In this document: positions 1 to 64,000 of the stretch, one piece after another
Layout: every line of letters starts with the position of its first letter
How positions within the stretch are numbered: position 1 is the first letter of the stretch
Origin: Octopus vulgaris
Taxonomy: Eukaryota
Assembly: GCA_951406725.2 (NCBI GenBank)
Contig: OX597831.1
Coordinates: forward strand, 28,830,001 to 28,894,000
Direction: 5' to 3'
Length of the DNA stretch: 64,000 bases
Position numbers and translations under genes: made by a program
Notes under the pieces: generated by a model
Told to the model about the DNA's origin: nothing
The model's database searches: none
The model's input: the letters and a program-made list of their open reading frames with translations, nothing else

Positions 1-356
1 AGGTCTACATACCAAGTATTTTGATAGTCCTTTTGTCGTGGGTGTCATTCTGGCTGGATGTTGATTCCATTCCAGCGCGCATTTCGTTGGGTGTTCTGAC
101 CGTTTTGACAATGACAACGCAAAGTTCCGGTGCTCGGGCCTCTTTACCAAGAGTCTCCTACGTGAAAGCTATCGATGTCTGGATGGCTGTCTGTTTAGTT
201 TTCGTATTCGCTGCCCTCTTGGAATTTGCTTACGTCAATGTTTTGTCGCGTCGCAGATCCTATAGTAGGTCGATCTCTCAGAAGATAACGAAGCGAATCA
301 TGGACAGACGAAGAACTGAACGTCAAACTGGCGGCGCATCTGCAAAAAATGATATG
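1..356 (+). CDS. Cys-loop ligand-gated chloride channel subunit (GlyR/molluscan GluCl-like), exon encoding M1-M2-M3 and start of M3-M4 loop; 5' end probably runs off the window
   Basis: Frame from nt 3 reads [18 protein letters not shown] (M1), [23 protein letters not shown] (M2 with PAR anion-selectivity motif), [32 protein letters not shown] (M2-M3 loop/M3). Ends at ATG|GTAAGT, donor GT at 357, phase 0. The ORF-track continuation to 533 is intron read-through. Confidence 0.96.
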
Positions 357-770
357 GTAAGTATCGCGGAGTTTCCCTCTGCTCTCATCAAAAACCACTT
401 CCCGCAGAATCCTTGTATTGATTTAGACAATTGCCATATTAATATTATTATTATTATTATTATTTTATCATTATCGTCATCATCATCATCATCATCTACC
501 CAATCGTTAATGCATCGGCTCTTTACGTTCTGAGTTTAAATTCCGCCGAGGTCCACTTTGCCTTTCATCCTTTCGGGGTCGATAAAATAAGTACCAGTTG
601 AACACTGGGGGCGAGAGTCGATATAATCGACTTACCACCTCTTGCACCAAAATTTGAAATCAGTATCATTATCGTCGTCATCATCATCATTATGTTTTTT
701 ATTTCTTGTATTTACAAACTAATACAATTCAACTTTTCAGAAATCAGAATTTAACTGTTTTGCCTTTCAG

Positions 771-803
771 CAAAGTTCTATCAAAGGTGGTCACGTGTTG
801 GGG
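771..803 (+). CDS. Candidate 33-nt in-frame cassette micro-exon (QSSIKGGHVLG) for the M3-M4 loop
   Basis: Branch-like tttaac plus tgttttgcctttcag acceptor at 770, open phase-0 frame, weak donor GGG|GTGATA at 804. A second in-frame acceptor (acttttcag) lies at 740. Confidence 0.35.
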
Positions 804-1694
804 GTGATATATATATGTATATATATATATATTAAATTGAATCTTGCGCGTATAGGTGTCGCCTGCGTCGCTGGTTGCTATGATAATTCAAATCATCAAC
901 CTCATCATCATCATCATCATCATCATCATTGCTGATATCATCATCGAATGGTTTTTAATAAAAGGTAAGTCTGGATAAAATCACCGATTGTTAAGACATT
1001 TAGCTGGCCACAGCTGATACAAAGACAATCCTCAGGAGGTGGGAGTAGTCATAATTAATTAAACTCAGGTAAGTTTACGTGGGACCACAGAACAACCTCA
1101 AGGGTTGTAAAAGACAACTCTCACCGAAATGATGTTAGAGAGACACAAAGAATAGAATTCGACTGCACCTGATCGAGCATCTCCGGATCAGAGGTAAGTC
1201 TTTATATCATCCATATTAGTATATTTAATTGTATGAAAAAGGTGGTACAAAAATACAAGGTATCACCAAATTGCTTACAACGAAAGTAAGTTTTATTGCT
1301 CCAGCATTGCCACAACCGATTGGTTGTAATCCTGAATACAAGGGATCGAAGAAGAATTTTGGAATTTTTACCAACGCACTGAAGAAAATCGATTAAATAT
1401 CAGACAAAGAATATCCAAAAATGGGATACAAATATATATACATATATATTATGTATACACATACATTATATATCTGCATATATAATATACACATACCTAT
1501 ATATTTGTATGTATATATGTACACATACAGTTTATTATGTATATGTATATATAATATATACATTTATATATAAATATAAATATGCATATATGTATATTAT
1601 ACATTTATATATGCATATATACATATACACGAATATCGATAAAATATATACATGTATATACATATATATATATATATGTATATGTATGCATATG

Positions 1695-1741
<47 letters not shown>

Positions 1742-1756
1742 ATTTATATATATATG

Positions 1757-1832
<76 letters not shown>

Positions 1833-1901
1833 TCTACAATATATATATATCTATATATATATGTATATATTTCTATGATATATGATATATCGATATATAT
1901 T

Positions 1902-1947
<46 letters not shown>

Positions 1948-2240
1948 TGCATACATTATTATTATTATTATTATTATCATTATGACTATTATTATTAATA
2001 TTTAGTAAGAGTAACAGAGTGTTTCGTGCAGAGAGTTTCGTGCATTACCAACGCACGAAAATCTCTGACCTTGGGTCAATCTGTTACTTTTGCCAAATAT
2101 TAATAAAACATACATATACTCATAATCTGAGATGCATTTTACCTGTTTGCTTCAACATACCTACACACACACACACACACACTCACACACACAAACACAC
2201 AGATGCAGATATATATATTTATACTTCTGTATGGAAATGA

Positions 2241-2313
<73 letters not shown>

Positions 2314-2388
2314 CCATATATAGAGATTATATACATGCTATATGAATGTAAATATACATAATACATATACATAAATACATATATATAT

Positions 2389-2468
<80 letters not shown>

Positions 2469-2613
2469 TAGTATTACTTTTATCGTGTCAGTCTCTTGTT
2501 CTCTTGTAACTACTCTAAATATCGCCTCAGGCAAGTCACGACTGTGCAGTCACAGACGAAACGCAGAATAATAAGAGGTTGCCTCGATTGATATAATACA
2601 ATATGAAATATTG

Positions 2614-2692
<79 letters not shown>

Positions 2693-2836
2693 ATCGTTAA
2701 AAGGAAAATTTACTGAGGTTAAAATAAATAAATTTGCCTTTCAACGATATACCTGCATTAAGTATGATACACAGATGGATATTTTAAATTAATACTTCCT
2801 CTACTGTATCTAAGTTTATATGTATATATATATGCA

Positions 2837-2892
<56 letters not shown>

Positions 2893-3010
2893 TGTGTACA
2901 AATATAATATAAGTAGTGTGTATATATATATGTACATATATGTATACAAATATATATATACTTATATATACATATATTTATATACACACATATACAGACA
3001 TATATATGTA

Positions 3011-3087
<77 letters not shown>

Positions 3088-3643
3088 GAAAACATTTGAT
3101 ACAACGTCAAAAAAGTTAATTACAGTTGAAACTTCTATTTCAATGAAGGAACATGATGCTTAAGAAGGACATTGAAATAATTTCTATTTACTGGAAGAAA
3201 CTCCATCACATTTATCCCATTTATCGATATAATTACTGTTTTTATAAAAACCCGGATTTTGTTGACGAAAATTATGTGCAAGTTTCATTTAGTTTCAGGC
3301 TACAGTGGCATCAGAGAGAGGTCATTTAAACGACACAGTGATTTTCCATAAAATTAATCTTAAAAATCGTTTGAAATTTATTCCTTTTTTAATGTTGCAT
3401 TGAGTTCCAAACAGTTACGCTGGTGTTTAAAACGAAACCAGATCCTCTTTAGGGAGATATCCATTACTCACATCAACCTAACCTAGACTTCAGTTTTAAT
3501 AAAGGTCTACGTTTGACCACATTGTGATTTCGAACTGCAGCAGGATGAATTCGAATGTAGAACACTGCTAACCAAGAATATGTGTGCGTATATGTGTGTA
3601 TATAGGTACGTATATACATACATACATACACACATACATATAC

Positions 3644-3712
<69 letters not shown>

Positions 3713-4809
3713 TATATGCATGGCCACAGCTCAAGAGCTGAAACTGGAAAACAAACATATATATGTGTGTATATATACATACACATACATACACATATAT
3801 ATAAATATATGCATGCATATATGTATATATATACGTTTTTTCTGTTACAAAACTACCACTGCCACCATTACTACTACTACTACTACTGCCATTACCACCA
3901 ACTACTACGGCTACTACTACTACTACTACTACTATAACTCGGTGACAGTAAGAGGGATTGTATACGTTTTGCCATGAATGCCACGCCATCACATTTAACA
4001 TTAATCCTTTTGATAGATAAACGCTGCATCTATAATAATCAATAATACAACACGCTGGTAAGCTTTTAGAACAGTAACGGCATAAACATCACAGCATCAC
4101 GCCCTTCTTGCTCTTGTTTTGTATAACACAACCTGTGTATCACACCCACAAACGCGCGCGCGCATCACTGTAATTACAATACTTGAGTATGAAATAAGAA
4201 GACAAAGACAGACAGGAGACGAGGAAGTCCCTGAAGTCAATATGAAAATATACATTAAAATCATAAAACCGCCATTGAATGACAGCAGATCATCAACTTC
4301 CTTTAGTGGAGTTCATCACATTTTTCTGTAATGGTTCTATGCTGATTCATAAACCCACACGTACACATACACACAGTGAGTCTCCCTCTCACTTTCTCTC
4401 TCTTTCTTTCTCTGTTTTCACAGTAGTGACGACAACGGCGATGACGATTGATAATACATCAGTAATAGTCGTTGTTGTTCGTTGTAGTTCGTTATTCTTT
4501 TTTTCATATTGAACTCATCGGGAATAAAGAGAGCGGAGAGGACGAACAAGGAAGAAGAAGAAGAAGAAAAGAAGCGTGAGCGATTATTAGAGAGGTGGAG
4601 AGGTGGAGAGGTGCTCTTATCGATTTTATTACAATTGAACACCAAACACTGACTAACGTGGAGAGAAAACATCCTCACAAAGAAAAACGCATTTACTTTC
4701 TTGCCTGTTGATATTACTACACAACTCGGCCTCTTCTCTCCCACGTCCTTCCCACCAATCTTCCGCCATATTTTTTTTCTTTTCGTTTCGTTCTTTATCT
4801 ATGTTCCTG

Positions 4810-4892
<83 letters not shown>

Positions 4893-5190
4893 GTCCATCC
4901 TTCTTACACTTCTGTCTTAATTCCATCCTTTTATTCTCGATCATTCAATATATGCACTCGATCAGGGAGTTCATTCAATAATAAACTCGTACAAGTATAA
5001 ACAAGCACATAGCACATTAGTATGCGTGTGTGTGTGTCTATGTGTGTGCGTATATACATATGTATGTATATATTTATACATGTATATATTTATACGTATT
5101 ATGTATATGTATATATACATATATATATACATACATACATATATGTGCGTGTGTGTATACGCTTATACATATGTATATATTTAAACATAT

Positions 5191-5232
<42 letters not shown>

Positions 5233-5774
5233 CACGTATGTATGTATGTATGTATATATATATGCTTATATATATATATATACATACATATGTGTGTGTA
5301 TGTGTGTATACCGCTTATACATATGTATGTATATATTTATATATGCATATATTTATATGTATGTATATATATAAATATATATATATTATACATACATATA
5401 TATGTGCCTGTGTGTGTGTGTAGACATATATGGCTAGATAATTTTTGTGCAACGACGCACTTGTAAACACATAACATACACACTCGTAAAGTTTATGTAC
5501 GTATACACACACGCGCGCGCATGTGTGTATCTGTGTGTTTGTATGTACGTACGCACGTTGGTATCGAACTTAACTCTTCATTTGGGCAACATCGGTGGTG
5601 TAGCGAAGCAGAAGACTTTCATGTGCAGTTGTTGGTTTTCCGTAGAATCTTCTCCAGGTCTGCTTCGTTGAATGAACCCTTTAATATCATCGTACCAAGA
5701 TCTACCAATACATACAGAACATTCCATGTTTAGATCCATTGTCCTACAAGGCATTCCGAATGTGTGTGTGTGAA

Positions 5775-5813
<39 letters not shown>

Positions 5814-5844
5814 GAGAGAGAGAGACAGACAGAGAGAGAGAGAG

Positions 5845-6013
<169 letters not shown>

Positions 6014-6032
6014 GGCAGGCAGGCAGGCAGGC

Positions 6033-6079
<47 letters not shown>

Positions 6080-6084
6080 TAGAT

Positions 6085-6141
<57 letters not shown>

Positions 6142-7734
6142 TGATAGATATGTTTGCTTTTATGCTGAGTTATAATAAAAACAATTTCACACTAATCTGA
6201 TTGGTTACTCCATGCTGTTGTAGAGTGCAAGTTTATCATTCTTACACTAGAATATTATTGACGGTGACTTTGATGTTTCGGCAAACGATGCGTTAGAGTT
6301 AGTCTTGCCGTTCTATAGTCTCTGTTGAGTTAAGATCATCTTGGGGTGTGTGGGTTTGAGTGAAACGGTAATTAGCTTTTTATCGCTGGTTGTTATGGAA
6401 AAGTGGTTTGGAAAAATGCTAATTGATTAAATTTGGGGTTATGTTATTGTTAACTTCCGTCAGAAAAACTTGTTTGCTTTACAGTTTGTTCGTTTTATGT
6501 GCCGTTCGTATACGCTCTCCCATTTTATGTACCGTTCGTATACTACTCGTATACGCGTGAGTAGTCTACATGTGGTTTGTTGATCAAATGTCTGCTCCCT
6601 AAGCAAAATGGCTGCCAGTCGTTGACACGCATGCGTAGTCTGCTCGTGGTTCGTTCATCGAATTTCAGCTTACTAAACAAATGAGCTCCCAGTCACTTAT
6701 ATTCGTTCGTAGTGTATTCGTGACTGACTTGTTGATAAAAAATTCAGTTCGTTATTCGAGTTCAATTTTCTTCCAAAGAAAAAAAATAATAACGTTCGTT
6801 ATTCAGTTTGTTCGTTCAGAGAACCGCTCGTATATGGGTACCCTCACTGTACTTTAATCCAACTGTCATGTCAACATGACAATAATGTTTTCCAATAGAT
6901 TACTGCATAAAAGGAAAACCCTTCTTCTTGACACCGTCTTTGTCCGAGACGAGTCTATTGTACGTAATTGTCTGCGATGTCTCGGATTACACATCAATAT
7001 AACTCAAATATTTCCTCCATCCACCCGTCTGCCAACGTCGATTGTTGTCAAAGTAAATGAAGACTTCCAATAAGATCTTTTTGAAGTTACACCCCTAACC
7101 CTGTAGAGGCAATTCTTTTCTTGTTTCTTTTTCTTTTTTTGTTGTCTCCTAATGGCTTCGGTAATCTTACTTGAATGAAGTTTTTTCAACAAAATGTACG
7201 GGAGATGTGACACCTTACTGTCCAAGCAAATTAAGCTGTTGTTGTAAGCATATTTACCTAACAAAAAAATTGCTGACGAGCAAAACGCGATCCTGTGTAA
7301 TAATGAGGTCTGCACAAAAAGCATTCGTTTCTGTAATTGTAATCCTAATTGCTGCACGCATCCATCCATCCATCCATCCATATATACATACATACATCCA
7401 TCCATCCATACATACATACATACATACATACATCCATCCATCCATCCATACATACATACATACATACATACATACATACATACATACATACATACATACA
7501 TACATACATACATACATACATACATACATACATACATACATACATACATTCATATGTGCAGTGCTGGTGGTAGTGGTGACGGTGGTGGTCCTGGCGTCGG
7601 CGATGATTTTACATAACGCGTCAGCCGATTGTGTTTATCCTTCAATGTTGACACAGAGGCATGTGTGATATGAACGCTATATCTTCAAATATGTATCGAA
7701 TATCAAAATAAAAATGATCTGTAATTATACATGC

Positions 7735-7765
<31 letters not shown>

Positions 7766-8013
7766 TGTATGTATGTATGTATGTATGTATGTATGTATGT
7801 ATGTATGTGTGTGTGTGTTTGTATGTGTGTAAGCGGGTGTCGGTGCATAGGTGCATGCGTGTATGTTTATTTAATCCACTGCTGAGTACAACCTACTTCG
7901 AGATTGATTGCATGATGTCTTTCAGTAAACAGAATGTGTAGTCCCGCTGTTTACGTTACATGACGAACATATTCAGAGACAGTCTGACAGACAGACACAT
8001 ACAGTTAGATGCG

Positions 8014-8101
<88 letters not shown>

Positions 8102-8607
8102 CAGATAGATAGATAAATAGATAGACATGCAGACAGTTAGACAGAGAGAGACAGAGGGAGAGGGAGAGACAGAGAGAGATAGATAGATTTACACAAACAC
8201 AAGTTAATCGATTTATATATCTATTTCGATTAGTTTAATATCTTCAGAACTAGTGATTGAAGGTTTCTTCGTGAATTGAAGGAATAATTTTACAATAGAA
8301 AACGATCAAAAAAGGCGGAGAATGAACAAAAGAGGAAACTAAAAGAAGGAAGACGCTAAGGCAGCGATCGAAGAAGCGAAGATAAAAATAGTTGCATAGA
8401 AGACGGCTTTGCTCTTCCTAAAATATGGATTTAGAACGGCCATAATTTTAAACTGACCTGCTCCCCAAAGATAAATTTATCTTCGCTCTTTCGACCTCTG
8501 TCTTCGTTTTGTTTTTAGCTTCTGCTGTTCTTTCTTTCGTTTTACTTTCTTTCATTTTTCTTTCCATCCATGGTTCTGAAGAGATCAGAAATAGACCACA
8601 ATTATTA

Positions 8608-9010
8608 GGAGTGGCTGTGTGGTAAGTTGCTTGCTTACCAACCATATGGTTCCGGGTTCAGTCCCACTGCATGGCACCTTGGGCAAGTATCTTCTGCTAT
8701 AGCCTCGGGCCGACCAAAGCCTTCTGAGTGGATTTGGGAGACGGAAACTGAAAGAAGCCTGTCGTATATATGTATATGTATATATATGTGTGTGTGTGTT
8801 TGTATGTCTGTGTTTGTCCCCCAGCCAATATCGCTTGAAAACCGATGCCGGTGTGTTTACGTCCCCGTAACTTAGCGGTTCGGCAATAAGAGCCGATAGA
8901 ATAAGTACTAGCCTTACAAAGAATAAGTCCTGGGGTCGATTTGTTCGACTAAAGGCGGTGCTCCAGCATGGCCGTAGTCAAATGACTGAGACAAGTAAAA
9001 GAGTAAAAGA
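8608..9010 (+). mobile_element. tRNA-derived SINE family C with internal (TA/TG)n
   Basis: GGAGTGGCTGTGTGGTAAG...GGTTCAGTCCC head, CTTGGGCAAG central motif, GACTGAGACAAGTAAAAGA tail. Minus copies ~31310-31810, 36735-37140, 38545-38670, 57270-57485, 63850-64000. Confidence 0.8.
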
Positions 9011-9445
9011 GAGTATCTAAACTAGGGTTTAAACCGGGGGTCACCAAAGGGGGTCCGAGGTACTCCCTAGGGGGTCGGCGTGCGAAAGACCAACTCACCC
9101 AGATGAACTGCTTAAAATACTTAAAATACATCGCCATGCTCATCCCTCACATTGATGATGTCAATTTCACTAAAAGATATTCCAGTAATATGATTCGTTT
9201 TTCACGGTTTCTTCCCGTGAAAACAACTTCATAATGATTGAAAGTTTATCACTGTATACTCGTACGTGTAGTTTTAAATGTAAAAAGTCTGTCATCTTTA
9301 ATAGAATTTCTTAATTTGTCATACATGTATATTTTAGCTAACGTTTTAATTGCCAGCATCAGTACTCGGTACCCGCATTTAAGATATGGTACGGTAGAGT
9401 AGGGTAGGGTATTAAGATAAGGCGGTATTAAAAGGCGGGTATTAA

Positions 9446-9680
9446 AAGGCGGCGAGCTGGCAGAAACGTTAGCGCGCCGGGCGAAATGCTCAGCGGTATT
9501 TCGTCTGCCGCTACGTTCTGAGTTCAAATTCCGCCGAGGTCGACTTTGCCTGTCATCGTTTCGGGGTCGATAAATTAAGTACCAGTTACGCACTGGGGTC
9601 GATGTAATCGACTTAATACCTATGTCTGTCCTTGTTTGTCCCCTCTATGTTTAGCCCCTTGTGGATAATAAAGAAATAGG
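9446..9680 (+). mobile_element. SINE family A (AAGGCGGCGAGCTGGCAGAA...GAGTTCAAATTCCGCCGAGGTCGAC), best copy; >15 copies in window
   Basis: tRNA-like A/B boxes; 12-bp TSD GGTATTAAGATA. Other + copies ~505-660, 33457-33845, 33950-34330, 37790-38225, 43441-43660, 44517-44735, 49618-50350, 53177-53395, 63412-63800; - copies 18050-18430, 30385-30590. Confidence 0.85.
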
Positions 9681-9911
9681 TATTAAGATATTTTAAACGA
9701 GTAGGGTGGTCGATGCGGAAGGAGAAGTGGCTAAAGCGGGGTCGATGCGGAAGAAGTGGCTAAAGGGGGGTCGATGGTAGAAAAAGTTTGGCGCTCCTTG
9801 TGTACAACTTCACCCTCCGAAATATTGGGTCCATACTTAGTGGATGTTGTTGTTACTAAAGAATGCGCTTATCATTATCTTCTCTGTGTGTGTGCGTATG
9901 TGTGTATCTGA

Positions 9912-9946
<35 letters not shown>

Positions 9947-10199
9947 TACGCGCGCGCGTTTGTGAATAAGCGTGAGCGCGTAGGGTAGTAGTAGTCTCAA
10001 TACGCTGATTGATGCTGAAGCCCCTGGGTGGGTTCGAGAGTGCAATCTCATTTGTCTTATACATTATAAGAACCCACAAATATACACACCTGCGCGCGCG
10101 CACGCACACATACGAACTTACCTGCTTATTTACTTACATGCATACATATATATATATGTACGTATGTATGTTATATATATATCTGTGTGTGTGTGTTTG

Positions 10200-10243
<44 letters not shown>

Positions 10244-11276
10244 CATACATATATACATGCATGCCTACACACATACATCAATACATACTAACATATGTGT
10301 GTACGTGTTTTACCTTGGACGGCCCATTTTCCCAATAAAGACAAACTCACTGGCTGTACTTACCTTCTTTTAATTATCACCCTTCAGTTAATTAATTACT
10401 TACTTGATTAATTATCTACTTATCAAATCAATGGTTTCATCAAACGAGCCAGCTTTTATGTCAGAGCCATTTCATTGCAAAATGCAACCTTATCGATGAC
10501 AATAAATTTCCACACTGTATTGTCATCGATCGATTGATGAAACGATTCATCAAATAGTTGATTAGGTGTTTAGTTAATTATTCAACTGGTTGACTGAAGA
10601 TCTTAAAACGAAGTGAAATACAACCGGCGCTTGTGTTTTTATTGGGGAAATGGCGCTTTGAAGGTGCTGGGGCGATAACACTTGATTCAGCACACCGGTT
10701 CACATCAAGATTCTTGAAAAGCAGATGCAAAATCAAAGAGACAATTTATGTGCGTCTAAGAATTTATATCTATGGGTGTGTGTGTGTGTGTGTGTATGTG
10801 TGTGTATACATATATACACGTATATATATACATATATACAGATATATATATACACACACATATATATACACATATATATATATACATATACATTCGTGTG
10901 TGTATGTGTTGTATATATGAATCTAAATATATATGTATATGTGTGCGCGTTGTGCTTATGTGTATATATATATACACACATATATACATATATAAAAACA
11001 TATATATATATATATATGTATGTATATGTATGTATACATATATACATATACATATACATTCGTGTGTGTATGTGTTATATATATATATGAATCTAAATAT
11101 ATATGTATATATTTGTGTGCGCGTGTGTGCATGTGCGTATATATATACACACATATATGTATGTATATATATGTATATATATATGCATATACATATACAT
11201 TCATGTGTGTATGTGTTATATATATATATATATATATATATGAATCCAAATATATATCTGCATATGTGTGCGTGCA

Positions 11277-11379
<103 letters not shown>

Positions 11380-12450
11380 CTGTATGCTTGTTTGTATTCT
11401 TCAGATGACGAAGATAATTATAAAAATATGTTATGGATTTCGACTTTCTTTTAAAATGCGTTATTTATATTCTAATCACCACAGGGGATACGTTGTACAT
11501 AAATATAGATTTCTAATCGATAGCATTTTTGAGATTTTTTTATTTTCTAGCCTATTAGCTGTTGCTATTTTAGAATAGTCGATATTCAGGTCCCAAAATT
11601 TCAATTATCGAAACTTTTCCGGTTTAATCAGAAAGTTTAGTAAACAAAAACAAACTAGAAGTGGCACCACATTAAATGGCAGGTGCAGCAAACAAGTCAA
11701 AACAAATTACTTCTTTGATTAGAAAGTCGGGCAAATTTCGGATAATTCTCGATTCTTGATGCGTATTTTCAAAGGTCATCGCTTTGTCTCCCGAGTTCAA
11801 ATCCTTGCCGAGGACAGCTTTGAAAGTTGTGGTGAAAAAGTACAGCAGGGCTCTCCACCTGGGTGAGAAATTTAGTCCGTTGCCCTGTATAACACTCCCC
11901 CTGAGTGTCTTTAACAGAGTCCACTGGTTCGAACCTGAATACAAAACTAAGAATCAAATCACCCACTTTCCCTCCATTCCTCCCACCTCAGTCTAGAGGG
12001 AGATCCTGCAAAATGTAGGGTTCGCTATTCCTACTACTCCAAGTAAACCATAAAAAAATTATTTAGAAATAAATTATCTCGGTGGGTGGGGGAGAATAAA
12101 GATTTAAAACTCTGGTAAATTACATCATTTAATAAAATACACAAATAAATAAATAAATAAATAAATAAATAAATATATAAAGCGATAAATAAATATTAAA
12201 GCAATTGCATAAAAAATACAATGAATAAATAAATAAATAAATAAATAAATAAAGATGAAGAAAGAAACAACAAATAAAAATTCTAATCTGAAGTATTAAA
12301 ATGGTTCGTCGTATGAATGCGGTGGCAGGCTTCGGATAAATACGCGTCAGTTCGTGATGTTGAAAAAAAAACTGACTATTTATTCATAGTTAGAGATCGT
12401 GAAAAAATGAACCACTTTCATCTAAAGCAAGAAACAAAATTTACATAAAA

Positions 12451-12549
<99 letters not shown>

Positions 12550-12560
12550 TAATGAAATAA

Positions 12561-12609
<49 letters not shown>

Positions 12610-12632
12610 TAATAAAAAAAAAAAAAAAAAAA

Positions 12633-12678
<46 letters not shown>

Positions 12679-13041
12679 TTAAAATAAATTTTTTAAATGA
12701 ATTTTCATCAAACGAGAAGTCTAAATAAAAATGGCGTTCCACTCACTTCCTTTCGTTTGAATGTTTTGGAAACGTTTTTTTGTTAAATGACGTTTGGGTA
12801 AAAGAGCAAGTTTGTATTAGGATATGTTATCGCTTTAAGAACACAAATTGATGAATTCAATCATTATTGATCTCCTTGAATCTTCAAGTGGAATAAAAAA
12901 AGAACATTTGCAGTAAATTTATTATTTTTGTACTTTTTTTTTTAATGTTTCAACATTCCTTGGGAAACATTAATATAAAGTGTTTACTCCTCTGGAGTTT
13001 GTTTAGGCATCTTTCTCTCTCCCTGAATCTCTCTTTCTCCT

Positions 13042-13072
<31 letters not shown>

Positions 13073-13679
13073 CATTTCGCTCTCTCTTCTTTCTCTCTTC
13101 TCGCCTTCCGTTTGTTTCCGTTTCCCTTTCTATATCTCTCCCTTTTTCTCTTATTCATTCTCTCGCTCCCTTTCTCTGCTTGTCCCCTCCAACACTCCTC
13201 TCCTTCTCTCCCTCCCTCCTTCTCTTTCTCTCTATCTATCGATCTATCTGTCTGTCTGTCTATCTATCTATTTATCTAACTATCTATAGAGTTCATTTTA
13301 ACATCATATTCTAAAAACACAAACACACTCACACCTACACATATACATACACGAATAATGCAGGGCCCTCTTAGCAACATAATAGGCCCCTAAACAAATC
13401 AATGTCCTGGCTCCTATAGTATTTATTTATTGAGTGCAAGTCGCAGCATACACAGTTTAGAAATGACCCCTTAGACCTGTGAGGTCCCGGGGCGAATCAA
13501 TGCACTGGGTCCTATAGAATTTATAAATTTATTAACAAGATGCCACATACACGGGTTATAATTGGGCTCCAAGACCATGAAACCGCTAGGTAATTACTCG
13601 GGGTACCCATGCTTTAAGACGGTACTGGAATAATGTCTTCAAAGTTCGTATGTGTGTGCGTGCATGAGTGCGTGTGTGT

Positions 13680-13773
<94 letters not shown>

Positions 13774-13967
13774 GTGTGTGTGCAGCATGCACGGAGATAT
13801 TACATGTTCAGCATATATTATTATTGCAGGGAAATGTCTTCTGCCATAGACTGGACCAAATTTTTGTCAGTAAAATTTGGCAGACGGAAATGGTGCGGAA
13901 GTCTGCTAAGTGACCCCTTCCTATCTTAAGCGTTAGTCGTAAATCGTCGCACGATTTAGCACCTGTA

Positions 13968-14140
13968 CCTCTGGTCCTTCGGTGCCTTTAGTGGAGTCGA
14001 TTCTGTTGCTACCCGGTTTAACAGCACTCCATGGTCCTAAACTATATTTAGCGGAGTCCACTCTGTTGTTACCCGGTTTAACAGGTTTAACACCAACCCC
14101 TGGTCCTTAAGTACGTTTAGTGGAATTCACGCAGTTGCAC
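13968..14140. repeat. Degenerate ~60-bp tandem repeat, ~3 copies
   Basis: Recurring TGGTCCT...TTTAGYGGARTC...TCTGTTG...ACCCGGTTTAACA. Confidence 0.7.
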
Positions 14141-15132
14141 GTTTTCAGATTGGGTTCCTATACTAAGGATAACTTCCTCTCTTCTTTCCTCTCGCCAGTC
14201 TCAAAGGCCCTTTGAAATGTTTCATTGCTGCTACCTATCCTGCTCTAACGAATCCATAACATAAACATAAAAATAAAACCGGTATTCGTTCCTCAACATA
14301 TTTAAATATAAATGATTGTAAATTCAACGTAACAAGTCTTCATTGTAACAGTACACACGACACACAACACTGCTGTTTCACTGATTGTATTATATGGGTC
14401 TTTGTTGTCTAGATTTAGTCCGGCATCTAGGGCGTAAAGACTCGGTTCTACATTTAAGCTGTTCCATTAAATGCTACCACTTTTAGCAACAGCAGGAGAA
14501 CAGTTGAAACAACAGCAGCTACAGGTCTCACGGTATAAAGTAGTGCCGAAGTGAGGCTGGCCGGATTTGAATCAATAAATAGATCTGTGACACACTAATC
14601 GTAATGCTGCACAACGTGAGCAGGTCGGAGTGGCTGAAACACATCCGGCGCCTGAGATCGTAAATACGAATAATGATAAAGCCAGAATAAAACCGAATCG
14701 AGAACGAGCCTGTGTCAAGAGATTCATTTCGCAAACTACAGGTCTAGCATTGAACGTGATTATTTCACGATGACAGCAATTGGAAGAATTAAAAACTGTG
14801 TCTGTTTGCTTTATTTTCTAGCCTAAATCTGACTTTCTATGTTGTTGACGATGAGGTCATCGGATGATGTTTAAGATGATTGTATTTTAAAGACGTCTGA
14901 AAACGAAGCTCAAGCTGTGGACCAGCCGACATATTGATTTCGAGTGAAATGCCAATAAACATCGATAATGACAAACACAAAAACATTTCTCCTTTTGGCA
15001 AAATCAATGTCCGCTTGTCTATACTGATTGACTTTTGAAAGAATGGACAAACTGTTTGTTGTTATAGCTGTGCTCCTGGTTGATGCAAATGTGGTTGCCA
15101 CTGTGCTATTGTTGTTGTTTTAGTAGTAGTAT

Positions 15133-15190
<58 letters not shown>

Positions 15191-15426
15191 GGTGGTGGTG
15201 GTGGTGGTGGTAGTAGTGGTGGTGATTGAGGTGGTGGTGATGCTGCTGATGGTGGTAGTAGTAAGGTGGTGGTAGTAATAATGATAGCTGAGGTAGTAGT
15301 AGTAGTAGTAGTAGTAAAGTTGATGGTGGTAGTAATAGTAATAGTTGGAGTAGCAGCAGCAGTAGCAATAGTAGTAGTAGTAGTAGTAGTAGTAGTAACA
15401 GTAATAATTGGAGTGGTAGCAGCAGG

Positions 15427-15473
<47 letters not shown>

Positions 15474-15752
15474 TAGTTTTTGTTATTCCTGTAGAAGTTG
15501 CTAGTGGTGGTTGGTATTGTTGTAGTTGCTGTTAATGTTGCACCTATGGTGTAGTTTACGGGACGGAGTATGATGTGTTGGGAAGATGTGGCGCATGCTG
15601 TAGTGCAATGTGGAATGCAGTGTGGCGCCAGCTGTTGTATGGGATATAGTATAAGAGGGTGGAAAGAGTTTCTCGGTGGTCATGTCTTGACAAATTGCAT
15701 CTTCACGCACACGCTTGCGAAGACCCAGTGAGTGACAGCTGCCGTATATGTA

Positions 15753-15864
<112 letters not shown>

Positions 15865-16143
15865 CAGTGTGTGTGTCAGCAACCAATATCAATCACGTTG
15901 CCAGCTTCTACGCCAATAACAAGAACTACTACTACTACTACTACTGGTGCTGCTGCTGCTACATTCGCGGTCGGAGGATCACGGTTTCGATTCCCAGACC
16001 GGGCGTTGTGTGTGTTTATTGAGCGAAAACACCTAAAGCTCTTCGAGGCTCCGGCAGGGTATGGTGGCGACCCCTGTTGTACTCTTTCGCTACTGGTGCT
16101 ACTGCTGCTGCTACTACCACTACTGCTGCTACTGATGATAATG

Positions 16144-16189
<46 letters not shown>

Positions 16190-16630
16190 TAATAATAATA
16201 ATAATAATAATATATGCATATATATATATATATACATATATTGATAGAAATGGTGGTAAGACAACAAAAGAATGAAAGAGACCTCGATATTATATAACTA
16301 GAGGAATTTATTTGTAAATGTAATATGTAACAATTATTCGGTAGCCATGATAAAACTCCGAGTTTCACATTGAGGTTAGTTCTTGCTTTTTGTGCTTTTG
16401 CGATCGATAAACTAAAATACCAACCCACTGCTGATATTGATTTCTATCAGATTCGATCCGATTTTAGAGTGTTATTGGAACGAAAGTCAACTTCTAAGAA
16501 TACATACATAAGTTTACATGTTATCTTAGATACTCTGTACCTGGAGAAAAAATTGGATGATGAATGCTAAATGCAAGTCAAATCTAAAAGAAAATATGCG
16601 TGTGTGCCTGTATCAACAATATACCTTAAT

Positions 16631-16693
<63 letters not shown>

Positions 16694-17453
16694 CTTGTGG
16701 CAGTGCATGTGCAGAACTTAAGTACATCTCGCCGATTCACTTTCCCGCTTTCATTTTTTTTTTCCTTTCATTTTTACCTAAGATTCTGCATCCGGCTTTT
16801 AAATAGCACTCTAAAATAGGACTTATCTAAGTATTCCTGACTATTCATATTCAACACACAGGAGAAGATTAGAAATACAACAGAAGATTAAAACAAAACA
16901 CACGCACACACACACTCACACACACACACACTCACACACACACATACACACACACACTCACACACACACACATAGGGTTTTTTTTATGTAAATGAAGTTC
17001 TGACGAGCAAAGTTAGCGAGTTAAAAATAACGATGTTTGCTCTTTTGGTCAACAAATGAACGGGATCAATAATTGTGAATAGTACTAACTGCATACTAGG
17101 GCCCAGCTGAATTAAAACCCCTCCCTTGGATGTGAACGTATAACACAAATATATATATATATAACTGGTTCATAACGACGCTTGTCTTCAAACGCCTGAG
17201 GCAGTCTCGAAAGAAACTATACTAAGGGAAGTAAATGTTATAGCTTAGTTTTAAAAGCTGACTGCATTAATTCCCCCTGGTTGTAATTATTAACAGCGAA
17301 AGTGTGAAATGTCTGCAGTGATTACATTAAATAAATCTAGAAACACAGATTAACGAAATGCACACAACGATAATAGATGAATATACGAATGAAGATGATG
17401 CAGTAGTAACACGTTCTTAGTTGTTGCAGCTACAGAAAATACCACAGAATAAC

Positions 17454-17498
<45 letters not shown>

Positions 17499-17500
17499 AC

Positions 17501-17533
<33 letters not shown>

Positions 17534-17626
17534 CGTGAACTTCCAACCTGTTGTCTCTTGAGGTCTCTGGGTGAGACTTGGAGCGAACTTGTACAAACAT
17601 AAAGCAAAAGTCAAACATAGAATAAT

Positions 17627-17700
<74 letters not shown>

Positions 17701-17739
17701 TAATTAAAATAATTAAAATAATCTTTTTTCTTTTTTTGA

Positions 17740-18050
17740 AAAGTCGAGAGATATGACAGGCTAGTTTGGGAAGTTAAGCAATTGTGGTCTATGAAAAAGG
17801 TAGCAGTAGTACCAATAATTGCCGGAGCCCTTGGAACAGTGAGCAAAAATCTCGAGAGGTACATTGAACAAATAGGGGCTGCAATAAGAGTGGAGCACTT
17901 GCAGAAAACAGCACCGCTTGGAACCGCCCGAATACTCCGGAAGATGCTCGAAAAATAGGAGGTGTTACCTTAGTTCACTGGTAGTGAACAGCTGACACGG
18001 CAGTACATCTCCAGCGTTAGAATCTGTGCAAAAGCAATAATAATAATAAT
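17740..18050 (+). mobile_element. R4/Dong-clade non-LTR retrotransposon 3' fragment in (TAA)n
   Basis: 17740-17958 reads KVERYDRLVWEVKQLWSMKKVAVVPIIAGALGTVSKNL...LQKTAPLGTARILRKMLEK* (restriction-like endonuclease C-terminus), then an (AAT)n tail. Dong elements target TAA repeats. Confidence 0.8.
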
Positions 18051-19245
18051 CTTTTCTACTATAGGCACAAGGCCTGAAATTTGGGGGAGTGGGACAGTCG
18101 ATTGCCTTGACCCCAGTATTTAACTAGTACTTGATTTATCGATCCCGAAAGGATGAAAGACAAAGTCAACCTCTATAAAATTTGAACTCAGAATGTAAAG
18201 ACGGGTGAAATGCCGCTAAGCGTTTTGTCTAGCGCAGCAACGATTCTTTCTGTTCACCGGCCTTAAATAACGATAACATGATAATCCTTGTGACAGGCAC
18301 AAAGTGTGAAATTTTGTGGGAAGGACTAGTCGATTAATCGATTCCAGTGCGTAATTGGTATTTATTTAATCGATCCCGAAACAATGGAAGGTCAAGTGGA
18401 CCTCAATACAATTTGAACTCAGAACGTAAAGAGTGGCAACAACAACAATAAATCTGCAAAGATTCATGTGACGAAACTGGAAAGAACGCTTCACAAAAGT
18501 GAAAGAGTTTGTGTGAAGGAAAATTAATTCTAAACTTTTTGGTCAAAGATTTTACTGAGGAAACAAACGAAGTGAAGTGAGATTGAAACAATGGTCTGAA
18601 TTAGTGTGAAAGCGAATAAATATAACATTGTAGAGTTTTATGTGGTTACACAGAAAGATTGGTTGTTGAAACATTCTAAGATGGATGAAAATTAAAGATG
18701 AAGTTTCACATCATGGTGATCTGTAGTTTTACGCAGTATATGTTTTATAGCTGAGTTTGTTTGGTATCATGTCGAATGGTAGAGCGGAATTTCCAAAAGC
18801 TTCACCTATAGAGCTCCAGCTGTTGACTGTATTCGAACTGTCGAGTCTTCTACTGCTTGACATTGGTTGGAATTCAACCAACGTTACCCTTGCTGCATTC
18901 TTTTGACAAATCTTCGAATCACATCAAAGAAATGTCCATTCACAGATGATGTGGCCATCCAATGACAAAAAAAGACAGGGTTCGAATGAAGAAGACTGAT
19001 ACGAATGTTTACTATGGTTAAGAACCAGTGGGAGCCGGTTCGATTTGGTGTCGAACCGGTCAGCCGAAGGCGTAGATATTTACAGTTGTTGTCCATCTGT
19101 CTGTCAAGCCATGATCCAGGTGTTATATCACACCTAACAAATTGACCAAACGTCTGGTATTGACCCTCAGTCTCAGTACTGCAAACATTTTATATCCTCA
19201 TCCTGTTGAGGCCCAATCTGCGCACACCGACATGTAGTAGTAGTG

Positions 19246-19299
<54 letters not shown>

Positions 19300-19491
19300 A
19301 AATAAATTGTGGAGGCGAGTGGCCTAGTGGTTAGAGTACTGGGCTCATGGTAGTAAGATTGTGGTTTCGATTTCTTGACCGGGTGACGCATGTTGCTCTT
19401 GAGTAAAACGCTTCGTTTCACGTCGACCCGGTTCACTCGGCTGCGACGGACTGGCGTCTTGTCTAGGGTTTGTGTGTGTGTGTGTGTGTGC

Positions 19492-19577
<86 letters not shown>

Positions 19578-20746
19578 GTCACGCAAAACCCGTCCTTATG
19601 AGTCCATAGGGTTCGAGAAGGATTCGTTATTCTTTGAAAGAAAATTAAGTCCCCTGGAAATTACAGTCTCGAGTTCTAGGGCGCATAGGGACGGGTACAC
19701 GGTTTCCCCTTGAAAGGAACGTCAGTCTATCGCAGGGCTACTCATTTACAGCTGAGAGGACTGGAGCAATGCGAAACGAAGTGTTTTGGTCAGAAACACA
19801 TCACACCGCCCTGTGCGGGAATTGAAACCACGATCTTGCGATCGTGAGTACAGTACCCTAAATACTGACACACGCCTTCACAGTAGTATATGTGGCATGG
19901 TGTGCAAGATGACGTTGTGCCTGTATATTTCTCCATTCGTACATCAATCTACTATTCTTGCGTGTTGTGTTTGCTGTGTATGTTAGGCTGTGACAGCCTA
20001 GTCAGCTTGTATGTCCTCCCTTATCCATTCTACACTTGTGTGCCTATATAGGCTCTGGTGGTGACGGGGGTCGTCCGTCTACACTAAAGCCTCAATCCCT
20101 TAATGCAACTGCAACTTCTCTTTAGCACTTCTTGTTGGTATTTATTTTAACAGTTTTATAAATCGAGGCTGACGATGCATCTAAATTGTCTTCGTGCGGA
20201 ACACTTAATTCAACAAGGTGTACTATCTTACGTTCCACACGCCATATTGTAATATCCGGCTTCTTCTTTGTTCGTATTGGAAAGAGGCGTTCACGCCCTA
20301 CAGATCTACCGTATCAGACAATTTAAACCTAGCACTTATTTATCATCACAGGGACACTGTGGGATAGAAAGAGAATAATGTTAAATGATAACTGCTGCTT
20401 ATCTGGTTCAATATCTTTAGTGATGTAAATATAATAAAATAGCTACGTACAACACATATAGGCTCATAGCCTCGTTTTGACCACATCTCTCACAATGACG
20501 CCATTGTAGCCTTGATATGAATTGATGTAAGCGACTCGGAATTAAACAAATACCACAACCTTTTTTTTTTCTATTGTGTGGCTTGTCTTTTCCATTTGAA
20601 AATATTTCAAAGCGTTTTTTGTTTGTGTAGTTTTATTGGCATTCATGTTGTTTCTCTTTATGTGTGTGCGTATGTGCGCGCGTATGTGTGTAAATATATA
20701 AACATATATTATACAAATATATATATGTATGTATATGAATTATATG

Positions 20747-20789
<43 letters not shown>

Positions 20790-20816
20790 CTATATACATA
20801 TATGTATGTGTGTATG

Positions 20817-20853
<37 letters not shown>

Positions 20854-23817
20854 ACACACATTACATTACATTGCAAAGCAGACATTATAATGACGGGTAA
20901 TGTTATCAACCGGTCATAATTATTTTTAAGGAAAAAGCAATCGCTCCAGGTTAATCAAAATAAGCCGCTTCCGTTGTGTGCGTACATGCGCATGCGCATG
21001 TGTACATTCGGGGGGGAAATCGAAATATAAAACAGTATTCTTCGAGCGAACTCTGGGATATTTGTTCTGCATCGAGTTACAAACACTCCCTTGGCACCCT
21101 CTCCGTCATAAATACAGTGAACCCATGAGTATTCTATTAACAATATATAAACAATGACGTCATCATTCCCCTTAAATAATTATGAAAGAAATTATTTTAA
21201 GATATGACACAAGGCAGATTAAGACTAGTCTTAAACAAAATTAAGATTAATTGTACGACACTGCTGTCTGTATATTTTCTCCTTGGCCTTGTTACTGTAC
21301 TGACCAAATGATACTCCGTTTACTAAAAATAACGGCCAAATTTTCCCCAAACTACACACAATTATCTTAGATAAAGAAGGACATGTTTTGAATCGGATAT
21401 ACAAAACGACTGGACAGTCACGGCTGGAATGCTTGTAATTTTAATATTGCTCACTCAGGACTGACTTAGGGTTACACATCATCGTGATCATCAACATCGT
21501 CGTCGTCATCATCATCATTATCATCATCACCACTATCATCATCATTACTATCACCTTATCACCGGCAACGTCGACGTCATCGTCATCATCATCATCAACA
21601 TCATCACTACAAACACCACCACCCTCATCATCATCGTCATCATCACTATCATCACTACCACCACCGACATCATCATTATCACCAACCTCATCAACATCGT
21701 CGCCGTCGCAGTCATCATGTACCAACTCCGTCTCATTCTTACTATAAACTCCTTGACCAATCCTACTTCCCGGAGAATGACGCTCTCACAGAAAATCATT
21801 CGTAGCCCTTTGTGTGTCGGTGAGTGTTGGGTTAGAATAGGAATGGAGATCACCCCGGTCCCAAAACTGAATTCCTATATTCCGACCCAATTATAACCAA
21901 ATTAACTCCGACAACTCTGTAATGACAGTTATCTAGTGGTATACGGGTTACCTCCCTTTATATTTCATTCTATTGGCATCCATGCTTTTTTTAGTGAAAT
22001 ATATTTTTCATAATTAAGAAGAGAAAGGTTGATAGTGACTTTGAAGTTCAAAGTCGGTAAACCTTTTCTTGGTGAAAAATAAAGTATATTTAAAATGTAC
22101 TTTAATGAAAAATATTGGGTGATTCTTCAGTTTAATGTTAGAATATTTTCGCTTTTAAATCGATGTCTGCCGAATTTCTACAGCCAATTAGCAGTCGGGA
22201 ATGTGTGTGAGAGAGGTCTCTGTGTGTTGTAGTTGTAACTGTTATTGCTGTTGTTCAGCCCTTGATGACCTTGACTTCGCGGTGTCCCGCACACTGGAGA
22301 GATGGTGCGAGGGAAAACGTAGATAGAAAGAGAATTCCAGGGTTTTTCCAGGGGAAGAACGGATTGGTGAGTGGTTAAAGCGGATCTTGGTGTAAGAGAG
22401 AGAGACAGACAGACAGACAGAGACAGACAGACAGAGACAGAGAGAAAGCAGAGAGAGACAATATGTTGAAGAGAATAGAAGGAAAGGTATCTCGGATGGG
22501 CTTAATATGCATCCGATGAGGTGTGCTTTACAGTGGCGGGAGGGTTAAAGAGAGTCAGAATACCCAAAATTCCTTAGTGATGACGTCATTGCAAAAATAA
22601 AATTCTAGGAAAGGAACTACAATTTAAAAGTGTTCGATCTTCTATATCGATAATCTAAAACTACGATAAAAAAAATTTACTGGGTTTGGGGCAGATTTAG
22701 AAACTGAGATTATGTGATGTTCATGCTTTTCTGAACTGTACTATAGACATAAGTGAAAATTAACTGGTTTCAGAACGAATTCGAAACCGGATCGAGGTTT
22801 AGTTGGTTTGGTTCAGCTCCTGCTCATTTCTAAACTAGAAGACCTATGATCGAAAAAACGTTCCAGTCGTGACTATTCTTTATTGCACCAGGCATAGTGT
22901 ATCTAGGATTATATTATCAAATGTGTCTGTGATTTTTAAGAAGTTAGGATGTAGCTTGAGGGAGATTTGGTTGCTATTTTTAGTGACTCGAATGACTACA
23001 AAGAGGCTTTTTCATTATCTCATGACATAGGATACGTCATAGTCAGACCCAGAACAATTCTGACCTGGCAGAACTATGATCAGAGGCATTCTAGCCGTGG
23101 CCATCCTGTTTTTTTTTTTTAAGGCATATAGAATTGCTTTGTTTAATGTGTCTTATTCATTAGATAGCAATTTAAAGGATATTTGGCTGCTATATCTAGG
23201 TAGTCTAGAGACCATATAGAAGTTCTGTTGCTGTTCCGTAGAAGACTATTTCGAATGTCGTGGAGTGTCCATTATCGGCGTGAGTTTTAAGGACGAAATA
23301 TATGAAGAGATGGCAATCATGCTTTAGTCATTTGCCACGAAAGTAAAGCCGAATGTTTTCAAGCCGGAATTGAAACTACGAATGCTCCTTTCTTTTCTTT
23401 TGTTACCAAGTTCTCTTCATTCGTAGGACGTGTTACAATAGCGTTTAAAGTTATAACAAAAACGGGGAGTTAAGGGAAAATATGTATTACAATATATCAA
23501 GGCGTTTATTATTTTTTTTTAATTAGATAAATGAATATATATAATCACAAATATAATTAAATAATAAATATAATTAAATATGTGGAGGCGCATGGCTTAG
23601 TGGTTAGGGTGTCAGCATCATGATCGTAAGATTGTGGTTTCGATTCCTGAGCCGGGCGATGCGTTGTGCTCTTGAGCAAAACACTTCATTTCGAGTAACG
23701 TTGCTATGGACTGGTGTCCCATCCAGCTGGAGAGCACATACGCCATTGAAACCGGGAAACCGGGCCCAGGAGGCTGTCTAGGCTTTAAAAGGGCGCATTT
23801 ATTATAATTAAATGTCC

Positions 23818-23935
23818 AGCTGCGGGCTGGACATTTACATTAATGAAATGAAAAATATATGAATGAATTCGTTTCCCCCATTCATTCATATATTTTTCAT
23901 TTCATCTTATTAATGTAAATGTCCAGCCCGCAGCT
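23818..23935. repeat. Inverted repeat (~50-bp arms, 11-nt loop)
   Basis: AGCTGCGGGCTGGACATTTACATTAAT...GAATGAAT mirrored at 23880-23935. Confidence 0.9.
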
Positions 23936-24291
23936 ACATCTGTGTAATTGCCAATTATATGAATAAAACTACAATTAAATAAATTGCAAACAACAGAAAA
24001 GTGTGTTAATGTATATATGCGTGTGTGTGCAATGGGCATGGTATAGGATTGCTTGTTATTATTTTAATCATAGGAGTCTAGGTCCTGTCCCAGATTGACT
24101 CTAAATGACAACAGTCTAGATTCAAGGAAAATCAATCAATCACTCAATAAATGAATGAATGAATGAATAAATAAAAGCAATGATAATTTACTGTTGAGTT
24201 TCTGCAAATACCGAGGTTTATGCAAATGAGATCGAATTACAACGAAAGTTGATACACAATGCTGGCTGAAGCCAGTGGTAATACTTTAACA

Positions 24292-24622
24292 CAGTGGTTC
24301 CCAAAGTGAGCGGTACTGCTCCCGACCCCCACTGGGGGCGGCGGAGAGATCCAAGTGACGGTGGAAAGATCCGGGGTCCGTGGAAAGATCCAAGGGCGTT
24401 GAAGAAAAGTGGGATGATAATGGAATGGCCAACATGGGGTGATGGATGTAAAAAATATATATATTATGGGTTAATTAGATTTAAGTTTTATTTGTGAAAT
24501 ACAGTTGTTTTGAATTTGCTGCAGAAAGTGGTCTATATTTGTGGTGGGGAGGGTGAGGAGACGCTAGGAAGGTGGCCTGGGTGCCAAGTGGGCGGCAGCC
24601 TGAAAAATTTTGGGAACTACTG
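24292..24622. mobile_element. hAT-family MITE
   Basis: TIRs CAGTGGTTCCCAAA / TTTGGGAACTACTG; 8-bp TSD CTTTAACA/CTTTAATA. Confidence 0.85.
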
Positions 24623-25000
24623 CTTTAATAGAATTGTACAATTCGGTGAATGTAACAACTAGATCTACTCCGTTAAAAATCGTTTCGTCTTTACAAAACA
24701 GGGACCAGATACATCAGCAGTGAAATTTGAATATAGGGTCTTATTTTGCCCAAGGTAGAAGCTAAATATCCCTTCAACAAATTGTGCAAACGTTTCAAAA
24801 TTAGAACGACTTGATCTGCCCAATGTAGTAACTAATGCTACAAGTCGACAGTCTTTGAAAAAGGGACAGTAAAATTCGGTGAAGAGAACGTACTACGTTA
24901 ACTTGAACTTCCTTCATGCAGCACTCATGTATCCCTTAACAAATTGTATTCTGTCTCTGAAATATAGGATATGTTAATCAGTTTTATTTTATTTTACTTT

Positions 25001-25302
25001 ATGCGCCCTTTCAAGCCTAGCCAGGATCATGGGGCCGGTTTCCCGGTTTCTGTGGCGTATGTGTTCCCCCCAGCTGAACGGGATGCCAGTCCATCGCAGC
25101 GTTACCCAAGAAACGGGAAGAAAGATTTAGAGAAAGTTGGGGCAAAAGAGTACAACAGGGAACGCCACCAACCCCTGCCGGAGCCTCGTGGAGCTTTCGG
25201 TGTTTTCGCTCAATAAACACACACAACGCCCGGTCTGGGAATCGAAACCGCGATCCTCCGACCGCGAGTCCGCTGCCCTAACCACTGGGCCATTGCGCCT
25301 CC
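25001..25302 (-). mobile_element. tRNA-derived SINE family B (GGAGGCGCAATGGCCCAGTGGTTAG head), best copy
   Basis: tRNA-like head with TGGTTAG A box and GTTTCGATTC B box. Copies ~15965(+), 19310(+), 23583-23800(+), 27313-27615(-), 29285-29552(-), 37411-37695(+), 48420-48577(-), 52495-52652(-), 61215-61410(-). Confidence 0.85.
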
Positions 25303-25344
25303 GCATATTAATCAGTTATAGGGATTTAATGTAGCAGATATATA

Positions 25345-25700
25345 TATATGGAAAGATCCGTCCTTGGAATACCATCACGAGAATAAATTCGAAATGAGGT
25401 AATTCAAGAAGAGTGGAATGAGCGATGTGATCTCAGATTACCAAAAGCAGAATTTCCGCTAGGATGGACATGTCACAAGGCTCACAGATAAGTGGTGAGT
25501 TTTACACAGTTGTCGAGTGGCATCCAGGAGAACGAAAATGCCAGTTGGATTGCTTCCACGACGATGGGAAGACGATTTAGTCAAGCGATTTGGGTCAAAA
25601 TGGAAAATAATGACTTAATCAAGACAGAATTGGAAGCGCATTGTGGCCAGCGGTGTACAATAGCATCTGATGATCTAGTCAATACTGTGATACTGTGACA
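25345..25700 (+). mobile_element. Degenerate RTE LINE 3' fragment
   Basis: Frameshifted ERSVLGI..IRNEVI..SDVISDYQKQNFR*DGHVTRLTDKW, then a 3' end with short tandem (tactgtga) repeats. Confidence 0.6.
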
Positions 25701-28148
25701 TGGGCAACATAAGTCTGTGATGATGCATCATACAGCAGATAAAAAGAGGCTACATAAGTGATTGGCCTTAACATATTGCAGATAAATCCCTCCAAACAAA
25801 ACCATATAGCGTTTAGAATAAGGGTTAAACGGGGAAAGGTCTTCAATTTGGTTAATAATAGTCGTTTGCGGAATCTTGCATCCGAGTTTCTTGAAATAAA
25901 CTCTCTACTGTGCGAGGGAGCAAGTACTATGCGTAAATATCTTCTGTAAAACACAATAAATGAATAAATAAATATATAAATAAATAAATAAATAAATAAC
26001 GCAACATTGATCGAACTCTTCAAACCATCTCTGATCAATTTAGCGTAGTTCTATATTAGTAGAACATAACGAGAGGTAGAGCTTAACTACACCGATAAAA
26101 ACCATCTGTGAACAAGCTAACGAGGGAATCTCTGTGGCATGGTCACTACATTTTTAAGAAATAGCAGTCAAATCTCCTTTAAATTACAACTTATGGTAGG
26201 TATGTGCAACCGTTTTCGAGAAGCGGGATGCATGAGTCATAATTCATCATCAGTCGGGCCGCACTACTAACAAGATTCGCCGAATGCAAGAACACCCTAT
26301 AGTATTAAAATACGGCACATTGAATATTAGAATCTTAATCTATTTGACTCTAAAGACATATCCTTTACTTCTACGAAATTGCGATAAATCTGCAATTCAG
26401 GGAATTCTGACTTCATCGATTGTTGAACGAAACAACGGATTTTGTATGGATGTGAGTCTGTACAGTGAGTCTGTACAGAAACAAGTGAGTCTGTATAGAA
26501 ACAAGTGAGTCTGTACAGAAACAAAATCAGCAGGGATTCACATTGTAGAGATATCTACGTTGGACAGATGCCCACACTGTACAAATCTCTATTCTAGGTA
26601 AACACTGTGCAGATGTCTAAACTGTAATGATGTCCACTCTGGTCCGATCAATACAGATTGAAAATACTATACAGAGCGCAAAGACGGACTAAATGCTGCT
26701 AATGCGACAAGACTGGCCCTCTGAATACAGATTTGTTCCAGCTGTGTGGACTGGAGCAACGAGAAATAAAATGTCTTACCGAAGGACATAACGCGCCACC
26801 GTGAATCGATCTCACGACCTTACGATTGTAAACCGATTACCCTAACCACTAAGCCACACACCTTCACAGCCTATGACAGCTCTATGTAATACTATTTACA
26901 AAATCTATAACGATCCTATAATAACCTTATAAAGAACGGATATAAGCTCCAGGACAACTCTATTTATAAAATACCAGAATCCTTGTTAAAAGTTTATATA
27001 AAACCGGTAGCTTAACGAATGATACGCTGGTAGTGAGTGAAGAAGTGACGTCAGGTAACGAAGCTGACAATTTGAGTATCTTTTTTCTTTATGCGTGACA
27101 TCATGGGGTCCTGAAGAATTTTATCTACTGATATGCGGATAGAGCAGAAAGTGATTTAGGGTCTCACAACAACTACCAATCGGCGGTTAAAGGAGCTCGT
27201 TTTTTGGAGTCGTTTGCCAGTTCATGTCAAGAAACTTTTTCGATCCTTTTCACTACAGAACCTATAAAACCCCTATGTAAGATCATATAAAAAAATAATA
27301 AAACGATAATCGTCGCCCTTTTCAAGCCTAGCAAGGCTCATGGACCCGGTTTCCCAGTTTCTGTGGCGTATGTGTTCCCCCCAACTGGATGGGACGCCAG
27401 TCCATCGCAGCGTTACTCAAGGAACAGGAAGAAAGAGTGAGAGAAAGTTGTGGTGAAAGAGTACAACAGGGATCTCCACCACCCCCTGCCGGAGCCTTGT
27501 GGAGCTTTTAGGTGTTTTCGCTCAATAAACACACACAACGCCCTGTCTGGGAATCAAAACCGCGATCCTCCGACCGCGAGTTCGCTGTCCTAACCACTGG
27601 GCCATTGCACCTCCTGTAAGATCATATACTGAAGCTAATTCTAAGCCTACACAACAATCAGTAACAAACCACAAAAAAAAATGGGTGAAACGGGTACTCC
27701 GATCGCTACGACACGAGGGTTCCACTTGTTTCGATCAATGGAACGGACTGCACATGAAATTAACGTGCAAGAGGCTGAACACTCCAAGAACACGGGTAAT
27801 GTTAATGTAGTTCTCGGGGAGATTCAGCGGGAAGCAAGATGTGACAAGGCTGGTCCTTTGAAGTACGGTTTTTACTCATTTTTGCCAGAAAAAGTTTACA
27901 CCCTAACAATCCGCTGTGTTATAGAACTTAGATATAAAATTGGCAGAATTGTTGGCATGCCGGACAAAATGCTTTGCGGTATTTCGCTTGCGTCGACCAA
28001 ATTTACTTGCAAGGAATTGGTTGGCCAGGGTTTATAATGGATAACACTTGCCCGTGCTGCCGCGCAAAGGGCCGGAACCGAAACCGCGCGGTTGCAAAGC
28101 GAGTTTCTTAACCACCCAACCATACCTGCGCCTGCACACGCACGCACG

Positions 28149-28211
<63 letters not shown>

Positions 28212-28213
28212 AC

Positions 28214-28297
<84 letters not shown>

Positions 28298-28298
<1 letters not shown>

Positions 28299-28446
28299 CT
28301 CTAGCGTAGCTGATGGGGTAACAGGGGTGGTCCGCCCCGAACAGCACTTTTGGGTTTGCTGTAGGCAGTATGTGTTTTTTTGTGGGGTCCGGGAGCAGCA
28401 AACGGAAGGGCCGCCCCGGGCGGCACACACTCTAAATACGCTAGTG

Positions 28447-28447
<1 letters not shown>
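28298..28447. mobile_element. Small GC-rich MITE inserted in (GATA)n
   Basis: CTAGCGTA / TACGCTAG inverted ends, internal CCGCCCC repeats, (GATA)n on both sides. Confidence 0.55.
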
Positions 28448-28540
<93 letters not shown>

Positions 28541-28543
<3 letters not shown>

Positions 28544-29212
28544 GGTGCTAAGGAATGTACGAAAGAAGTCAACAATTTTCCGCACTTTCGCTATAACATA
28601 TCTTTATCATTGTCACACTGGCTTCAGCGCATGGGTGCTTATAGTTTGTGGTCACGTGATCGAAGTTTGAGCCTGATCGTGCCATTTTTCTCCGTTATCA
28701 ATGTGCACCAAAGAGGAGTGATCCGATTTCTCTGGAAAAGGGGTGTACGATCAGCTGCAAGATACAGTGCTTTGCTGGTCAACAAACTGAAGCCAGCAAT
28801 TCACACCAAACGGCGAAGTCTATTGCCGAAGAAAGTTTTGCCTTTGCATGACAATGCACGCCCACACACGGCCGCCCAGACCGTTGAAACCATGAACCAA
28901 TTGGGTTTTGAGGTGCTGGAACACCCTACCCACAGTGCAGATCTCATCCCTTCCGACTATTATATCTTTGGAAGGCTCAAAGATGATATACGAGGTCGTT
29001 GATTTCCTACAGATGAAGATGTGAAGGAAGCGGTGCACAAATGGTAGAACGATCAAACCTTCTTGGAAGAAATGCGTAAGATTGTGGACCGCTGGACCAA
29101 GTGCGTCGAAAAGGAAGGCGATTATATGGAAAAATGACGTATTTTTTTATCCCCTGCTTTTGTGTAAATACATTGACAAAACAAGAGTGCGTATTTTTTA
29201 CTCTCCGTCGTA
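28541..29212 (+). mobile_element. Internally deleted mariner (D,D34D) transposase remnant
   Basis: ORF 28610-29002 contains LHDNARPHTA and HPTHSADLIPSDYYIF (YSPDLAPSDY-like). Confidence 0.85.
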
Positions 29213-29222
29213 ATTCAAAGAG

Positions 29223-29563
29223 CAGTGGTTCCCAAACTGGGGTCCGCAAAAGTAGTAGTAGAGTCCGTGAACTAAGTTCATATTGTTTATTTCTTCTCGA
29301 GCTATGCCTGGCTCATAAGGGCCGGTTTCCCGGTTTCTTTGGCACATAGGTTCCCTACCATGACGGGACGCCGGTCCGTCGCAGGTGAGCTGCAAGATGC
29401 AGGAGGAAAGAGTGAGTGGAATTTGTGGCGAAAGAGCCGCGTGGAGCTTAGCTGCTTCGCTCATAAACACACACATCACCCGGTCTGAGATTCGAACCCG
29501 CGATCTCTCGACCGCGAGTCCGCTGCTCTAACCACTAGGCCATGTGCCTTCACACAAACACAA

Positions 29564-29604
<41 letters not shown>

Positions 29605-29733
29605 CATACATACATACATACATACATACATACATACATACATGCATACATACATACATACATACATAAGGATAAGCATATTAAAAGAGGTCCGTAGGAA
29701 AACTCATGTAAATAAAAGGGCTGGGAACCACTG
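29223..29733. mobile_element. hAT-family MITE with nested minus-strand SINE and microsatellite
   Basis: CAGTGGTTCCCA / TGGGAACCACTG termini; SINE at ~29285-29552 inside; TSD not clean. Confidence 0.7.
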
Positions 29734-30769
29734 CAATAGACCAATAGTATAAAATTAGATGATTATGTTAAAGAGATACTGAATGTTTTACACAAAGCTA
29801 TTCTTATTTAGAAAAATTTATTTCAGACTTCAAAATAGAAAAATAACCCACCTAGCGGCAGTTGTTGCTAACGCTGAAAGAAGAGGGGAGGTAATTACAA
29901 TACCGTATGAGAAAATTTTTGTATCTAGTATAGAGAAAATCTAGTCTTTGACAGAGCGTATATTTTTAATACATTTATATTTTGAGAATAATAGGGTCGA
30001 TTATTACATAGTTTTAAGGTACCAATCATTGGTTCACTGTATTTATGACGGCAAGTGTGTTAAGGGACTTGTTGCGTAACTAAATACAGAATAACTACTG
30101 GAAAATGCGGAGATCGATTTATTCAGCAAAACCCATTAAGATGCTGCCTTAGTAAGGCCGCTATCAAGAGAGCCAGCCAGCCAGTCAGACAGACAGACAG
30201 ATTGTGTGGGTAGAGAAGGAGAGAAACAGAGAGGGGGCGACTATTAAGATAGAAAGGTAAGGGACATATGCCCATCATTAATGAACTCAAGTTAGATTTA
30301 AACATTTTACGTTCGTTTAACATTAGGGATGGCCGCAGTCAAATGACTGAAACAAGTAAAAGAGAGAGAGAGAGAGAGAGAGTATTGGTTTCAAAATTTG
30401 GCACAAGGCCAGCAACTAAGTTGATTACGACGGTCCCAGTGCTCAATTGATACTTATTTTATTGACCCTAAAAAAAGGTAAAAACAGGCGAAGTCGACTT
30501 CGGCGAAATTTGAACACGAAACGTAAAAACCTATGAAATGCCGCTAAGCGTTTTGCCCGGCGTGCTAACGATTCTGCCAGCACACCATCTTCATGATAAA
30601 TAAAATATGTTACCAGTCAACTACGGGGGTAGATTGTGTTGATTAACACCCATTCATCCATCCATCATCTCCGCCCACTATTCCTGGAAGAGTCATGGTG
30701 GTAGAGTCCTCAGACAACTGCTCCATTGGGTCCAATCAGAAGTAATCATCATTTACACTTTTCAGTTGG

Positions 30770-31035
30770 ATTCCCAAGTGTTATCAACTGAGCCCATTGA
30801 TATCATCCAACCATCTCGTTCTTGGTCTACCCACAAGGTCTGCTGTTGGTTGGTTCGTCTTAAAGAATCCGTTTTGCGATTCTTCTCAGTGACATTCTAA
30901 CCACATGTCTGTAGTATCGGAGTTGTGACCTCTCAATGCAGAGAAGCAGCGGCTCAACCCGGAAAGACTTCCTGATCTCCGAGCTACGCATTCTGTCGAA
31001 TAACGTCACGCCGGAGATCCCTCGAAGGTACCCCT
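30770..31035 (-). mobile_element. Degenerate RTE LINE ORF2 C-terminal fragment
   Basis: Minus strand reads GYLRGISGVTLFDRMRSSEIRKSFRVEPLLLCIERSQLRYYRHVVRM...RPRTRWLDDI. Confidence 0.75.
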
Positions 31036-31389
31036 ATTACGGCCCCGTTTATTCGCGATCGAACTCCTTTCGGTCATTACCCAATATTCATGATTATAAT
31101 ATTTATGATAATCGTACCCAATATTTATGATTATAAGGGAGGAAAGCATAAAAAAAATCGAATTGAAGACAACAAGTTTGACTATATCCGCCCCTCAAAA
31201 CCGCTGGCATTGCGTCAATGTTAACAACCATTAAGAAAGGGGGAAAACTATTTGTCCGTTTGAGAACGACGAATTTTCCATTGAATGGGTCGAGTAGTCA
31301 AGCTTTTTAAACTTGTTTCAGCCATTAGAATGCGGCCATGTTGGGGCACCTCCTTGAAGGATTTTATTCGAACAAATCGGCATTGGTAC

Positions 31390-31467
<78 letters not shown>

Positions 31468-31610
31468 CCATCGGTGTCTTTTGCTGAGCTGCTAGGTTAA
31501 GAAGACGTAAAAACAGCAACACATGTTGTCAAGTGATTACACACACACACACACTCGCGAGCGCACGCACACACATGTATGTATGCATGCATATATGTAT
31601 GTATGTGTGA

Positions 31611-31641
<31 letters not shown>

Positions 31642-32200
31642 TGTATGTATGTATGTATGTATGTATGTATGTAGGTATACGACGATCTTCTTTCAGTTTC
31701 CATCTACCAAATCCACTCACATGGCATTGGTTGGCCCGGGCTCATAGCAAAGGACGCTTGTCCAATATGACTGAGCAGTGGGACCGAACCCGAAACCATG
31801 TGGTTGGAAAGCATTCCTCCTATTATTCGAAACTTTTGTTATTTATGACAAAATTATCATAATATATTCAACCACAGTGAATTATAAGAATGTTGATATT
31901 AACTTTAATAGTTAAACATTAATATCAATAGTTACATATTAATAGTTAAGATTTAATATTAATAATTATAGTTTAACATAAGCCAGGATGCTGGGTTGGT
32001 AGAATGGACAGAAAGAACATCGAAAAGTACCGCGCAGTAAAACATTTATATCAATATTTCTAGTTTCCCAGTTGTATAATGGCGAGAGTTATGTCCTCTT
32101 AGTTGACGTTATCACATCAAATAATTCGATGTTAATTTATCATTTCTCGATAAATACCGATGAAGTATTAAAATCGAGATCGACAACTATCACACACACA

Positions 32201-32264
<64 letters not shown>

Positions 32265-32574
32265 ATATTTATGTCAGATCTTATTTAACAGCCAAACACA
32301 CTGGCGCTGAGGTGTCACACTACAGTTATTCCCCTTTACAGTATTGACTTTCAACGTAGCAAAAATCAAAAGCGCTTTGAATTTGTACCGAGGCTTAGTA
32401 ACTTTCAAATTATTTTCGTAAGGAAGTCGATGCCTGATACGGCCTTCGACGATACTGTATTCTCTTTAACATCTTTGAGACGGCAGTAACAGACACATTC
32501 TTTCAGGTGTTCAGTTGATCAAGAGTACGTTCTCATACGCGAAGCCGGGAAGGCGGCGAGCTGGCAGAATCTTT

Positions 32575-32971
32575 GGTACTTTTTGGTAATCTAATCCACA
32601 TTAAAAATTTGGGTTATCTGCCCCAACTAAAAAAAAAAATTGTTTAACCCTCAATAAAACAAAAAAGAATGAAAAATTAATAAACGTGAAAAGTGAAAAG
32701 ATTAAATATCTAATTGAATCTGATAATATTTTTATAACAAATCATACAAAACTGAAAAAATTAATTAACAGGAAAACTAAAAAAATTAAATATCTTAGTG
32801 AATCTGATGACAGTTTTATAACAAATCATACCATGCCTGTTGAAGCGGCTAAACGTCAACTCTTTTAATCAAATCTTTTGTCGTCACGTAAAACTCAATG
32901 TTTTAGTGGGGAGATAACCCAATTTTTTAATGGCAATTTTTTTAATGGGGTTAAGATAACCAAAAAGTATC
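32575..32971. mobile_element. Merlin-like MITE inserted into a SINE head
   Basis: TIR GGTACTTTTTGGTAATCT / AGATAACCAAAAAGTATC; perfect 8-bp TSD GAATCTTT (32567-74, 32972-79); internal ~50-bp direct repeat. Confidence 0.75.
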
Positions 32972-34972
32972 GAATCTTTTGCCCGCTGGTTAAAATGCTT
33001 AGCAGCATTTGTCCGCCTGTACATTCTTAGTTCAAATTCCGCTGAAGTGAACTTCGCTTTTGATCCAGTCGGGATTATATAAAATAAGTATCTGTTGGGT
33101 CAACTTTGCCTTTTATCCAATCGGGATCTCTGAAATAAATACTTGTTGAGAACTGGGATCGGTGAAGTCGATTAAATCCCTCCCGCAGAATTCCAAGCCT
33201 TGTCCCTGTAATAGAAAAGGTTATTGCGGACCAGGTTCTGAGTCTCCACTTGTAGATAGGAATAGAACTTCTTCATTATACGACTGCAAAGAGGAGATAA
33301 GAAACTGGGAGAGGGAAGTTTTGATGTCTTCGAAGCAGCAGAAAAATAGAAGACTGTGTGAGAGAGCGACGTCCCCGAATCTCTATTACTTGAAGTTCTT
33401 TCCCCTCGTTAGGGACCATTTCTCATTGTTTTATAGTTAGCTATTGGTATGTGTACAAGGCGGCGAGCTGGCAGAATCGTTAGCAGGCCGGGCAAAATGC
33501 TTAGCAGTATTTCGTCTGCCGCTACGTTCTGAGTTCAAATTCCGCCGAGGTCGACTTTGCCTTTCATCCTTTCGGGGTCGATGAATTAAGTACCAGTTAC
33601 GCATTGGGGTCGATGTAATCGACTTAATCCGTTTGTCGTCCTTGTTTGTCCCCTCTGTGTTTAGCCCCATGTGGGTAGTAAAGAAATAAGTATTTCATCT
33701 GCCGTTACGTTCTGAGTTCAAATTCCGCCGAGGTTCACTTTCATCCATTTGGGGGTCGTTCAATTAAGTACTAATTGAATACTTGTCAACGTAATCAACT
33801 ATCCCCCTCCCCCAAATTTCAGGCCTTGTGCCCATAATAGAAATATTGGTATTTGTACATCTGCTTCCTCAAAGCAACCCTAGATTATGTTATCTTTAGT
33901 CCTTGTACTGTTGCCCTCAACGTCTTCGGTCCTTTTGTTGTTATTGCGGAATTTCTTATAGCTCTTTAACATTCTGAGCTCAAACGCGGCCGACGTCGAC
34001 TTTACATTTCATCCTTACAGGGTCGATAAAATAAGTACCGGTTGAACACTGGGATCGATGTATTTAACTAATCGACGAACCATCTATTAAAATTGCTGGC
34101 TGTGTGCCAAACTTTGAAACCAAAGGCGTCGATTGGCTGAATCATTAGTACGCCGGACTGAACGCTTAACGGTATTTCATCCGTTTACATGTTCAGGGTT
34201 GAATTCCTCCGAGGTCGACTTTGCCTTTTATCCTTTCAAATGTTGGTAAAATAAGTTCCAATTGAACATTGGACTCGATGTAATCGACTGACTCCGCTCC
34301 TCTAAAATTGTTTTGTGTCAAAATTTGAAACCATTCTTTGAGGCCAGGATGGTGTTCCGACATTTTTGTCAGATATGAAATCACAGAAAGGCCAGTACTA
34401 TATGAATACCAGTCCTACCTACATATGCAATATGCTACTTGTGTCCCATTACCCACATGTGTCACATGATGACCCTCTTTCCTCTTCATATTCGTCTGTC
34501 TGAGCTACGACGACCATTTAGTCATCCTAAAAGATGACTGATGACTTGAGCGGAGATTTTGTTTAAAATGAAGATAAGTCGTTCACTGTCACTCTCACTC
34601 TTTCATCTGTGACCATCTTCAATCCAGCTGCATGACCAGATCAAAGCAACTTGGGATGGACATGGATACAGTGGATAACGATGACGTCTTACTTATATGT
34701 CCACATCTTTCTCTCTGGCGTCACAATGCGTTGATGCGACGACCGCTTTCCTCTCCATTCAACCATAATTGTTTCTTCCACAGAATCTGCTGGATCCAGT
34801 CTTCAATTGCATACATAGTCAAGCCCTAATATGTTGATTAACCTCTAGCTGGGAGCCTGATAAGTGCTAAAATGTTGTGCCAGAGTAGACATAGAAAACA
34901 ATAATGACTTCAAGGTGGTTCCACATTCTTGAAAACCAGAAGCTGTTTAAAGTTACACATGCGCACACGCAT

Positions 34973-35008
<36 letters not shown>

Positions 35009-35200
35009 GCACAAAAACACACATACATACATACATACATACATACATACATACATACATACGTACGTACATACATGTGTCGACTTTGAAGGGCCATGCG
35101 AAATACAACAGGATTTAGAAATACAGTGCTAATGTTTGAATGTTTACACTATGGACTACGTCAGTTTGTAAGCCAGAAAATGTACACACGTACACACACC

Positions 35201-35346
<146 letters not shown>

Positions 35347-35490
35347 TGGAGTTGAATGACATTCAGATCATTGAGAGTAATTTGAAATGTCTTGAGTTTA
35401 TACAAGTTTGTATACCGTAGTTATGCAAGAGGTATTTGATGTTTGGTAGGGTTGTACTTTCGACTGATAGGAAGAAACGAGAGATAAAGA

Positions 35491-35548
35491 GGGCTGACAA
35501 ATTTTGAGGTTGACGAAGGGACAATCCTCCGAAACGTCAGTTTTCTCT
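35491..35548 (+). ncRNA. Degenerate Penelope-type hammerhead motif
   Basis: TTGACGA-AGGG-ACAAT-CCTCC-GAAACGTC-AG at 35510-35540, in a segment that follows a long (TA)n tract. Confidence 0.45.
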
Positions 35549-35734
35549 ATGTTTTCGGCACTATACTAACATATCTCAATTCAGACTTCATAAAGGTTTG
35601 CCGTTGCCAATTTATAACAATATTGACCAAAAGTCTACAATGATGATGATGATGATGATGATGATGACGACGACGACGATGATGATGATGATGATGACAG
35701 TGGTGGAGTTGTAATGATTGCTAACGATGTATAC

Positions 35735-35781
<47 letters not shown>

Positions 35782-35785
<4 letters not shown>

Positions 35786-35952
35786 AATGAGAGGGATGAC
35801 CACTATGTGGACAACCCTTATGCTAGAAGTAGATCGACAAAGGTCTTACCACTTACCGCTATGATCTTACCACATCTCTTAGTGGTAAGACCATAGCGGA
35901 TCTACTTCTAGCATAAAGGTTGTCCACATAGTGGTCAACCCTCTTATTTGTA
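35782..35952. repeat. Inverted repeat (~54-bp arms plus inner 12-bp IR) at the edge of (TA)n
   Basis: TACAAATGAGAGGGATGACCACTATGTGGACAACC...GATC mirrored at 35899-35952. Confidence 0.9.
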
Positions 35953-36156
35953 CATAATACAGTTTATTGAACCTTCGGATTTTAGATACTAGGCCACTGG
36001 TATTAAATTAATGTTGATTTAATCAAATTAATATCCAATTTCTCACCCTCATTTCATATATATATATATATGATGTTGGTAGAGGTGATAATAATGGTGG
36101 TGGTGGTGGTGCTGCTGCTGATGCTGGTGATGATGATGACATTGGTGACAACAATC

Positions 36157-36195
<39 letters not shown>

Positions 36196-36199
36196 GTGG

Positions 36200-36231
<32 letters not shown>

Positions 36232-38700
36232 ATGAAGATGATGTTGATGATGTTGATGATGAAGATGATGATGATGTTATTGATGATGATGATGTTATTA
36301 ATGATGATGATGATGATGATGATGTAATATAGTATTACATGTTTTATAGTATTTGATGACAATGTCTAAAGATAATGTTTGATAATTTTCTTTTCTTTTT
36401 TCTTTTCTTTTTCTTTGTTTTTTTCTATTTCAAACCAAAATGTTTCATTCCTCATCTCACTTTCTCTGAAAATCTTTGACGTGTTTTTGTTATTTGTTAT
36501 TTTCTATTTTAAACTCCATGACGTATACGAAAAAAAAAAAAGAAGTCAGCCCAGTATATCACTGGTATTTTGTTTTATTTAACCCTGGCGTATAAAACCC
36601 GAAACTCAACACCCATCCACACACACCCACTAATATCACTAGTACTGTACATTATGCTGAAACATAAAGCAGCCTAGCTAACATACCACAACACATTGGT
36701 CAGGCGCTCTACCGAATCCATCGTCTTCTATTTGTTTCAGTCTTTAGATTATGACCGTGCTTGAAGTGTTTTAGTTGAATGAATTGCCCCAGCCCTCTGT
36801 TTTTTTTTTTTCAAGCCTGGTACTTATTCTATCGGTCAATTTTGCCGAACTGCTAAGTTACGGGGATGTAAACAAACCAACACATTTCAAAAGGATAGAT
36901 GGACAGACAGTAACACAAAGATACACATATATATATAGATGTATACATATTTGCATATATATATATATATATGTGTGATGGTCTTCCTTCAGTTTCCGGC
37001 TAACAAATCCATTCACAAGGCTTTCGTCGGTCAGCAGCTATATATAGTTGTAGACAGTTGCCGAAGGTGCCACGCGGGGGGACTGAACCCGGAACAATAT
37101 AGTTAGGAAGCCAATCTTCTTAGCACTGAGTCACGCATGCGCGTTAGTTTCTATTTTAGAGAAGCGGCGAATAGAGGAGAGATCGCAATGAGTATCGTGG
37201 CCTACGTGCATTCTTCTCTCCATTATCACTTCTAACGTTAGTTACACACACACCACAACACAACACATACGTTACATTATATCTTTTTATCCTTGGGATT
37301 AGCTTAAATATCACAAAATCCCTAATACTACTATTGTTATTACTTCCATCATCTCCGCATCTACTACTACTACTTCTACCACTACCAGTACTACAAGTGA
37401 CTCTTTCATATTAGTGGTTAGAGCAGCGAATCGTGGTCGTAGTATCGCGGGTTCGAATCTCAGACCGGGCGATGTGTATGTTTATCAGCGAAACAGCTAT
37501 GCTCCACGCGGCCCCGGCAGAAGGTAATGGCGAACTTCTGCTGACTCTTTCGCCACCACTTTCTCTCACTCTTTCCTCCTGCATTTTGCAGGTCACCTGC
37601 AACGGACCGGCGTCCCGTCCAGGTGGGGAGAGCCTATACGCCAAAGAAACCGGGAAAACGGCCCTATGAGCTAGGCGTGGCTCGAGAAGGAACAAACAAC
37701 TATTATTATTATTACTACTACTACTACTATGAATTATAAGTTAACCGTATTATTGCTCGGTCACCTTACGTCAATATTATAGGAATTAAGAAGGCTGCGA
37801 GGTGGCAGAAACGTTAACACGCAGGGCGAAATAATTTGCAGTATTTTCGTTGAGTTCAAATTCCGCCGAGGTCGACTTTACTTTTCATCCTTTCAGGTGT
37901 CGATAAATTAAGTAGCAGTTGGTGTACTGGAGTCGATCTAATCGACTGGCGCCATCCCTCAAAATTACAGGCCTTGTGCCTAGAGTAGAAAAGAATATTA
38001 TAGGTAAGAAAGCGGCGAGCTTGCAGAAACGTTAACACGCTGAGCGAAATTCTTAGCGGTATTTCGTCTGTCTTTACGTTGTGGATTAAAATTCTTCCGA
38101 GGTCGACTTTACCTTTCATCCTTTCAGGGTCGATAAATTAAGTACCAGTCGCGTACAGGGGTCGATCTAATCGACTGATTCCCTCCCCAAAAGTTTCGGG
38201 ACTTGTGCATAGAGTACAAAAGAGTATTATAGGAGTTAAGTCCCTTGCATAGATCGAGCACGTGAATGCGTTAGAGATAGAGGGGGAAGAGAGAGTATAC
38301 AGAGAAGAAGGAAGTAAGAATAGAGGGAGTAGAGAGAGGAATAGAGTACATGACAGAGAGAGAGAGTAGGAGGCAGGGAGTAAAAGAAGAGTTGATCAGC
38401 CACAGAATAATGATTATTATAAAGGAGATTGATACAGATAAATAACAGAAAAGGAACACAACTCAGTACTATGAAAATATATAATATATACATGCATATA
38501 TACATACATGTATGTATATATATTTTATCGTTTATTTTATGAGTGTTTCAGTCAGCGGACTGCGGCCGCGCTGGAGCACCGCCTTGGTGGGTTTTAGTCG
38601 AACAGATCGATTCCAGAATTTAAAGTCAGTACTTAATCTATCGACCTTTTTAGCAGGGATGTAAACACACCCACACATTTGGAGGGTCTTTAAGTTGGAT

Positions 38701-39722
38701 TTAACCCCTTAGAAACCAGTAGCCTTGCATTACTATTGTTTACGTAATGTAGATATGTTATTTTATGCAATGAATAAAAGTAATGGGTAACAAGTCTGGA
38801 TTAATTTGTAGTTTATTGATATAGAAAGTGAAAGTAAATTGTCCTAAAAATGAAAGAAAATGCGATTTAAACCGGAAGTGGTGGAAGTAGCACACCGTAA
38901 CATAATTTCGGTAAAAGAATATAAAGAACTCCTCATTGCACTATGTACACACTCACCAACATGTATAGTATATTTTAGTGATGTGGTAAGTATTTCAGAA
39001 ATAGCAGCTAAGGCCCCCGTTCCAACGTACTACGAAGGGGTGCTGAAAAGTTCCTGGCTTTAAGGGTGTCGCAAAAAGCCTGGTCGAAGGCCCAATCTTC
39101 CGAGTTCTTTTACAGGACTTAGAACACCTGAAGGATTGCTGCAATACGTATGTAAATCTGAGAGGGGAATGTGTTGAATAAAATCATAATTAACTGATCT
39201 TCCGGTATTTTCTTTTACCCCAAAAGCCAGCAACCTTTCGGTACCCTTTCGTATACCCATCACAGACACTACTGAGGTGGCAATTAGGTGGCTTTCCTGT
39301 TGACACCTAATAGCCATGCAATTATCCTTTGAGCAATGCTATACTCCTGCATAATTAATGAGTTGTGCAGAAAGAACTGATGGGAAGCGGTGGCTTGTTC
39401 CTGTGGATTCGTACGATCTATGCAAATGAACTCCTTTTTCCCCCTTTTTTTTTGTTTTTGAGAAGAGCTGTTTGACTGTATCAAGAATAATTCGACTGAT
39501 GTACATGGAAGCAAGAGAGTGCCAAATGTATTGTTTACATGAAATTATGGACTATCACTGTCGTCACTTCTGGTTTCGATAGCATTTTACTTTCATGTTT
39601 TTTAGGACGATATACTTTCACTTTTTTACGACGATAAAATGCATGTTAACGCAAGTCCGTCAACATTCTTGGTCTAAAGGCTACAGAGATTCTGTGTAAC
39701 AAAAACCAGACCAAAGCGTTGA
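38701..39722. mobile_element. Old element with long subterminal inverted repeats (possibly piggyBac-like), interrupted by the mariner MITE
   Basis: ~80-bp inverted homology between 38810-38885 and 39560-39645; left end TTAA-CCC; right end degenerate. Confidence 0.4.
39033..39251. mobile_element. Mariner-type MITE
   Basis: ~28-bp TIRs CGAAGGGGTGCTGAAAAGTTCCTGGCTT / AAGCCAGCAACCTTTCGGTACCCTTTCG with TA on both sides. Confidence 0.8.
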
Positions 39723-39789
39723 TCGTAAAAATAGTATCAGACTTATGATGCACGACGCAGGTTATTTGTTGGCTATGATGCAAGTTAAG

Positions 39790-39820
<31 letters not shown>

Positions 39821-39828
39821 TATATATA

Positions 39829-40471
39829 AATATGTTATAAAATATTATAATAATCCAGGTTTCTCGTAGCACTAGGCCACTTGGTGTGGAATAAATATAC
39901 TATTAAATTAGTATCTAATTCTCTCACCCTTATTAATTAATTATAATTATGCTGCATTTATTTCTAAATGCTGTATTTTGTTTTCCGTGAGAGTTTGGCG
40001 CGCTGTTGGTTGGGGCATTTGAATTATAACGTCCGATGTAATCAATTGAACCGCACGCGTAATTATCGTTATGGTAAAATCTGGCGTGTGATTGAGTGGA
40101 TTTCATCAAGATAGCCTTGGCTGAAGAGCTACAAATGGATTGCTGTAAGTAATATTACATTTAATTCATTAATAGCGAAACAATTGTCCCAAGATAATCT
40201 GTATTTTTGTTATTTTTTATTTGCCCTGTCCGTGTGAGCTAACAGTCGTACCGGCTTTCATGGGAAACATGTATTTTTCGTGGTTGAAACCTCTTGGATT
40301 AACTGGTGCTAGAGTGATCAATATAGTGAACACTCTCTTATATTTATTTTGTGAAAATATTATAATATGTTATAAAATATTATAATAATCCAGGTTTCTC
40401 GTAGCACTAGGCCACTTGGTGTGGAATAAATATACTATTAAATTAGTATCTAATTCTCTCACCCTTATTAA

Positions 40472-40480
<9 letters not shown>
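39829..40480 (+). mobile_element. Penelope-like pseudo-LTR / retrozyme-like unit in (TA)n, with 117-bp direct terminal repeat
   Basis: 39829-39945 repeated at 40364-40480 (period 535 bp), flanked on both sides by (TA)n, and containing the hammerhead. Confidence 0.7.
40116..40193 (+). ncRNA. Minimal type I hammerhead ribozyme (intact core)
   Basis: Stem I CTTGG(40116-20)/CCAAG(40189-93); CTGAAGA 40121-27; stem II GCTA/TAGC with extended hairpin (AATGGATT/AATTCATT, TGTAA/TTACA); GAAA 40177-80; stem III C-AATT-G with palindromic loop; GTC cleavage triplet 40186-88. Confidence 0.85.
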
Positions 40481-40504
<24 letters not shown>

Positions 40505-40520
40505 CTGGCTATGACACATG

Positions 40521-40606
<86 letters not shown>

Positions 40607-40608
<2 letters not shown>

Positions 40609-41868
40609 GTGTGGAAGCAAGGGTTGGAATCAAAAGGCCTTAGAATAAATGTAGCAAAGACCAAAGTATTAGTAAGCAGCAAGAGGTACTCAGCACACAC
40701 ACCCTCGGGTAGGTGGCCCTGCTCAATCTGTAGGAAAGGTACAGGTAGAAACTCCATAAGATGCACCCAATGTAAGTTATGGACACATAAGAGATGCAGC
40801 AACATTAAAGGGAAATTAACAGATAAGATAGCTTTCATGTGCGGCAGATGCACAGGGACAATAGACACAACAGACACTCAGAAAACAGATTCCATCACAC
40901 TCCAGGGAGAGAAACTAGAAGTAGTTGATAGTTTCCGCTACCTGGGTGACCAAGTTAGTAGCGGAGGTGGATACACAGAGAGTATCACCACTAGAATACG
41001 AATAGCCTGGGCAAAGTTCAGAAAGCTCCTACCCCTACTGGCAACAAAAGGTCTCTCCCTCAGAGCGAAAGGTAGATTGTATGATGCATGTGTGCGAACT
41101 GCCATGCTTCACGGTAATGAAACATGGGCAGTGACTGCAGAGGACATGCGTAGACTTGAAAGAAATGAAGCTAGCATGATCCGCTGGATGTGTAGTGTCA
41201 GTGTGCACGCAAGACAGAGTGTAAGCATCCTAAGAGAAATGCTGGATATAAGAAGCATCAGATGTGGTGTGCAAGAGCGACGCTTGCGATGGTATGGTCA
41301 TGTGCTGCGGATGGATGAAGAGAGATGTGTGAAGAAGTGCCACTCCCAAACAGTTGAAGGTATCAGGGGGAGAGGTAGACCCAGGAAGACATGGGATGAG
41401 GTAGTCAAGCATGACCTCAGAGCATTGGGCCTCACTGAGGCAATGGCGAAAGACCGAGATCTCTGGAGATATGCTGTGACTGCAAAGACCCGGGCTGCTT
41501 TCTGCAGCAATTCCACATACCCCCTACCCATTCAAAGTACCCCGGATCCCCAAAGTATCCCAGATCCCCAAAGTACCCCGGATCCCCAAAGTACCCCGGA
41601 CCCAGTTGCCCCCGTGCCGCTGGCACGTTAAAAGCTCGAACCGATCGCGACCAATGCCGGACCCCCGGCCCCTGTGCAGGTGGCACGTAAAAAGCACCCA
41701 ATCCACTCACGGAGTGGTTGGCGTTAGGAAGGGCATCCAGCCGTAGAAACTTTGCCAAATCAGACTGGAGCCTGGAGCGGCCCCTGGCTTCCCAGACCCC
41801 GGTCAAACCGTCCAACCCGTGCTAGCGCGGAAAACGGACGTTAAACGATGATGATGATGATGATGATG

Positions 41869-41870
<2 letters not shown>
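40607..41870 (+). mobile_element. 5'-truncated RTE-clade LINE (C-terminal ORF2, 3' UTR, (GAT)n tail) inserted in (TA)n
   Basis: Open ORF 40609-41631 with GLRINVAKTKV, LEVVDSFRYLG, RLRWYGHVLRM and GRGRPRKTW motifs; tail GGACGTTAAAC(GAT)n at 41836-41870. Confidence 0.92.
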
Positions 41871-41910
<40 letters not shown>

Positions 41911-41930
41911 TGAGAGAGAGAGAGAGAGAG

Positions 41931-42019
<89 letters not shown>

Positions 42020-43250
42020 TATAGATAGAAAGATATTGGCCTCAGACACCAGATTCATCTCAAAGTCAAAGATCTCGATTGTTCAAATGAATGGCACAGA
42101 GTGTATATAATGGCATAGAAAAGTGGTGTCTATATTGGTTACAGTGCAGAGTGTATATATTAGGTTTAAACAAAACACCAAACCTATCCCAATAGCTTTC
42201 GCCTCGGTTGCAAGATGAATGTCACAGAATGTATATATTGGCTTTGGTACATGGTGTATTTATTAGCTTTGGCACAGATTATATACATACATATGCATAA
42301 CCATAACGCAGAATTTATATATTGGCTTGAAACACCAGATCCACCCTTATATTTTTTTTGTCTCAGCTATCCAGAAACTTCGATAAAAATTATCATATCA
42401 GAGTTATCTCCCTTGGTGAAATTTTTTAAACAAGAAATTTTGAGTAGTAGTCTTTAACACCACCTAAGCTTAATTTTCTTTCAATAACTTCGCTAATCTC
42501 GGATAATCGAGCAGATCTATGATAAAGGACATTCTAGCCGTGGTCGTCATGTTTATTTATTATTATTTTTCGCTTATAGTGCATCTACGAGTATCTTTTC
42601 TTTTTTTAAATTGGTAAATCATAGTTTGAGGTGATTTAGCTGCTATTTTTAGCAGCCAATTGACTACCAAGTGGTTTCCCTGAGACTGCCTTTATAAGTA
42701 CGTCACAAATAGGAGAAACAGCTTTAATCAATTGTATGCTTCCCCCCCCCCTGAAGAATACATAACTAACAATAACAGAAGTATATATTTATAACTTGTA
42801 GACTAATAGGAACATTGGAAAAATACTTTGCGGTATTTAATGTTCTGAGTTCAAATCCCACTTGGGTTGAACTTAAGTTTCTTTTTGTTTCAAGCAAACA
42901 ATAAAATGAGAACCAGTCAAATATTCGGTCAATGTAATAGACTGCCCACCTCCACTTCCCTCAAAATGATTGACTGAAATTACCAGAATTATTAATTATC
43001 ATTATTGTTATACTGTTGTGTCTGGGGAGAGTCATTTTCTTTTTGTGCCTTATAATGTAACACACTCAGCGATAAAATTTCCACTTTTTTCTTATTTTTA
43101 TTTTTATTTTCCTAAAATTTTCATTACGTCTTGCCACCTTTTCAATAGTCTTAACTCTCCCCAGACACAACAGAAAATGCTTCAACACACGAACTCATAT
43201 AAAGAATCTTGCAAACCAAATCCAAAAACGAAATATCATTGTTATAATTA

Positions 43251-43435
43251 CCGCATTTTAATGTGTATAAGGAACCCTTTTATTTTTTAATTAAAAATTA
43301 GATTTAAAAAATATGGGAGTTTCTTATACAAGGATAATATTATAATGCCTTACGAAACCTTTTTTCCAAATTTTTAGCCCTGAAACTTGGGAGATTCCTT
43401 ATGCATGCGAGGTCCTTATACACTTTAAAATATGG
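43251..43435. mobile_element. Tc1/pogo (Tigger-like) MITE
   Basis: TIRs CCGCATTTTAATGTGTATAAGGA / TCCTTATACACTTTAAAATATGG, TA target duplication. Confidence 0.8.
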
Positions 43436-43680
43436 TAATTTAAGACAGGGAATTGACAGAATCATTAGGGTATGAAGAAAAGAAAAAAGGCTTTGTGATC
43501 GTTCTTCTAGATTTTATTTTATGTTCTGTTTTCAAATCTTGCTGAGGTCAACTTATTCTTTGAGGGTCAATGAAATAAAATACCAGTTGAGCATTGGGGT
43601 CTATGTAATTGACTAACACGCCTCCCATCAAAATTGGTGGTCTTGTACCAAAATTCGAAACTATAAACTATAATTGTTGC

Positions 43681-43746
<66 letters not shown>

Positions 43747-43854
43747 TCCCTTCAGGGTCGATAAATTAAGTACCAGTTGCGTCCTAGGGTTGATGTAAGC
43801 AACTGGTCCCCTCTTCCAAAATCTCAGGCCTTCTGCCTATAGTAGAAAGGATTA

Positions 43855-43903
<49 letters not shown>

Positions 43904-44766
43904 CATCATTATTAATACTATTGAGTGAGTGAGCAGTTCATGCCATCAAAGTGACACTGGGGTAAAATATACGAAGCCCAATATACCCATCATGACTACC
44001 CATCTGATAAGGGTACATCAGGCACATGCATCACAACCATATGTGCGCGACATGGTGATCTCATATCAAGATAAACAGCACATGACCTTGCAGGTGGGGC
44101 CCAGTTAGAATTTTCTTCAGGTAGAGTAGCTTATCTTGTTCATAATCTCCCTGAATAAGGGTTGTTTAAGAATGATGAATGAAAAACCCATGTTTCCAAA
44201 GGTGAATTATGCAACCCCCAATGAATTCCTCTCAACACATGGCTATGATGCTCCCCCACTACTGGTCATGATCAGAGATGCACATATCGTCAGCCATTAA
44301 GGGACATGCTCAACTGGTTAAGGTCAAACAATTGACAAGCAAATCTGTGGTATTGAGCAGAAAATTTGCTGTAGCCCATCTTTTATACCAAAACAAAACA
44401 ATGTACATGATAACACTTTCAATCAGTTATGATCAGAAGCCATGAGAGCCACTGCCTGGTACTGCATCCGGGCATTATCATTATTATTATTATCATTATT
44501 ATTATAATTATTATTAAGTTGGTGAGCTGACAGAATCGTTAGCATGCGGGATGAAATGCTTAGCAGTATTTCATTTGTCTTTATGTTCTGAGTTCAAATT
44601 CCACTCAGGTCAGCTTTGTCTTTCATCCTTTTGGAGTCGATAAGTTAAGTACCCATAGCATACTGGGGTTGACTTAATCAACTGGTCCCCGGCTCCCCCA
44701 AAAATTTCGTGCCTTGTGCCTAGAATAGAAAAGATTATTATCATCATCATTATGATTATGATTATG

Positions 44767-44798
<32 letters not shown>

Positions 44799-45053
44799 GG
44801 TTTTTCCTTCTTTCTTCAAATTTTCTTCCATTTCTCGCCGAGTGTTTTCCATACACCTAGGGCAGAGAAGGGCATTGTATGCATTCCCAGATTACGTGCA
44901 CAAATTCACAGATAAAATATGTATTTAAAAATTAATAAATTAATAAATTCATGGATGGATGTTATTTTCACAGCGATAGCGCTCTTCTCAATACATGAGC
45001 CGTTCCAGTTAATACGATTTTTTGCACTTCCTGTAGGGATGGTAAGCCTGGAA

Positions 45054-45220
45054 TCACTCACGGAGTGGTTGGCGTTAGGAAGGGCATCCAGCTGTAGAAA
45101 CATTGCCAGATAAGACTGGAGCCTGGTGCAGCCTTCTGGCTTCCCAGATCCCCGGTCGAACTGTCCAACCCATGCTAGCATGGAGAACGGACGTTAAACG
45201 ATGATGATGATGATGATGAT
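45054..45220 (+). mobile_element. RTE LINE 3' UTR fragment (same family as 41700-41870)
   Basis: cactcacggagtggttggcgttaggaagggcatccagc...ggacgttaaac(GAT)n, near-identical to the 3' end at 41705-41870. Confidence 0.85.
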
Positions 45221-45433
45221 GTTTCAGTACCTTTTTTTTATCATTCCTAGAAATCCTACAATCACTGGTACTGTAGTTGCCTTGAGATGCCACATTTTTT
45301 CGATTTCTATTAGCAGGTCTTATTATTATTATTATTATTATTATTAATATTATTATCATTATTATTATTATTATTATTAACAACAACACTGTCCTTCACT
45401 TCTTACTATACTTTCTATGTTGTTTCATTGCAG

Positions 45434-45592
45434 CAAGAGAACGGACCAGATACAGAAGGCGACCACGGCATTCCTAACAACAAGCAATCAGCGCGATTCT
45501 TCGACAAGGTTGCACGGTACACCTTCCCACTGGTATTTGGTTTGTTTAATGTCTTCTACTGGATCTTTTACAATATGTGGAATTTCAAATAA
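45434..45592 (+). CDS. Terminal coding exon (end of M3-M4 loop, M4 helix, stop) of the same chloride channel
   Basis: Pyrimidine-rich acceptor (ctttctatgttgtttcattgcag, AG 45432-45433), phase 0 matching the donor at 357. Reads QENGPDTEGDHGIPNNKQSARFFDKVARYTFPLVFGLFNVFYWIFYNMWNFK*, with the D-x-x-A-R-x-x-F-P...FN-x-x-YW M4 signature. This frame is absent from the ORF track. Confidence 0.93.
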   Translation, partial: QENGPDTEGDHGIPNNKQSARFFDKVARYTFPLVFGLFNVFYWIFYNMWNFK

Positions 45593-45834
45593 ATCGGATA
45601 ATTATTAGTTAATCAATCAAATTGATTAATCAAATTATTGATTAATTTAATCAAGCGATTACCTGCCCCCACTCCTCCATATGAACAATGCAAGATTGAA
45701 AGAAAAGGAAAAAAAGAAAAAAAAGAAAGAAGTTAATGAATAATAAAGAAACAGGCCTTAACGAGGAAAATTGGGAATAATGAATTACTAATTAACCAAT
45801 TGGTAATGTGCACAACAGAAAAAGATGATACAAT

Positions 45835-45870
<36 letters not shown>

Positions 45871-46144
45871 TTACTACTACTACTACTACTATTTCTACTA
45901 CTATTTCTACTGCTTCAAGAAAGAAAGGAGGAAGGAAAAAAAGGAAAGAAAGAAAGAAAGAAAAGGAAAGTGAAATGGCTAATAATGAAATAAATGTTTA
46001 TATGAGAAGGGGCATGTCCCATCAGAAAAGGAAAAAATAAAAGGCTATGAAGCAACAGAAGGGGACAGTATACATGCATACGTTCATACATACATACATA
46101 TATTTATATACATATATATATATATATAATATAAATATGTATTT

Positions 46145-46214
<70 letters not shown>

Positions 46215-46216
46215 CA

Positions 46217-46289
<73 letters not shown>

Positions 46290-47400
46290 GAATGAAATTA
46301 ATGTAGACATTAAAGAAATAATATATATATGTATGTAATGTAAAGAAAGAAAAATTAATGAGAAAAGAAAAATAAAGGTAATGTAAAGAAAGAAAAGAAA
46401 AGAAAGAAGCAGAAAAGAAGAAGAATTCAAAGAAAGAGAAAAAGAATAAAAAAGAAGGAAACTTGAAATAGAACGAGAAAAGACAAAACAAAAAACGTGA
46501 TAAATGAATAAATAAATAAAGTGCCATTTTAAATTCTTTGGTACCTGGAATTGGACAAATATTTCTCCGGAATATTTCAAGAGATAAGAAATATAACAAT
46601 AATATTAATCTCTGAATGAATTTTTAAAATGTTCTAGAGAATATTTTCTTAGGAGGAAAAAAAAAAAAAACTCCCCAAAAAAAGAAATAATAACAAAACT
46701 TTAAAGAATTTTGGAATCAATTCTAAAGAATTTCCACAGACATTTTTTGGACAATATTGGAGGGTGGGGAACTAAAAAAATGAAAAAAAAAATGACAAAC
46801 AACTTTGAATCAATTTTGAAAATCTTCCAGAAGTTTAAAATACATAAACTTCAAATTTGTGTGTATTTTTTGTATTTTTTTTTTACCATTATTTGTCACA
46901 TTTTACTCCTCCTCCTCCAACTATTACTACTACCATTTCCCCCCCATCCCCACCACCACTCTCCAGCCCTGAAAAAAATCAACAACAATAATAACAACAA
47001 ACGTTTATTCGCTGGTGAAGTGGCACTGCTGATACATATTCCAAATGTTTCAACTTGCTAAAATGGTTTGAGGAGCGTCTTATCCCCCTGGTTAAGATGC
47101 TAGCCTCTTACGAATTGTTGTTTTACTTACTTTGTTATTTTCCTTTTGTTTGTTTTTCTTTTCTCTCTTGTTTTGTAATATTTATTTTATTTGATATTTT
47201 ATATTTTTCTGTCAACATTCTGTGACATCTTTTATGCCCCAAATTTCTCAGTGAAAAAAGGCCAAAAAAAAAAGATGTATATATATATACATATATATGT
47301 ATGTATATATATATATGTGTGTGTGTGTATGTATATATATATATATATATACATATACATATGTATATACATATACATATGTATATACATATACATATAT

Positions 47401-47455
<55 letters not shown>

Positions 47456-47460
47456 CATAC

Positions 47461-47496
<36 letters not shown>

Positions 47497-47572
47497 ATAC
47501 ATATATACATAAATATATATATTTACACATACACATGCACATATACATATATATAAATATACATATACATAC

Positions 47573-47626
<54 letters not shown>

Positions 47627-48927
47627 CCTTTGTGTAAGATATAATTCCATTGGTGGTTTACTGTTATTTTTTGTCAGAATTCTGTAACCTTTTGTATGTC
47701 CCTACTTTCATAATGTAAAATGGCTAAAAAAAAAAAAAAAATTGGAAATATATATATTTATCTGTTACCTTCCCATAAGTTACAACTACATTGGCAATTT
47801 ATTTTTGTTATTCTTTTGTTGTTCATCTTTGGCCCAGCCTCTAAACTATTAAAGTGATGAGAGGCTGATATACCACCCTAAGGTGCTAGTCTATTGCATT
47901 TATGTCACACACATCCTTCAATAATGCGACCTGTCGGACTTTCAACTATCTACTCACCTCTCAATAAGAGACGAGTTTACTTGATGCTATTTTACCCATC
48001 ATTCAACGTGTCAAATCAGTGTACTTGCATATACATATATACGCAATACACACACACACACACACACACACATACACACTGCTTTTACAATGAAATGCTT
48101 CACTGTGTCTTTAAAGTTTTGACGTTGTCACCTTTGTGATGAAAGCAATTAACCAAAAACTTCAAAGTCACTGTCTACGCTTTTCTTCTTAAAAATCCAA
48201 ACATATATGATACTCTACATCTAATAACTAAGTGATCCTTCAAATAATATCTGACAATAACTAAAAACATTAATACACACGTGTGTGTATATATATATGT
48301 ATGTATGTACATATGTGACCACGTAACAGACCAGACCATCAGATGGTGTTACACATCGCTGGTCACAATGCGTTCGCATTGTTTTAGCCTTCGAATGACG
48401 CCACCCCGCTGGCTAAGCGGAGTGGTGAAAGAGTACAGCAGGGATCACCACCCCCTGCCAGAGCCTCATGGAGCTTTTAGGTATTTTCGCTCACTAAACA
48501 CTCACAACGCCCAGTCTGGGAATCGAAACCGCGATCCTACGACCACTGCCCTAACCACTGGGCCATTGCGCCTCCACATGTATGTATATGTATGTATGTA
48601 TATATATATATGTATGTATATGTATGTATGTATGTATATATATATATCATCATCATCATCAACATCATATATATATATATATATATATCAAGGAAAAGGA
48701 GGATTTGTTCATTTCACTGAACTCTTCAAAAAAATTGAACCAAAATAATAAAAACAAAACATTTCATCATTTTACTATTTTGGTTCCATTTTTTTTTTTT
48801 TTTGAAGAGTGAGTTAAATGAATGAAAGCACTAATAAAGAATTATCCAAAATTCTGACTGGAATGGAAACCACAACCTTATGATCATGATGCTGACACTC
48901 TGACCACTGAGTCACGCGCCTCCACAA

Positions 48928-48972
<45 letters not shown>

Positions 48973-49538
48973 TATACGTACATACATACATAAATACATA
49001 CATACCTGAATAAATACATACGTATATGCGCAATACACACACACACACACACACATACACACACACACAAATACATACACACATATATGTATCAAGCGCT
49101 TCAAGGTGTCAGGATAACGACGGGTATGTGTGCTCACCAGATATCACTTTATAAAGGGAGACAACTATCGAGCTGTAGGTTAATAGTTTACGTTAATCTC
49201 TCTTGAGATGCATGAGATGCATGCTTTATGAGGATTTCTGCTGTAAATCCATGGAAGGATTATTTCAACTAATGCACAAAGTTCCTCTTAGTGGAGGAAC
49301 GATGGTCATAAAGTATGTACAAGTAATACACAATGACTAGTATCTTTTCTTCGGTGAGGTTTTAAGAAAGGAAAATGGATCATGCGCCAAGATGAAAATA
49401 TATTTAAAAAAACATCATTATAATTTATTCAAAAATTTTCCGGTGTTATTGGTGTTGCTGTTGTTGTTGTTGTTGTTGTTATTGTCATTGCTTTACAGTT
49501 GTTATTGTTGATGATGATGGTGACAATATCTACCATTG

Positions 49539-49597
<59 letters not shown>

Positions 49598-49830
49598 CAT
49601 TATTATTCATTTTTCCTAAGGTGGCAAGCTTGCAGAATCGTTAGCATGCTGGACGAAATGCTTCGCGGTATTTCGCCAGCCCTCTACGTTCTGAGTTCAA
49701 ATTCTGCTGAGGTCAACTTTGCCTTTCATCCTTTCGGGGTCGATAAATTGAGTACCAGTGAAACACTGGTGTCGATATAATCGACTAACCCTCTCCCCAT
49801 CAAATTTCAGGCCTTGTGCCTATAATAGAA

Positions 49831-49872
<42 letters not shown>

Positions 49873-50880
49873 TTTCTTAAGGTTGTGAGCTGGCAGAATG
49901 GTTAACATGCCAGACAAAATGCTTTGTAGTATTATGTCTGTCTTATCATTTTGAGTTCAAATTCCGCCGAGGTCGACTTTGCCTTTTATCGTTTCAGAGT
50001 TGATAAAATAAGTACCAGACAAGCACTGGGGTCGATCTAATTGACTAGCTCCCTCCCACCAAAATTTCAGACCTTGAGCCTTTAGTAGAAAGGATCATCA
50101 TCATCATCATCACTATTATTATTATTATTATTATCATTAACATTCAGACAGCGAGCTGGTAGAATCATCGACACATAAGGCAAAATGCTTAGTAGCATTT
50201 CATCCATCTTCAGATTCTGAGTTCAAAATCTGCTGAGGTTGACTTTGCCTTTCATCCCTTCAGGGTCGATAAAATAAGTACCAGTTTAACACTGCAATTG
50301 ACTTATCCCTTCCCTTGAAATTGCTGGCCTTGTGCCAAAATTTGAAACCATTATTATTATCATCATTCTTGCCATTGGTATGTATGTTTCCTTGTATTTC
50401 TTTCCAAATTTGTTTTAAAATTTGCATCAAGTCGCACAGAATTTAAAAAAAAATATATATCTGAAAACAAGGTAAAAAATTTTTCAAATAATTTTTTTTT
50501 AAGAATTTAAATCTAAAACAGAAAAATATAATGTTGTTCAAAAATTTAATTAAAATTTCAAAAACTGTATACAAAGAACAGAGAAAGAAAAATACACAAT
50601 CGAAATGGTAAAAAGGCAGAATATCTTCGCCAAGTTTTGGGTCTAATCGTCAGTGTCACAGTTACCTTTTACACCCGTCAACTTTTAAAGTCGCACACAT
50701 CGCACATTTTTGGCAATTCTGTCTTCCAGAGAATGGAGACATCATTCATTCTTAACACTGTTTTATTCTACACCCAGTTTCTGTCTCAAAAAATAATTTC
50801 TCACGTGCATTTTTAACATCTAATATACATAACCATACATAGACATACATGCATGTAGATATATATATATATACATATAT

Positions 50881-51083
50881 ATATTATATTGAGGGTACTA
50901 CTATTCGTAGATACCACACGCTAAGAGGGACCAATGCGGTCAAGACTACTAAAAATAAACAAAATTTTACCGAATGCAAAAAATTTTGCATTCGGTAAAA
51001 TTTTGTTTATTTTAGTAGTCTTGACCGCATTGGTCCCTCTTAGCGTGTGGTATCTACGAATAGTAGTACCCTCAATATAATAT
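50881..51083. repeat. Near-perfect ~200-bp palindrome (fold-back) next to (TA)n
   Basis: ~100-bp arms centred near 50982 with a 1-nt indel. Confidence 0.95.
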
Positions 51084-51404
51084 AAATAAATATTTTCAAA
51101 GTGGAAAAATTTACGGATTTTTTCCCTTACAAGGTTTTTCACGCTAACTACTGATAATTTCTTATAAAGATTTTATCCTCAATTGTAAATTTATATATAT
51201 ATATATATATACACATATATCGTTGGTAATCTCTCACTTCCTAGAAAGACAATTTTGTAGTTTCTTACTGAACGACTTGCATAAATGATTATGTGCTGCA
51301 TGTTAGCTCAGTCTCTTCATCAGCTCAATAACACTTGTACCAGTTCATGACTTACCACATGGGCAGATGTTGAAGTGATTGCATATATATACATATACAC
51401 ACAC

Positions 51405-51567
<163 letters not shown>

Positions 51568-51680
51568 TTATCGAGGTGGCTATTTGCAATTTTCAGCCAA
51601 AAGGCAGAAGTATAGTCATCACTAAAGTGATCAAGTCTGCTAGTCAGCACCAACATATATATATATGCATAAGATAGAAT

Positions 51681-51720
<40 letters not shown>

Positions 51721-51768
51721 TAGATATAGACAAAAGAGAAAGAGGAGAGAGAGATACATACATATATA

Positions 51769-51819
<51 letters not shown>

Positions 51820-51865
51820 ATATATATATTTACATAGATTGATGCACACATAGTATATATTTATA

Positions 51866-51900
<35 letters not shown>

Positions 51901-54040
51901 TATGTATTATATATATATATGTACATATAATATGTGTGCACGTGTGTTTGTGTGTGTGTACATATACATATATCTATACACACACACACCGACACCACCA
52001 CCACCAGCAACAACAACAACAACCACCACCACCAACACCACTACATCTCTGCTATCAATGCCAACATTATCACCATCACAACTACCTCCCAACAACAACT
52101 ACAGCCATCTCCACCAAAACTAGACACAGGATCAATGAAATGATATCCCGTCAATCCACAATTACCACAAGTTAATTAGGAGAGAGTAATTAAGTGTTAT
52201 ATTGATGGCATTTGGTTGAGTGATCCTTGTATATTTGTATATATTTGGTATGAGTAAGACGAGTAATCTCCCTTCACATCTATGGATAATGCTCATAGAT
52301 CTATAATACGAAGATCGATGCATATTGATCTGAGGGTTCCAGTTGATCCTATCAATGGAACAGCCTGCTCGTGAAATTAACTTGCAAGTGGCTGAGCACT
52401 CCACAGACACCTGTATCCTTAATGTAATTAATTCTCAGGAAGATTCAGCATGAGACATAATGTAGACAAGGCTGGCCCTTCGAAATACAGGTACAACAGA
52501 AACAGGAAGAAAGAGTGAGAGAAAGTTGTTGTGAAAGAGTATAGCAGGGTTCGCCACCACCCCCTGCCGGAACAACGGCCAGTCTTGGAATTGAAACCGC
52601 TATCCTACGACTGCGAGTCCACTGCTCTAACCACTGGGCCATTGCGCCTCCACATATAGATCTGTATGCATAGGTTTATAAAGTGTGTTTCTATATATTT
52701 GTGCTTGTGTGTGTGTGTGTGTGTGTGTGCAAGTGTGTGTATGTGTGTATGTGTTGATAATGTGTATTTGCAATTATAATTTATGCACGTGATCATGACA
52801 TATATGATTATAGTGTGTGTACATGTATGTTTGGGTTGTGTTCATCTGTGTATGCAGTGGCAATGTATGTGTATGTGATTGTGAGGTATGTGTATGGTGG
52901 TTATGTGTATGGTATGTGTATGTTTATGGTGTGTGTATGTATGTGGTGGTTATGTGCATATATGCGTTTGTGTTTGTGTGTGATTGTTATGTATGTATAT
53001 GGTGGTTATGTGTATATATGTGTTTGTGCATGTGTGTGTGTGTATATGATTGCAATGTATGTGTACGGTGGTGATGTGTGTATACATGTTTGTATGTGGG
53101 TGTGATTGTAACGTATGTGTATGGTGGTGATGTGTATGTGTGTGTGTGTGTTTGTTTGAGTGTGTAACAAATCTTTAAGGTAGTGAATGGGCAGAACCAT
53201 TAGCCCCCACCCCCACCCCCCAGTCAAAATGCTTTGTGGCATTTCTTCTTATTCATGTTCAAATCCCGCCAAAGTCAACCTGACCGCTCATCCTTTTGGG
53301 GGTCAATAAAATAAAGCCCCAATTTAGCACTGGGGTCAATGTAATCCACTTCCTCATCTTGAAATTGCAGGCCCTGGGCCAAAATATGGATCCAAAAAAT
53401 ACTCGGGGATTTTAATCCCTCTTCTTTCAATTAAACAACAATATGGAATAAACAAATATTGAAAATTACGGTTTAGCATTAGTGATCAGATGGTTATGAG
53501 TTCAAGTCTTACTTCAGCAGTGTTATTGTCTTTGACCTGGAATGCACAATAGTTTTTTTTGTTTTTTCAATTTTTTTTTCTTAAGATATTTCCTTAAATA
53601 TTCCCTCGTCAATATCAAATCTGCAGCAAATAATTAATTTAGGGTTTCTTCCAAACCATCACATATTCTGCATTAATAAATTCTGTACTACGTCTTCTTT
53701 TTCTTCTTCTTCTTCTTCTTCTTCTTCTTCTTCTTCTTCTTCTTCTTCTTCTTCTTCTTCTTCTTCTTCTTCTTCTTCTTCTTCACACACACACACACAC
53801 CTATCACTGTATTTTCCTGATGATCAGAAATATTGATCTCTAAGTATTCACTGTAATGTATTTTTGTAACGAGATCTTTTCTAATCATATGTTCATAGAT
53901 GTTCTTCTTGCTGTTGGCTTTTATATATTTTTGCCCTAAACAACTCCAAAATCATAACTGTGGTAACAAATTCAACTGAAACAATCATTTTTATTCTCTA
54001 CTTTTTCAATTTCAAATTTTTCTGTATGTGATGGTGATTA

Positions 54041-54092
<52 letters not shown>

Positions 54093-54127
54093 CGTCATTA
54101 TTGTAATAGAAAGGATTGTTATTTTTG

Positions 54128-54168
<41 letters not shown>

Positions 54169-54322
54169 GTTATTATCATTATCATTATCATCATTATTAT
54201 TATTATTATTATTATTATCATTATTATTATTATCATTATTATTATCATCATTATTATTATTATTGTTATTATTATTATCATTATTATTATTATCATTATT
54301 ATTATCATCATTATTATTATTA

Positions 54323-54374
<52 letters not shown>

Positions 54375-54584
54375 CATTATTATTATCATTATTACTTTCA
54401 TTAGCATCTTCTTCCAATTCTGTTTCCATTTCTTGTCGAGTGTCTTCCTGACACCTAGGGAAGGGAAACATACTGTATACATTGGTAGGCCATTATAACA
54501 AACACACCAGATTGTTCACTTACAGAGTCATCTGATAGAGGAAAAGGAGAAGACAGAGAGATAAAGGAAAAATTATTATTATTA

Positions 54585-54619
<35 letters not shown>

Positions 54620-55185
54620 GTTGTTGTTGTTGTTGTTGTTGTTGTAATTATTATTATTATTATTATTATTATTATCATCATCATTATTATTATTTGTTGT
54701 TGTTGATGTTGTGGTTCTTGTTGAGGTTGTTTTCCCTGTCATCATTCCTGGATGTATTTGATGCAAACCCTGTGGTGCTTAAACATGGAGAAAGATCTAG
54801 AAGACACCATCAGACCCACAGTTCTAAAAGTAACTGGTGGTAAGTACTTTGGCACCGAAACATCTTTATAAATACCTATCAAAGAATCTAATTTAGTTTC
54901 ATTTCATATTACTTAAACCCATTTATACAAAAGCCTCAATGTCACATCTTTACCAAAAAAGGCAAAAAAAAAAAAAGACAAAGAAACCATAGCAACCAAG
55001 ATATATCTGACTTTGTGCTCAACTTCAAATAAAACAGAAAAAGATAAAAAAAAAAAAAGCATTATTCTCAGAATAGTCTTTGAAAACAATATTTATGAAT
55101 TTCTTCTTTTTCTTCTTCTAAAATCTTTGTCGAATATAAAATACGGGTGAATTGAGAATAAAACACAATCACATAAATGCACATA

Positions 55186-55689
55186 AACATACATACATAC
55201 ATACACACATACACACATACATACATAACATACATACATAACATACATGCATACATACATGCATACATACATACATACATACATACATACATACATAACA
55301 TACATACATACATACATAACATACATGCATACATACATGCATACATACATAACATACATACATACATACATACATACATACATACATAACATACATACAT
55401 ACATACATAACATACATGCATACATACATGCATACATACATAACATACATAACATACATACATACATACATACATACATAACATACATACATACATACAT
55501 AACATACATGCATACATACATGCATACATACATACATACATACATACATACATACATACATACATAACATACATACATACATACATAACATACATGCATA
55601 CATACATACATACATACATACATACATACATACATAACATACATACATACATACATAACATACATGCATACATACATGCATACATACAT

Positions 55690-55728
<39 letters not shown>

Positions 55729-55761
55729 TACATACATACATACATACATACATACATACAT

Positions 55762-55800
<39 letters not shown>

Positions 55801-55819
55801 CATACATACATACATACAT

Positions 55820-55868
<49 letters not shown>

Positions 55869-55905
55869 TACATACACATACATACATACATACATACATA
55901 CATAA
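55186..55905. repeat. Long compound (CATA)n/(CA)n microsatellite; representative of many (TA)n, (CA)n, (GATA)n, (TAA)n, (TAG)n and (GAT)n tracts in the window
   Basis: Seen directly; these tracts account for most YI-, CV-, HT- and poly-I ORFs in the track. Confidence 0.98.
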
Positions 55906-57197
55906 ATATTTTCAAATACAGATATTTGGGGAAAATTTTAGGTTGTTCATAAGGGGAATTATTTGTCTTTCTTAGACCTATCTTCTCTTCTGCTTCCCTT
56001 GCTATAATCAGGACATCTACAATGGCTACAGGTACAAGATTTGGCTCTTGAGATTTAATATCTCACTACAGGAGCAAATGATGAGTTAAACTCCACACAA
56101 GTAACACTCGAAGGGAGTAAAACTCAACAAATTGATGACAGAATGACTGCCACGGAGCAACTTCGCTCAGCAAACAGTTTTTCCCTCTGTCCTCTGGGTC
56201 ATCCACAGACTCCCTATGTGATCCTGGTCACTTGTTATGTCATGTGGGTCACTCATAATCTTCCTATGCTACATGGGCAACTCACAGGCACCCTATTCCA
56301 TGTGGTTCCCTTGCTGTGTCATACAGGGCACTCACAATACTTCTATGTCACATGGACTATTCACAGACTCAAGTCTGTGAGGGAGCCTCTTTGTGGTTGC
56401 TAAAATCTGTTAGAAATAGCAGCTAAATTTCTCTATTGTATTTTTTAAAATTTTACATTGGATAATTTAGCATAAATAAAAGATAGGATGGACACAGCTT
56501 GAAATTCTTTGAACATAAATCTGTTTATTCATATCTGACTTGATGTTAAACAACAACAGTCTTAGAATGTTATTAGAAACTAGAGTCAAATGACCCCTAA
56601 ACCAAATGTACTTGGCCAAAAGTCTCTACATTAATCCTTTTTTTTTCTCTTTTGTTATTGTGGAACAAAGTTTCCCAAAATTGGATGACTAAAGACCCAT
56701 GATTGCCACAATAACGTAACAACAATTACCTCCCATAAAACTGCTGCATGACACCAAGGGAGATAATTGTCAATCATTCAAGAGAGTTAATTTGGAAAAA
56801 ATACAGCACTGTAAAAAAATATTAAATAATTTCTCATATAATAATGATAATGATAATTATTATTTATGTATTTCAATGTGATTCCTTTGTGTTATTTATA
56901 TTATAAGGATTTAAGAAAAGGACTTTTTTTTGCAATTTTTTGTGGCTTTCCATTGATTGTTTTTTTTACTTTTTATTTCAAATACTTGTTAATTCCTATG
57001 GTTAAAAAAAAAAAACTACAAAAATACTTTTAATATTTTTCTCTCTTCTGCTCCCAATATTTATAAAAATTATTCCTTTAATTAATTTTTTTTATAAAAT
57101 ATTCTCAAAAAACTGGAAATAAATAATAATAAATAAATATATATATATATATAAAATATTGTGTTGTTAAAATAATTTTTTGTGTGAATAACAAACA

Positions 57198-57236
57198 TTT
57201 CCGATTAGTTTCAGGAATGTCTTTTCATCAGTGAAA
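57198..57236 (-). ncRNA. Degenerate hammerhead motif
   Basis: Minus strand TTTCA-CTGATGA-A-AAGACATTCCT-GAAAC-TA-ATC-GGAAA; single mismatches in stems I-III; near a (TA)n tract. Confidence 0.45.
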
Positions 57237-57756
57237 GGAAAGAGAGAAGTGCTTTTATCTTTTAATTCTCTTGGTCATTAGACTGTGGCCATGCTGGAGT
57301 ACAGCTTGAAAGGTTTTAGCTGAACAATTTGACCCTAGTTCTTGTTTTTTATAAAGCCTGGTACTTATTCTATCAGTCTTTATTATTTTATTTTTCTGAA
57401 CTACTAAGTTACAGGGCCGTAAACTCACCAACATACGTGATGGGTTTCTTTCAGTTTCTGTCTACCAAATCCACTCACAAGGCTTTTGTTTGAAGTTGAC
57501 AATTGAAGCAAATAAATTACTGAAATATTGCAAATCCAATATCATTCACTCAAAGCTAATTCTTCATTGCTTTCAACCCCTTCTCTCATTTCCTATCTCT
57601 CAAATTCTCACTCTCTCTCATACACTTTTGTACTCTCAGTTCTCCTGTCCCCACTCCAACTGACCTCATACTTTAAGGGTACACACAGTTAACGCTCTTT
57701 TCAGTCCCATTCCAATCACTTCCATCCTTTCTTCTATAATCAGTTTCAATCCATTA

Positions 57757-57855
57757 ACCTTCTGAAGATGAAGTAGGTTGCCACAAAACTTTGTATGCAG
57801 GAAACATGTAGAGAACTGCAACAATTACACAACTATTCTTGAAACAGCTGTAAAG
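57757..57855 (+). ncRNA. Type I hammerhead ribozyme with long stem II (Penelope-type)
   Basis: CTT-CTGAAGA(57762-68)-T-GAAGTAGGTTG...CAACTATTCTT-GAAA(57841-44)-C-AGCT-GTA-AAG; palindromic stem III loop, GUA site, 3-bp stem I. Confidence 0.6.
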
Positions 57856-59039
57856 ATAAATCTGCAAACCTTTCCTCTTTCAATCCCAAGATTTTTACCT
57901 GTGGTAACTTTTATCTACCTACCAAACAATGTCATATCAACACTACAGACTTACCTTCTGCTTCTTCCAGGAGTCTATCTGTTCACATTGCAACTATTAA
58001 GAACTTCCTGTTGTGGAACTTTTACTGATGTCCTGTGATTTATACTCCTAGACTGAGTGGTGTATTGTGTTCTTGAGCAAAACACTTCATCTCACATTGC
58101 TCTGCAATCACTTTAACACCTGATGCATGATACACCGTACACCTGTTCAGGCAATGTCAATTTGGAGAGTTCCTACATATCTATCTATCTATGTATCCAT
58201 CCATCCATCTATCTATCTATCCATCCATTTGTCTATTAATCTATTTGTTAGCCTACCTGTCTATTTAGCTGTTACTACTTATTCATCTACCTGCCTATTC
58301 ACTTAACTAACTATGTACCTGTCTTTCTCTATATGTCAACCTCTGTATCTATCTACATGACTGTTTGTCTTTCAATATCTTAACTCAGCTCTTCAATTCT
58401 TTCTGGTTACATAATTAATACACACGTGTGTAAGCCATGCAGGTATGTACATGTATGGATGTGTATATATTCTCACATTGCTCTGCAATCACTTTGACAC
58501 CTGATGCATAGTATATCCTTCACCGGTTCAGGTAACATCGATTTGAAAGAGGGAGTGAGCTAGTGTACGGTACATACATTTGATCACAATAAACAAATCA
58601 TTTGTGTGGTTCATTTGGCAAAAGCTGAACTCTGACATGCTATCTTCAACGGGAGGGTCCCATCATATTTTCTAACGGGCTACTTTGCTTGTTGCATGAT
58701 CAGTGACTGATTGTCACTTGGTTTTCTATATACTGCGAGATGGAGTGAATTCCTGCTATCTCTAGCAGATGGGTGTTCCCCATTGAGGATGGATACAAAT
58801 AGCTTCAAACCATTCAGTCTGGTGATCCCATTGTCTGCTAGAAGATGGTAGGAGTTCACTCCTCGGCTTGCAATATATATCAAGTGCAGATTGCATCGAA
58901 TAGCCAGCTGCAGGAGGTGCTTCCAAGGGTTAAAAACGGTAGTAACATCAAACAGCCTTATTGATGTGGTGATAAACATTGCTTCTCAGTATAGTTAGTA
59001 CTTTCATCTCTTATAAGGATTTTTTAAACTAGCAACTTT

Positions 59040-59176
59040 ATATAATTAAGGGTTCCTAAATAAGAATGCCAAGTGCTAGGGACACAAAATGTTTTTGATT
59101 TTCACTCTCGATAAGTTTATCCCTTTTTTTGTGTCCCTAGCACTTGGCATCCTTATTTAGGAGCCCTTAATTATAT
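59040..59176. repeat. Inverted repeat (~50-bp arms)
   Basis: ATAATTAAGGGTTCCTAAATAAGAATGCCAAGTGCTAGGGACACAAAA mirrored at 59127-59176. Confidence 0.9.
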
Positions 59177-59365
59177 TTCTATATGAATAATATTTTTCTA
59201 TATGAATAATATTTTGTCTAATGACTAATTCGTCCTTTGTGCTGGGCCACTGGTAGTAATCTATATTATTACTCTTTTGATTATATATATATATATATAT
59301 ATAAGAATTTTTTGCATAATGAGATAAGAAACCAAGGCTGTGAAGATATTAGAACATTTATAGAT

Positions 59366-59420
59366 AGGTCTTACAGCTGTTTCCAGGATATTTATTAATT
59401 ACATCCCTTTATTGGAGATG
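59366..59420 (-). ncRNA. Degenerate hammerhead motif (core mutated)
   Basis: Minus strand ATCT-CCAATAA-AGGGATGT...ATATCCTG-GAAACAGCTGTA-AGAC. Shares GAAACAGCTGTA with 57841, but the CUGANGA box has decayed. Confidence 0.45.
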
Positions 59421-59969
59421 GTGTGAGAGGATGGTTAAGTCATATTTTAGATGTGATACAAAACAGAGAGTGAGGTGGAGGAAAGAAAATAGATGTGAGA
59501 TATGTAGGGATATTGAATTTGTAGATCCATTTTTTTAGGTAGAATGGTATATATGTAATATTCCAATACTCTATGGGTAAAGTCCAAAAGTCCAACAGAA
59601 TTTAAAATGTGTCCTTCCAAATATAGAGTTTATACACAGTGTAAGATTCCCTTATGAGTGAGATCCAGCAGTTTTTAAACTTGGTCATTCCAAGTACAGA
59701 ATTTGTGTACATTTATATGTGTATATATATATATATATAACGTAAGGGGTATCAGCCATCTGGGTGTGGCTAGCCACTGGGGGTGAGTGGGTGTTACTGA
59801 TGCTTTTAGCCCCAGGCGATCAACGTCACCAGAAGGACTTTAGACACTATCTCAGTGTCCTTGTGTTACTTGCAAAGGGAGGTCATCCTCCCTCGAAGAC
59901 CCGAGTACTACATACGGACTATAGTTTCAAGGTAATTGCCTCTCGTCAACGCATGGTAAGCATCGGTCT

Positions 59970-60178
59970 TAGTGAAAGACGTTATTCACACCATATAGAA
60001 TAAATATACTATAAAAACCTTAATCTAAAAATCAATATAGTACATAGACCATAAATAGTAAATACTAGTAGTAGTACTACTACTACTTACTATTTATTGT
60101 TTATGTACTTTATTGATTTTTAGAATAAGGTTTTTATAGTATATCTATTCTATAAGGTGTGAATAACGTCTTTCACTA
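59970..60178. repeat. ~210-bp imperfect inverted repeat
   Basis: AGTGAAAGACGTTATTCACACC... / ...GGTGTGAATAACGTCTTTCACT, ~95-bp arms. Confidence 0.9.
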
Positions 60179-60397
60179 TTGAATTGCTTAATAGAAGTTT
60201 TTCTCTAAATTATATACATATATTATATATTGTGAAATTTGATTTAGAATTGTTAAATTGAATTTTTCCCAGTAAGTTTTGGAATTATATTCTCTACTTT
60301 TATATCAATCTATCTATATATATACATGGGTGTGTGTATATGTATATACATATATATATGTGTGTGTGTGTGTATATATATATATATGCATGCATAC

Positions 60398-60429
<32 letters not shown>

Positions 60430-61420
60430 ATGCATGTATATATATATATATATATATATATATCACTGTGACCGAGATCACCGTGACCGACCAGGATATC
60501 AGATGTTGTTACACATCGCTGGTGACAATGCGCTTCGCATTGTTTTAGCCTTCAAATGATGCCACCCTGCTGGCTAAGCGAGCAGGCCAATATATATATA
60601 TATATATATATCGTATATGTATGTGTGTATATCTTGGAGATGAAAGTTGACAAAAGAAGGGCATATGACTGTAGAAAAACTTAGAATCTCTCAATAAGTC
60701 TCATCTGACCCCATGGTACAGTGAAAAAACTGGACATTGAAATAATGATAATGATTACGTGTGTGTGTGTGTTACAATTGTAACCAAAGTTACATTCATA
60801 TCCTCAATAAACGTACTTTACACCTTGTACTCTGTAGTAGTTAAACCATGCAGCTCTCAGCATGCACAAAAATGGATTAATTATTGATTACTTTTTGACC
60901 TGTGTGAAAAATCCTTGCCATTAACATGTCATAATGGCTGAGCAGTCTAAAGTGTCAATATGTATCCTTTGTACTTTGAATGGATCATTGAATATTTTGG
61001 TGCAAAAACTTGAATCCTCATCATCATCATCATCTTCGTTTTCTTCATGTCCCAATTTTCCCATACAGACATCAGTGTATCTGAAGCCAAATTTCTGAAA
61101 AATATATTTTTTCTATGCTTTGGTGTTCCAGTTATACAAAACACAATCAGAATGATCGGGATTTAAGATCTACCCTTGCAACCAGTTGCTTTGTCTTGTA
61201 TATATAAAAATAAAATGCGCCCTTTTAAAGCCTAGCCAGGCTCATGGGAATGGTTTCCTGGTTTCTATGGCATATGTGTTCCCCAGCTGGATGGGACGCC
61301 AGCCACCACAGCGTTACTGTTTTTTGCCAGCTGAGTGGACTGGAGTAATGTGAAATGAAGTGTTTTGCTCGAGAACACAACGCGTCGCCCGGTCCAGGAA
61401 TTGAAACCACATCATTATCG

Positions 61421-61591
61421 TTTAACATCCGCTTTCCATGCTAGCATGGGTTGGATGATATGACTGAGGTCTGGCAAACCAGATGGCTGCACCAGACTCC
61501 AATCTGATCTGGCAGGCTGGTGCAGTCATCTGGTTTGCCAGACCTCAGTCATATCGTCCAACCCATGCTAGCATGGAAAGCGGACGTTAAA
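61421..61591. repeat. Inverted duplication of an RTE 3' end (75-bp arms)
   Basis: TTTAACATCCGCTTTCCATGCTAGCATGGG...GCACCAG mirrored at 61517-61591. Confidence 0.9.
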
Positions 61592-62750
61592 AGATTTATG
61601 TCACTGATATTATGATTATAATGCGGATTTATAAACATTTGAGAGAACAGGAAATAATTCTATTTCAGAACAGTGGACCTCAAAGAACGAAAATGCTATA
61701 AATAATAGGATGTAAATATTGGGGCGTAAAACCCTCTTGGATAAAAAAAAGTTAAAGGCTTCAGAAAGTGGGACTATTCTAGGCTGATGGTTGTAGACTG
61801 AAAAAGTACAGAGGAGAGAGAGGCATGTGGTGTCCTGGTGAGTAAGATGGCTTTGACATTTTCTATCCAAAAGGGCTTTTCAGCTTAATATTTACATGCT
61901 ATTATTTATAGTTTTATGTGCTTCGAGATCCATTGCTCCAAAAATGATATATATGTCTGAAAAACCTGTGAGCAATACTTAAGAGTTTGGAAAAATAAGT
62001 AAGATGGCAATAAATGCGAGTGAAAAATATTGTATTATCTTACATATACTGTTTGATTATCCCATAACATTTCGGGAAAGATTCCTCTTTTCAAATGGAA
62101 GACAGAAAATAACCAAAAAGTTCAGAGAAATGTGTTGTTACAACACTTTTCTCATCAAGTATTTTCTTTCTATTTGAAAGATTACCAAAATATTATAGAC
62201 CCATTATACACTCTATGTAAGATAATGCAAAATATTTTGTTTTCATTTATTTACATCACCTTATATATGTTGCCTAACTTCTCTCCAGCAATGCTCACAG
62301 ATATTATTTGCATTTATATCATTTACATATATTGCAATGCTTCAAGCAAATTACAATAACCATAATAATGATGATTTCATTCACTGGCCACAAGAGCCTG
62401 GGACACTGGAGACAGTACAAACATGAAATGCACAGAAAAACAACAAACAAGAAACAGTGTGTATTTATGTGGGTTGCAGGGAGTAAAACAGATCAACAAT
62501 AACAACAAAAACAACATAAAACAAGACTAAAAAACAGGGGAGGTAACCTCGCATTACTCTGATGCAACAAAATCAAGTGTTTTTTTGCCCCAGTCCTTGC
62601 CACCAGCCTACATCTAGAGAGTGTGTATCATTTAACCATGCTAATTTCCCTACTCTCATCCACATTACATAAAATGTACTGTGGGGCAGCATCCCACTCT
62701 CTGTTATCTTACCATCATAAATCAAAAATTATAAACAATTATTATTATTA

Positions 62751-63112
62751 TTACCTCTGCCTTTGATCAGGCGGAGGTATTGTTTCAGTCGTATTTGTTT
62801 GCTTGTTTGTCTATGGACAAAGATATCTCAAGAACCACTGGATGGATTTGGATGAAATTTTCAGGGATGTTTGGCCTCGTGACTGGCACAAACTGATTTT
62901 GGGATCAATCTGGTTCCAGATAAGGATTCTGGATTGTTTTTATTTTTTTACTTAATTTTTGAGAGTAGTCAGGTTCATTTTTAGTATAATCGTTTGTGAC
63001 AGCATTCGAGTTTATTTCAGATATTCTCATTTTGAAAAAATCATCTCTGGCTAATCGTTGAGAGGACGTTGGTGTTGCCTTGGTGGAGATTTGTGCTCTC
63101 TGAGTGCTCGTT
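62751..63112 (+). mobile_element. Helentron-associated non-autonomous element (HINE/DINE-1-like)
   Basis: TT-ACCTCTGCC...GGCGGAGGT 5' subterminal IR, short GTTT/GTCT microsatellite, 3' CCTTGGTGGAGAT subTIR and GTGCTC-TCT-GAGTGC stem-loop, inserted in a T-rich site. Confidence 0.7.
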
Positions 63113-64000
63113 ATTATTGTTTTACTTCTTAGAGTGCTTGGGCTTGTTTGCTTGAGAGCGGACAGCAGCCTGTTGTCAGAGGTCTCACAAGGTCCCTTTC
63201 TGCACATTATAAACCTTGCTACTTGGTTGTGAATTCAACATCCAAGTACCAATCTCAAAATCCTAGCTGTCCCCAGCAGAGCAGTTTTGGGGGTTTGCTC
63301 TGCTCCCATGTCAATTCTGATTTCTCTGACATTTCTAAAACTTGGCTCAATACTCCAAAATTTCAGGCCTTGCGTCTACAGTAGAAAGATTAGCATTATT
63401 ATTATTATTATCAAGGTAGCGAGTTGGCAGAATTGTTAGCACACGGGGCAAAATGCTTAGCGGTATTTTGTCTGCCACTACATTCTGAGTTCAAATCCAG
63501 CCAAGATTGACTTTGCGTTTCATCCTTTTGGTGTTGATAAATTAAGTAACAGTAAAATACTGGAGTGGATGTAAATGCCTAGTCCCTTCTCCATAAGTCT
63601 GACACCTTGTTCTTCCAGTTGAAAGGATTATTATTATTATTATTATTACTAAGGCGGTGAGCTGGCAAAATCCTTAGCATGTCTGACGAAATGCTTAGCA
63701 GTATTTCGTCTGGTTTTACATTCTAAGTTCAAATACAGCTTAGGTCCTTTTAGGGTCAATAAAATAAGTACTTATGGAGTATTTTGGTCGATGTAATCAA
63801 TGAGACCCTCTCCTTCAAATTTTTTATCTATTTTTCTTATTCTTTCTTTTACCTGTTTCAGTCATTTAACTGCAGCCATGCTGGGGCACCGCCTTTAGTT
63901 GAGCAAATCGACCCCCAGGACTTATTCTTTGTAAGCCTAGTACTTAATCTATCAGTCTCTTTTGCTGAACCACTAAGTTATGAGGACGTAAACACACCAC

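Follow-up and report, generated by a model that had tools for sequence, protein, structure and literature searches.

The locus at 39829-40480 of the window, by which we mean the whole 64-kb stretch of DNA analysed, is best read as a 1.2-unit, 5′-truncated copy of a non-coding 535-bp hammerhead retrozyme that was likely pasted into a TA microsatellite by the enzyme of a Penelope-like element (PLE), probably one of the Hydra clade; we put the probability of this reading at roughly 0.78. Assignment to the non-LTR retrozymes of animals, taken by itself, is very likely. The 535-bp family is genuine and young, a non-LTR retrozyme whose insertions bear PLE-type footprints; it belongs to a kind already known, and for it we infer cleavage, circularity of the template and the identity of the helper.

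Layout of the locus

With the unit numbered so that 39946 is position 1 and 40480 is position 535, the locus is arranged as follows.

39790..39828, no strand: left (TA)n target tract, merging with the AT-rich 5′ junction
39829..39945, plus strand: 5′-truncated upstream unit (unit positions 419-535), the "117-bp terminal repeat" or pseudo-LTR
39946..40480, plus strand: one full 535-bp unit (1-535), non-coding, GC 34%, strong fold of the plus strand
40116..40193, plus strand: type I hammerhead with long stem II and palindromic stem III; predicted cleavage after C40188 (unit position 243)
40311..40336, plus strand: hairpin immediately 5′ of end B, retained by sister families
40346..40350, plus strand: fixed end B (unit ~401-405), putative inner start of reverse transcription (RT), internal at this copy
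40350..40480, plus strand: ~130-nt "tail" spanning ends B to A
40418..40463, plus strand: stem-loop immediately 5′ of end A, with compensatory changes across sister families
40478..40480, plus strand: fixed end A (unit ~535), putative outer RT start, used by this copy
40481..40504, no strand: right (TA)n target tract

The initial annotation had described a 535-bp period with a 117-bp terminal repeat, a single hammerhead, no open reading frame (ORF) and (TA)n on both sides, and all of this holds: 39829-39945 and 40364-40480 match exactly over 117 nt at an offset of 535, a strict motif scan of both strands of the 64-kb window returned one type I hammerhead as its sole match, the longest ATG-started ORF of a unit dimer has 57 aa, and the TA tracts flank the copy directly. 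The 1.2-mer layout, attributed there to reverse transcription, is that of a 5′-truncated tandem copy. What has to be revised is the standing of the repeat. It is exact, but the 5′ ends of family members scatter over unit positions 1 to 510; because truncation points spread over the whole unit, the length of 117 bp is not a feature of the element, and the repeat is the 5′-truncated remnant of an upstream unit, not an LTR.

The GC content (0.336) and length of the unit (535 nt) are typical of non-LTR retrozymes (GC under 45%, a few hundred bases). Folded as a circle, the unit reaches -151 kcal/mol, compared with -110.6 +/- 6.4 for 40 dinucleotide shuffles and -112.7 kcal/mol for the antisense strand. 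A target-site duplication cannot be called within (TA)n, nor at the left junction, because the tract blends into the AT-rich 5′ junction. An identical 9-mer lies outside both tracts (39769-39777 and 40506-40514); it is not placed like a target-site duplication and is probably due to chance. Beginning directly after the second TA tract, 40607-41500 holds what we take, from its translation, to be a 5′-truncated RTE-like LINE fragment (C-terminal part of the reverse transcriptase), open over ~340 codons.

A young, multicopy family

Searching this 2.8-Gb, microsatellite-rich genome for copies and tandem arrays, as had been proposed from the window, yielded at least 1,090 units in tandem and inverted arrays: a 30-mer of the repeat had 1,090 exact matches, and the unit body as query gave 1,484 candidates, the best full-length matches being 99-100% identical. 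The first 100 listed 30-mer matches form 28 clusters, which puts the number of insertions at ~300 as a lower bound; 54 exact matches were found for a 29-mer from the hammerhead variant present in the window. Units sit at hundreds of loci with distinct flanks, and identical ones recur across many contigs, so the single-copy status named as a possible refutation does not apply. These genome copies establish the young, TA-targeting, non-coding, ribozyme-bearing retroelement family that the initial annotation had suspected.

Two sister families, F2 (35 matches) and F3 (9 matches), were reached from loose ends of public contigs and are ~67-72% identical to the unit over most of its length; a further one, F4, shows ~75% identity over short blocks. 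An ORF-linked parent was sought via the three sister families, which are non-coding wherever seen.

A type I hammerhead

The ribozyme consists of stem I (40116-40120/40189-40193), the core CUGAAGA (40121-40127), stem II (40128-40176), GAAA (40177-40180) and a palindromic stem III, and tandem copies of the family carry a type I hammerhead in each unit. Its 93-nt fold has a z-score of -2.2. Across 12 hammerheads of families F1-F3, 95.6% of cells are paired, compared with 26-42% in slid controls, and 8 of 21 pairs are changed on both sides (five of them in stem I), a covariation that comes from only three independent families. Motif and covariation together predict self-cleavage. Counting against our best explanation, no Rfam hammerhead model matched at gathering or E-value thresholds, and of nine Xenopus retrozymes assayed in vitro, eight failed to cleave, according to the available text of a 2026 preprint (10.64898/2026.07.22.740005). 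With one hammerhead only, the locus is not an "active" dimer by the 2026 preprint criterion. A plant LTR retrozyme (type III hammerhead, LTRs of fixed length) was rejected as the class, as the topology is type I and copies differ in the length of their repeat.

Unrelated hammerhead-bearing tandem or inverted elements also occur in TA tracts (L095, an array of ~375 bp period; L049:3990-4570; L060:1-560; L195; L208), and one tract is often shared by insertions of different families.

Two fixed ends

Forty insertions were compared. The hammerhead or body sequence led to 19 of them and the tail 30-mer to 20, the last being the one in the window; a second insertion at L051 is left out and L050 is merged with L031. 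The outer 3′ end of every arm (68/68) lies at one of two sites, end A (~535; 35 arms) or end B (~401-405; 33 arms), and nearly always runs into TA. Twenty-eight insertions are inverted, each with one A and one B end (28/28) and hence with the optional tail of ~130 nt at one end only; the other twelve have a single orientation, seven ending at A and five at B. Selection by tail would miss short BB insertions. The A+B rule is nevertheless not tail-biased, because 15 of the inverted loci were picked by body sequence and all of them obey it.

Either the A or the B arm may be the longer, and arms reach up to 13 units. The two arms of a locus are at most two substitutions apart in 24 of 28 cases; those of L044 are separated by 15 and those of L100 by 18, maybe through alignment noise, and both loci count against our best explanation. 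At the joint, the 5′ phases of the two arms are coupled, lying closer together than by chance (mean 78 vs 133 when shuffled, 0 of 20,000 shuffles reaching the observed value), also in the subset of 22 loci where an arm is longer than one unit (p 0.002). Sixteen joints overlap by 1-8 nt, a figure that BLAST over-extension may inflate.

Both ends are retained in F2, F3 and F4. The motif-to-motif tail measures 100-104 nt in the sister families vs 127 nt in the 535-bp family, and comparison across sister families finds compensation at 4 of 31 pairs in the stems adjoining A and B. A noisy regex count of ends at 30 F3 loci found both ends in 3 of 14 two-strand loci, all A+B.

Two insertions have unusual structures. 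At L045 (2932-3058 and 3738-3864), the only such case among the 40 loci, 127 bp of flanking sequence recur on the other side of the insertion as a perfect inverted copy, which suggests fold-back or template switching at the target. The complex joint of L032 (3113-3706), where the tail is duplicated and two short pieces are inverted, suggests a single insertion during which the template was switched several times.

The family shows three features of PLE-mobilised elements: 5′ truncation with a partial tandem pseudo-LTR, an inverted 5′-truncated arm and a tail at one end. The two-end rule with its tail is the PLE "tail" signature at three to four times the published length. In a literature search kept largely to journals outside subscription, no publication came up that describes retrozymes with fixed ends, a strict two-end rule or a tail as long as 100-130 nt.

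A proposed route of insertion

In the mechanism that we propose, arrays would be transcribed and the hammerhead would cut out monomers to be ligated into ~535-nt circles, a step that we moderately favour, the alternative being uncleaved multimers. A PLE protein would nick both strands of a TA tract, and the two DNA ends would prime reverse transcription at two fixed internal sites on the RNA, one at A and one at B. Each cDNA would travel a variable distance round the template; the two would then be joined head-to-head, or one arm would be lost, leaving at this locus the A-started arm of 652 nt. This two-priming scheme resembles the twin priming of L1.

A more speculative extension, to which we give rather poor odds, is that an old, independent lineage of ~530-nt circular RNA parasites mimics the start sites of the Hydra clade by structure and not by sequence. 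A dimeric enzyme would use both starts of a single circle simultaneously, writing a copy into each end of a broken TA tract, with the polymerases stopping in a coupled manner. If true, a single mechanism would cover retrozyme arrays and the inverted ends of PLEs.

Circle or multimer

Arms extend beyond the ribozyme cut site in 57 of 68 cases and stop near it in two, and cDNA started at A on a monomer that had been cut at both ribozymes could be no longer than 292 nt, whereas the arm in the window measures 652 nt. The template was therefore an uncut multimer or a ligated circle. The arrays speak to this choice. Thirteen of them, each with at least three full units (88 units in all), carry 77 fixed substitutions (present in all or all but one unit of an array), 24 singletons and 2 of intermediate frequency, a count from which positions 405-446, four positions at homopolymer edges and all indels had been removed; units differ in their homopolymer indels. 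That only 2 of 103 substitutions are intermediate implies repeated passage through one unit and favours a circle. The one-unit template was probably circular.

It is possible, if on balance doubtful, that the same element and enzyme used an uncleaved linear multimer transcribed from an existing array, the hammerhead acting at some other step and circles having no role in insertion. Two of the 13 arrays are mosaic (a variant in 9 of 14 units of L031 and in 4 of 12 units of L089), and since a single monomer circle cannot give such patterns, a multimer, template switching or gene conversion is needed there. Truncations also do not pile up at the cut site, and for the PAc element, in the available text of PMC11167929, uncleaved RNA is the main template and cleavage is dispensable in vitro, which we count against our best explanation. 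A linear multimer fits poorly with the single-unit bottlenecks implied by 77 fixed vs 2 intermediate substitutions, with arms of up to 13 units, and with the circles shown for other animal retrozymes (parts of PMC7229834).

Four presumed-RNA public contig sets cover 25-27 of 30 bins of the unit, as contigs that cannot show ends, strand or circles, and the adjacent RTE LINE reaches at least the same depth in these runs, so that the coverage weighs neither for nor against expression. In one of them, X6, loose letters look like what we take to be a cDNA template-switch adapter, a hint that the run is RNA-derived.

Two primings or one fold-back

The inverted arms could in principle stem from a single cDNA that folded back and was resolved by the endonuclease at a second site, in place of two primings on the RNA. 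Coupled joint phases, the near-palindromic nature of several joints and the inverted flank at L045 would all suit such a course, and Craig et al. have proposed endonuclease resolution as the source of the tail (PMC8557442, in part). We consider it improbable: arms of either kind, A or B, can far exceed their partner in length, single-orientation copies end at either A or B, and both starts have been mapped in vitro as RT initiation sites for PAc (available text of PMC11167929).

Candidate helpers

The initial annotation had left the choice at "Penelope pLTR or retrozyme". The element comes out as a retrozyme with Penelope-type ends; no copy of the unit linked to an ORF was found. The check for linkage to RT/GIY-YIG ORFs that this annotation had proposed was negative: no PLE ORF continues from the unit at any of the 40 insertions or at the sister-family loci, and PLE fragments near L045, L090, L098, L143, L153 and L232 stand apart from it. 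An autonomous PLE was rejected as the identity of the unit, the RT + GIY-YIG ORF being absent from the element. At L153, a minus-strand frame of 348 aa near an F3 copy encodes a PLE thumb-like protein fragment that resembles a Hydra protein.

This bears on the explanation already in print, in which retrozymes are tied to pLTRs and local amplification is proposed (Li, Clavereau and Pollet 2026, available text of 10.64898/2026.07.22.740005); a pLTR is defined as a truncated second copy in the curation guide (PMC8969392, in part). Applied here, the units would be 5′-truncated ends of an autonomous PLE not yet found, and the arrays would have grown locally by unequal crossing-over. The ends are indeed PLE-type, and the genome holds many PLE families, of which we sampled a part (150 and 116 scored from 6,136 and 11,814 candidates). 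We nonetheless think this quite unlikely: besides the missing ORFs, near-identical insertions at dispersed sites have 535-bp head-to-tail joints in each of their two arms, and a non-coding loop of ~530 bp is common to four sister families. An assembly artefact or chance repeat can be dismissed for the family even though assembly is difficult across TA tracts and tandem arrays and homopolymer indels vary, given the hundreds of distinctly flanked loci, the fixed ends, the diverged sister families and a contig of an independent run that crosses the head-to-tail joint, which also disposes of the overlap artefact named initially as a refutation.

Returning to a PLE enzyme acting in trans, young candidates exist in the genome.

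L188:3001-5943, minus strand: intact Hydra-clade PLE ORFs, with further families at L181-L214

Several of these Hydra-clade families (L181-L214) are young, with intact ORFs of ~840-1090 aa and long asparagine-rich linkers. Another hammerhead family could be traced to an ORF of 980 aa that bears RWK, DKT, CxCx5C, CxxC and CxH, marks of the Hydra clade according to Craig et al. The element ends in TA, carries a hammerhead with long stem II and has a tail of 119 nt, and it follows the two-end rule of the unit: among its 14 loci all eight inverted copies pair a long with a short end. Tails of other Hydra families measure ~85-125 nt by eye. No nucleotide homology to the unit was detected in 31 GIY-YIG loci and 34 Hydra loci sampled, the only match of the unit among the Hydra loci being a separate sister retrozyme. 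Hydra families at 61-100% RT identity showed no similarity to the unit. As a helper, judged from behaviour, the Hydra clade is reasonably likely.

A young Neptune/Nematis-type PLE (RT + GIY-YIG, 781 aa) was also considered as helper. It targets TA and has TA ends, but it has no similarity to the unit and its optional tail is only ~33 nt, seen by eye at 2 of 9 ends; it is ranked below Hydra. At L067-L076 the 781-aa ORF is accompanied by an upstream ORF of ~480 aa without a convincing Pfam match, and the pLTR carries a hammerhead-like motif with a UUGAUAA core, presumably a U3-A8 hammerhead variant.

Comparison with known systems

The following comparisons draw on the available parts of the cited sources. 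With the animal non-LTR retrozymes (PMC7229834; 10.64898/2026.07.22.740005), the family shares non-coding tandem units, one type I hammerhead per unit, low GC and PLEs alongside. Its unit of 535 nt exceeds the 170-400 nt of PMC7229834, while the preprint's span of 51-972 bp includes it. In the available text, neither source mentions fixed ends, arrays in inverted orientation or TA targeting for these retrozymes, and whereas 21 Xenopus retrozymes matched pLTRs (10.64898/2026.07.22.740005), no pLTR homology was found for our unit. Cervera and de la Peña (2020, PMC7229834) showed retrozyme circles and proposed mobilisation by PLEs that copy them; fixed PLE-type ends, the strict one-A-one-B rule and single-unit bottlenecks are footprints that separate such circle-copying from local amplification.

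The Hydra-clade PLEs (PMC8557442, with Hydra-1_Obim in its supplement) share (TA)n insertion, a canonical hammerhead, partial tandems, inverted 5′-truncated arms and a tail at one end, and the local Hydra families resemble the unit in tail length and long-stem-II hammerhead. Unlike them, the unit has neither an ORF nor detectable sequence similarity, and the published PLE tail measures 30-40 bp (PMC8557442). The non-autonomous Chlamys PLEs, such as MRC1 (PMC8557442), are likewise non-coding, pLTR-forming and found as multicopy head-to-tail insertions; they differ in that their 3′ end resembles their helpers and their clade lacks canonical hammerheads.

The value of the family is mechanistic, and it is relevant to how PLEs come by their inverted ends and tails, which lack an explanation so far. 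In vitro, PAc, the Poseidon element of Anolis, has been shown to nick both strands and to start RT at two internal sites (PMC11167929). With PAc the family shares an AT-rich target, a hammerhead near the starts and, in our model, nicking of both strands and two internal starts that define a tail. PAc is autonomous and its starts lie 30-40 nt apart, compared with ~130 nt in our unit. With an intact candidate helper in the same genome, the model proposed here is open to testing by the published in vitro PLE assay.
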